Position numbers and translations under genes: made by a program. The notes under the pieces were generated by a model. That model searched no databases. It was given only the letters and a program-made list of their open reading frames with translations, and had not been told where the DNA came from. Positions 1-64,000 of a DNA stretch of 64,000 bases are shown piece after piece. This stretch comes from Squalus acanthias (taxonomy: Eukaryota). Positions within the stretch are counted from its first letter, which is position 1. Every line of letters starts with the position of its first letter. Location: assembly GCA_030390025.1 (NCBI GenBank), contig CM059432.1:21206001-21270000 (forward strand). Reading direction: 5' to 3'.

Positions 1-1590
1 GAAACCTATGCATGGAGGCAGAGGGCATGGCTGAGTTACTAAACGAGTAGTTTGCATCTGTCTTCACCAAGGAAGAGGATCCTGCCATAGACATAGTGAA
101 GGAGGAGGTACTGGAGATACTTGATAGGATAAAAAATTGATAAAGAAGAGGTAGTAGAAAGGCTGGCTGTACTTAAAGTAGATAAATCACCAGTAGCAGA
201 TGGGATGCCGTCTAGGATGCTGAGGGAATTGAGGGCGGAAATCGCGGAGGTACTGGCCATAATATTCCAATCCCCTCCTTAGATACGGGGGTGGTGCCAG
301 AGGACTGGAGAATTGCAAATATTACACCATTGGACAAAAGAAAGGGTGTAAAGATAAACCCAGCAACTACAGGCCAGACAATTTAACTTCGGTAGTGGGG
401 AAGCTTTTAGAAACAGTAATCAGGGACAAAATTAACAGTGTCTTGGATAGGTGTGGATTAATTAAGGAAAGCCAGCACAGATTTGTTAAAGGCAAATCGT
501 GTTTAACCAAATTGACCGAGTTTTTTGATGAGGTAACAGAGAGGGTTGATGAGGATAATATGGTTGACGTGGTGTACATGGATTTCTAAAGGGCGCTCGA
601 CAAAGTGCCACATAATAGGTTTGCCAGTAAAGTTGAAGCCCATGGAATAAAAGGAACAGTGGCAGCCTGGATACGAAATTGGCTAAGTGACAGGAAACAG
701 AGAGTAGTGGTGAACGGTTGTTTATTGGATTGGAGGAAGGTATACAGTGGTGTTCCCCAGGGGTCAGTTCTAGGACCACTGCTTTTCTTGATATATATTA
801 ATGACTTGGATGTGGGTGTACAGGGCACAATTTCAAAATTTGCAGATGTCACAAAACTTGGAAGTATAGTGAACAGTGAGGAGGATAGTGATAGACTTCA
901 AGAGGACATAGACAGGCTGGTGGAATGGGCGGACACGTGGCAGATGAAATTTAACACAGAAAAGTGTGAAGTGATACATGTTGGTAGACAGAATGGGGAG
1001 AGGACATATAAACTAAATGGTACAATCCTAAAGGGGGTGCACGATAAGAGAGACCTGGGGGTATGTGTGCACAAATTGTTGAAGGTGGCAGGGCAGGTTG
1101 AGAAAGCAGTTAAGGAGGCTTACAGGATCCTGGGCTTCATAAATAGAGGTATAGAGTACAAAAGCAAGGAAATTATGATGAACCTGTATAAAATACTGGT
1201 TTGGCCCCAGCTGCAGCACTGTGTCCAATTCTGGGCACCACACTTTAGGAAGGATGTGAAGGCAGAAAAGATTTGAGAATGATTCCAGGAATGAGGGACT
1301 TCAGTTACGCTGATAGACTGGAGAAGCTGGGGTTGTTCTCCTTGGAGCAGAGAAGATTGAGAGGAGATTTGATAGAGGTATTCAAAATCATGAGGGGTCT
1401 GGACAGAGTAGATAGAGAGAAGCTGTTCTCATTGGCAGAAGGGTCGAGAACCAGAGGACACAAATTTAAGTTGATTGGCAAAAGAACGAAAGGCGACGTA
1501 AGAAAAACTTTTTTACGCAGCGAGTGGTTAAGATCTGGAATGCACTTCCTGAAAGGGTGGTGGAGGCAGACTCAATCTTATCTTTCATCG
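1..1590 (+). mobile_element. CR1 LINE ORF2 (reverse transcriptase) fragment, degenerate, running off the window start
   Basis: Broken ORFs 395-589, 605-1276 and 1273-1731 carry CR1 RT motifs ([41 protein letters not shown]), with frameshifts and stops. Confidence 0.95.
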
Positions 1591-1740
1591 AGTCTACTGC
1601 ACAGAAACAGGCAATTTGGCCCAACGGGTCCGTGCCGGAGTTTATGTTCCACACGAGCCTCCTCCCACCCCTCTTCATTTCACCCCATCAGCATAACCTT
1701 CTATTCCTTTCTCCCTCATGTGCTTAGCTAGCTTTCCACT
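1588..1740 (-). mobile_element. CR1 3' UTR fragment, inverted
   Basis: Reverse complement resembles the CR1 tail at 63340-63430 (gggaggaggctcgtgtggaacataaactccggcacggacc...). Confidence 0.7.
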
Positions 1741-2937
1741 GCAGTGATCTCATTAGTGCGGTGGGTATACTGGGACAATGTGGTCCATGGGTGAGAATTT
1801 GTGCTTTATAATAAGCTCTTACGTGGTAAGCATCCCTGCCATGTATGCCATGCCCAGAGTCTGAGGAGAGAAGGAGAGGCTGCATCAGACAAGGGGGAAA
1901 AGCTCATATCCACTCAAATTCAATCACTTATCCCAACTTCAATGGGGATTGGCCATGATGAAGAGAACGATATGGGTCATAATGGCCTGACTCCTGTGTC
2001 CTGGGTTTTAATTTGCTCTTGGGATGCGGTGATGACAAGACCACGTTTATTGTTTTCCTGAGGGCCTTTTGAAATCTGCAAAGTTTACCCAGACTAGGTA
2101 ATCCATCCCGGAGGGAACTGATTACCTTTTGTCTGCAGGCATGATGGCTCCCCTTTGACTTAAAGACTTGTGATTCTGCAGCCATTTCCTTCTTTGGTCT
2201 GGAAGGGCCTTGGGGCATCTCATGTGGAGTGGCTGTGGGCCATTCTGCATAACAAAGTTGGATCGGGGCAATGTGTCGCTGAAATATCCTTGCAGGCATC
2301 GGCAGCCCGCCTCAACCATTGTCTTGTCCCTTTTGGTCAAATGATCAACTTGACGTGAGGTCTACGGCCCGCTGCATGTGCAAATGGGAGACTTAATCTA
2401 CTGCAGAGCAGGACTTCTGGAGTTTTGGGGTTATAGGCCACAGGTAGAGAACTTCACTGCTATGGACAGTACCATGCTTGTGGTCAAGGTTGTTTGCAGC
2501 TCAACTGTGGTCAAGATTGTCTCCAGGGACAACTCCATCACTGCCTCCAGGGCAAACATTAGGCTATGAAGGCAGTTGTTTTCTGACAGTCCCAGGCAAC
2601 ACTGTAGGCAAAACTCAATTCATAAGGGCAGGTGCAGACAGATTACCACTCAGTGAAACACTATTACACTAAAGTGCTGCGCTACTACACTGTCATTTCG
2701 CAAATCTATTACTTTGGAAAAAAGTACTGGACCATGTCACATAGCATACTCTTCAATTTAACCAATATACCTTTCAATTTAAGGTACGGCAAAGTGTAAA
2801 AGCTTTCAGTGATTTAACAATGGAAGCAAAAGGCAGCCTGATCTGCACCACTTGGGATTGGTTCATTGAATAACATGTTGCTATGATATGCAATGAATTT
2901 CTTGTAATATCAGCTCACTATAAGTGGGAGACATATA

Positions 2938-3105
2938 GAAGAAAGAGTTGCATTTATATCGTGCCTTTCACAACTTCAGAATGTCCCAAAGCGCTTCACA
3001 GCCACTGAAGTACTTTTTGAAATGTAGTCACTGTTGTGTAGGAAACGCGGCAGCCAATTTGCACACAGCAAGGTCCCACAAACAGCAATGTGTTAATGAC
3101 CAGAT
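2938..3105 (-). mobile_element. SINE 3' tail of L2 type (DeuSINE/SacSINE1-like; family assignment inferred)
   Basis: Reverse complement of aaaagtacttca..ggctgt..agcgctttgggac..gaaaggc.c.atataaatgcaa, a motif recurring five times in the window. Confidence 0.7.
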
Positions 3106-3404
3106 ATATCGGGGCTTTCAAATACCACCCCCCTACCATGGAAGGCATACAGCCTTTCTGTTGAGTTCAAAATGAAGAGGGAGGAGAAAATAAATAAATA
3201 AATATGTAGTGGACGCGCAGGTTGGTTTTAAAAGCCTATAGATTGTAGGAGGAAGGGAAGATTGAGAGAGATAAAGAAATGAGCTTGCATCGTTCAGCTG
3301 CGCTACACATGGGATAGTTGACACGAAACCTATTCACGAATTGCAGAGTACCACATGTGCACAAATGATCTTTTATGCAGTAGCTGGGGTATATGTTCAC
3401 AGGG

Positions 3405-4675
3405 TATACATCCAAAACTCTGCTGCCTGTATCCTAACTCACACAAAGTCCCGTTCGCCCATCACCCCTGTGCTCGCTGACCTATATTGGCTCCCGGTCC
3501 GGCAACACCTCCATTTTAAAATGATCATCCTTGTTTTCAAACCCCTCCATTGCCTCGCCCCTCCCTATCTCTCTAAACTCCTCCAGCCCTACAACCCTCT
3601 GGGATCTCTGCGCTCCTCCAATTCTGGCCTCTTCAGCATCCCCGATTTTAATCGCTCCACCATTGGCGGCCGTGCTTTCAGCTGCCTAGGCCCTAAACTC
3701 CAGAGTTCCCTCCCTAAATCTATCTACCTCTCTACCTCTCCTCCTTGAAGATGCTCTTTAAAACCTACTTCTTTGACCAAAATTTTAGTCATCTGTCCTA
3801 ATATCTCCTTATGTGACACGGTGTCAAATTTTGTTTGATAACGCTCCTGTGAAGTGCCTTGGGATGTTTTACAATGGCCCGAAAATTAGACCTAATGCAG
3901 GAGAGTACGCACTGTGTACTCTCGCGTATTAAGTCCCGAAGTGCCGGTTTCCTGCATGCATTGCGCATGCGTGGGAAACCGGCACTTCAGGTATTGCAAA
4001 GGGGGCGGTTCCTAAGTGAACCGCGTGCACGCTACAGGTTGCGCGCACGCAGCACACTTAGTTTTTTTTTCAGGTTTGAACGCGCAGGTAAGTGTTGAAG
4101 ATTTTACACATAAAGAAAGCAGGCGTAAGACCCCCTTTTAACAAGGTAAGTAGTTAATTAAGTATTATTTTAAATTTTTTTCAACAGGTTTATCTTTTTT
4201 AGAGACTTTAAAGAAAGGTAAGTTCATTTTTATAACTTTTAAAAAGAATTTAAATTTTTTCAAAAATTTAAATTTTTGTTTAAAGTGGTTAATTTATTTA
4301 ACTATAGTTATTTTATTAATGTGATGGCTTTTTAAAAAAATTAATTGAGGTTTAGCTGTTCTATTGGGGGCTTGTTGTATTCATAGTTTTGACAGCTGTT
4401 GCTGTCAAAACTATGAATGAAAGATGGTGTGCTGCCATTGGCTCTAACTGGCCCACGTGATCCCAGAGGTAGCATCGAACTAACTGCGCCTCTGGGACAC
4501 GCACACACTGCGCGCCGGCACCAGGGAGAGGCCCAGGAACTGAAGTTCGTGTAGGCCAAAACCATAAAGGTAGACGCGGAGTGCGATATCGCGGGGGATC
4601 CTTACCCCCGCGGCAACCATCGAACTCCAATTTCTGGGCCTATGTTAAAAGCACTACATAAATGTAAGTTGTTGG
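3405..4675 (+). mobile_element. L2 LINE 3' end, with its tail split by a MITE
   Basis: IQNSAACILTHTKSRSPITPVLADLYWLPV...GGRAFSCLGP is the typical L2 ORF2 C-terminus. The tail gggatgttttac..|tatgttaaaagcactacataaatgtaagtttgttg resumes after 4640. Confidence 0.88.
3876..4640. mobile_element. Non-autonomous PIF/Harbinger-type element (MITE)
   Basis: TIRs ggcccgaaaatt / aatttctgggcc; flanks aat/tat (3-bp TSD, one mismatch); interrupts an L2 tail. Confidence 0.8.
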
Positions 4676-5454
4676 AGGAGCAGAAGAGAATTTTTGTTTA
4701 ACTCCTTTAAAGGCCACTGGTAAATCATTGGCATGTAGTCAGGTAGGGCATCACAATCATGCACATTGGCAAGGTTGGCACTTTTACTTTCCAATCTGTG
4801 TGCAGGATCCAAGCTATGGTCCTTTGTAATCCCATTAGTGCTCTGCTAAGATCCTTTTCTCATGCAAGTCTATCATCCTGCTTCCAATTGTCTCCCGTGA
4901 GCATCTTGAATCAGATTATTACTGCCAATAAGTACTTAAGGTTTTCTTTCTAAATTGTCTCTTTAGGCAATTTGTGTAGACTTCAGTTCTACAAATTATA
5001 CTGATTCAGTATTTCCAAGGGCATTTGTGAGCCTTCTGTTTAAAACCCAGCTCTTTACCAGAATATTGCTGAAAAAATATCACCTTTATCCTCACAAATT
5101 GTCCATGAGTTTGAAATACTCCCATTTTTGCTGTAAATGTCAATCAAAATATGTTTTGCCTGTGTGCTATTATGAGCTTTATTTTATTTGCACTTCTTAA
5201 AAAGCTAATTTGATATATGTGTAATCTGCTTGTATTTTTGATAAGAAGATGTATGCTCATTGAGGTAAGAGGCAGCAAAACTATTTTTCTCACAATGATA
5301 GTGCTAAGAACCCCGAAGCCAATTTGGACGTTTGATGAATGTCCTTATTAATTCACTGTACTATAACTCCACAGGAAAAAAACTGTGTAATGCTGTTACA
5401 ATGTTCTGATGCCTTTTTTGCAATAGCGTCAGCTTGGTTCACTTTCATTTTATA

Positions 5455-5800
5455 ATCCCTTGAGTATAGAAGATTGAAGGGTGATCTGAGCGAGATGTTT
5501 AAAATGATATAAGGATTCGATAGGGTAGATAATCAGAAACAATTTCCTCTGGTGCGGGAATCCAGAACAAGAAAATTGTAGCCAGACCATTCAGGACTGA
5601 AATCAGGAATCACTTCTTCACACAAAGGGTGGTAGAAATCTGGAACTCTCTCCCCCAAAAGGCTATTGATGCTGGGTCAGTTGAAACTTTCAAGAAAGAG
5701 ATTGCTGGATTTTTGTTAGGTAAGGGTATGAAGGGATTTGGAGCAAAGGCGGGTGAATGGGCTTGATCAGCCATGATTAATTGAATGATGGAGCAGGCTT
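5455..5800 (+). mobile_element. CR1 3' fragment
   Basis: cttcttcacacaaagggtggtagaaatctggaactc (FFTQRVVEIWNS) plus the gatcagccatgat tail. Confidence 0.85.
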
Positions 5801-5899
5801 TGTCACAAAGTGATGAAGGTGGACATTTCTTTGGGGTTTCAAAAGAGTTGTATGATCTAGATGAGGAAGACAGTTTCATGAAGGCACAACAAATGCAGA

Positions 5900-6260
5900 T
5901 GTAACAGAGGTATTTTTTCCACACCTGTCAGAGCCCAGAACCTGCATTTGCAGACCCCATCAGACTTACCTGAATCATAATAGAGGAGATCTGTCTTTGC
6001 TACCGAACTTCACAAGAGATGCTCACCGTTATGCCATTTGTTGCAGGTTGACCTGCAGATTACATCTAGAGCAATGATGGCTCTTGTCAGAACACAGAAG
6101 GTATTCACAGCATTAAGCTTTTATGCTACTGGGTCCTTCCAAGCCACCACAGAGGACACCTGCAAGATCTGTAGTCTGCATTGTACATGCATATCAATAA
6201 AAAAAAATGCAATGTTTGCAACGGGCAACATGCTTATCACTGTCCCTGTACAATAAATGT
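5900..6260 (+). pseudogene. Harbinger (HARBI1-like) transposase N-terminal remnant
   Basis: KVFTALSFYATGSFQATTEDTC matches the Harbinger transposase ALxFYATGSFQ helix-turn-helix motif. Confidence 0.75.
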
Positions 6261-7404
6261 ATTAAGTGATTTTTCCATGAACAAGTGTTTCTAAAGCCTA
6301 CCCACTGTGCTTCCCCTTGGTGACTCTATAAGGTGTACATCTCCTACTTCTTAGCCTAGTGCTATGCCTAACTGCTACCTGAGTGGAGAGGCAAGGCTGC
6401 TGTTGTTCATTGAGTGCCTCAAGGTATAGAGGGGGGGTTGAATCTCTGGGTGCAGGATGATGAGATGGTCCTGCCACAGCTGGAACCACATCTGAAAAGG
6501 CAATAGCTGTTATCTGGCTCTTCACCAAACCTTTGAAGGGGCACGCTGGATCAGACAGATCTGCTGTCACCCTGAGTCAAAGCCATCTCATCTGTCTCTT
6601 GCCCCATGTGCCAAGCGCAGGAAGACGAGTGATCTTTCCGAGAGCAGATCAAAGTATTCAATGCCAACATGGATGTCTCCAGCCAATCATCTCAACCTGT
6701 CCAATCTGGCCACAACAAAATCTTGTAATTTAAAGCTCAAGATCTCAATTAGCTACAATCACACTATTTGTAAGAGGGCCTGTGTCTGGTTTGGCCTCTC
6801 TCTGTTCTCAGGGCTCTTGTACAGATGACTATGAAGTTGCCCAAGATGAACTGCAGTCGTGAAAATCCATGACACATTATTGCACAGATGTCAGAGTCAG
6901 AGGTGCATTCCTCTACATTCTCAGGCAACCCTTGCAGGGTGTTTGTGATAATCTCAAAAAATGGGACAAAGGTCATCAATCAACTCCCTTCTGAAGGCAA
7001 GCCCAGTAAGGTACCAATCTCTGATCCATATAAGAGGAACACCTCCGATTGCCTTGACTACTACTTGGGTTGACACCTGCACTTGATCCTATTCACTTTT
7101 GATAAGTAAGGGTTATGCTAAGTAACAGACAGGCATACATTGCACAACAAGAGCATAGCAACCAGTACATGGTCATTTGAGGTGCTCCTTTAAACTCACT
7201 ATCTAAATGCTGCATGGTTTGAGGATCTGCTCCAGGACTTATACCACGTGGAATGTGTACTACGGCCTACTGTGATGTACTCAGTTCCTGGCTGCCAGCA
7301 GTTGCCACTGCCTCATCTTGGGAAAAGAAAAGGAAGATGGGGTGCAGGCCTTGCAGGATGGGACGCCTTCTAAAAGACAGGTAGGATGATAATACAGTCC
7401 TTAA

Positions 7405-8030
7405 GGGTGACCCCGAGCTTCCGGTCGCTTGTCATTTTAATTCACCTCTCCACGCCCACTCAGACCTCACCGTCCTCGGCCTCGTGCATTGTTCCACGGA
7501 AGCTCAGCGTAAGCTCGAGGAACAGCACCTCTACTTTTGTTTAGGCACTTTACAGCCTTCCGGACTCAATATCGAGTTCAACAAGTTCAGATCATAACCT
7601 CGGCCCCTACCACATATATATATATATATATACACACACATTTTATCCACCCTTTATGGTTTGTGCCTTTTTCCTTTTTTTTCTCTCTCCCCCTACGGCA
7701 GCTGTCTCTCATTCTGCCAGCATTTCACACTTCACACTCCTGCCACCTTTTGTTTCTTAACCTGTCCCATTACCATCTCGTCTTGCCTTGAGCATCTCTT
7801 AATGTCTCTACTTACCATAGACCACCCCTTTTGTTCTTTTATTCCTTCCCCCAGCCTCCCCCTTGCTTTTTTATCTGTTTCATTTCCTGCTTTTTTCTCA
7901 GTTCTGATGAAGGGTTTCGACCTGAAACGTTAACTCTGTTTCTCTCTCCACAGATGTTGCCTGGCCTGCTGAGTTTTTCCAGCGTTGCCTGTTGTTGTTT
8001 CAATTTTCCAGCATCCGCAGTATTTTGCTA
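7405..8030 (+). mobile_element. Penelope-like element 3' end: GIY-YIG C-terminus plus pLTR
   Basis: 7412-7597 translates PELPVACHFNSPLHAHSDLTVLGLVHCSTEAQRKLEEQHLYFCLGTLQPSGLNIEFNKFRS*, the typical PLE GIY-YIG end. It is followed by a pyrimidine-rich UTR and a hammerhead-bearing repeat. Confidence 0.88.
7899..7935 (+). ncRNA. Minimal type I hammerhead ribozyme motif (PLE-associated)
   Basis: agtt-CTGATGA-agggtttcgacct-GAAAC-GTT-aact: core boxes, stem II, stem I (agtt/aact) and a palindromic ACGT in place of stem III. Confidence 0.75.
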
Positions 8031-8131
8031 TCGTAGGATGATAATGTATTGTGTGCCATGCTATTGTAATGCAAATGTTTGCCTGTGTGCTACTTAGCAC
8101 AGTTTATACTCACAGCAGTCAGGATAACAAT

Positions 8132-8900
8132 GGCCAGAATTTTTACCTGGAGACCCACTGGGTTTGGGGCAGTGGGGGGACCTAGTAGAACGCGGGAAAT
8201 TTTTAAACTCCACATCGTGCGTATGACGTAACGGAGAGGTTCCCCGCCCAGAAGTCAGCCTGATTGACAGGCTGGCTTCCAGTCAGGTGGGGAGCGCTGG
8301 AGAAGAACCACAACCCCAGGTAGATGTGAGGCCTGACCGGGGTGGGGGGGGTTTTACGATCCTCGACCCTGGGGGGCGGGGGGTGGGAGAGGTCCGAATC
8401 TGGGGTGCGTCTGATCCCTGACCCCGCGGGAGGTCTGATCCCGGGGTGCTCGATCCCGTCCCCAGGGGTGCAATCCGGGGGGTGGGCAGAGTGCGATCGT
8501 GGGATGGGTTTGTATGGGGGAGGGGAGGGCGGTGACAGTGGGGGAGGTTGAGGGCCGGGGAGGAGAAGCACTACTGCTCCTCCCAGCTCACGAGGAGTGC
8601 TCCCTGAGGCTGTCCTCACCTCGCTGCAGCTGCCGGAATTCCCCAGGCCCGGGAACCCCGGCCGGCCACAGTTAAACCTGCACAACAGGTTAAATCCGAG
8701 GCTTCCAGCCGCATTATCATATTTAAAGTGGTAGCACGCCTCCTGACAGCAGCTTGGTTGCCAGCCCCCCGTCCCACCTCTGCTAAAACCTGATGTGGGC
8801 GGGTTGGAGGCGGGTTAGGGTCGGGTTTCAGGTTTTTAACACTTTAACCTCGCACCCGACCCCAACCCACCCGTTTTTTGGGGTTAAAATCCCCCCCCCC
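8132..8900. mobile_element. Harbinger-type MITE, GC-rich
   Basis: Ends ggccagaatttttacc / gggttaaaatccccc; internal similarity to the other MITEs here; TSD unclear. Confidence 0.6.
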
Positions 8901-9287
8901 CATGAAACCGTATCGATTAGTACAACAAAGATCAGCATAGTTACCATAATGGTAAAAAAGGGGCTGTGCTGTTTCTTTTTATTTTGTTTGCAATTATTGC
9001 TTTATAATATTTCATTTAAACAATATGAAATTAAGAACTAATGGAGGAAACTGATACAGTTGTAGCTTTTCAACTGCTAGAAGCACTTCTTGTCATGACT
9101 ATTATTCTCATCGAACCTAAGATTGCTTTGCTTGAATAAATTTTCATTGATTTATCTCAAGTAGTATTTATTTTTCAGTGCAGACTGTTTTTATATATTT
9201 ATTTTAAAAATGTATCTTTCCTTTCTGCCCCCCCCCCCGCCCCCCCACCTCATACCATACACTATTTATCTCCCAAGATAATGGCTC

Positions 9288-9378
9288 TACACTTCAAAAA
9301 GTACTTCATTGGCTGTAAAATGCTTTGGGATGTCTGGTGGTCGTGGAAGGCGCTATATAAATGCAAGTCTTTCTTTTT
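9288..9378 (+). mobile_element. L2-type SINE tail fragment
   Basis: acacttcaaaaagtacttcattggctgtaaaatgctttggga...ggcgctatataaatgcaagtctt. Confidence 0.7.
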
Positions 9379-10502
9379 TTGGATAAGTGGCCAACTGAGT
9401 GGATAAGTGACCAACTTCTTGTATAACACCCTCCCAAATCACACCTTCCCCCACATCTACACCCCCCAATCACACCCCTCCCCCCACATCTACACCACCA
9501 CTGATCGCACTCACCCCCCTCACATCTACGCCCGATACACACACCTCCCCCACATCTGCACCATACAGCACAGAAAGAGGCCATTTGGCCCATCTTTGAA
9601 AGAGCTATCCAATAAGTAACACTCCCCATAGCCCCGCAAATGTTTTTATCCAATTCCAACTTGGTGGATAAGTGATGAACTTCTTGGCTTCTGCCATTTA
9701 TTACATTCGCACTAAATATTAAGACATCTATGAAAAATAGCCCAAGGTGACTTGCCTGCTGATCTTCCTATTCCTTGCTCTCTGTGAAAAAGCATGTATA
9801 CCCCACTCTGTACCTCCTCCGAGAGGACTGGGCTTAGTTCAGCAAGATTACACAGTTGACATATTTATGAATTCATATTTTAAATCATATCTTATCTATA
9901 TTTGATGCATATGCATTTACCAGATTAAACAATTCGCAGAGGTGAAACTGAAGAGCATTGCGGTTTCTGTCCCTCCAGCAAATCTACCACAACATCAGTC
10001 TGTAGGTAGGTATTAAAATTAATTTTATTCGCTGCTTCTCATCATCCTTTCTGTGACATCTCTTCTCACTTTGTTCTCCTGCTGTTTTTTTTTCACAGAG
10101 TACAGATAGAATCCACATTGTTAGAATATGTTGAACAGTTTCAGTATCATCATCACCTCCATCAGTATTGCATAATATGTCATGTATAATGCAACGAGTC
10201 AGCCAATTGAGGTGGTGGAGATCAATCTGCATATTTAAGATCTGTCAAAGATGATCTTGACTGCCTTAACCAGCACAAATCCCATATACATACATGCTGT
10301 GTGTTCTAGACGTCTCCAAGTGTTAAGTCAAGTCTCCACACACTCAGTGCCTCTCTCTCTCTCTCTCTCTTCCCCCCACTCTGAGCAACATTGGAAAATG
10401 ACACACACCATGGAATGACTCCCACCTCTTATGATTCACCTGCCAAGATTTTCTTCTTCACTGAAGTCTGTGTTTGGGAACGAGGTCATTTAAAGGGATA
10501 TT

Positions 10503-11062
10503 GGCCTCAATTTTTACTCCCCCTTTCTGGTTGAAAGCCGGCAAGGGGAGCAGTTCAAATGGAGCTGGCCGATTGCAATTTTAAATTGCAGAGGCAAGGA
10601 CACCTGCCCCAAAGCTGGTGGGGTCCTCTATTAAATATGCAGGTCGGGCTCTGGTGACATCATCAAAGCCCAATCTGCCATTTTAACCCGAGGGCTGAAC
10701 AGTGGTGGCTCAGCTAGGACTAGAAAAAGTCCAGAAAGGTTAATTTTTTTTTCCTGTTTCCTTCGGGCCCCACAAGGAAACCTTGGGCCTTACTTGCCCT
10801 GGGCTGCCACCCTCCCTGATCAAGATTTACCTGGCTGGCGGGGGAACATTCCCTCAGGTCCTGGCAGCGTCTTCATGCCTCCTGAATTTCTGTTCCCGCC
10901 TGCTGTCAGGCGGTGATTCCTGCCGAGTTCGGACAGGCGTCCGATCCTGAATATGGAAACGAGGCCTCGGAGCTAAAATCTCACTGGGCCTCGACATGCA
11001 AGCCTGTTGCTGGCCTCGATCCTCCGCTTGAATCGATTCCTCCCCGAGTTAAAATTGAGGCC
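10503..11062. mobile_element. Harbinger MITE, 560 bp
   Basis: TIRs GGCCTCAATTTTTACTC / GAGTTAAAATTGAGGCC (16/17 match); perfect TSD ATT (10500-10502, 11063-11065). Confidence 0.9.
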
Positions 11063-11159
11063 ATTATCACTATACAGAGAGAAGTGCCCACTCAGATGAA
11101 GTTCCTACAAATATCAGGACTGGCTTCCTCAGAAAACTTTCTTGAAGAAGGACGGACTG

Positions 11160-11300
11160 ACTTGCATTTAAATATTGCCTTTCACAACTTCAGGGTGTCC
11201 CAAAGCACTTCACAGCCAATTTGCACACAGCAAGGTCTGCAAGCAACAATGAGATAAATGAGCAGATTGAGTGATAAATATTGGCCAGGACTGATCTTTT
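11160..11300 (-). mobile_element. L2-type SINE tail fragment
   Basis: cttgcatttaaatattgcctttcacaacttcagggtgtcccaaagcacttcacagccaat, same family as 2938-3105. Confidence 0.65.
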
Positions 11301-11357
11301 TCATAGGTGAGAATGTTAGCACTGAGTCAAGGCTGACACCACTCTGTAACCACCCTC

Positions 11358-12657
11358 TCCCCGAAATTACATGGCCAGCCTAAGGGAAGAGAAGCTGCCC
11401 TAATAAGACACGCCTGTTTGAAAGTCTGGTTTTAGCACACAGTTTGGGTCCTAATTGCTGATTACCGTAATTTGAACTTGCCTGGAGATGCTAAACCAGA
11501 CGCCTGCAGGTTTAGCACTCAAGTGCTGATTAGACACAATTTTCATGGAGCAGTATAGGTGGACTCCACTCACCCACTTCCACTGAAGGTGTGGAGTGGG
11601 CTGGCCGACACAGAGCAGCAGGTTTCAGGATGGCTCAGGGACTGAGTGAGAGGGCGCACATGTTCTCGGATGCGGCACTGGAGGTCCCGGTGGAGGAGGT
11701 CCAGAGGAGGAGGGATGTCCTGTACCCGCAAGGGTGGAAGGAGTCCACCTCACCCTCCTGTCCCTCTCTCCTACATTACAACAGTGACTACACTTCAAAA
11801 AGTACTTCATTGGCTGGAAAGCACTTTGGGCCGTCCAGTGGTTGTGAAAGGCACTACATAAATGCAAGTCTTTCTTTGTTTCTCCTCCTCAACCTCCTCC
11901 TCTTCCTCTTGTGGCTTCTGAGCTTGACCCTCTGGCACAATTGCTGTTGGTAACGGCTGGTCTCTCATGATCGCAGCAAGTCACCACGAATCTGGAGCCC
12001 TGCTCGCTCTTCTGTCCCTCTCTCTTCCAGCAGCTGGTGCTGCTCTGCCTGGCCTCATCTCCTCCTCCCATTTCTCCTGCAGACCAAAGAGGACCCCGAA
12101 CAAGATGCCCATGACCAAGCACTCCCTTTCTCCTGCAGACTCCTATAAGGTGTCCAATAAGGTAGAGCAGCACAGCACTTACTCTTTTCAGGTGAAGTCC
12201 TCGGCGAATTTCCAGAATAAATGTTGTTAGCGTGTTGGGGAAGTCTTGACAAAGTGTCCCAGAAAGTCTCCCAATGTGTTTCAAAAGTCCTCTTCAAACC
12301 TCCAGCAGCAAGTTAACAGTGAAAGGTGATATACCTTTAAGTAGTGATCGAAATCCTCTGCAACGTCTTGTTTACTCCCAATCATCAGACCGCTGTTAGG
12401 AGAGGACATTAGTTCAAGTGCTAGCCACTAAAATGCCATGCAGCCTCCTTAATGAGTGCTAACAGGCAATTTAAGTGACAATCAGCCCCTTAACGATTCT
12501 CTGGTCGGCTATTCCTAGCACAAGCTTCAACCCCTTTACCAAGATGGCGTATCTTGCGCTAAACACGGGCTAAACCAACGTTTCAGCTTAAGACCCCCCA
12601 ACTTGGCCACCTCAGAGGCTCATTAGCAGCAAAAGTAGCTGGGTAAAATCGCCTCCA
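11358..12657. mobile_element. Internally deleted Harbinger element: Myb/SANT ORF start on +, with a SINE tail at 11775-11876
   Basis: MAQGLSERAHMFSDAALEVPVEEVQRRRDVLYP is a Myb/SANT-like Harbinger ORF N-terminus; the right end gggtaaaatcgcctcc is TIR-like. Confidence 0.65.
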
Positions 12658-12979
12658 TAAATTTTTGAAACACACACTACTTCCTGCTGTGATGAAAAGT
12701 CAAAGGTTGTTTTCAATGTGTGTTACTTTGTATAGTTGGTTAGGGTGTTTAATGTATTGTCAATAATAACTGAAGTGAATTATCAAACATATTACTGTCT
12801 CTAGTTGTATGAATCTTTATAATGGGAAAAAGACTTATCCAACACTCTCCTCTCCTCCTCCTCCTCCTCCTCACGTTTTCCCCCTCTCCTCCTCTCTCCC
12901 TTTGATACATCACTTCTCCCTCACCCTCCGTTCCTCCCCTCCTCACCCTTCTCCCCTCTCTCATTTTCCCTCCTCTTTC

Positions 12980-15900
12980 TCCTCCCAATCGTAACATCCC
13001 TCCCTCCTCCCAATCGTTACATCCCTCCCTCCTCCCGATCGCAGTCTCTCTCCCTCCTCCCGATCGCGGGTTCTCTCTCCCTCCTCCCGATCGCGGGTTC
13101 TCTCTCCCTCCTCCCGATCGCAGTCTCTCTCCCTCCTCCCGATCGCGGGTTCTCTCTCCCTCCTCCCTATCGCGGGTTCTCTCTCCCTCCTCCCGATCGC
13201 AGTCTCTCTCCCTCCTCCCGATCGCGGGTTCTCTCTCCCTCCTCCCGATCCCGGGTTCTCTCCCTCCTCCCGATCGCAGTCTCTCTCCCTCCTCCTGATC
13301 GCGGGTTCTCTCTCCCTCCTCCCGATCCCGGGTTCTCTCTCCCTCCTCCCGATCCCGGGTTCTGTCCCTCCTCCCGATCCCGGGTTTTCTCCCTCCTCCC
13401 GATCGCGGCCTCTCTCCCTCCTCCCGATCGCGGGTTCTCTCTCCCTCCTCCCGATCCCGGGTTCTCTCTCCCTCCTCCCGATCCCGGGTTCTGTCCCTCC
13501 TCCCGATCCCGGGTTCTCTCTCCCTCCTCCCGATCCCGGGTTCTCTCTCCCTCCTCCCGATCCCGGGTTCTCTCCCTCCTCCCGATCCCGGGTTCTGTCG
13601 CTCCTCCCGATCCCGGGTTTTCTCCCTCCTCCCGATCCGGGTTTTCTCCCTCCTCCCGATCGCGGCCTCTCTCCCTCCTCCCGATCGCGGGTTCTCTCTC
13701 CCCTCCTCCCGATCCCGGGTTCTCTCTCCCTCCTCCCGATCCCGGGTTTTCTCCCTCCTCCTGATCGCGGCCTCTCTCCCTCCTCCCGATCGCGGTTTCT
13801 CTCTCCCTCCTCCCGATCCCGGGTTCTCTCTCCCTCCTCCTGATCGCGGCCTCTCTCCCTCCTCCCGATCGCGGGTTCTCTCTCCCTCCTCCCGATCCCG
13901 GGTTCTCTCTCCCTCCTCCCGATCGTGGGTTCACTCCCTCCTCCCAATCCCGGGTTCTCTCTCCCTCCTCCGATCGCGGTATCTCTCCCTCCTCCGATCC
14001 CGGGTTCTCTCTCCCTCCTCCCGATCGCGGTCTCTCTCCCTCCTCCCGATCGCGGGTTCTCTCTCCTCCTCCGATCGCGGGGTTCTCTCTCCCTCCTCCG
14101 ATCCCGGTACTCCAAGCTTCTCTCACCCTCCTCCCGATCGCAGTCTTTCTCCCTCCTCCCGAACGCAGTCTCTCTCCCTCCTCCCGATCCCGTGTTCTCT
14201 CCCTCCTCCCGATCCCGGGTTCTCTCTCCCTCCTCCCGATCGCAGTCTCTCTCCCTCCTCCCGATCGCAGTCTCTCTCCCTCCTCCCGATCACAGTCTCT
14301 CTTCCTCCTCCCGGTCCCGGGTTCTCTCCCTCCTCCCGATCCCGGGTTCTCTCCATCCTCCCGATCCCGGGTTCTCTCCCTCCTCCCGATCGCGGGTTCT
14401 CTCCCTCCTCTCGATCCCGAGTTCTCTCCCTCCTCCCGATCCCGGGTTCTCTCTCCCTCCTCCCGATCGCAGTCTCTCTCCCTCCTCCCGATCTCGGGTT
14501 CTCTCGCTCCTCCCGATCCCGGGTTCTCTCCCTCCTCCCGATCCCGGGTTCTCTCTCCCTCCTCCCGATCGCAGTCTCTCTCCCTCCTCCCGATCGCGGG
14601 TTCTCTCTCCCTCCTCCTGATCGCAGTCTCTCTCCCTCCTCCCGATCCCGGGTTCTCTCCCTCCTCCCGATCGCGGGTTCTCTCTCCCTCCTCCCGATCG
14701 CGGGTTCTCTCTCCCTCCTCCCGATTCCGGGTTCTCTCTCCCTCCTCCCGATCGCGGGTTCTCTCTCTTCTCCTCCCGATCGCGGGTTCTCTCCCTCCTC
14801 CCGATCCCGGGTTCTCTCTCCCTCCTCCCGATCCCGGGTTCTCTCTCCCTCCTCCTGATCGCGGGTTCTCTCTCCCTCCTCCCGATCGCAGTCTCTCTCC
14901 CTCCTCCCGATCGCGGGTTCTCTCCCTCCTCCCGATCCCGGGTTCTCTCTCCCTCCTCCCGATCCCGGTTTCTCTCTCCCTCCTCCTGATCCCGGGTTCT
15001 CTCTCCCTCCTCCCGATCCCGGGTTCTCTCCCTCCTCCCGATCCCGGGTTCTCTCTCCCTCCTCCCGATCGCAGTCTCTCTCCCTCCTCCCGATCCCGGG
15101 TTCTCTCTCCCTCCTCCCGATCGCGGGTTCTCTCCCTCCTCCCGATCCCGGGTTCTCTCTCCCTCCTCCCGATCCCGGGTTCTCTCCCTCCTCCCGATCG
15201 CGGGTTCTCTCTCCCTCCTCCCGATCGCGGGTTCTCTCCCTCCTCCCGATCCCGGGTTCTCTCTCCCTCCTCCCGATCCCGGGTTCTCTCCCTCCTCCCG
15301 ATCCCGGGTTCTCTCCCTCCTCCCGATCCCGGGTTCTCTCCCTCCTCCCGATCCCGGGTTCTCTCTCCCTCCTCCTGATCGCAGCCTCTCTCCCTCCTCC
15401 CGATCGCGGGTTCTCTCCCTCCTCCCGATCCCGGGTTCTCTCTCCCTCCTCCCAATCCCGGGTTCTCTCCCTCCTCCCGATCCCGGGTTCTCTCCCTCCT
15501 CCCGATCCCGGGTTCTCTCCCTCCTCCCGATCCCGGGTTCTCTCCCTCCTCCCGATCCCGGGTTCTCTCTCCCTCCTCCCGATCCCGGGTTCTCTCTCCC
15601 TCCTCCCGATCGCAGTCTCTCTCCCTCCTCCCGATCGCGGTCTTTCTCCCTCCTCCTGATCGCGGGTTCTCTCTCCCTCCTCCCGATCGCGGGTTCTCTC
15701 TTCCTCCTCCCGATCGCGGGTTCTCTCTCCCTCCTCCCGATCGCAGCCTCTCTCCCTCCTCCCGATCACGTGTTCTCTCCCTCCTCCCGATCGCGTGTTA
15801 TCTCTCTCCTCCCAATCGCGTGTTCTCTCCCGCCTCCCGATCCCGGATTCTCTCCCTCCTCCCGATCGCGGGGTCTCTCTCCCTCCTCCCGATCGCGTGT

Positions 15901-18900
15901 TCTCTCCCTCCTCCCGATCGCGGGTTCTCTCTCCATCCTCCTGATCGCGGGTTCTCTCTCCCTCCTCCCGATCGCGGGTTCTCTCCCTCCTCCCGATCGC
16001 AGTCTCTCTCCCTCCTCCCGATCGCAGTCTCTCTCCCTCCTCCCGATCACAGTCTCTCTTCCTCCTCCCGGTCCCGGGTTCTCTCCCTCCTCCCGATCCC
16101 GGGTTCTCTCCATCCTCCCGATCCCGGGTTCTCTCCCTCCTCCCGATCGCGGGTTCTCTCCCTCCTCTCGATCCCGAGTTCTCTCCCTCCTCCCGATCCC
16201 GGGTTCTCTCTCCCTCCTCCCGATCGCAGTCTCTCTCCCTCCTCCCGATCTCGGGTTCTCTCGCTCCTCCCGATCCCGGGTTCTCTCCCTCCTCCCGATC
16301 CCGGGTTCTCTCTCCCTCCTCCCGATCGCAGTCTCTCTCCCTCCTCCCGATCGCGGGTTCTCTCTCCCTCCTCCTGATCGCAGTCTCTCTCCCTCCTCCC
16401 GATCCCGGGTTCTCTCCCTCCTCCCGATCGCGGGTTCTCTCTCCCTCCTCCCGATCGCGGGTTCTCTCTCCCTCCTCCCGATTCCGGGTTCTCTCTCCCT
16501 CCTCCCGATCGCGGGTTCTCTCTCTTCTCCTCCCGATCGCGGGTTCTCTCCCTCCTCCCGATCCCGGGTTCTCTCTCCCTCCTCCCGATCCCGGGTTCTC
16601 TCTCCCTCCTCCTGATCGCGGGTTCTCTCTCCCTCCTCCCGATCGCAGTCTCTCTCCCTCCTCCCGATCGCGGGTTCTCTCCCTCCTCCCGATCCCGGGT
16701 TCTCTCTCCCTCCTCCCGATCCCGGTTTCTCTCTCCCTCCTCCTGATCCCGGGTTCTCTCTCCCTCCTCCCGATCCCGGGTTCTCTCCCTCCTCCCGATC
16801 CCGGGTTCTCTCTCCCTCCTCCCGATCGCAGTCTCTCTCCCTCCTCCCGATCCCGGGTTCTCTCTCCCTCCTCCCGATCGCGGGTTCTCTCCCTCCTCCC
16901 GATCCCGGGTTCTCTCTCCCTCCTCCCGATCCCGGGTTCTCTCCCTCCTCCCGATCGCGGGTTCTCTCTCCCTCCTCCCGATCGCGGGTTCTCTCCCTCC
17001 TCCCGATCCCGGGTTCTCTCTCCCTCCTCCCAATCCCGGGTTCTCTCCCTCCTCCCGATCCCGGGTTCTCTCCCTCCTCCCGATCCCGGGTTCTCTCCCT
17101 CCTCCCGATCCCGGGTTCTCTCTCCCTCCTCCTGATCGCAGCCTCTCTCCCTCCTCCCGATCGCGGGTTCTCTCCCTCCTCCCGATCCCGGGTTCTCTCT
17201 CCCTCCTCCCAATCCCGGGTTCTCTCCCTCCTCCCGATCCCGGGTTCTCTCCCTCCTCCCGATCCCGGGTTCTCTCCCTCCTCCCGATCCCGGGTTCTCT
17301 CCCTCCTCCCGATCCCGGGTACTCTCTCCCTCCTCCCGATCCCGGGTTCTCTCTCCCTCCTCCCGATCGCAGTCTCTCTCCCTCCTCCCGATCGCGGTCT
17401 TTCTCCCTCCTCCTGATCGCGGGTTCTCTCTCCCTCCTCCCGATCGCGGGTTCTCTCTTCCTCCTCCCGATCGCGGGTTCTCTCTCCCTCCTCCCGATCG
17501 CAGCCTCTCTCCCTCCTCCCGATCACGTGTTCTCTCCCTCCTCCCGATCGCGTGTTATCTCTCTCCTCCCGATCGCGTGTTCTCTCCCGCCTCCCGATCC
17601 CGGATTCTCTCCCTCCTCCCGATCGCGGGGTCTCTCTCCCTCCTCCCGATCGCGTGTTCTCTCCCTCCTCCCGATCGCGGGTTCTCTCTCCATCCTCCTG
17701 ATCGCGGGTTCTCTCTCCCTCCTCCCGATCGCGGGTTCTCTCCCTCCTCCCGATCGCGGGTTCTCTCTCCCTCCTACCGATCACAGTCTCTCTCCCTCCT
17801 CCCGATCCCGGGTTCTCTCCCTCCTCCCGATCGCGGGTTCTCTCCCTCCTCCCGATCGCGGGTTCTCTCCCTCCTCCCGATCCCGGGTTCTCTCTCCCTC
17901 CTCCCGGTCCCGGGTTCTCTCTCCCTCCTCCCGATCGCAGTCTCTCTCCCTCCTCCCGATCGCGGGGTCTCTCTCCCTCCTCCCGATCGCGGGTTCTCTC
18001 TCCCTCCTCCCGATCGCAGCCTCTCTCCCTCCTCCCGATCGCGTGTTCTCTCCCTCCTCCCGATCGCGTGTTCTCTCCCTCCTCCCGATCGCGTGTTCTC
18101 TCCCTCCTCCCGATCGCGTGTTCTCTCCCTCCTCCCGATCCCGGGTTCTCTCTCCCTCCTCCCGATCCCGGGTTCTCTCTCCCTCCTCCCGATCGCGTGT
18201 TCTCTCCCTCCTCCCGATCGCAGTCTCTCTCCCTCCTCCCGATCACAGTCTCTCTCCCTCCTCCCGATCCCGGGTTCTCTCCCTCCTCCTGATCGCAGTC
18301 TCTCTCCCTCCTACCGATCACAATCTCTCTCCCTCCTCCCGATCCCGGGTTCTCTCCCTCCTCCCGATCGCAGTCTCTCTCCCTCCTCCTGATCGCGGGT
18401 TCTCTCTCCCTCCTCCCGATCCCGGGTTCTCTCTCCCTCCTCCCGATCCCGGGTTCTCTCCCTCCTCCCGATCGCGGCCTCTCTCCCTCCTCCCGATCGC
18501 GGGTTCTCTCTCCCTCCTCCCGATCCCGGGTTCTCTCTCCCTCCTCCCGATCCCGGGTTCTGTCCCTCCTCCCGATCCCGGGTTTTCTCCCTCCTCCCGA
18601 TCGCGGCCTCTCTCCCTCCTCCCGATCGCGGTTTCTCTCTCCCTCCTCCCGATCCCGGGTTCTCTCTCCCTCCTCCCGATCGCGGCCTCACTCCCTCCTC
18701 CCGATCGCGGGTTCTCTCTCCCTCCTCCCGATCCCGGGTTCTCTCTCCCTCCTCCCGATCGTGGGTTCTCTCCCTCCTCCCGATCCCGGGTTCTCTCTCC
18801 CTCCTCCCGATCGCGGTATCTCTCCCTCCTCCCGATCCCGGGTTCTCTCTCCCTCCTCCCGATCGCGGTCTCTCTCCCTCCTCCCGATCGCGGGTTCTCT

Positions 18901-21900
18901 CTCCCTCCTCCCGATCCCGGGTTCTCTCCCTCCTCCCGATCGCAGTCTCTCTCCCTCCACCCAATCGCGGGTTCTCTCACCCTCCTCCCGATCGCAGTCT
19001 TTCTCCCTCCTCCCGATCGCAGTCTCTCTCCCTCCTCCCGATCCCGTGTTCTCTCCCTCCTCCCGATCCCGGGTTCTCTCTCCCTCCTCCCGATCGCAGT
19101 CTCTCTCCCTCCTCCCGATCGCAGTCTCTCTCCCTCCTCCCGATCACAGTCTCTCTTCCTCCTCCCGGTCCCGGGTTCTCTCCCTCCTCCCGATCCCGGG
19201 TTCTCTCCATCCTCCCGATCCCGGGTTCTCTCCCTCCTCCCGATCGCGGGTTCTCTCCCTCCTCTCGATCCCGAGTTCTCTCCCTCCTCCCGATCCCGGG
19301 TTCTCTCTCCCTCCTCCCGATCGCAGTCTCTCTCCCTCCTCCCGATCTCGGGTTCTCTCGCTCCTCCCGATCCCGGGTTCTCTCCCTCCTCCCGATCCCG
19401 GGTTCTCTCTCCCTCCTCCCGATCGCAGTCTCTCTCCCTCCTCCCGATCGCGGGTTCTCTCTCCCTCCTCCCGATCGCAGTCTCTCTCCCTCCTCCCGAT
19501 CCCGGGTTCTCTCCCTCCTCCCGATCGCGGGTTCTCTCTCCCTCCTCCCGATCGCGGGTTCTCTCTCCCTCCTCCCGATTCCGGGTTCTCTCTCCCTCCT
19601 CCCGATCGCGGGTTCTCTCTCTTCTCCTCCCGATCGCGGGTTCTCTCCCTCCTCCCGATCCCGGGTTCTCTCTCCCTCCTCCCGATCCCGGGTTCTCTCT
19701 CCCTCCTCCTGATCGCGGGTTCTCTCTCCCTCCTCCCGATCGCAGTCTCTCTCCCTCCTCCCGATCGCGGGTTCTCTCCCTCCTCCCGATCCCGGGTTCT
19801 CTCTCCCTCCTCCCGATCCCGGTTTCTCTCTCCCTCCTCCTGATCCCGGGTTCTCTCTCCCTCCTCCCGATCCCGGGTTCTCTCCCTCCTCCCGATCCCG
19901 GGTTCTCTCTCCCTCCTCCCGATCGCAGTCTCTCTCCCTCCTCCCGATCCCGGGTTCTCTCTCCCTCCTCCCGATCGCGGGTTCTCTCCCTCCTCCCGAT
20001 CCCGGGTTCTCTCTCCCTCCTCCCGATCCCGGGTTCTCTCCCTCCTCCCGATCGCGGGTTCTCTCTCCCTCCTCCCGATCGCGGGTTCTCTCCCTCCTCC
20101 CGATCCCGGGTTCTCTCTCCCTCCTCCCAATCCCGGGTTCTCTCCCTCCTCCCGATCCCGGGTTCTCTCCCTCCTCCCGATCCCGGGTTCTCTCCCTCCT
20201 CCCGATCCCGGGTTCTCTCTCCCTCCTCCTGATCGCAGCCTCTCTCCCTCCTCCCGATCGCGGGTTCTCTCCCTCCTCCCGATCCCGGGTTCTCTCTCCC
20301 TCCTCCCAATCCCGGGTTCTCTCCCTCCTCCCGATCCCGGGTTCTCTCCCTCCTCCCGATCCCGGGTTCTCTCCCTCCTCCCGATCCCGGGTTCTCTCCC
20401 TCCTCCCGATCCCGGGTTCTCTCTCCCTCCTCCCGATCCCGGGTTCTCTCTCCCTCCTCCTGATCCCGGGTTCTCTCTCCCTCCTCCCGATCCCGGGTTC
20501 TCTCCCTCCTCCCGATCCCGGGTTCTCTCTCCCTCCTCCCGATCGCAGTCTCTCTCCCTCCTCCCGATCCCGGGTTCTCTCTCCCTCCTCCCGATCGCGG
20601 GTTCTCTCCCTCCTCCCGATCCCGGGTTCTCTCTCCCTCCTCCCGATCCCGGGTTCTCTCCCTCCTCCCGATCGCGGGTTCTCTCTCCCTCCTCCCGATC
20701 GCGGGTTCTCTCCCTCCTCCCGATCCCGGGTTCTCTCTCCCTCCTCCCAATCCCGGGTTCTCTCCCTCCTCCCGATCCCGGGTTCTCTCCCTCCTCCCGA
20801 TCCCGGGTTCTCTCTCCCTCCTCCCGATCCCGGGTTCTCTCTCCCTCCTCCTGATCGCAGCCTCTCTCCCTCCTCCCGATCGCGGGTTCTCTCCCTCCCT
20901 CCCGATCCCGGGTTCTCTCTCCCTCCTCCCAATCCCGGGTTCTCTCCCTCCTCCCGATCCCGGGTTCTCTCCCTCCTCCCGATCCCGGGTTCTCTCCCTC
21001 CTCCCGATCCCGGGTTCTCTCCCTCCTCCCGATCCCGGGTTCTCTCTCCCTCCTCCGATCCCGGGTTCTCTCTCCCTCCTCCCGATCGCAGTCTCTCTCC
21101 CTCCTCCCGATCGCGGTCTTTCTCCCTCCTCCTGATCGCGGGTTCTCTCTCCCTCCTCCCGATCGCGGGTTCTCTCTTCCTCCTCCCGATCGCGGGTTCT
21201 CTCTCCCTCCTCCCGATCGCAGCCTCTCTCCCTCCTCCCGATCACGTGTTCTCTCCCTCCTCCCGATCGCGTGTTATCTCTCTCCTCCCGATCGCGTGTT
21301 CTCTCCCGCCTCCCGATCCCGGATTCTCTCCCTCCTCCCGATCGCGGGGTCTCTCTCCCTCCTCCCGATCGCGTGTTCTCTCCCTCCTCCCGATCGCGGG
21401 TTCTCTCTCCATCCTCCTGATCGCGGGTTCTCTCTCCCTCCTCCCGATCGCGGGTTCTCTCCCTCCTCCCGATCGCGGGTTCTCTCTCCCTCCTACCGAT
21501 CACAGTCTCTCTCCCTCCTCCCGATCCCGGGTTCTCTCCCTCCTCCCGATCGCGGGTTCTCTCCCTCCTCCCGATCGCGGGTTCTCTCCCTCCTCCCGAT
21601 CCCGGGTTCTCTCTCCCTCCTCCCGATCCCGGGTTCTCTCTCCCTCCTCCCGATCGCAGTCTCTCTCCCTCCTCCCGATCGCGGGGTCTCTCTCCCTCCT
21701 CCCGATCGCGGGTTCTCTCTCCCTCCTCCCGATCGCAGCCTCTCTCCCTCCTCCCGATCGCGTGTTCTCTCCCTCCTCCCGATCGCGTGTTCTCTCCCTC
21801 CTCCCGATCGCGTGTTCTCTCCCTCCTCCCGATCGCGTGTTCTCTCTCCCTCCTCCCAATCCCGGGTTCTCTCCCTCCTCCCGATCCCGGGTTCTCTCCC

Positions 21901-23870
21901 TCCTCCCGATCCCGGGTTCTCTCCCTCCTCCCGATCCCGGGTTCTCTCCCTCCTCCCGATCCCGGGTTCTCTCTCCCTCCTCCCGATCCCGGTTTCTCTC
22001 TCCCTCCTCCTGATCCCGGGTTCTCTCTCCCTCCTCCCGATCCCGGGTTCTCTCCCTCCTCCCGATCCCGGGTTCTCTCTCCCTCCTCCCGATCGCAGTC
22101 TCTCTCCCTCCTCCCGATCCCGGGTTCTCTCTCCCTCCTCCCGATCGCGGGTTCTCTCCCTCCTCCCGATCCCGGGTTCTCTCTCCCTCCTCCCGATCGC
22201 GGGTTCTCTCCCTCCTCCCGATCGCGGGTTCTCTCTCCCTCCTCCCGATCGCGGGTTCTCTCCCTCCTCCCGATCCCGGGTTCTCTCTCCCTCCTCCCAA
22301 TCCCGGGTTCTCTCCCTCCTCCCGATCCCGGGTTCTCTCCCTCCTCCCGATCCCGGGTTCTCTCCCTCCTCCCGATCCCGGGTTCTCTCTCCCTCCTCCT
22401 GATCGCAGCCTCTCTCCCTCCTCCCGATCGCGGGTTCTCTCCCTCCTCCCGATCCCGGGTTCTCTCTCCCTCCTCCCAATCCCGGGTTCTCTCCCTCCTC
22501 CCGATCCCGGGTTCTCTCCCTCCTCCCGATCCCGGGTTCTCTCCCTCCTCCCGATCCCGGGTTCTCTCCCTCCTCCCGATCCCGGGTTCTCTCTCCCTCC
22601 TCCCGATCCCGGGTTCTCTCTCCCTCCTCCCGATCGCAGTCTCTCTCCCTCCTCCCGATCCCGGGTTCTCTCTCCCTCCTCCCGATCCCGGGTTCTCTCT
22701 CCCTCCTCCTGATCGCGGGTTCTCTCTCCCTCCTCCCGATCGCAGTCTCTCTCCCTCCTCCCGATCGCGGGTTCTCTCCCTCCTCCCGATCCCGGGTTCT
22801 CTCTCCCTCCTCCCGATCCCGGTTTCTCTCTCCCTCCTCCCGATCGCAGTCTCTCTCCCTCCTCCCGATCGCGGTCTTTCTCCCTCCTCCTGATCGCGGG
22901 TTCTCTCTCCCTCCTCCCGATCGCGGGTTCTCTCTTCCTCCTCCCAATCGCGGGTTCTCTCTCCCTCCTCCCGATCGCAGCCTCTCTCCCTCCTCCCGAT
23001 CACGTGTTCGCTCCCTCCTCCCGATCGCGTGTTATCTCTCTCCTCCCGATCGCGTGTTCTCTCCCGCCTCCCGATCCCGGATTCTCTCCCTCCTCCCGAT
23101 CGCGGGGTCTCTCTCCCTCCTCCCGATCGCGTGTTCTCTCCCTCCTCCCGATCGCGGGTTCTCTCTCCATCCTCCTGATCGCGGGTTCTCTCTCCCTCCT
23201 CCCGATCGCGGGTTCTCTCCCTCCTCCCGATCGCGGGTTCTCTCTCCCTCCTACCGATCACAGTCTCTCTCCCTCCTCCCGATCCCGGGTTCTCTCCCTC
23301 CTCCCGATCGCGGGTTCTCTCCCTCCTCCCGATCGCGGGTTCTCTCCCTCCTCCCGATCCCGGGTTCTCTCTCCCTCCTCCCGATCCCGGGTTCTCTCTC
23401 CCTCCTCCCGATCGCAGTCTCTCTCCCTCCTCCCGATCGCGGGGTCTCTCTCCCTCCTCCCGATCGCGGGTTCTCTCTCCCTCCTCCCGATCGCAGCCTC
23501 TCTCCCTCCTCCCGATCGCGTGTTCTCTCCCTCCTCCCGATCGCGTGTTCTCTCCCTCCTCCCGATCGCGTGTTCTCTCCCTCCTCCCGATCGCGTGTTC
23601 TCTCCCTCCTCCCGATCCCGGGTTCTCTCTCCCTCCTCCCGTTCCGGGTTCTGTCCCTCCTCCCGATCCCGGGTTTTCTCCCTCCTCCCGATCGCGGCCT
23701 CTCTCCCTCCTCCCGATCGCGGGTTCTCTCTCCCTCCTCCCGATCGCAGTCTCTCTCCCTCCTCCCGATTGCGGTCTCTCTCCCTTCTCCCAATCGCGGT
23801 CTCTCTCCCTTCTCCCAATCGCAGTCTCTCTCCCTCCTCCCGATCAGGGTTCTCTCCCTGCTTCCGATTG
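12980..23870. repeat. ~10.9-kb tandem array of 22/24-bp units CCTCCTCCCGATC(C/G)CGGGTTCTCT(CT)C with variants and higher-order repeats
   Basis: Directly visible: roughly 470 units. Variant units include CGATCGCAGTCT, CGATCGCGTGTT and CGATCGCGGCCT; variant-unit blocks recur at kb spacing. Confidence 0.98.
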
Positions 23871-24926
23871 CTGGGACTGACTTCAATGAAGAATTAAAAT
23901 CGGACAGGTTGTAAAACCAGCGTTGCACCTAAACTTATCAGTTTCACGACGGGCGGGTTAGCTTAAGATTGCCTCATTATGTCAAGCTAACTTGTTTACA
24001 TGATAGAAAATGTTATATCATTTATCGCCAATTATAACTAATTGGTTCATTTAAGACTTTATCAGGTCTCATCTTCATTTGCTTTATGGGCTTAAAATAT
24101 CGTTAACCCTGAAGGGTCATGTTTCAGATGTAACTCGCCACAGAGCTCGAAGATTTTTTTTAAAAAAGTGACTAAATATACAAAGCTACCCTGAGGAAAA
24201 ACAGGTTAAATTGGAACGGTTCTAATTCCATGGAGTGATGCGCCGGTCTGTTCACATGCTGGGGAAAATGAGCTCGCAATCGCACTAACTGGATTTTGCC
24301 GCAGTGAAAAATGGCTTTTGTGAAAAAGGTCCTTGCAAATCAAACCGAGGTGGGAAACTGCAGGAGCAGCTCAGATGTCAGCTTGTAAAACACATTGGTG
24401 AGATCCTCATTTGGGGCTGCGCACAAGGGAATTTGAGCATCCAGCGACAGGACTGCAGGACATAAATTCTGCCACGATGTTCTTCACCTTAAGCACCAAG
24501 CAATACAGTCTGTGATTTTTTTTTTTGTTATTGCCCACCATTTACAGAAACGCAGGGAAGATAAGGACATTTTGTGCTGCAGCGTTATGTTGTCACCTGG
24601 GGAGGCAGGGCCATGACAAATCTTCACCAACTTGTTAAATGTGGGAATAAATAGCACAAGGTGAGACAAACATACATGATTTATTAAATCGTATAAATCA
24701 CGGTTGACTACAAGTCAGACGCTTCTATTCTGAGGGCCAAGTCAAAGATAGGCACACGCTAGGTCTATGACGAGACTAATGACTGGTTAAATAGAGACTT
24801 GGCTTTACCTTCGATGCTCGGTGGGGACGCGGCGTACAAAGGGTTAAGATCACGGCAGTGTGATCATCACCCTGTCCGGATTCAGCTTGCGCCACTCATT
24901 ATTTTTACCGGCGTGATTCAGGTAGT

Positions 24927-25665
24927 GGCCCCGATATTTCCGGGGAGGTGGGGAGGGTGCGGAGGAGTCCGAGGACACCGAGGTCCTGCCGAATTTAACA
25001 GCAAATTCAGCCTGACTGGCGGCCATGAGCTGAAACCGGTGGTTAAAAACTTAAATACGGCGAACGCGTCCCCAACACGGCGCGCGCACGTCCACCGCGC
25101 TTATTATGGCTGCTGATATCGGGGCGTCCAAGTGTCCCGCCATGGAGAGGCGGGTCACGACATTAGCATATTTCAATCGGGCTCACACAATGCAATTGGG
25201 AACGCAATTTAAAAATTCACCGCGGGTGCGTGGGGTTCCCATGGGTCGGGTGTTAATGGCCGCTCAAGGAAACTTTCATCCTCCCCCTTGCCGCAGTGGC
25301 CTCTCTCTCCCTCCAGCCCCGATCTCTCCCCCGTCGTGATAACCAATTTCCCCCCCTCCCAAACACCGATGGCCGACCCTCTCCCCTGCCGCAATGGCCG
25401 ACCTTCCTCCCCCACCCCCCCGCCCCCCGCCCCCCCCAACCCGATTACCGGGGACTGTCCCCAAGGGTCTCTAATTGCGGCCTCCTGCCGCTGAAAACGT
25501 AAGCTAATTTTTTTTTGTTAAATTGGTTTCCTTTAGGGCCAAGAGGAGGAGCAGGGAAATCTAGAGGCTCCCCTGCCCCGGGCTTCCCTCCCGCTGTGAT
25601 CGATGTGAACCCATTTCCCCACGACTTACCTCTGCTGAAACCCGGAAGTTAAAATTGCCCGGGCC
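24927..25665. mobile_element. GC-rich Harbinger-type MITE remnant(s)
   Basis: ggccccgatatt start; internal cccgatc/poly-C motifs and gccaagaggaggagcagg motifs resembling the other MITEs; boundaries uncertain. Confidence 0.45.
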
Positions 25666-26064
25666 TCATGTCGACAAGCCGGGTGCGAGCCTGACGCTTT
25701 CCACAGGTGAATTAGGAAAAAAACAGGTTTGAGGTAATTTTAGCTCATGAGCAGTGAAGTGAGTCAGTGAAATGGGCCTATATTCACTGGAGTTTAGAAG
25801 AATGTGAGGTGATCTCATTGAAACGTATAAAATTCTTAGAGGGCTTCACAGGGCAGATGCTGAGAGGATGTTTCCCCAGGCTGGAGAGCCTAGACCTAGG
25901 GGCCATAGTCTTAGGATAAGGGGTCGGCCATTTAGGACTGAGAAGAGGAGAGATTTCTTCACTCAGAGGGTTGTGAATCTTTGGAATTCTCTACCCCAGA
26001 GGGTTGTGGATGCTCAGTCGTTGAGTATATTCAAGACTGAGCTCGATAGATTTTTGGGCGCTAA

Positions 26065-27621
26065 GGGCTGGATTTTAACTTTGCGACAGGCTGGGAGCGG
26101 GGTGGAGATGGGCCAGTAGCACACAGGAAACCCGGAAGTAACTGCTGCGCGTCTGTCAGTGGCTTTTTAACCCAGTCACTGCATTACCATAGCATTTCTG
26201 GGTTTCCCGACCAATTAGCATGAGTGGGCGTGATGACAACCCGCATGAGGCGAGTTCAACTCCAGTATTTAAAGGGACACTCCAAATATTCAATTTGATG
26301 GAGTTGGGAGCACAATAGACGGAATTGGCAGAATGAAATCCAGACATTCAAAGGTTGCGCCTTGTTTTAGTGACGCCTCCCTAGATTTTTTTTAATTCAT
26401 TCTTGGAATATGGGCGTTGCTGGCAAGGCCAGCATTTATGGCCCATCCCTAATTGCCCTTGAGAAGGTGGTGGTGGTGAGCTGCTTTCTTGAACCCCTGC
26501 AGTCCGTGTGGTGAAGGTTCTCCCACAGTGCTGTTAGGGAGGGAGTTCCAGGATTCTGACCCAGTGACGATGAAGGAACGACAATATATTTCCAGTTCAG
26601 GATGGTGTGTGGAGGGGAACTTGGAAGTGATGGTGTTCCCATGTGCCTGCTGCCCTTGTCCTTCTAGGTGGTAGAGGTCGCGGGTTTGGGAGGTGCTGTC
26701 GAAGAAGCCTTAGCGAGTTGCTGCTGTGCATCTTGTAGATGGTACACACTGCAGCTACGGTGTGCCGGTGGTGGAAGGAGTGAATGTTTAAGGGGAAACA
26801 TCCTCCCTGCATCCAGTCTGTCTAGCCCTATCAGAATTTTATACATTTCAATGAGATCCCCTCTCATTCTTCTAAACTCTAGTGAATACAGGCCTAGTCG
26901 ACCCAATCTCTCCTCATACGACAGTCCTGCCATCCCAGGAATCAGTCTGGTGAACCTTCGCTGCACTTCCTCTATGGCAAGTATATCCTTTCTGAGGTAA
27001 GGAGACCAAAACTGCACACAGTACTCCAGGTGTGGTCTCACCAAGGCCCTGTACAACTGTAGTAAGACATCCTTGCTCCTGTACTCAAATCCTCTTGCAA
27101 TGAAGGCCAACATACCATTTGCCTTCATAACTGCTTGCTGCACCTGCATGTTTGCTTTCAGTGACTGGTGTACCAGGACACCCAGGTCCCTTTGTACATC
27201 AGCATTTCCCAGTCTGTCACCATTTAAAAAATACTCTACCTTTCTGTTTTTCCTACCAAAGTGGATAACTTCACATTTATCCACATTATACTGCATCTGC
27301 CATGTCTTCAGCGCCCTCAATTGCCGCTGTGTTCTCACCTTGCTGTCACTGGCGAGCTCCAGGAAGCTCGGGAAGCCTGTGGACCCACAGTTAAATTGCA
27401 AAAGCCATGTTAATATCGCTACAATTGTGCGATTCACGTATTGAAATTGACAGCCTGCCTCTCCTGAGGGGGTTGCGCGCAGGCAGCCTAACGCGCTGGA
27501 GTGAAATGCAGAAGTAGGCAGGTTGGAGCCGGCTTCCCAATACGCTCGCATTTTTCCATGACTTAGCCCCCCTCCACCCACACCCAAATCCACGCGCTCA
27601 CCCACATTAAAATTCCTCCCC
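26065..27621. mobile_element. Harbinger MITE carrying nested LINE fragments
   Basis: TIR-like gggctggattttaa / ttaaaattcctcccc; TSD TAA (26062-26064, 27622-27624). Confidence 0.8.
26388..27305 (-). mobile_element. Chimeric LINE fragment: CR1 RT C-terminus (27305-26790) fused to the 3' end of a second CR1-superclade LINE (26790-26388)
   Basis: WQMQYNVDKCEV...LDAGRMFPL runs directly into aacattcactccttccaccaccgg...gggcaattagggatgggccataaatgctggcc, which matches 34800-35200. Confidence 0.85.
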
Positions 27622-29869
27622 TAAGGGAATCAAGGGATATGGGGTTAGGACGGGAATGTAGAATTTGGTAGAAGATCAGCCATGATCAAGGGGCCCTATG
27701 GCCTACTCCTGCTCCTATTTCTTATGTTCTTATAAATGAATGTCAGATTCCTTTATGTTAATAAGTCAAACAAATAGTTTTATTGACACTCCAGCCAGTC
27801 ACATAACCTCATTATGACCGCCAAGAGTCTTGATGCTTGTTGATAAAGCTTTTTTGTTCCTTGTTAGATGCCATGTGGTAATCTGTGTTAATGAAAAAAA
27901 GTCAGAGATGAGAAAACGCCTTTGGCTCACTGAAGCTCATCACTCTAGTATATTGAGTCTCCCATTATGTAATTTAATGGTATTTTGAATAACATAAATG
28001 TTTATCCATTTATTTCCTTGGTTGGTAGATTATTCCAAACATTTATCATTCTTGGAGTAAATAAGCATTTCTGGAAATCATTTTTATATTGCTTTTCATT
28101 GATTTCCATCTAGTGCTACTTGGCTGACTTACCACTTAATGATTTTTAGAATTTGATTAGCCCCCCTCCTCACCTTCATGAAATACTCAATCCCAAATCC
28201 TGTTTAACAAGACTTGGATACTGCTGCCAAACCTGGGGAAGCTCTGTGAGCACCTCTTTTGTACTTCTTGAGAGGATACAAGGAAAGTCCCAGCTTTTTG
28301 GATCATTTCCAGACCAATGGTCCCAAGTTTGTGTGCTCACATCCAGCAAGAAAGAACTGTCCCAGAACATCTGTGAGGGCTGTTTTCTGGTATATTAGTT
28401 AGGTAGATAGATGTTCTGAAAGGTCACTCAATGACTTTGGTGGGTCAGCATGAAACTTTCCTCAAGATATTATGTATGTATCTATCTTATGCATATATCT
28501 ATATCTATATAAGGTAGATTGTACATGGTGTATCCAAGGAACTGGCTTGATGGGTTGAATGGTCTTTTTGCATTCACTGCTTGCTTGGGTTATGCACGGA
28601 GTTTCAGCTGCATTTCCTTCAGCAAGGTAGTTTTAAAAGCCTTCTCTTGAGAGAAATATTTAGTTATATAACTTGTGTCAAGTCAGGTGTTAAAACCTGG
28701 TACCTTAATGACTGTAGACAGTACCACCTGTGACTGGTACAAGAGCCGGGCGGCCGTTAAGTAACTTGACCACCTCCAGAAAGTGCCAACGGCTTCGGGC
28801 GGAGGAGCGCGTGGAGAAGGAGGGTAGTAGGGCACTTGATGGAGGAAATTCCATTGAAAGATGGATGAGCTGATCGTTGAATTAGCCAATGGCATCCACA
28901 ACCTGCAAGCCGTGACGCAGCAGCAGTGCATACTGAGTCAGTGAAAGAGCAACCATGGACAGACTGAAACACAGCATCAGGGTTTCCCTGAAAAGGTGTG
29001 GAGGACAGTTGCGGGAGCTCCAACGATTGTCCACCGATGATGATGATGATGATTAATGCTTTTTCACATTGTTGTAAAGTCTCAAAGTGCTTAATGCCAT
29101 GGATTGCCTTTGGATTGCAGTGACTATTACTATGCACACAAACTGTATTCAAATTGCAATGTGCCTTAAATGGAGATCAATGGCAGCACATAAAGCTCAC
29201 ACATTGAAATGTATTATAAGCTTCAAATTTAAATATTCCTTAAGTTAACCTCAATCATGGCATGCAAGGACAAGAATATTAAAAAGCAGTGAATGAGGAA
29301 AGACCATTAACTCCTAAGCCCATTCTTTCAAATTAATTATAACTATGTGTAATTGCCTTTCATGGGCTTTGCTCAACTTATATTATATTTTATTTCTCCC
29401 TTCATTTTTTTTAATTACGCGTAAGTTCTTCACCTTTATAAGGTCTGCCCATTACACACATCGTTTGTTGGCTAAGAGAGTGGGCAAGCAACCTCTTCTC
29501 ATATCAGTTGTGCTATGTATCCAACTACTGGGAGTGCACAAGAGTGGCATGGAGTGAATGGCCTGCCAATTAACTCTTCCTCTACGTAAAGCTGTTTTCC
29601 CCCTTCTGACAGCATAGATGAGATTAAATACTCATCATGAGGGAAATCTCTGGCTTGAATTCAGATTCTGCAAGTAGATTCTACAACTGATGATTTAATA
29701 CTGTTGTTTAAACTGTCTCCCCTTCATTTTATGGGAAATGCAATAAAATAAGTATTTGTTTCTTTTAAGTTTCCACTTTATCGCGTTTGATGAGTGAATG
29801 CTTCTTAAATGATAAAATTGTTTCTCAGTGCTGAGATTCCCTCACTTTGAGGAACTGTTCTCCTTTTCT

Positions 29870-32330
29870 TGGGTTTCACCCTTGCACAGTCACCTTGGGA
29901 GTACCCCAAGGTACTATTCTTGGCCCATTTTTTTCCTCCTCTTATATATTGTTCCTTAGTGAGTTTATCCATAGGCATGGCGCCAGCTTCCAAATGTACA
30001 TTGACAACACCCAGCTCTATCTCTCAGTTACCACGCTCAACTGTGGTGTCAGATTTATTGTTCAACATGATGAGCCAAAACTATCTCCAAATTACCATTA
30101 CAAATATGATCCTTTGGCTCCCCCCAAAATCTTCTCATCCTGGTCACAAATCCCATCCCTTCTCCAGCTGCTCATTCCGGCTGACCCTGATGGTGTGCAA
30201 GCTTTGTGTCCTGTTTGACCCTGAGCTGTTATTCAAGCCCCATATCCTATCCATTACCAAAACTGCTTCCTTTCACCTCTGCAACACCACCCACCTCTGC
30301 CCTCACTTCAACCCAATTGCTGCTGAAATCCTTACCCATGCTTATGCTCCTTCTTGTAGTGGGTGGTATGTGGGGTCAGACTTCACCTCTGACTCAGTGA
30401 GCAGTTCGAACCGCTCCCACGCCCCTGGTTCTGGACCTTGGACTTATTTAAGGGTTGTGAACAAAGATGCAGTAGACAACAGGCTCTGCTGAAAGAATTT
30501 TGACTTTATTAAAAGAAAAAGGTAACAAACTTAAAACACACTTAACACTTAAACACAGGTTGGGGAACACACGGTACAGGCGAGGGAGAATGACAATATA
30601 CAAAAAACCTTATCCCTCCCAAAAATCCCACTATCTAGCTAGGTTTTGGTTTCAGGAGATCAGGGATAATGCTCACCAAACAGGGGTTTTGACAGTGCGA
30701 AATCCAGCCAGGTAAGTTGATTGCGATTTTGAGGTACTCTCTTTTTGTCCTTTGGGGCCTGCCGTCCCCATGTGGTACCGGTCTGTGAAATCTGCGATGG
30801 TGGTCTGGTCGTCGAGTTTTGTTGCGTTGGAAGCTTGTCGGGGCGGTACCTTCTGGGGCTGGACCGTGGGTTGAGCGATGCCGACTCACTCCCAGCCTCC
30901 AGTGACCTTGGCTAGTGGCTGCTAGTGCTAGACCGTGTACTGAGCGATGCCGACTCGCTCCCAGTGGCCTCAGCTCTAGCCCTTGCCTGGCCTAATCTGT
31001 CCTTGCCTCCGATCTCGCCCCGGGTCTGCCTCGTGGCCTTGCTGCTTCTCTCCTCCTCCTGCTCATGTCGTGTGGCTGGTAGTGTCTTGCTGGAACTTGC
31101 TGCAATTGGAACAGAGCTGAGAGAGAGACTTTCTTGGGGGATTAGGCCCTCAATTATACTGTTCAGACCCTTTGTCTTTTTCGCGCCAAAACCCCTTACT
31201 AAATCGGTTTCGTGTTGAAGTGATTTAGGTTTCAGTTGAGGCCTGTTCATTCCATTGTCTTAGTTTTGCGGGCTTGTTAAGTTTTGATGGGTTTAACTTG
31301 GTGTTAAATTGTCCTGATGGCTTCCGATGTCTCCCATTTAGGCAGGGCCTTTATCTACGCGCCAAATCTTGTCCCTATAGATACCTGGCTGATTGGTTTT
31401 TGATGAAGTAATGGCTGTACTAGATGTTTTATTGTTTACAGGCTTCTGGCATCCTGTTTGGGCCTGGGGATATTCAAAAGGTGTCTTGAATTATTCAATT
31501 TTGGATGTGTTGTGAGGTATTGGGTGAGGTTCTTCCTCCTGCCAGGATTGCAGTGCCAACAAATTCCATACAGCTTGACTCCAAAAGCTGTCTACTGCCT
31601 CGCCACACCCCTTCGCAAAGGTGTTTTTTTTTACCTTAGTAATTTTCAAAAGTCATTTTTCCTCAGGGTTTTTCTTCCCTGATCTTTAAAATGTCCAAAA
31701 CTGAGGTTTTTACCTCAAATCACTTGACTTATGTCCTATCATCCCAAATTCGTAGGAAAAATCCAAAAATCACCCCTTTTAGGGTTCTATACGAGTTTCT
31801 GGGGAATTTTGTGAAGCTTACATTCTCCAAAGCACTCAGCACAAGGTTTCAGAACTCTATTCTATCCAAGCTCCAGCCCACCCAGGAATTCACTGTCTGA
31901 ATACTGTCCTGCACCAAGTCCAAATCACTGCTCACCCCTGTCCTCAGTTACTTCTGCTAGTTCCTTGTCTCCAACACAATGAATTTAAAATCCTCATGCT
32001 TGTTTAAAAAAATCCCTCCATGACCTCTCCTCATCCTACCTCCACAACCTCCTCCAGCCCTTGCCTTCTGGAGTCTCCTGTGCTTCCCCTGCCCTCTTCT
32101 TCGTCATCATTGGTGAAACCTTCTCTGGCCCTACTCTCTGCAACTATCTCCCTAGACCTTTGCTTTGCTGCCTTCTTCCCACTTTTAAAAGCCTCCTCCA
32201 ACTATTTTTTAGTCACCTACTCTTAATTCTTCTCTCACTGCTGCTCGGCATCTGTTTCTCTGTAGTGAAGCGCCTTGAGATGTTTGCTATGTTAAATGCA
32301 TTAGTGAATGCAAATTGCTCATGTTGTTGT
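29870..32330 (+). mobile_element. Degenerate L2 LINE interrupted by a solo LTR
   Basis: GVPQGTILGP...YIDNTQLYLS, VLFDPELLFKPHILSITKTASFHL; 3' part and tail (gtgaagcgccttgagatg...aatgcaaattgc..tgttgttgtt) follow 31826. Confidence 0.8.
30355..31822 (-). mobile_element. Solo LTR (Gypsy/ERV-type), 1468 bp
   Basis: TGTAG...TTACA termini; 4-bp TSD TTCT (30351-30354, 31823-31826); AATAAA on the minus strand near 30505. Confidence 0.75.
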
Positions 32331-33187
32331 TATTTCTCTGTGGGTGGTATCTTTTCCAGCAGACAGGTATCCCTCCAGCTAGCAGACCTATATATAAATG
32401 CCGTGCTGATCTCAGTTGCTAGGATATGTACAAGATCAGCCTACAGCAGGTCATCCTGAGATTCTTGTTTCCTTCCTCTGCTCAGCACCAAGGCTGAGAA
32501 TTGATATCAATTGATATCAATCTGTTGCACAACACATCGAGGCTTCATTGTGATGAGTACTGCCACAAACTCAAAGCATTTAAGATAAAAACTTCCACTA
32601 ATATACAAGCATATTTGTAGCAGTAATAAGACACTGACAATGAGCGTCCAAATCTGTGTCTTTATTTCTATTTGAACTCAATTCTGTTTAATGGCTGAAT
32701 CACTAGATGGAACTCTTGATACTGCATGAGGGGGAGATGTGAGTGGGGAGAGGAAATGGCAGTAAAGCCTTTGTGTGTACACTCTTCTGGTTTCATGGAG
32801 CATTGCTGACAACAGCTGTGCAGGATACTGTGGCTCAAATTGTCCTATGCTGCTAAAATGGAGAGTGAATGCACCATTAAAGCTGCATTGTTGCCAGTTA
32901 ATATCGGATTAATATGTCAAGAGATACCGATAGTACACCGAAAGTTTGAGACTCCAAGACAGTAATAGACATAAGGATCTGCTGAAAGATTTATTCATAA
33001 AAACAGGGCAACAAAGATGCACCTTTCCTGTTAAAGCTTTCCTTTGGAGGTGCTAAAAACTGTGGTCCCAGAACTTCTGGACAGAGTGGAAGACTTCATT
33101 TCTAAGCATGGGCTCCGAACATGGGGCAGAACCCCGTTACACCGAAATTTCAAATGGAGGTTCAGGTCAGGCACTGCTGTAGTCATA

Positions 33188-34080
33188 GGGGTAAAAATTC
33201 AGTTGGTTGCGCCTCCCGTTAGCGCCTTAAGAGGGCGCTAATGGGGCGCAAAGCCGCTAACGCCCGGGCGCAGCGATGTTTGCGCCGCTCGGGAACTTAA
33301 CTAGAGATTGTGCGGCGGCGCTAAACTTTACCGCTGCGACCACCTGCGCGCGCAGATTGTGACGTCATTCCATGGTGCAACGCCCTTGTGGCGCCCTGGA
33401 GCGGAAATTGAGTGGCGCCCCCTGCCTTACCGCCTGGCGCATCCAACGACCAGAAGACTGGAACGCTATCAATCGCTGTGGGGCTGGGGGGGGCGCTATT
33501 TAAAGGGGGCCTCTTCCTGTCTTTTATTGTTGGTGGCATTTTTGAACTACGCATTCTGAGAGAGAGAGGGAGAGACTTCTGGAGAGATTCAACGTTGTGT
33601 GAAGGAGTTTTGGGTACTGAGCAGCACTTTGCAGGTTCATTTTGATTTGCCATTCCTTGTATCGATTTAGCAGAGACTGTGGAAGCTGCACTCTGAGCTC
33701 TTTGCCTGGTACTCTCCATTGTTCTTTCCAGCACATTTGATGTGCAAGTCTCTCCAGGCCGAGATTCAAGGCTGCAATGAACAGGATGTGGATGGAAAGC
33801 AAGATTAAGCATCCCCTTTAAGAACTGGCCCGTGCCATTGTGTGTGTGTTCCATTGCTGACTGACATTACATGAGCTTCGCCAGTGCTCTGAGTTAGCGC
33901 CTCACTCCTTGGCCTTTGCACCTTAAGACAGGTGTGCAGCGCCTGATTTAGCGCTCCACTCACCTCCCGGGGCGGTAAAAGTGAAGTTTCCAGTCAGTGC
34001 CGATAATTAGCGCCAGGCGCTAATATTTGCGTCCAGACGATATTTGCGCCCCAAATGGGGCGCGACCTAATTTTTCCCCC
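33188..34080. mobile_element. Harbinger MITE, 893 bp
   Basis: TIRs ggggtaaaaatt / aatttttccccc; TSD ATA on both sides; repeated ttagcgcc subterminal motifs shared with the 46707-49428 element. Confidence 0.88.
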
Positions 34081-34592
34081 ATAGAGTCATACAGCACAGA
34101 AAGAGGCCCTTCGGCCCATCGTGTCCGCGCCGGCCATCAAGCCCTATCTATTCTAATCCCATTTTCCAGCACTTGGTCGGTAGCCTTGTACGCTATGGCG
34201 TTTCAAGTGCTCATCTAAATGCTTCTTGAATGTTGTGAGGGTTCCTGCCTCTACCACCCTTTCAGGCAGTGAGTTCCAGATTCCAACCACCCTCTGGGTG
34301 AAAAAGTTTTTTCTCAAATCCCCTCTAAACCTCCTGCCCCTTACCTTGAAACTATGCCCCCTGGTTATTGACCCCTCTACTAAGGGGAAAAGTTCCATTC
34401 TATCAACCCTATATATGCCCCTCATAATTTTGTACACCTCAATCAGGTCCCCCCTCAGCCTTCTCTGCTCTAAGGAAAACAACCCCAGCCTGTCCAGTCT
34501 CTCTTCATAGCTGAAGCGCTCCAGGCCAGGTAACATCCTGGTGAATCTCCTCTACACCCTCTCCAATGCAATCACATCCCTCCTATAGTGTG
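34081..34592 (-). mobile_element. CR1 3' fragment (same subfamily as 50850-54027)
   Basis: MLPGLERFSYEERLDRLGLFSLEQRRLRGDL...SAGKWD, nearly identical to ORF 53484-53939. Confidence 0.93.
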
Positions 34593-34619
34593 CCCGATCA
34601 GGTGTGATGTGTCAGGCTG

Positions 34620-35205
34620 ATGTGCAGCGAGTGTCTCACCCCCTGACTCCCAAAAGCATTTCCACCAACTACAAGGCACAAGTCAGGAGTGTGATGGAAT
34701 ACTCTCCACTTGCCTGGATGAGTGCAGCTCCAACAATACTCAAGAAGCTCGACACCATCCAGGACCAAGCAGCCTGCTTGATTGGCACCCCATCCACCAC
34801 CTTAAACATTCACTCCCTCCACCACCGGCGTACCGTGGCTGCAGTGTGTACCATCTACAAGATTCACTGCAGCAACTCACCAAGGCTTCTTCGGCAGCAC
34901 CTCCCAAACCCCCGACCTCTGCCACCTAGAAGGACAAGGGCAGCAGGCGCATTGGAACACCACCACCTCTAAGTTCCTCTCCAAGTTACACACCATCCTG
35001 GCTTGGAAATATATTGCCGTTCCTTCATCGTTGCTGGGTCAAAATCCTGGAACTCCCTCCCTAACAGCACTGTGGGAGTACATTCACCACAAGAACTGCA
35101 GCGGTTCAAGAAGGCGGCTCACCACAACCTTCTCAAGGGCAATTAGGGATGGGCAATAAATGCTGGCCTTGCCAGCGACGCCAACATCCCATGAACAAAT
35201 AAAAA
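34620..35205 (+). mobile_element. 3' end of a non-LTR retrotransposon (CR1 superclade, distinct family)
   Basis: YKAQVRSVMEYSPLAWMSAAPTILKKLDTIQDQAACLIG; tail gggcaataaatgctggccttgccagcgacgcc. Confidence 0.85.
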
Positions 35206-35384
35206 TGGCTCAGACATGCAAATGACCCCCATCGCTACATCTTTGACCATGGGCAACAGACATTTCTGAGAGTTGTGTTCCTCTGTGGCCTTCTGAAGGC
35301 CCAAACCTTCACTAGGCTAAGGTAATTACTCCCAGAGGGTAAGTGGCTCCCTTTGGAGCCAAAGGTTGTAGAATGGAATTGTTT

Positions 35385-35963
35385 CCAGGCCTGAGACCAC
35401 ACCTGGAGTACTGTGTGCAGTTTTGGTCTCCTTACCTAAGAAAGGATATACTTGCCATAGAGGGAGTGCAGTGAAGGTTCACCAGACTGATTCCTGGAAT
35501 GGCAGGACTGTCGTATGACGAGAGATTGGGTCGACTAGGCCTGTATTCACTAGAGTTTAGAAGAATGAGAGGGGATCTCATTGAAACGTATAAAATTCTG
35601 ACAGGGCTAGACAGACTGGATGCAGGGAGGATGTTTCCCCTGGCTGGGGGCTCTAGAACGAGGGGTCATAGTCTCAGGATACGGGATAGGACATTTAGGA
35701 CTGAGATGAGGAGAAATTTCTTCACTCAGAGGGTGGTGAACCTGTGGAATTCTCTACCACAGAAGGCTGTGGAGGCCAAGTCACTGAATATATTTAAGAA
35801 GGAGATAGATAGATTTCTAGACACAAAAGGCGTCAAGGGGTATGGGGAGAGAGCGGGAATATGGTATTGAGATAGCGGATCAGCCATGATCATATTGAAT
35901 GGCGGAGCAGGCTCGAAGGGCCGAATGGCCTACTCCTGCTCCTATTTTTCTATGTTTCTATGC
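35385..35963 (+). mobile_element. CR1 3' fragment with tail
   Basis: [13 protein letters not shown]...RRMRGDLIETYKIL...; tail ggcctactcctgctcctatttttctatgtttctatg. Confidence 0.93.
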
Positions 35964-37724
35964 TTCATCATTCCTGTTTTGCCCCAGCATGACCTTAGGC
36001 GGAGCAGCTGTGGACCACGTAGAAGGGTAGATCAGGTTGGGTACCACTAATGCATCCTTTCAGCACCAGCAGCGCTCCCAAGTCATGCAGATGACCCTGT
36101 ACCAGGGATTTGGGTGCATCTCCAGCCCAGGATGAGTGTTCTGCTCTGTGGCACTTGTGCTGGCTGAATGAACCCCCAGGAATTTTGAATTTATTGCCCA
36201 GATTGTTCTGAAACCACTTGCGTTGCAGGATTGTCAGTTTTCTGAATGGTCACTCAATTTTGATATAGAAATATCCAGCCTGCAGAGCGGCAAATCCTGT
36301 TCATGGTGTCTTTTATTAATATATCAAATTTTACTTTGATTTGTTATTTCTTTTGTCCGCACAATATTTGTAAAAATTGTCCCAAGTGAGACTCGCATCA
36401 TCCAGATTTGCAGACAATGCTGCCAATGGACGGGTAACATATTTGCAGAATATTAAAACACAAAGGAACAGCAAACTAAACCAAGGCCTTAAAAACGTGC
36501 AAATGGTTTCTCCTTCCCTCACACACGCCTCATTGAAAATTAGTAAGAGGGAAGCAGTTCAGATAAGACATCTTGTCTCAGGCGCACAAATTGCTGATTT
36601 TTTTAAACATATTTCATGATTGAAATGCTTATCTTTTAATGCTAAGAAGTTATGGATGAAAGGAGAATTTTTATTTAATTCATTTAATCCCCCATTTTAA
36701 ATTTGCACTGGAAATTATGTCAGTGTTTGCTCACTTAAAGTGCCTGTGCAACCACTGTCAATCACATGAGCATTTTATGTTTTCAGTCGCCATGGGACTG
36801 TTGCTATGGAGACAGTTGACAGAAGGGAAGGAGATAAATTCATTACTCCAGAGCAATGAAAGAAACAGTCAAAAGTTTGTTGAGAAATGATCGATGAGGG
36901 TGAGAGAACTGTAAAGGTATTTTGGGTTGGGATTTGAAGGTCTATTTCTTACCTTTGATCCAATTTAATTCAGAAAATCTAGGTCCCAAAATGCACCTAT
37001 TTTTCCTGGAGTTTGTTATTCCTGTACATTTCCATTTTGTGTTTATTTACTCCATTTATCATTATGTCACGTCATTTTAAGCACAGTTCCCTCCTCTTCA
37101 ATGTAGCTCTTTTGTTTTTTTTATCATTAAGACGAGAGATATTAGTGCTGGGGAATAGAACATTTCCCATTTCAGTCACTCAGTGACACAGCTAGTGTTT
37201 CCATGGCAGGCATGGTGTAGTTATATTCAGACTAATGCTCTATTTATGCTGCCCCAGCAGTGTGCCTCAGCCCCAACATCAGAAGAGCTGTCATTATTGT
37301 ACCACTGTGATATTTTACATCTCTACTGCAAGTCATCCTGTGACCTCGCCAAATGAGATTGCCAATTAGTGCTGAATTAGGGGCAGTTTTGTGCTTTGAG
37401 CACTAGTGAATTGTGACTGCCTAAATGCATTTCATGTACAGTGGAACACATTCTCCAGTAGATAACTCAAACTGGTGGATAATTGGGAGGATCCCCAAAT
37501 TTTGCTCATCCACATATGGTATTGCAGCACCTGGGAATGAAGATCAGTACAGAAAAAATAACAAAAGAAACATAATGTAGTGTTATTTACCAAGATAGGA
37601 AATTAAATTCAATAACAGTGGAAGCTGTTGAAGGAGGTCATGGCTTACACGAGGCTTTGTCCTAGAAAGATTCTGGTGGATAATAAGAATGATAGATAAT
37701 AGGAGTGCGGATGATGGAAGTTCT

Positions 37725-37940
37725 ATTCTAGTTCGATACCTTGGTGTCCTGCTTGACACAGAGTTCAGCTTCAAAATCACATCCTATCCATCACCAAGAT
37801 TGCTTACTTCCACCACCACAATATTGCGAATCTCAGTCCCTCCACTATTGAAACTTTTATCCATGTTTTTATTACCTGTAGATAATATCCTCCTTGCTGA
37901 TCTCTTATTCTCTACTCTTCATATACTCCATATGGTCCTA
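37725..37940 (+). mobile_element. Old L2 fragment
   Basis: RYLGVLLDTEFSFK; cacatcctatccatcaccaagattgcttacttccac resembles L2 ORF2. Confidence 0.6.
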
Positions 37941-38793
37941 AGCAGTAGTGGTAAGGGATCTCCAGTATGTGGGGATCCACCACCTGCTGCCAATCTCCCC
38001 CAGCTGTTGTGAGCTGTCCTCTCCTTCAAAAAGGAAGTAAAAAGTCATATTGCCTCTGAATACCAATAAACCAAGCCCCTGAAATTCTGACGGCTGGAGA
38101 CATTGGAGCAGCCACATTGCCGGCTGATGCGCTGCAATTTGGGGTGGAACTCAGTTTTGCTCTATGAAAGAAGCCCAGAATTTCTAGTCATAGTATGAGG
38201 GTGTGGGTGAGTCCTCTTCCCGTGCTCCTATTATCGAGCGGCTGCCTGAGGGAGTTCCCAGGCTACTCTGGCAATTTTGTCTATTATGCCCTTGCAAAGC
38301 CTCAAGCCTGGTGTGAGTTTCATTGAGGCTCTTGAAAAGCCTCCAAAAGTTCTGTCGACGAAGGTAATCAATCTCCTTCCCAACAGTGGCACTAAGCTGC
38401 TCCTAGGGGAATTTTTCAGAACGCTGCTATTCGCTTCAGCCCTTCTTGAGCCTCTGATCTGCTACTGAAGCAGCACAGTGAGGCTCCGATTTTCCTGCCC
38501 ACTGTTGAGGAGAATGCCACTGATGTGCCCTTACAGGCATGTGCCACCCATCCTGAGTCTTTAAATAGCCTTGTCCTAACAATTTGGGACAAGGTATGCT
38601 GGCAGAGCTGGACTCGGGAACACAGGGAAAGGATGGTGGGTGCCTGCACGAAGTAATGAATTTCTATTTGAGTCTTTAGTGGGGTGATTACAGTAAGGGT
38701 GTGCATAGAGGAACACTTGCAGTTGAATACTGGAGATGTAAAGGGCAATGCACTGCCTCCTGGGCATTGATGGTAAGCAATTAAAGCGCTTTA

Positions 38794-39084
38794 TCAGTTT
38801 AAAAGGAGGTCTTTAAATAGTGGCCAGTCTAAGAAGGTGTGACTGTCTGATCTTACCTTGTGTGACCAGGTAAGGTTGTTAGACTTCTTCTTGCACTGAG
38901 AGGCGTTGCATGGGGTCACGGAGTTAGCACTGGTAGCCTTAGCCACTTCCTTCCAGTGACCCTGATTTGCCCTTTCTGTTCCGAGTAAGGCCTCCTTCCT
39001 GTCCCTAACCTCCTGCAGGTGCCCTTCCATATCTGCACCAGCAGATGTAGTGGCTGTATGGCCTGCAGCAAATCTTTCCGACAT
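38794..39084 (-). pseudogene. Harbinger Myb/SANT-like (trihelix) DNA-binding ORF remnant
   Basis: LQEVRDRKEALLG...WKEVAKATSANSVTPCNASQCKKKSNNL fits the Myb/SANT-like pattern W..VA.......QCKK..NL. Confidence 0.7.
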
Positions 39085-39577
39085 TCGACACAGCAGGTCT
39101 TTATGGTCACCGATACAATGATTTTTGAGATTGCTCTGCCTTTAAAGTGCTGGCGCCATCAGGTATTTCTCATTGCCAAATGGGTGGGGTGCCAATAAGA
39201 GGTGTTACCAACACCTGGGGCTGGCCTGCATTACGCAAATCACATCTGATTCACCTGAATTATGAAAATCACGTCCTCGCAGAAAATGTGGGCCAAGAAT
39301 TTTATGATCCTGTGATTTTATTGGACCGTATGAAGCTTGAACGGCGCTGAAGTGCTCGCTCTGATAAATTAATCCATAAATTAAAAAAAATAAAATCATA
39401 AAAATATAAGTCCCTTGTCTTGTAAGCGGCGCGCGGAGGTTCCACTCCTTTACAAGGTTAGTCGGAGGAAAACGGAATCAGCAGAGACCCGGCACGAACA
39501 GGTTCTTGCTGTCTTCCAACAGAATCCTGGCGGAGCTCCTGTGGATGAGTATCTTAATGAACATTCAGGTAAGCTTA

Positions 39578-39716
39578 ATACAAAAATACTGCGGGCGCTG
39601 GAAATCTGAAATAAAAACAGAAAATGCTGGAAATACTCAGCAGGTCAGGCAGCATCTGTGGAGAGAGAACAGAGTTAACGTTTCAGGATGATGACCCTTC
39701 GTCAGAACTGGAAAGG
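39578..39716 (-). mobile_element. Penelope-like pLTR fragment
   Basis: Reverse complement is homologous to 7900-8030. Confidence 0.85.
39673..39710 (-). ncRNA. Minimal type I hammerhead ribozyme motif
   Basis: Minus strand: cagtt-CTGACGA-agggt-catc-atcct-GAAAC-GTT-aact. Confidence 0.75.
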
Positions 39717-40047
39717 AGATCGCAGGCCATGAGTAGATTGGGAGGGGTCTGATCACGCGCGCGCACGTGAGGGGAGGGGGGTGGGTGTGGTCCGATAGCT
39801 GAGGGGGGGGGGTTGTTCAGCGGATTATGGGGAGGGAAGCAGGTTAGCTTGGGGGTATTCTGGAACGATAAAATCAAATTTCTCCATCCAAGCATATTTT
39901 GTGATCTAACCTTGAACATCCAGATGTAGAATTTTCACGAAGTTACATCACTGTTGCACTACTTTTGCCCACTGGAGGCCTGTAGAGAGAGTTAGTTGCA
40001 GGTTTCCTGAGTCTTCTCATTTGTATTCCAGCTAGCATACTCAATGG

Positions 40048-40476
40048 GTAACACGGTGGCATAGTGGTTAGCACTGGTGCCTCACAGCGCCAGGGACCCG
40101 GGTTCGAATCTGACCTCGGGTGACTGTCTGTGTGGAGTTTGCACATTCTCCCCGTGTCTGCGTGGGTTTCCTCCGGGTGCTCCGGTTTCCTCCCACAGTC
40201 CAAAAATGTGTGGGTTAGGTTGATTTGGCTATGATAAATTGACCCTTAGTGTTAGGGGGGGATTAAATATGTGGGGTTATGAGGATAGGATGGGATATGT
40301 TAGGGGGAATTAAATACATGGGGTTACGGGGGTAGGGTGGGATATGTGTACTGTGGGGATTAAAGCAGGGACAGGGTACTGGATTTGAATGATCAGCCAT
40401 GATCGTATTGAATGGTGGAGCAGGCTCGACGGGCCGAATGGCCTACTCCTGCTCCTAGATTCTATGTTTCTATGTT
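40048..40476 (+). mobile_element. HE1-like V-SINE (tRNA head, V domain, CR1-derived tail)
   Basis: A box tggcatagtgg and B box ggttcgaatc; V domain gtggagtttgcacattctccccgtgtctgcgtgggtttcctccgggtgctccggtttcctcccacagtccaaa; CR1 tail; flanking direct repeat TCAATGG (40041-40047, 40477-40483). Confidence 0.92.
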
Positions 40477-41339
40477 TCAATGGAGTTTAACCTGTGCGAA
40501 ATGTGTGTAAGCAGCTGAACTACCTGGAAACTTCTGTACAGCCTTTTAAAAAGACAGTTGAGCCCACAGTTGTTAGCAGCAGACTGAGGCACAAACAGGT
40601 AAGAGAGGAAGCGTGCTTGGGTATTTCATTACTTCACTGCATGTCTTAGCAATAAGTTTATTAAACTCAAGGACCATCTGGCCCCAGAGGTCAGCAGGAC
40701 ATTGCACCATGTCAGAGAAGTAGAAAGCACACCTTCACTCACTCAGACCATGACTGCAGACCAGTGCCTCAAAAAGTTCCACACCCTCAGGTGGCTTTCT
40801 TTCCTTGCCGACTGTGGCACCAGTACACTCTTCACCCTCTTAAAGAAACACTTTACACACTAACCCTTCATATTGCCCTCTGCTTAAAGGCAGGGCTCTA
40901 ACTCGGCATCTTGCGCTATGGCCAGCTCCCCTCACATCATTACTTATATGCACAACCCGTAACCCATAACCCCACCCTCTACTTTAACAGCCTCATGCCA
41001 GCACATCTCTTACTTAAGATCTCCCACTTGGCACACACTTCTCAACTGTTAGCCTTCATTCTGCCATCTTGCAGGTCAAATTGGCATGCTTTGCCTATCA
41101 GAGGCAGGCCACTGGAGGAGCGTCCCCACCTTTAAACCCCGCCCCCCCCCCCCCCCCCCCCACCTCCCCCACCCACTTTGCGGAGAAAGCCATGACGCTC
41201 AGGTGGAAGTACTCAGCTCTTGCAATGATAGATGACAAGGTCAGTGGCATCTTGCTGGTGCCAGTTTACTGAGAACTATGCTGTTCTGGCATTACTGTGA
41301 ATCCCCACACTGACACAATCTTCCACCTCTTTCTCTGTC

Positions 41340-42170
41340 TCCTCAATCCCAAAGGGAATGATGCTCACCCATTCTTGTCTTCCACTCTCCGTTCGAGCTT
41401 CCTACTGTCTCTTAGCTCATTTGTTGACCATGGTTGCTTAATTACACAACTGGAGCCTTTGCCCTTGAGGGGTATGTACTATTTTGTATCATACCAAAAA
41501 TATCTTTAAATACTTCCCACTGTTCGTCTGTAAGTTCACCTATCAACAACTCAGTCCAGTTTACTGTGGCCAATTTATCTTCCCTGTGAAGTTTGTCTTC
41601 CTTAAATTTAAAACCTTGGTTTGTGACTCTTCCTTCTCCCTGTCAAACCTAATATCAAATTCAATCATATTACGGTCACTATTTGCAACATACTCCCTTA
41701 CCATCAGATTGTTCACCAATCATTACTAAATCCAGTATGGTCTGGCCCCTTGTCTGTTCCAAAACTTATTGGGGCTAATTTTGACATTGGGCGATAGTGT
41801 AAAATAGAAATAAAAATAAGGAGTGATGTATAACGAGTGGCTGATCCAATATCGCTTGTTTTACACTGTCCTGAATATATTCTAGAAATTCATTGCATTT
41901 ACTATGTGAGCTGTTCTCCTTCTCCCAGTCTAAGTGGAAATTAAAATCTCCCATTAGAATTATATACTGTTTTTTTTTTTCCTACGTCCTTCCCTGATCT
42001 CTGCATGTAAACATCCTTCCACTAAATTTCTCTCTTTCTTTCTAAGTAACTACTATCAGGAGGTCTGTTGACAACTCTCACCAGTCTTGTATCCTTTGCT
42101 GTTCCTTGACTCTACCCACAGTGTGTCCACTGCCCTATCACCCTTACTGAAATCCTTTCTATTATTGAAT
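41340..42170 (-). mobile_element. Old CR1 endonuclease-region fragment
   Basis: Minus-strand SDRNMIEF and RGQTILDL-like motifs; highly degenerate. Confidence 0.55.
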
Positions 42171-43179
42171 GATATATTTTTTCATCAGAAAGGACTACAA
42201 AAAACGTCCTGGTTAAGGTGACTTAGAAGTATGTGATCCTGTACACTGAAAAAAGTATTGGCTGTATTAGAGTAAGGACACAAAATCCATCTCCGATTGG
42301 TGCCATGCTGACATGGTGCAGAACAAATGGCCATGTTGAGTGTATGTAAGGGTAACTGTTGACTGCAAGCAGAGTTGGTAATACACAAAAAGGGAGCTTT
42401 CTTCATCTTATCATTTCAAATCACCCTTCCGATTCACTTGGCTGAATGTAAAGTGAAGTTAGATTCAGTTCAATGTCAGCCTGCCTAAGGAGCTGTCCAA
42501 TTTTCATTTGGATTTGACCCAAATTCCGCTGATCTATATTAAAGCAGAACTATGTATGATAGATCTCAATTTATTTGGATTATATCCAATTATCTGAGTC
42601 TATGACAGGAGACTAGAGATCTCTGACTGACAGCTGCCACTTACCCATAGTTGCTGCTCACTGATGTATCTTCTGATTGCCCTTTCATCACCTCCATATA
42701 AAATAATGATTGTATTAACCCATGGGTGATTGCAGCAGGAGCATTACTATACTGCAACGTACAAAATAGTCATTTCTATTGAAAATAAGTGAAATTGATT
42801 CTGGACGGGAAACGCTTACTTAAAGAAGAAGATTATTCATCTGATTTGTCACTTAATCAAAAATGATATAAAACCTTGCCAGTGTCTCGGTTTTTCTTTG
42901 TTGTGTTTTGTGGTTTAAATCTACTGAGCAAAGGCCCCCTTTGATGCAGACATTTTGAACTGAATTCCCCTTGCAGTTTCCAGATTATCATCAGGAGGCC
43001 ATAATTGCTCCTGTCACTATGTGTCGAGGCATTGTAAGCACGTCATGAATATTGCACAATGCATTTTTAATTTTGCTACAAGTACAATTCCTCATGAGCG
43101 CATTGGTACTGTGACTACAGAAAGGGACCTGACTAACTTTCATCCTCAACATGGCTTCCGCTCAAAGTTACCCCAATGT

Positions 43180-43445
43180 TTTTTTAATTCATTCTTGGGA
43201 GGTGGGCGGTTACTGGCATTTATTGCCCATCCCTAGTTGCCCATGAGAAGGTGGTGATACAACTGAGTGGCTTGTTGGTGTAGGACTGGAGTCACCTAGG
43301 AGTCAGACCAGGTAAAGATGGCAGGTTTACTTCCCTACAGAACATTAGTGAACCAGTTGGATTTTTACGACAATCTGACACCTTCATGGTCACTTTTACT
43401 CATACCAGCGTTTTTATTTCCAGATATTTTTAAAACTGAATTCAA
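43180..43445 (-). mobile_element. Degenerate SINE, same family as 61265-61760
   Basis: gcatttattgcccatccctag, acattagtgaaccag and tcatggtcac are reverse complements of motifs in the 61.3-kb SINE. Confidence 0.7.
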
Positions 43446-43582
43446 TATGGCATCCACTCTAGTTTATTTTCAAATTACTCTATCTGTGCTGCAGTTGATG
43501 GCTTATCATCTCACTCTTTTGCCAGACATTCAGAGGCTCCTCAAAGATCTAGCCTCTGTTCCACATTGTTCCTTCTCCATAT

Positions 43583-43705
43583 CATAAGAACATAAATGAA
43601 CATAAGAAATAGGAGCAGGAGTAGGCCATTTGGCCCTTCGAACCTGCTCTGCCATTCAATAAGATCATGGCTGATCTTCGACCTCAACTCCACCTTCCCA
43701 CACTA
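43583..43705 (-). mobile_element. CR1 3' tail
   Basis: cataagaaataggagcaggagtaggccatttggcccttcg...aagatcatggctgatc. Confidence 0.85.
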
Positions 43706-43965
43706 TCCCCTTCCCTCTACCAATCACTGCCCCCTACCTCGACCAATCACTGCCCCCCACCTCTATCAGTCACTGCCCCTCCCTCTACCGATCATTGCCC
43801 CCTTCCCTCTACCAATCACTGTCCCTTCCCTCTACCAATCACTGTCCCTTCCCTCTACCAATCACTGTCCCTTCCCTCTACCAATCGCTGCCCTTCCCTC
43901 TATCAATCACTGCCCTCTCCCTCTCCCAAACACTGCCCCCTACCTCTGCCAATCACTGTCCCCTC
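43706..43965. repeat. Minisatellite, ~22-23-bp unit cccttccctctaccaatcactgt (~11 copies)
   Basis: Directly visible tandem repeats, abutting a CR1 tail. Confidence 0.9.
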
Positions 43966-45059
43966 CTGATCGCTTCATCCCACAGCTGCTGACGGGGTTT
44001 TCACACGCAGCAAGTGTGAACGATGATCTAATTGAAGTTTTCAAGATCTAAATCAACCCTTCGGTGAATGTCTGGTGATTGAGGGATGTGAACCTAGAAA
44101 ATACGATTGACATTCCAAAGAGCACTTGCACTATTTGTGGGTTACAGGGAAGTAAAATTCAAAGTGTGGGATATTGCATATTCCTGTCTATTTATTTCAC
44201 ACTAACAAGTTGCTGATTTGTTTCTGCTACAGTGCTGAGGACATGCATCAGGTTAGTTAAGCTCGTTACTAAATCATAGAATTTACGGAAGGAGGCCATT
44301 TGGTCCATCATGTCTGTGCTGGTGAAATGGAGCACCGTATACCAAGGGTTACACATGCCCTCATATGAAACAGACATTGCTGCAGAGTCTGCAGACTATT
44401 TGTCTGTACTGATAGTCAAACTGAAACTTGCACTATTTTGTTCAATATGGAACTTGACTTCCGTGCTCCTCTTGCACTACAGTTGGTAAAGGAGGACCAG
44501 CAAGAGAATGTTAGGAGTACTCATTTTGTCAGGTGGCATACAAGATGCACCATCGGGTCTCACCAATATATGACACATCGGTTTAGAATTTGGTTCATGT
44601 TGGGCTGCCTGAGTAGGCCCAAGGCTCGACCAATATTGGGCTTTGGGCTTCATTTACATGAGACTGGCGCGCTGCAGACGCCTGCAGTGGATTTCAATTT
44701 TGGTCCGCTGCATCGAGCGAGGGGGCTAAGCGAGGGCTAGCAATGGTCTATGGCTCCAAGTTCAGGTGAGTATTTTTAAGAGAACGTCCCTTTTTGGTAG
44801 CGGCCTGCAGTAACGACTGCTGGTTAGATGACAAGTAGACCACCGTTTCCTCAAGCATTGCCCCCTATTTTCATATGTAAAGGGCCTAATACCTGCTTCA
44901 GGTGCAGGCACTGGATGCCTCCTTTTCTGCCTTAGCAACATGGCGGGCAGCGCACTTCCAGCACAAAATGAGCGCATGCACATTGCCAGCTATATTGGAT
45001 GCACAGGCTTCCGTTTCATACCTGAAAAACCGGCGCGACGCCATCGGGTTTCTAGGCTA

Positions 45060-45570
45060 TTATGTCTACCATCCCAGGCACAGCTATCCAGGAATGACAG
45101 GGCAGCAGTGTCTCAGAAGGCTGATGATGCGGAGATGCCGGTGTTGGACTGGGGTGGACAAAATTGAGAAGTCGCACAACACCAGGTTATAGTCCAACAG
45201 TTTTATTTGAAATCACAAGCTTTCGGAGTTATTGCTCCTTCACCCGACGAAGGAGCAATAACTCCGAAAGCTTGTGATTTCAAATAAAACTGTTGGACTA
45301 TAACCTGGTGTTGTGCGACTTCTCAGAAGGCTGAGGCTAAGGACGGAATCAATGATAGAGGTGTGCCATCTCCTTCATGAAGAACTTGCGACATCAATAC
45401 AGCATGAATACAGCATTGCACGTGGATGTCAAAGTCACCTCAGGCCTTCATTTTATGTGTCTGGCTCCTTCGATGCTCGCATTGGTAACAGCTGTAGTCA
45501 GCTATTTTGCTGTCCACAGATGTATCAAGCAGGCCACAGATGCATTAGTCAGAGGGGTCACCAATTACCA
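45060..45570 (+). pseudogene. Harbinger transposase N-terminal remnant, interrupted by a PLE insertion
   Basis: YVYHPRHSYPGMTGQQCLRRL|RLRTESMIEVCHLLHEEL...KVTSGL/FYVSGSF, homologous to 48600-48820. Confidence 0.7.
45125..45320. mobile_element. Very short Penelope-like insertion: inverted plus direct pLTR forming a hairpin, 14-bp TSD
   Basis: Perfect 77-bp inverted repeat 45165-45241/45249-45325; TSD tctcagaaggctga at 45111-45124 and 45321-45334; hammerhead-like motif at 45240-45277. Confidence 0.85.
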
Positions 45571-45859
45571 TTATCACCATGATAAGTCAACACAATGCCA
45601 ACTTTCTAATAATCTAGGGAGACCATTCATTGCACCCATTATTACCATTGGAAGCTTTGGCCTATAGCACAGGACCCCTCCATGAGGTGCTACATTCCTT
45701 CCTGCTGGGACTCCTCAGTGGCCCATTTCCTCCACTTTGCAGCAAATTGCTGCCTGCAGAAGAGTGAGAAAGGAAGTGTGAACATATGAACATACAAACA
45801 TATGAAAATAACAGGCAGGAAAAGACTATCTGGTCCATCAAGCCTGCTGCACACAGTTG

Positions 45860-46478
45860 TATTGCAAAGGGAATGGAATATAAAAGTAGGGAAGTCCTGT
45901 TACAACTGTACAGGATGTTGGTGAGACCACACCTGGAGTACTGTGTACAGTTTTGGATATACTTGCATTGGAGGCAGTTCAGAGAAGGTTCACGAGGTTG
46001 ATTCCGGAGATGAAGGGGTTGTCTTATGAAGAAAGGTTGAGCAGGTTGGGCCTATACTCATTGGAGTTTAGAAGAATGAGAGGGGATCTTATTGAAACAT
46101 ATAAGATTCTGAAAGGGCTTGACAGGGTAGATGCAGAGAGGATGTTTCCCCTAGTGGGGAAATCTAGAACTAGGGGGCATAATTTCCGAATAAGGGGGCA
46201 CCCTTATAAATCAGAAATGAGGAGGAATTTCTTCTCTCAGAGGGTCGTGAATCTTTGGAATTCTCTTCCCCAGAGAGCTGTGGAGGCTGGGTCATTGAAT
46301 ATATTTAAGGTGGAGATAGACAGATTTTTGAACGATAAGGGAGTCAAGGGTTATGGGGAGCGAGCAGGGAAGTGGAGTTGAGGCCAAGATCAGATCAGCC
46401 ATGATCTTATTGAATGGCGGAGCAGGCTCGAGGGTCCGGAGGACCTACTCCTGCTCCTACGTCTTAAGTTCTTATGTG
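45860..46478 (+). mobile_element. CR1 3' fragment, apparently inserted in an inverted CR1 tail (45780-45858, 46479-46625)
   Basis: [30 protein letters not shown]...KGYGERAGKWS plus tail; the two flanks read as one minus-strand tail. Confidence 0.88.
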
Positions 46479-46706
46479 ATGCCTGAAACATCATGATTAG
46501 AAACCTGCTACACAAAAGCAACCGTGTGATCTCCTGGGAGAGGCAAATTAGGGAAATAAAATCTGGAAAATTCCTCTCCGACCCCAATAGCTGATCACAA
46601 CTAGTCCACGAGACCTCATTGACCATGCTTATATTATCGGTTGGATTTAAGTGTACTGGGATAGATTGTTGAGATTGGAAGACAAAATGTGAAAAAAAAA
46701 CATTTA

Positions 46707-49428
46707 GGGGGCGAAATTCCCCATGATGGCCATTTGGGGCGCTAACTGGAAAAAGTTTGAAAAGTTAGCGCCCGGCGCTAATGATTCTGAGCCTCACCTA
46801 AATTCCCTGACATCACCCCAGGAAGGGAGAGGGGCGCTAAATCAAGCGCTAATGTCCTCAGTGGGGCGCTACAGGGGCGCTAACACCAGACAGCTGGTGA
46901 ATTTCAGGTGAGTTCCAAACAGATTTGATCGCTCGCGCTGCTTCTTTCCAGCTCTTAAAGGGGAGGTTCGATCATTCACCGGATGCTCATTTGCAGCTTT
47001 GCTTGCTTCGAGGAGAACAGACACACACTGCGGACCCTTTTCATTGCTCTGAGAAGAACTGCCTAATAACCAACACCATCTATGGCTCAAGCCACAGAGA
47101 GAGAGCTACTCGCTTTACCAGCGTTGCGATGGAGCCATTGGTTGCTGGCATCGAATCTCAGACTGCTCTCATGCAGTCTCAGCTGGATGCCACGCCAGCT
47201 CCGACTGCTGCCATCGTAGCTGGGTCCACCACAGCGCACTGGGGAGCTCACGGTGTCGCAGCAGCCCACCAACCTGTGCTCCAGCGGATTGGTGGGGATC
47301 CTGAGCTGCTGCCCCGGGAGAATGCCAGTGGGTCAGTGGAGCAGGAAGCTGCTGTCCCCTCTCAGGATGTCAGCATTCCTGATCCCACCACTGTCACTCC
47401 GCCATTGCACTTGGTGATGCCGGTTATCCAGCCAGCCCCGACTGCCGCTGCCCAGCCTGAGTTGGTGCAGCGTACAGCCGGGCCTTCCATGCACACAGCT
47501 GGTGTCGGACATCCAGCACGGCCATCAGTAGTATCTGCCACCGACACTCAGCAGCCGTTCTGCAGCCACTGGGAAGACACAACGTAAGAGCACTAGACTA
47601 ATTAAAGGGACTGTAAAGAGGGGAGGTAAGGGTTTGCACAAGGGTGAGTAGTCAATGGTGATGATGTATATATGTGTAGATTGGTTTATGATAAATTTAT
47701 TATTGTATTGTTGCACGTTTGGTGCAGTTTCTCATTTCAGTTTTGGGGTCAGCAATGGCTCAGCAACTGGCAAGATGACGAAATCACTGGAAGCGATCTC
47801 TAATAAGTCGGTCATGGACCTCCCTTCCAGATGGAGGATGGAGTGCGTGCCTCCTCCGTCCATGCTGCTGCTCTTCCTGGTCCTCCTGCTCCTCTTCTTC
47901 ATCCTCATCCTCATCCTCATCCTCATCCTACTCCTCTCCTTCCTCCTCTCCCTCTTCCTCCTCCTGAGGTGGTGCGGCTATGCCTGGTGGCAAGGCCTGC
48001 GCCCTCATGATCGCAGGTTGTGCAGCCTGCAGCAGACGACCACGAACAGTGACACCCACTGAGCCGAGTACTGGAGGGCTCCTCCCGAGTGGTCAAGGCA
48101 CCGGAACCGTTGCTTCAGCACTCCGATCGTCAGCTCAATGATGTTCCTGGTGGCAGCATGGCTCTCATTATATGAGTGCTGGGCAGGAGTGTTGGGGTTG
48201 GGGAGGGGAGTCATGAGCCAGGTGGAGAGCACATAGCCCTTGTCTCCCAGCAGCCAGCTGGTAGCATTATGTGGTGGCCTCAACAGATCTGGCACACCGG
48301 TCTGGCGCAGGATGAAGGCATCATGGCTGCTGCCAGGATAGCGGGCATTGACAGTCAGAATTCACCATGTGTGGTTGCATACCAGCTGGACATTAAGTGA
48401 GTGGTAGACTTTGTGGTTACGGAAGATCTCAGGCTTGTTTTGAGGTGCCTGCCAAGCGACGTGGATCCAGTCAATGGCACCCTGCACCATGGCAAAGCCA
48501 CATGCACGCTCCAGCTGTTTCTCTCTGCTCATGGGGCATCTGTTACCTGGCGGATGGAGCAATGGACGGCAAACTGTGAGATGTTGGAGATGTCACCTGT
48601 GGAAGACTGGAATGATCCGCTGGCGTAGAAGTTTAGCACGATGGTGACCTTGACTGCCACTGAGAAAGCCGTGCTGACACTGCTGTGAGGCTGGAGGTAT
48701 GGCTGCAGGAGATTGCAGATCTCTGTGACCCCGTCCTTACTGAAACGCAGCCCCTAAGACACTGCTCCTCACTGAAGTTCAAGTATGAGAACTGCTGCCA
48801 GTACACTCTGGGTGGGTAAGGCCTCCTGATGACAGCCCTGTTGGCCCTCCGACCTCTGGCCATATTTTGTACTCTTTCTCTGTGCCTCAGATGCCTCTTA
48901 CAGTGATGCCGGAGGGTGAGGTCCAGAGCCAGTACAGCCCCCATCAAACGATTGAAATATATAAATCTCAAATCACACCCTAATGCAAATGAAGATTCCT
49001 TATTCAGCAGCAAATTCTGAAATCCCCAAAACGCTTCAAATACTCAAAAGGGCTCTTTGCTTTTGAGCAGCAAAAGGTTCGATGTCCTGGCCGACACAAA
49101 CAACAACCGGAAGTGGACGCCTTTAAATAGCGCTCCTCCACAGGCCTCCCGACTGGAAAACGCCTGCCGAACCTGTAGCAAAAAAACAGAGGCGCACAGG
49201 CAGGCGAAAAAGGGGAATTTTGCATCGGGAGTGCTAACGGGGTGATGCACCCGGAAATGACGTCATGATCTCCGGGCGCAGAAGATCGGGGCGAAAGCCG
49301 GTAGCGCCGCCGCTAACCTCCCGCCGAATTCCGCGGAAGGCGGGGTTATCACCTCCAGGCGGTGCAAAGCCATTCGCGCCCCGTTAGCGCCTCCGACCGG
49401 AGGCGCAAGCGAGGGGAATTTTGCCCCG
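46707..49428 (-). mobile_element. PIF/Harbinger DNA transposon, 2722 bp, decayed
   Basis: TIRs gggggcgaaattcccc / ggggaattttgccccg (14/16 match); TSD TTA on both sides; transposase on minus, partial second ORF on plus (46925-47587). Confidence 0.95.
47790..48945 (-). pseudogene. Harbinger DDE transposase (HARBI1-like), frameshifted
   Basis: RRPYPPRVY, LNFYASGSFQ, GAIDWIHV, SLNVQLVC, WLLGDKGY, RNIIELTIGVLKQRFRCL and VVCCRLHNL, spread across several frames. Confidence 0.92.
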
Positions 49429-49840
49429 TTAATTTCCCCAAAATTGATATCCCTGATCTTGATAGGTACATGTATTCATCAAAACAAAACCTTTGCTGCA
49501 AAAAGATATGCCAATTTCCCATAAGTCGCTGAATTCAGTCAAATCTGCAATGTGTGCCACGTTGATGGATTACGTGTTAACATTGCTGCGCACCTGGGAG
49601 AAATGATGTTTATGTTTTACTTCAATTTGCTTTTTTTTTTAACCCTACAGGCCGATTGTAAACAGCTTTGTTTCTGTTTAGAATTTTTTCTCTCTCTCTT
49701 TTCGTACATGCCAGGCTAAATATTTCATTTTCGGGCCTCTGCTCCGGAGACACCGCCACCTGATGTTATCACTCAAGTACGACGAGGGAATCTTTGTTGC
49801 AACACCAGATTCTCCATCGCCATGGCGATCAAACCTCTCT

Positions 49841-49875
49841 TCAGCGCCTGAACTGCCAGTAATAATCGACATCAC
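49841..49875 (-). CDS. Putative terminal coding exon of an unidentified host gene: (G)DVDYYWQFRR*
   Basis: Strong minus-strand acceptor (T-rich tract ending ctttccag|GT); non-repeat context; phase-compatible with exon 61848-61897. Confidence 0.6.
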
Positions 49876-50683
49876 CTGGAAAGAAAAAAAAAATGGCACT
49901 AACAAGCCACTTAGTGAAAGCTTCTTCACTTTAAAATGTTTTGCTCTCAGCCTGTAATTTTCGTAGGGACGTGGGGATTTCCACTTACCGACTGCCCGAA
50001 GCACTCATGCTTCCTCCCCTTTTGCTGAGATGAAAAGCAGACCAACTCTGCAGCTTGCAAGTAATGACTCAGTTTATTCTTCTGCCGCCTGTGTTTTCTT
50101 CCTCATCTTCAGTTTTCCACAGTCGCAACACGTAGAGGACACTGTTACTGACGTCACAAAATATCTAAAAAAATATTTAGGTTATTTTTTAAAATTCTGA
50201 TTCAGAACATGCACACACTCGCATTTATATATATAGATAGAGAAAATTAATGAATCTCCCATGGTGTTGTTCATGGTTACGCTTGAGTTTGGAGCATGAT
50301 TGTGACGCTCCTGACTTATCTACTGACTTGGCCATTGAATTTTTATGGCCGTTGTTGAATATGATAGCTGTAATATCTTGAATTATCCTCTTTAGAGCCA
50401 GAGGATTGTTTTAATTGCCTGTATATTTCAGGATCTAAGTCAATGAGTTTCTTTTTCTCATTTTTGAAAGATTTTTTTTTCATCTGTACCAAAATGTGAA
50501 GTCTGGTGTGTGATTCCTAGGCTGTGACATCTAGACGATGAGGTCAATGCACTCGACAGAAGATTGACATTGCACGTGGGAAAGTCAAGACAAAGTGCAC
50601 TCTTCAGGTGAGGTGGGGTTAGATGGCAGGGATAATTGGACCAGGGTGCGCAGATGTAATTCAATGCCCAGTTTAATGTCATA

Positions 50684-53600
50684 GGCCTAGAAATTGGGCC
50701 CCCGTAGCACCAGTTTTTCAGCTGTTCCACGACCTAATAAGACCCCAAAATGGCGGGCAAAAAGCATGTGCACACTTCCAGCCCGAAGTGCTGCAACAGA
50801 CATATTGGGTAAGGACAAACAAGAGGCGTCCTTTATCCATGCCTGAAGCAGGTTGGTGCAGGAGGGAGGGCTTTAGTTTCCTGGATCACTGGGTCTGCTT
50901 CTGGGGAAGGTGGGACCTGTACAAGTTGGACGGGTTGCACCTGAACCGGAATGGGACCAACATCCTTGCGGGGAGGTTTGCTAGTGCTGTTGGGGGGGTT
51001 TAAACTAACATGGCAGGGGGATGGGATACGGAGTGGAGCTATAGTAGTGGGTGATGCACAGCCAAATATAGAGGAAAAAACAAGTCAGCCTGGAAGGCAG
51101 AGCAAATATGTAACGGCACAAGGGAGTATGGCAAGGCTGGATGGCATTTATTTTAATGCAAGGAGTCTTGCGAGCAAGGCAGATGAATTGAAGGAGTTGA
51201 TGAACACATGGGAGTATGATATTGTTGCTATCACAGAGACATGGTTGAGGGAGGGGCAGGACTGGCAGCTCAATATTCTGGGGTATAGAATCTTCAGGCG
51301 AGACAGAGGGGGGTGTAAAAGAGGAGGGGTGTCGCAATATTAATCAAGGAGTCAATTACTGCTGTAAGGAGGGATGATATCTTAGCAGGTTCCTTTAATG
51401 AGGCCATATGGGTGGAACTTAAAAACATAAAGGGAGCAAACACTTGGCTGGGAGTGTACTATAGGCGCCCAAACAGTCAGGGGGAGATAGAGGAACAGAT
51501 ATGTAGGCAAATCTCAGATGTGTAGAAATAATAGGGTAATAATAGTAGGGGATTTCAACTTCCCCATTATTAACTGGGATAGTCAGAGTGTGAAAGGCTT
51601 AGAGGGTGCGAAATTCTTAAAGTGCATCCAGGAGAGCTTTTTGAGCCAGCATGTAGAAAGTCCTACAAGAGAGGGGGCGGTACTGGACCTAATTCTAGGG
51701 AATGTAGCCGGGCAAGTGGTAGAAGTGGCAGCAGGAGAGCATTTTGGTGACAGTGACCATAATTCGGTGAGATTTACGGTAGTCATGGAAAAGGACAAAG
51801 ATGGACCGGAAATAAAGGTTCTAAATTGGGGGAAGGCCGATTTTAATATGATAAGGCAGGATCTGGCCAAAGTGGACTGGGATCAGCTACTTGTAGGAAA
51901 ATCCACATCAGAGCATTAGGAGTCTTTCAGAAAGGAAATAGAGAGAGTACAATGCCAACATGTTCCCGTAAAGGTCAAGGGTGGGACCAACAAACCCAGG
52001 GAACCCTGGATGTCAAGGGATATACAAGAATGGATTAGGAAAAAAAGGGAGGCTTTTGGCAGATACAAAGGACTAAAAACAGTGGAAGCCCTAGAGGAGT
52101 ATAGAAAGTGCAGGGGGGTACTTAAAAAAGAAATTAGGAGATCGAAGAGGGGGCATGAAAACACACTGGCGGGCAAAATAAAGGAAAATCCCAAGGTGTT
52201 TTATAAGTATATTAAGGGCAAGAGGATAACCAGGGAAAGAGTAGGGCCCATTAGGGACCAAAGTAACAATCTGTGTGTAAAGCCGGAAGATGTAGGGTGA
52301 GGTTTTAAATGAATATTTTGCATCTGTGTTCACTATGGAGAAGGGTGATGTAGGCATAGAAATCAGGCAGGGGGATTGTGATATACTTGAACAAATTAGT
52401 ATTGAGAGGGAGGAGGTACTAGCGGTTTTAGCGGGCTTAAAACTGGATAAATCCCCAGGCCCTGACGGGATGTATCCCAGGCTGCAGTGTGAGGCAAGGG
52501 AGGAGATTGCAGGGGCTCTGACACAAATTTTCAGAACCTCTCTGGCCACAGGGGAGGTGCCAGAGGACTGGAGGACAGCTAACGTAGTACCATTATTCAA
52601 GAAGGGTAGTAGGGATAAACCAGGGAATTACAGGCCAGTGAGCCTAACATCAGTGGTAGGGAAATTATTGGAAAAAATTATGAGTGACAGAATTAGTCTC
52701 CACTTGGAGAGGCAGGGATTAATCAGGGATAGTCAGCATGGCTTTGTCAGGGGGAGATCATGTCCGACCAATTTGATTGAATTTTTCGAGGGGGTGACTA
52801 GGTGTGTGGATGAGGGTAGTGCAGTTGATGTAGTCTACATGGACTTCAGTAAGGCTTTTGACAAAGTCCCACATGGGAGACTGATCAAGAAGATAACAGC
52901 CCATGGGATCCAGGGCAATTTGGCACATTGGATCCAAAACTGGCTTAGTGGCAGGAGGCAGAGGGTGATGGTCGAAGGTTGTTTTTGTGACTGGAAGCCT
53001 GTGTCCAGTGGTGTACCGCAGGGATCGGTGCTGGGTCCTTTGCTGTTTGTAGTGTACATTAATGATTTAGATATGAATGTAGGAGGTATGATCAGGAAGT
53101 TCGCAGATGACACGAAAATTGGTGGAGTGGTAAATAGCGAGGAGGGAAGCCTCAGGCTACAGGACGATATAGACGGGCTGGTTAGATGGGCAGAACAGTG
53201 GCAAATGGAATTTAACCCTGAAAAGTGTGAGGTGATGCATTTTGAGAGGACTAACAAGGCAAGGGAATACACAATGAATGGTAGGACCCTAGGAAGGACA
53301 AAGGATCAGAGGGACCTTGTTGTGCATGTACATAGATCCCTGAAGGCAGCAGGACAGGTAGATCAGGTGGTTAAAAAGGCATATGGGATACTTGCCTTCA
53401 TTAGCCGAGGCATAGAATATAAGAGTAGGGAGGTTATGATGGAGCTGTACAAAACGCTAGTTAGGCCACAGTTGTAATACTGTGTGCAGTTCTGGTCGCC
53501 ACACTATAGGAAGGATGTGATTGCATTGGAGAGGGTGCAGAGGAGATTCACCAGGATGTTACCTGGGCTGCAGCGCTTCAGCTATGAAGAGAGACTGGAC

Positions 53601-54589
53601 AGGCTGGGGTTGTTTTCCTTAGAGCAGAGAAGGCTGAGGTGGGACCTGATTGAGGTGTACAAAATTATGAGGGGCATAGATAGGGTAGATAGAAAGGAAC
53701 TTTTCCCCTTAGTAGAGGGGTCAATAACCAGGGAGCATAGTTTCAAGGTAAGGGGCAGGAGGTTTAGAGGGGATTTGAGGAAAAACTTTTTCACCCAGAG
53801 GGTGTTTGGAATCTGGAACTCACTGCCTAAAAGGATGGTAGAGGCAGGAACCCTCACAATATTCAAGAAGCATTTAGATGAGCACTTGAAACGCCATAGC
53901 ATACAAGGCTACGGACCAAGTGCTGGAAAATGGGATTAGAATAGATAGGGCTTGATGGCCGGCGCAGACACGATGGGCCGAAGGGCCTCTTTCTGTGCTG
54001 TATAACTCTATGACTCTATGACTATGACAAGTGTTAGGCCGTCTGAATATGCAAATAAGGGGCCTAACGCCCGCTTGAAGTCTCTGCTTCAACATTGGTT
54101 TTGCCTGAGTGAAATTTGAGGAAACCAGCCCAACTGAACGCTTGCCAACCAAGAAGGTAAGTAACTTACCTGAATGTGGAGCCAGGAAGAGCAGGTGTGT
54201 TCCTCCCGACCCCACATTTAATGACCCGATCAGCGCTCACCTCTCCTTCCCACCTCGCCGCTTCTCCTGACCCTCGATTCTACCCACCCGGCCTTGACAC
54301 CTGATCGCCCTTCGCCACCTGCCCCGACCCCCAGTCGCAGATTCCCGGCCCTGATCCCCCCCACCCCCGATCGCGGACTCCAGTCCCCCCGACCCATCCC
54401 GTGGCCCCGACCCGACCTGTGGACCCACTTACCCGAGGGCCGTTGCGACATTAGCCGCAGCCTGATTTTTCTTCTCACTTCCGCCGGCAGGCTGTTGTGG
54501 CGCGCCAGCTCTGCGACATCCAATACTTTGAGAGTGTCGGACCTCACCCTCCGCCCGCCTAAAAATGGGCGCTGCCGAATTTCTAGGCC
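50684..54589. mobile_element. Harbinger MITE split by a 3.2-kb CR1
   Basis: TIRs ggcctagaaatt / aatttctaggcc (12/12); flanks ata/gta. Confidence 0.8.
50850..54027 (+). mobile_element. CR1 LINE, 5'-truncated within ORF1; APE endonuclease plus RT with stops and frameshifts
   Basis: ORF1 esterase end (WCRREGFSFLDHW...DGLHLN); YFNARS, ITETWL, GDFN, SDHN; RT with FADD; tail (tatgactc)n. Confidence 0.97.
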
Positions 54590-55159
54590 GTATATTATGT
54601 TCTTACTTTTATGCAATACTTTGGTTTTATATTGCTATTATTTCTAGATAAATAGAAAACTTAGGGCAGTTTCGGAAGCAGAGGTGCTGAGTTCGATGAT
54701 AGGTACGAGTTCTCTGCGGCATAGGCCTAAGAACTGGGAGAGGCAAAACTGAGGCATTCCAACATCACCACTCGACACAAAAACTGGTCACAATAGCCTC
54801 GATTTTAACTCGGGCGGGAATCGGGCGGGTAGGAGTCGAAGAGGGCGGCAAACCCCTGCACCTCATCTGCATACCCCCCAACTAGTTTCCTGCCCAAACT
54901 CGCTAGGAAGCGGCAGCTGGGTGGAGGGCGGCATGAGGCTATTTGTCTATCGGCAAAAAATTTTACCAATACGAATTAATAATATATAAATAATAGTTTG
55001 GTCTATTGTGATCGAGTCCTGATTTTTATACATCAAAGCCAAACTTGCACCATCAGTCTTAAGGCGCCAAGGGACGTGGAGATGAGGGCATCGGGGCACT
55101 TTTGACAGTGAGTGTATACAAAATAGGAAGAGGGAGGTGTTTAAAATGTTGTCATGGTG

Positions 55160-58100
55160 CACATAGGCATCAACGATATAGGTAAAAAACGGGATGAGGT
55201 CCTAAAAGCAGAATATAGGTAGTTAGGAGGTAAATTAAAAAAGAGGACCTCAAAGGTAGTAATCTCAGGATTGCTACCAGTGCCACGTGCTAGTCAGAGT
55301 AGAAATAGGAGGATATTTCAAATGAATACGTGGCTAGAGGAATGGTGCAAGGGGGAGGGATTCAAATTCCTTGGACATTGGAACCGGTTCTGGGGGAGGT
55401 GGGACCAGTACAAACGGGACGGTCTGCACCTGGGCAGGGCTGGGACCGATGTCCTAGGGGGAGTGTTTGCTAGTGCTGTTGGGGAGGGTTTAAACTAAAG
55501 TGGCAGGGGGTTGGGAACCTGAGCAGGGAGACAGAGGAAAGGGAAATAAGGATAAAAGCTAAAGACAGGAAGGAGAAAAACAAAAGTAGAAGGCAAAGAA
55601 CTCAACGGTTTAAATCAAACATGGTCACAGTAAATAATAATTCATATAGGTCTGAGAGCGTTAAAAAAACAAGCCTGAAGGCTTTGTGTCTTAATGCAAG
55701 GAGCATTCGGAACAAGGTGGATGAATTAGCTGCGCAAATAGAGGTAAATGAATACGATTTGATTGGGATTACAGAAACATGGCTCCAGGGTGGCCAAGGC
55801 TGGGAACTCAACATCCAGGGTTATTCAATATTTAGGAAAGATAGGCAAAAAAGAAAGGGAGGTGGGGTAGCATTGCTGGTTAAAGAGGAGATTAACACAA
55901 TTGAAAGGAAGGATATTAGCTCTGATGATGCGGAATCTGTATGGGTAGAACTGAGAAATAACAAGGGGCAGAAAACGTTAGTGGGAGTGGTATATAGACC
56001 TCCAAACAGTAATACGGAGGTTGGGGACGGCATTAAAAGGGAAATTAGAGAAGTATGCAGTAAGGGCACAGCAGTCATCATGGGTGACTTTAATTAACAT
56101 ATAGATTGGGCTAACCAAATTAGTAAAAATACTGTGGAGGAGGAATTCCTAGAATGTTTACGAGATGGTTTTCTGGAACAATATGTCGAGGAACCAACCA
56201 GAGATCAGGCCATCTTAGACTGGGTATTATGCAACGAGAAAGGATTAATTAGCAATCTTGTTGTACGAGGCCCCTTGGGTCAGAGTGATCATAATATGAT
56301 AGAATTCTTCATTAGGATGGAGAGTGAAGTAGTTGAATCAGAGACTAGGGTCCTGAATTTAAATAAAGGAAACTACGATGGTATGAGGCGCGAATTGGGT
56401 AGGATTGATTGGGGAATGTCACTGAAGGGGTTGACGGTGGATAGGCAATGGCAAACATTCAAAGACTGCATGGATGAACTACAGAATTTGTACATCCCAG
56501 TGTGGCATAAGAATAAAACAAAAAGGGTGACTCAACCGTGGCTAACAAGGGAAATTAGGGATAGCATAAGATCCAAGGAGAGGGCATATAAATTGGCCAG
56601 AAAAAGCGGTAGCCCTGAGGATTGGGAGCAGTTTAGGATTCAACAAAGGAGGACAAAGGGATTAATTAAGAAGGGGAAAATAGAATATGAAAGTAAGCTT
56701 GCTGGGAACATAAAAACTGACTGTAAGAGCTTTTATAGATATGTGAAGAGAAAAAGATTAGTGAAATCAAGTATAGGTCCCTTGCAGTCAGAAGCGGGGG
56801 AAGTTATAATGGGGAACAAAGAAATGGCAGCCCAATTAAATGCATATTTTGGTTCTGTCTTCACAAAGGAGGACACAAATAACCTCCCAGAGATGTTGGA
56901 GAACATACGGTCTGATGAAAGGGAGGAACTGAAAGAAATCAGTATTTGAAGGGAAATGGTGTTCGGGAAATTGATGTTTTTAAAGGCTGATAAATCCCCA
57001 GGGCCTGATAATCTACATCCTAGGGTACTTAAGGAAGTGGCCCTAGAAATAGTAGATGCATTGCTGATCATCTTCCAACATTCGATGGAATCTGGAACTG
57101 TACCCATGGATTGGAGGGTAGCTAATGTTACCCCACTATTCAAAAAGGGTGGTAGAGAGAAAGCGGGGAATTACAGACCGGTAAGCCTGACATTGGTAGT
57201 GGGGAAAATGCTAGAGTCCATTATAAAGGATGTAATAGCTGAGCATTTGAAAAACAGTGACAGGATCGGACAAAGTCAACATGGATTTAGAAAAGGTAAA
57301 TCGTGCTTGACTAATCTACTGGAATTTTTTGAGGATGTAACTGGGAAAATAGATAAGGGAGAACCAGTAGATGTGGTGTATTTGGACTTTCAAAAGGCTT
57401 TCGATAAGGTCCCGCATAAGAGATTAGCGGGTAAAGTTAAGGCACATGGGATTGGGGGCAAGGTATTGACTTGGATAGAGAACTGGTTGGCGGACAGAAA
57501 GCAGAGAGTAGGAATTAATGGGTCTTTTTCCGAGTGGCAAGCAGTGACTAGTGGGGTACCGCAGGGATCGGTCCTTGGACCCCAGCTATTCACAATATAC
57601 ATTAATGATCTAGATAAGGGAATTAAATGTAATATCTCCAAGTTTGCAGATGACACAAAGCTGGGTGGGAGTGTGTGCAGCGAGGAGGATAGCGAGAAAC
57701 TCCAGGATGATCTGGACAGGTTGGGTGAGTGGGCAGAAGCGTGGCAGATGCAATATAACGTGGATAAGTGCGAGGTTATCCACTTTGGTGTCAAAAACAG
57801 AAAGGCAGACTATTATCTGAATGGCAATAGATTGGGAGAAGGGGAAGTGCAACGAGACCTGGGTGTCCTTGTGCACCAGTCACTGAAAGTAAGCATGCAG
57901 GTGCAGCAGGCGGTGAAGAAGGCAAATGGTATGTTGGCCTTCATAGCGAAAGGGTTTGAGTATAGGAACAGGGATGTCCTGCTGCAGTTGTACAGGGCCT
58001 TGGTGAGACCACACCTTGAGTACTGTGTGCAGTTTTGGTCGCCTTATCTGAGGAAGGATGTTCTTGCCATGGAAGGAGTTCAGCGAAGATTCACAAGGCT

Positions 58101-58575
58101 GATACCTGGGATGGCAGGAATGACATATGAGGAGAGATTGGGTCGATTGGGCTTATACTCACTGGAGTATAGAAGAATGAGAGGGGATCTCATCGAAACA
58201 TATAAAATTCTGACAGGTCTGGACAAACTAGACGCAGGAAGAATGTTCCCGATGGTCGGAGAGTCCAGAACCAGGGGTCATAATCTACGGATAACGGGTA
58301 AACCATTTAGGACAGAAATGAGGAAGAATTTCTTCACCCAGAGAGTGGTGAACCTGTGGAATTCTCTACCACAGAAGGTAGTTGAGGCGAAGTCATTAAA
58401 TATATTCAAGGATGAGTTAGATATATTTCTTAAAGCTAAAGGTATCAAGGGATATGGGGAGAAGGCAGGTACAGGGTACTGAGTTTAGATGATCAGCCAT
58501 GATCTCATCGAATGGCGGAGCAGGCTCGAGGGGCCGAATGGCCTACTCCTGCTCCTATCTTCTATGTTTCTATGT
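55160..58575 (+). mobile_element. CR1 LINE with ORF1 SGNH-esterase C-terminal half and a full-length ORF2 broken only by two in-frame stops
   Basis: HIGINDIG...DGLHLG; ORFs 55621-56097, 56134-56949 and 56956-58482 lie in one frame (APE plus RT, FADD); tail (ttctatgt)n. Confidence 0.97.
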
Positions 58576-58925
58576 AAAAGGATTCGATAGGGTACATACA
58601 GAGAAACTATTTCTCTGGTGGTGGATCAAGAACATGGGGACATAACCTTAAATTTAGAGCGAGGCAATTCAGGAGCGAGACAAGGAGGCCCGTTTTCACA
58701 CAAAGGGCAGTAGCAATTTGGAACTCTCTCTCCCCCAAATGGCTGTGCGTGCTGGGATAATTGGAGCTTGCAAGACTGAGATCGCTAGATTTTTGTTAGG
58801 TAAGGGTATCAAAGGATATGGAACAAAGACAGGAAAATGGGGTTGAGGTGAAGATCAACTGTGATCTAATTGAATGGCGGACCAGACGTGAGGGGCTGAA
58901 TGGCCTACTCCTATTCCTAATGTTC
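58576..58925 (+). mobile_element. Older CR1 3' fragment
   Basis: Homologous to 5510-5800; ends with a tail. Confidence 0.8.
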
Positions 58926-58951
58926 CAACCCTTTGACCGAGAGGCGTTAGT

Positions 58952-60134
58952 CTTCTTCTTCTTAGACAGTCCCTTGGAACTGAGGATGACTTGCTTCCAC
59001 GCTAAAAATGAGTTCTCAGGTGACTGATGAGTCCAATGCGGGACCTACAGTCTCTGTCACAGGTGGGGCAGACGGTGGTTGAAGGGGCGGGTGGGTGGGG
59101 TGCTTGAGTTGACATGCGCTCCTTCTGCTGTTTGCGCTTGGCTTACGCTTGCTCCCGGCGAAGAGACTCGAGGTGTTTGGCGCCTTCCCGGATGCTTCTC
59201 CTTCACCTTGTGTGGTCTTGGGCCAGGGATTCCCAGGCTTCGGTGGGGATGTTGCACTTTTTCAAGGAGGCTTTAAGCGTTTCCTCTGCCCACGTGGAGC
59301 TCTGCTGCCGTGTCGGAGCGCTGAGTAGAGCGCTTGTTTTGGGAGTCTCGTATTGGGCATGTGGACGATGTGGCCCATCCATCGGAGCTGATTGAGCGTG
59401 GTCAAAGCTTCGATGATGGGGATGTTGGCCTGAGCGACAACACTGATGTTGGTGCACCTATCCTGCCAATGCAGGATCTTGCAGAGGCTGCGTTGGTGGT
59501 ACCTCTCCAGTGCTTTGAGGTGCCTGCTGTACATGGTCCATGTCTCTGAATCATACAGGAGGGTGGGAATCACTACTGCTCTGTAGACCATGAGCTTGGT
59601 GCCGGGTTTGAGGTCCTGGTCTTCAAGCACTCTCTTCCTCAGGCGACCGAAGGCTGCACTGGCACACTGAAGGTGATGTAGGACTTCATCATCGACGTCT
59701 GCCCTTGTTGACAGTAGGCTCCCGAGGTATGGAAAGTGGTCCACGTTTTCCAAGGCCTCATTGTGGATTTTGATAGTCAGGGGGCAGTACTGTGTGGCGG
59801 GGGCAGGTTGGTAGAGGACTTTGTCTTACGGATGTTTAGTGTAAGGCCCATGCTCTCGTACGCTTCGGTGAAGGTGTTGACGATGGTTTGGAGTTCGACC
59901 TCCAAGTGTGCGCAGACGCAAGCGTGTCTGCATCTTGTAATTCGATGACAGAGGATGGGACGACCTTGGATCTGGACTGGAGGCGACGGAGGTTGAACAG
60001 TTTCCCGTTGGTCCTGTAGATTAGCTCCACTCCAGCGGGGAGCTTACTGAGGGTGAGATGGAGCATTGCAGCCAGGAAGATCGAGAAGAGCGTTGGTGCG
60101 ATGACACAGCCTTGCTTGATCCCGGTCCGTACGT
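58952..60134 (-). mobile_element. RTE-clade LINE 3' part
   Basis: GIKQGCVIAPTLFSIF, IYRTNGKLFNLRRL, VDHFPYLGS, KLMVYRAVVIPTLLY, QLRWMGH; (GAA)n tail on the minus strand. Confidence 0.93.
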
Positions 60135-60675
60135 GATCACTAGATTTTTGTTAGGTAAGGGTAACAAAGGATATGGAGTGAAGACAGGAAAATGGGGTTG
60201 AGGTGAAGATCTGCTGTGATCTAATTGAATGGTGGAGCAGGCATGAGGGGGTGACTGGCCTACTCCTATTCCTAACGTTTCAACGCTTTGACTGAGAGGG
60301 GTTAGTGCTCTGTTAAGGGCAGTACACAGAAACACGGACATTTTTTGGCACCAGCTGATTTGTTTTTAAATTTGTGTTAGCCTGGGAGCTACTGGTGCCT
60401 GAGACAGTAAAAGATGTGACTGCTGCAGACAGCTCTTCTTCAGCTTGCAGCCAAAGACCCTCACGGAGCTCAGAACAATTTCCCAGCTGTCCGTCTGTGT
60501 CTCTTCTTATAAGACCTGCTAGTCAAATCTCAGCTGCAATCACAGCAATGAAAGGATATGAAACTCATTGGAAAACACACTGGAGCCAAAGATTAAATGT
60601 AAGTGGCTCCTGCGTGGCTGTGCTGCTACCTTTAGAGCTAAAACTGAAAGCTGCTTGGCTCCAGTCAAGACTATA

Positions 60676-61260
60676 GGGTAGATTTTCCGTTCCTTTAAGG
60701 CCAGTAATATCGGCTCAATCTGGGCGGAATCGAACGAACCAGCGCGAAAGTTCGGGGAATTTTAAACAAAACTGAGTTGTACCAAAACTACTTATGTTCG
60801 AGTTGTCCGCGATCTTTTACTTTGGTTTAAGATTAAATTTGCCGGATCAGGCCACACCCACAAACTCGGCCTCGCCCCCCCCAGGTCGACATTGTGAGTT
60901 TCCGCCGATTGTGCTGGTTAGGAAAGGCTCATCAAATTGCACTCATTTTCTTAGGCGCACAGGCACGAGTAAGCAGGTTTTTAAAGTTTTTCCATATCAA
61001 AAAATGTTAAATTTACCAAGAAACTGACTAGTGTACACCAATGAAAGTAATAAATGGTTCAGTGTAGATTTTTTAAAATCATTTTCAATGATTTTAAATC
61101 AGGTTACTCACTCAGCTGGAGGATTGGACACTCTTATTAAAAATGATAAGTCAGTGATAAACCCATTTTCAACTGTATTAACAAAAATGGACCAGGTTGC
61201 CACATTTAAATACATCAATGAATACTTTTTAATGAAAAGAAAAAAAATAAACGATTATGT
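60676..61260. mobile_element. Probable MITE fragment
   Basis: TIR-like gggtagattttccg start, GC-rich then AT-rich body; right end not defined. Confidence 0.4.
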
Positions 61261-61264
61261 TCTG

Positions 61265-61760
61265 TTAGGGGTACGGTAGCATAGTGGTTACATTACTGGA
61301 CTAGTAATCCCAAGGCCTGGACTAATGATCCAGAGACATGAGCTCCAATCCCACCACGGCAGCTGGGGAATTTAAATTCAGTTAATTAAATAAATCTGGA
61401 ATAGAAAAAGCAATGGTGACCATGAAACTATAGGATTGTTGTAAAAACCCATCTGGTTCACTAATGTCCTTTAGGGAAGGAATATCCTTACCTGGTCTGG
61501 CCTATATGTGACACCAGACCCACAGCAATGTGGTTGATCTTAACTGCTCTCTGAAATGGCACCTCACCACCACCTTCTCGAGGGTAATTAGGGATGGGCA
61601 ATAAATGCTGGCCTTTACAACAGTGACTCCACTTCAAAAAGTACTTCATTGGCTGTAAAGCGCTTTGAGACATCAGGTGGTCATGAAAGGCACTATATAA
61701 ATGCAAGTCTTTCTTTCTTGCCAGTGACGCTCACATCCTGTGAATGAATAAAAAAAAAAA
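61265..61760 (+). mobile_element. tRNA-derived SINE whose tail matches the 34620-35205 LINE; an L2-type SINE tail is nested at 61617-61716
   Basis: A box tagcatagtgg; core gttcactaatgtcctttagggaagga; tail gggcaataaatgctggcctt|...|gccagtgacgctcacatcc..aataaa. Confidence 0.85.
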
Positions 61761-61847
61761 TGCTGCCCGATTGCTCTGGTTCATGGAAGGTTTAACGTTT
61801 GTGATTATGCGAATGATTTTTATCGGAAATTTGAACTGTAACTTAAC

Positions 61848-61897
61848 CTGCGCAATCTTGCGTGCTGAAGGAGTGTATGTATAACTTGTCCCATTTT
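61848..61897 (-). CDS. Putative 50-nt internal coding exon: xKWDKLYIHSFSTQDCA(G)
   Basis: Acceptor tttcttcactccctgcacctccag, donor CAG|gttaag; the phase-1 end joins exon 49841-49875 in frame. Confidence 0.5.
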
Positions 61898-62254
61898 CTG
61901 GAGGTGCAGGGAGTGAAGAAACCATACATAATCATGTATTTGTAATAAGGATGTGGACTCCATTTAATTGTATGGTTTACTTGGCCAAAAAACTACCCAG
62001 TAAGCCTGTGCATAGGCAGTAAAAACTATTACAGCTAACAAAGAGAAAAGCTTGTCCTTGAAGGCTTTACCTGTTGATTAGATCTTATGCTCCTCTTTGT
62101 GATAAGTGCCTAGGAACCACAATGGCCTATTCAGTTCATAGACTCTTCGATAAGAAAGCTATGGAACTCCAAAGTGTCCTTGATTATGTCTCTTACATTT
62201 GGTCACTGCTATTGATTGAGTTTGCTAACACTAAATCCTGTGAGTGGTTGGACC

Positions 62255-63435
62255 ACACTTAGAGTACTGACTATAGTTCTGGTCACCATATTATAAAAAG
62301 GATATAGAGGCGCTGGAAGATTTACAAGGATGATACCAGAAATGCGAGGGTTTACATATCAGGAAAGGATGAACAGGCTGGGTCTCTTTTAACATAAGAA
62401 CATAAGAAATAGGAGCAGGAGTAGGCCAATCGGCCCCTCGAGCCTGCTCCGCCATTCAATAAGATCATGGCTGATCTGATCCTAACCGCCAATCTACTAT
62501 CTACTATCACAGAACCATCTCCTGCATCTAACAGAATTGCACACACGAAATAGGAGCAGAATCAGGCTACACGGTCCCTGGGCCCGCTCCACTACCCACA
62601 GGGCCATGACCGATCCGAACCTAGACTCATGTCCAAATTCCTGCCCGCTCCCCGTAACCCTTAATGCCCTTTACTTCTAGGAAACTGTCTATTTCTGTTT
62701 TAAATTTATTTAATGATGTAGCTTCTACAGCTTTTTGTGGCAGCATATTCCATGGACCTACCACCCTCTGAGTGAAGTAGTTCCTCCTCATCTCAGTTTT
62801 GAAAGAGCAGCCCCTTATTCTAAGACTATGTCCCCTAGTTCTAGTCTCACCCGTCATCGGGAACATCCTCCCCGCATCCACCCGATCCAACCCCTTCACA
62901 ATCTTATATGTTTCAATAAGATCGCCTCTCATTCTTCTGAACTCCAATGAGTAGAGTCCCAATCTACACAACCTCTCCTCATATGACCACCCCCTCATCC
63001 CCGGGATTAACCGAGTGAACCTTTTGAAAAAAGAAGGCTGAGGGGAGACCTAATAGAGATCTTAAAATTATGAATGGTTTTGATAGAGTGGATACAGAGA
63101 GAATATTTCCACTTGTGGGGAAGAGCATAACTAGAGGCAATCAATATAAGATAGTCACCAAGAAATCCAATATGGAATTCAGAAGAAACTTCTTTACCCA
63201 GAGAGTGGTGAGAATGTGGAACTCGCTACCACAGGGATTGGTTGAAGCAAATAGTATAGATGCATTTAAGGGGAGGCTAGACAAGCATATGAGGGAGAAG
63301 GGAATAGTGGGTTATGCTGATAGATTTAGATGAGGAAAGACGGGAGGAGGCTTGAGTGGAGCATAAACGCCGGCATGGACTGGTTGGGCTGAATGGCCTT
63401 TTTCTGTGCCGCATATCCTATGTAATCCTATGTAT
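62255..63435 (+). mobile_element. CR1 3' fragment interrupted by an inverted CR1
   Basis: caggctgggtctctttt|...|ttttgaaaaaagaaggctgaggggagacc is continuous across 62391-63022; NFFTQRVVRMWNSLP. Confidence 0.88.
62391..63022 (-). mobile_element. CR1 3' fragment with a doubled 3' tail module
   Basis: ORF 62627-62998 is a CR1 C-terminus; two tail-like blocks at 62391-62490 and 62545-62625. Confidence 0.88.
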
Positions 63436-63436
63436 G

Positions 63437-63844
63437 TGTTGAAAGAAGATATGATTGTATTTGAAACCTTGAGACAAGAACGGAACATCATGTTGAGACT
63501 TGGTCAAAACCCTAATTGCCGAGACGGCTGGTATGGCATGACGCACCAAGAGTGGATGAACAGGAAAAACATCACGTAAAGGACAGATAGATATCAGCCG
63601 GTTATATGACTGACCCAGGGAATATAAAGGACAGTGAGACTAAGCAGCTGTACTGGAGCCGGGTGGGTTGATTTCCCACACAAAGATCTACAAGAGCTCA
63701 ACCGAACTAATCAATTGTTTGGACTTGTACCAAGGACGTGTATGTATTGTTTGCTTACTGTTGACTAATCAAGTAAAATAGTTGAACTAAGACTACCTGT
63801 TGTGTCTTTCCTAAGCTTCTCAGTTGAAGAAGCAGAATCCTACA
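63437..63844 (+). mobile_element. Possible solo LTR
   Basis: TGT...ACA ends, TATA-like aatataaag near 63621, AGTAAA near 63772; no TSD seen. Confidence 0.4.
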
Positions 63845-64000
63845 GCGCATTTCGGGCGCAATTTCTTGATTGCGCTCAAATCGTAAACTCTACCCCTACG
63901 TTTAGCCACTGAGGCAAGCCCGCATCTCCTGAAAAATTTCTTGCCAACCATTTCATAAGTAGAGAAACTCAAGCGAAGGACCAGCGCCCACAATACAGGA

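What the first reader, a model, noticed from the sequence alone, without database searches (positions are those of the whole stretch)
45111..45334. Perfect 77-bp hairpin: a minimal Penelope-like insertion with a hammerhead motif and a 14-bp TSD
Seen: arms 45165-45241 and 45249-45325 are exact reverse complements around a 7-nt loop. The unit is flanked by a perfect direct repeat tctcagaaggctga and splits a Harbinger transposase remnant (QCLRRL|RLR). The right arm reads tcac-CCGACGA-aggagcaataactcc-GAAAG-CTT-gtga, a minimal hammerhead with a palindromic AGCT stem III and a U-to-C core change. The inversion point lies inside the ribozyme core, and the last 5 nt of the arm (tctca) overlap the TSD. 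Known: PLEs carry minimal hammerheads and often have an inverted pLTR at the 5' end. Inference: a very recent ~200-bp non-autonomous insertion that records fold-back priming at the ribozyme and microhomology with the target. It could also yield dsRNA or a miRNA-like hairpin.
Basis: partly seen in the sequence, partly recalled or inferred. Interest (0 to 1): 0.72.

Follow-up and report, generated by a model that had tools for sequence, protein, structure and literature searches.

The report
Double-primed Penelope retrotransposon hairpin stub
This perfect DNA hairpin is a real, recent and very common dead-end insertion of a Penelope-type jumping gene, likely made when two short DNA copies of the start of its RNA were written into the two cut strands of the target and joined head to head, so it is an ordinary by-product that records how these elements probably insert.

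Summary
Real, but ordinary in this genome; this scan has noted such hairpins in many other genomes. The 77-bp arms, 14-bp duplication and split Harbinger remnant are confirmed, and two other organisms carry the empty site. The insert comes from a 3.1-kb Penelope-like element (PLE). Of 44 head-to-head pairs, 43 have exactly one tail; most have 11-15-bp duplications. The same junction occurs 1,083 times, and 2,223 loci join two arms at the 5' edge of the hammerhead, against 137 near the cut site. That edge lies 32 nt below a TATA-like box; in the window's lineage 10 of 13 one-base junctions carry a G the template lacks, likely a copied RNA cap. Simple fold-back cannot give this locus's tail plus loop direction, and some pairs have arms from different subfamilies. 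Best reading: two cDNAs primed at the two tail-boundary sites, one running off the RNA's 5' end, joined by 4-nt microhomology. The U4C core change marks a young lineage of about 1,000 copies. No RNA start was measured.

The parts
45111..45124 (+). Left copy of the 14-bp target-site duplication
   Evidence: Identical to 45321-45334. Single copy in orthologous empty sites of runs X6 and X11 and in paralogs L080, L082, L085.
45125..45164 (-). 40-nt PLE tail, inverted; in full-length copies it follows the pLTR and ends on the A of the ORF's ATG
   Evidence: 100% match to the tail of L031 and many other loci.
45165..45241 (-). Left arm: pLTR 3' part, element positions +8 to +84 (+1 = 45242); hammerhead cut short inside its core
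45238..45241 (.). 4-nt microhomology at the head-to-head junction (CTTC at -3..0 is the reverse complement of GAAG at +8..+11)
   Evidence: the same junction occurs at 1,083 places.
45238..45325 (+). Right arm: pLTR 3' part, positions -3 to +84, no tail; begins one base below the inferred RNA start (-4)
   Evidence: RNA start inferred.
45240..45277 (+). Minimal type I hammerhead with U4C core; predicted cut 45273/45274; sequestered in the 77-bp stem in a read-through RNA
   Evidence: Read from the sequence against the motif described in PMC4209133; folding. Activity not tested.
45321..45334 (+). Right copy of the duplication; its first 5 nt also match element positions +80 to +84
45013..45124 (+). 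Harbinger-type transposase remnant, left of the insert
   Evidence: BLASTP to the L091 ORF residues 25-66, E 7e-4; L091 ORF has DDE_Tnp_4.
45321..45560 (+). Harbinger-type transposase remnant, right of the insert, frameshifted further on
   Evidence: BLASTP to L091 residues 63-95, E 1e-6; 39 other genomic matches at 68-88% identity.

Best explanation
This is a recent, promoterless head-to-head insertion of two short pieces of a Penelope-like retrotransposon's 5' RNA region, likely made by two separate reverse-transcription events at one staggered cut. Inferred steps: the element's endonuclease nicks both strands 14 nt apart. One 3' end primes at the end of the tail (+124). The other pairs with 5 nt of RNA at the pLTR end (+80 to +84) and primes there. 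Because these start sites lie near the 5' end of the RNA, the reverse transcriptase runs off after about 90-130 nt at a capped start (-4), just upstream of the hammerhead. The two cDNA 3' ends anneal through CTTC/GAAG, are trimmed and filled in, giving a perfect hairpin with one tail and a 14-bp duplication. Shown: PLE source, tail asymmetry, duplication, junction clustering. The ribozyme is probably a passenger here, and the stub is unlikely to move again.
For: Parent element: direct pLTRs 3,115 nt apart around an ORF with RVT_1 (E 7e-9) and a C-terminal region whose nearest Atlas clusters carry GIY-YIG in 22-27% of members. 43 of 44 head-to-head pairs have exactly one tail: 16 of 17 among loci picked without the tail, 27 of 27 among loci picked with it, none with two. 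Duplications are 11-15 bp in 40 of 44. At the same junction the tail sits on either arm: on the +8 arm in L001, L022, on the -3 arm in L013, L029, L049, L099. Arms carry different, recurring loop II variants in L049, L055, L099, L108, L109, L116, L125, and a 10-difference block in L007. 27 of 61 short arm ends fall at -5 to +1 and none at +30 to +36. Genome-wide: 2,223 loci with both arms ending just above the core, 1,083 of the window's type, 137 near the cut site. TATATAT begins 32 nt above A(-4). In the CCGA lineage the base at -5 is mostly T (43 of 45 fetched copies; 85 non-T matches genome-wide), yet 10 of 13 one-base junctions have G (P 2e-8 at an expected share of 0.1, 1e-4 at 0.25). 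In vitro, a lizard PLE protein nicks and extends both strands, starts at two sites bounding the tail, is predicted to be a dimer, and does not need ribozyme cleavage (PMC11167929).
Against: No RNA 5' end was measured; the start site rests on junction statistics and a promoter-like motif. The genome-wide G excess (329 G against 18 T) is partly confounded, because the main CTGA subfamily has C at -5 (8,219 matches, all 100 listed are C, against 1,619 with T), so an arm one base longer gives the same G. The clean test has only 13 loci; 3 of the 10 G loci lie on small contigs that may duplicate others, and several belong to loop variants whose -5 base I did not see. 18 of 44 pairs have identical arms and most differ at 0-2 sites, which one RNA or gene conversion would also give. 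3 of 22 one-base-junction loci had no tail by my motif test. The 44 pairs are the best-scoring hits of two searches, so they are biased to the young lineage.
Confidence: 0.75

Rival explanations
1. Fold-back: one cDNA snaps back on the CTTC/GAAG mini-stem at the ribozyme and copies itself; one tail is later removed, perhaps by the endonuclease.
For: A 4-bp stem with a 7-nt loop exists at this point, and this junction is common (1,083). Identical arms in 18 of 44 pairs. PMC3846280 reads palindromic junctions as self-priming; PMC8557442 ascribes the tail to endonuclease resolution of an intermediate.
Against: At this locus the loop has the direction of the tail-less arm's cDNA, which cannot supply the tail. 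Junctions with 0 or 1 base between two arms ending at -4 leave no room for an intramolecular loop. Arms from different subfamily variants cannot come from self-copying.
Confidence: 0.1
2. Twin priming as above, but the stop near -4 is a reverse-transcriptase stall at the hammerhead's structure, or a splice or processing site, not a capped start.
For: The cluster coincides with the 5' strand of stem I. In D. virilis an intron ends at the 5' end of helix I (PMC4209133). Many arms do run past -4 (27 of 88 ends lie above -40).
Against: No AG acceptor precedes -4. The extra G in the T(-5) lineage and the TATA spacing fit a capped start. Longer arms are expected from priming at the downstream pLTR of the same RNA.
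Confidence: 0.1
3. Ribozyme cleavage sets the junctions, so the hairpins record cutting in vivo.
For: 108 loci join an arm reaching the 5' edge to one starting near +33 to +37; 51 of the 100 listed (hand count) fit a start exactly at +33.
Against: That form is explained equally by a 4-nt GTGA microhomology in the C(-5) subfamily. A neighbouring class at +27 driven by AAG microhomology is as large (58 of 100 listed of 104, hand count). Both are small beside more than 3,300 junctions at the 5' edge. This locus's junction is 25 nt or more from the cut site, and its core is U4C.
Confidence: 0.03
4. A non-autonomous mini-element (retrozyme- or MITE-like) that spreads as a hairpin unit.
For: The exact 33-nt junction occurs at 4 loci.
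Against: Those 4 differ in which arm has the tail, in outer ends and in duplications. Junctions vary base by base across thousands of loci. There is no tandem array, and the TATA region is missing from the insert.
Confidence: 0.02

Closest known systems
EN+ Penelope-like element insertions with an inverted 5'-truncated copy and a one-sided 30-40-bp tail (PMC8557442 Fig. 2 legend and text; Adineta vaga Pen2a, PMC3846280)
   Same: Head-to-head arms, tail at one end only, target-site duplication, hammerhead in the pLTR, TATA plus initiator-like TCACT in the pLTR.
   Different: This is the shortest form, with no ORF between the arms; duplication 14 bp (family mode 12-13) against 8-10 bp in the rotifer examples.
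Poseidon element of Anolis carolinensis, in vitro (PMC11167929)
   Same: Two reverse-transcription start sites bounding the tail, near the 5' end of the ORF region; both strands cut and extended; ribozyme cleavage not needed.
   Different: In the parts I read the paper does not explain inverted insertions. Here the ATG follows the tail rather than lying in stem II, and the parent has a CX4CxxC linker of Neptune type.
LINE-1 twin priming and the cap-derived extra G (PMC11702581, passages)
   Same: Second nick primes a second cDNA; discrete 12-18-bp duplications; microhomology at the inversion; extra G at full-length 5' junctions.
   Different: In L1 the inverted piece comes from a different, upstream part of the RNA and is occasional. 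Here both arms copy the same stretch from two fixed start sites, and this is the usual outcome.
Animal non-LTR retrozymes (10.64898/2026.07.22.740005; PMC7229834 listing)
   Same: Non-coding, PLE pLTR-derived, type I hammerhead.
   Different: Retrozymes are head-to-tail tandems with a complete ribozyme in each unit. This is one head-to-head pair with one complete, sequestered, U4C motif.

Membership tests
EN+ Penelope-like element (parent) | Single ORF with reverse transcriptase | tested here: met
   RVT_1 E 7.2e-9, above the cutoff, in L032; ORFs in L031-L033 are each broken by a few stops or frameshifts.
EN+ Penelope-like element (parent) | C-terminal GIY-YIG endonuclease | tested here: inconclusive
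   No Pfam, NCBIfam or PDB sequence hit. Atlas neighbours at 0.96 carry GIY-YIG in 22-27% of members, and VVY...WYIGET motifs are visible.
EN+ Penelope-like element (parent) | Direct pLTRs flanking the ORF | tested here: met
   Repeats 3,115 nt apart in L031, likewise L032, L033.
EN+ Penelope-like element (insertion) | 30-40-bp tail at one end only; inverted 5'-truncated copy | tested here: met
   40-nt tail on the left arm; 43 of 44 pairs have one tail.
EN+ Penelope-like element (insertion) | Target-site duplication | tested here: met
   Empty orthologous sites in X6 and X11; paralogs.
Neptune clade | CX2-5CxxC linker between RT and EN; placement in an RT tree | tested here: inconclusive
   CHGNLCKTC is present (motif as stated in PMC8557442); no tree was built.
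Minimal type I hammerhead | Stems I and II, bulged base after A9, palindromic 15.2-16.2 | tested here: met
   Read from the sequence; stems I and II form in the isolated motif.
Minimal type I hammerhead | Canonical CUGANGA core | tested here: not met
   U4C. 1,031 CCGA matches against 45,926 CTGA.
Minimal type I hammerhead | Self-cleavage | not testable with these tools
   Needs an assay.
Non-LTR retrozyme | Head-to-tail tandem units, each with a complete hammerhead | tested here: not met
   One head-to-head pair; the left motif lacks +1 to +7.
Harbinger transposase (host remnant) | Homology to a DDE_Tnp_4 transposase across the site | tested here: met
   only the N-terminal part is matched, through a paralog.
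miRNA precursor | Small-RNA reads with defined ends | not testable with these tools
   MIR821 match 93.5 bits against a gathering score of 249 reflects the perfect stem only.

The most novel reading that the evidence does not exclude
These hairpins are a genome-wide record of the PLE integration reaction: a dimeric enzyme runs two reverse transcriptions from the two tail-boundary sites, often on two different capped RNAs, and the cap itself is copied into the junction. A young lineage of about 1,000 copies spread with a U4C ribozyme core, a natural test of whether PLE hammerheads need to cut. This would replace the antisense self-priming explanation of inverted pLTRs.
Probability: 0.55. Interest if true: 0.6.

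Novelty: new member of a known kind. Interest (0 to 1): 0.33.

Why it matters
The locus itself is one of thousands and has no sign of function. The class bears on an open question, how PLEs make inverted ends with a single tail. The one-tail rule, discordant arms and extra G link the two start sites seen in vitro to the genomic structure, and can be counted in any assembly of this kind. The U4C lineage offers a cheap test of the ribozyme's role.

Tried and rejected
Rfam gave no hammerhead model hit. No other copy of the arm lies in the window. No RNA holder listed for the stretch, and all laid runs are contigs, so expression, RNA start and small RNAs were not tested. Polymorphism within the species is unresolved: X1 and X3 (one sample) carry the filled site, while in X5 the contigs stop at 45117 and restart at 45347 with about 55% of the run read; X7 does not reach the site. 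The 329 to 18 G excess was first read as proof of a cap, then lowered. BLAST 5' ends of +17 in L041, L068, L095, L098 are artefacts of a loop II variant; L095 and L098 are in fact of the window's junction type, so the count of ends near the 5' edge is an undercount. 14 loci were dropped as duplicates of other loci before the count of 44, and loci without a head-to-head pair were not counted. Literature searches for a prior twin-priming account found none by title, abstract or the passages read. [quoted passage not shown]

Full report
Observation. The arms, the loop ACCCGAC and the two 14-mers are exactly as described. The insert between the 14-mers is 196 nt. A 77-bp perfect stem is far beyond chance; the only Rfam match is a structural one to a plant miRNA model well under its cutoff.

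Source. The right arm has 1,471 first-look candidates in the 3.7-Gb own genome, 40 scored, many 100% identical over 84 nt. Pairs about 3.1 kb apart enclose an ORF with a reverse transcriptase (RVT_1, E 7.2e-9), a CX4CxxC linker and a C-terminal region whose nearest Atlas clusters are partly annotated GIY-YIG (direct profile searches missed it). In these copies the pLTR end (+84, with +1 = window 45242) is followed by 40 nt that end on the ATG. Window 45125-45164 is the reverse complement of those 40 nt. This is the PLE tail described in PMC8557442 and PMC3846280 (passages). So the left arm is +8 to +124 inverted, the right arm is -3 to +84, and they share CTTC/GAAG.

Target. Both flanks align end to end with the N-terminal part of a paralogous DDE_Tnp_4 transposase. 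In 3 of 19 paralog loci both flanks aligned, and in all 3 they overlap by exactly 14 nt. Single contigs from organisms B and D join 45110 directly to 45321 (X6 record 25, X11 record 9), with flanks about 3-6% different from the window. The 14-mer is therefore a true duplication, and the insert is younger than those splits. The 5-nt overlap with the arm end is at the top of a normal range: mean about 2 nt at each outer end, 5 nt at one end in 6 of 35 pairs.

The class. Among fetched loci, after dropping 14 duplicates, 44 head-to-head pairs remained; 43 have exactly one tail and 40 have 11-15-bp duplications. Of 61 arm ends within 40 nt above the motif or inside it, 27 lie at -5 to +1 and none at +30 to +36, where the ribozyme would cut (+32/+33). 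Pattern counts over the genome agree: 2,223 loci with both arms ending just above the core, 1,083 with the window's junction (4 with the exact 33-mer), 137 with both arms starting near the cut site, mostly at the AAGCTT palindrome, and two mixed classes of 104 and 108 that follow short microhomologies. About half of the listed rows of the latter fit a start exactly at the cut site but fit a GTGA microhomology equally well, so cleavage in vivo is neither shown nor excluded for the CUGA subfamilies.

Why the 5' edge. TATATAT begins 32 nt above A(-4), and similar TATA plus initiator-like motifs were noted in rotifer pLTRs (PMC3846280). One base between two arms ending at -4 is G/C in 329 and T/A in 18 places. 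That ratio is confounded, since the main subfamily has C at -5. In the CCGA lineage, where -5 is T in 43 of 45 fetched copies and non-T in only 85 places, the base is still G in 10 of 13 (binomial). An extra G at full-length 5' junctions is read as a copied cap in LINE-1 (PMC11702581, passages). I infer a capped RNA start at -4. No RNA data could test it.

Why two cDNAs. On the top strand the tailed arm reads as cDNA from the left 14-mer, but the loop is in RNA sense, so it belongs to the other arm's cDNA; that cDNA has no tail to copy. At the same junction the tail lies on either arm in different loci. Zero- and one-base loops are common. In at least 8 loci the two arms carry different recurring variants (L007, L049, L055, L099, L108, L109, L116, L125), though 18 of 44 pairs are identical. 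Both arms point as cDNA away from the 3' ends of a 14-nt staggered cut. The Anolis Poseidon protein cuts and extends both strands, starts at the two tail-boundary sites, is predicted to dimerise and works without ribozyme cleavage (PMC11167929, main text parts 1-2 of 4 read).

The ribozyme. The motif fits the minimal PLE hammerhead (PMC4209133, parts 1-2 of 4 read) except for U4C. CCGA has 1,031 matches against 45,926 for CTGA, almost all listed CCGA rows have the same next bases, and the full-length copies L031-L033 belong to it, so it is a lineage that spread with this core. U4C lowers activity in vitro yet left a viroid infectious (PMC3088659, passage), so it is not shown dead. In a read-through RNA of this locus the motif is locked in a stem of about -150 kcal/mol, and the left copy lacks its first core bases.

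Prior art. The structure is known. The double-priming account was not found in the library searches; PMC3846280 proposes antisense self-priming instead. The retrozyme preprint (part 1 of 5 read) concerns tandem units, which this is not. This scan has reached similar readings before: 485 findings in at least 40 genomes hold the search words, and the 8 shown describe the same class; a sequence look-up found nothing. I had formed my reading before that look-up; it prompted.

Verdict. A real, recent, ordinary PLE stub. Interest lies in the class as a record of mechanism, not in this locus.

Noticed in passing
window 13025-23868: A 10.8-kb tandem array of a 25-26-nt C/T-rich unit, about 420 copies at 88% identity, with strong strand skew.
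   Followed up: no
window 43707-43964: A 23-nt minisatellite, 11 copies, lying inside a CR1-like LINE 3' end (the LINE label is recalled, not tested).
   Followed up: no
window 45800-46480: A high-copy LINE-like fragment with a 163-aa open frame (L071 2070-2558), inverted relative to a similar piece at 43591-43710.
   Followed up: no
L091 398-1558: An uninterrupted 386-aa Harbinger-type transposase ORF with DDE_Tnp_4, so this old family may still have intact members.
   Followed up: partly
L031 474-505 and other loci: Hammerhead loop II varies widely among subfamilies (AATAA, AGTAA, AGCAG, AGCG, AGCCG, GATCGATAG) while stem II is kept.
   Followed up: partly
L106: One arm begins with three short repeats of its first bases before the core, which looks like repeated template jumps at the RNA's 5' end.
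   Followed up: no
L056 and L057: Two loci 1.8 Mb apart on one contig show the same insertion coordinates and arm ends, probably a segmental or assembly duplication; counted once.
   Followed up: no
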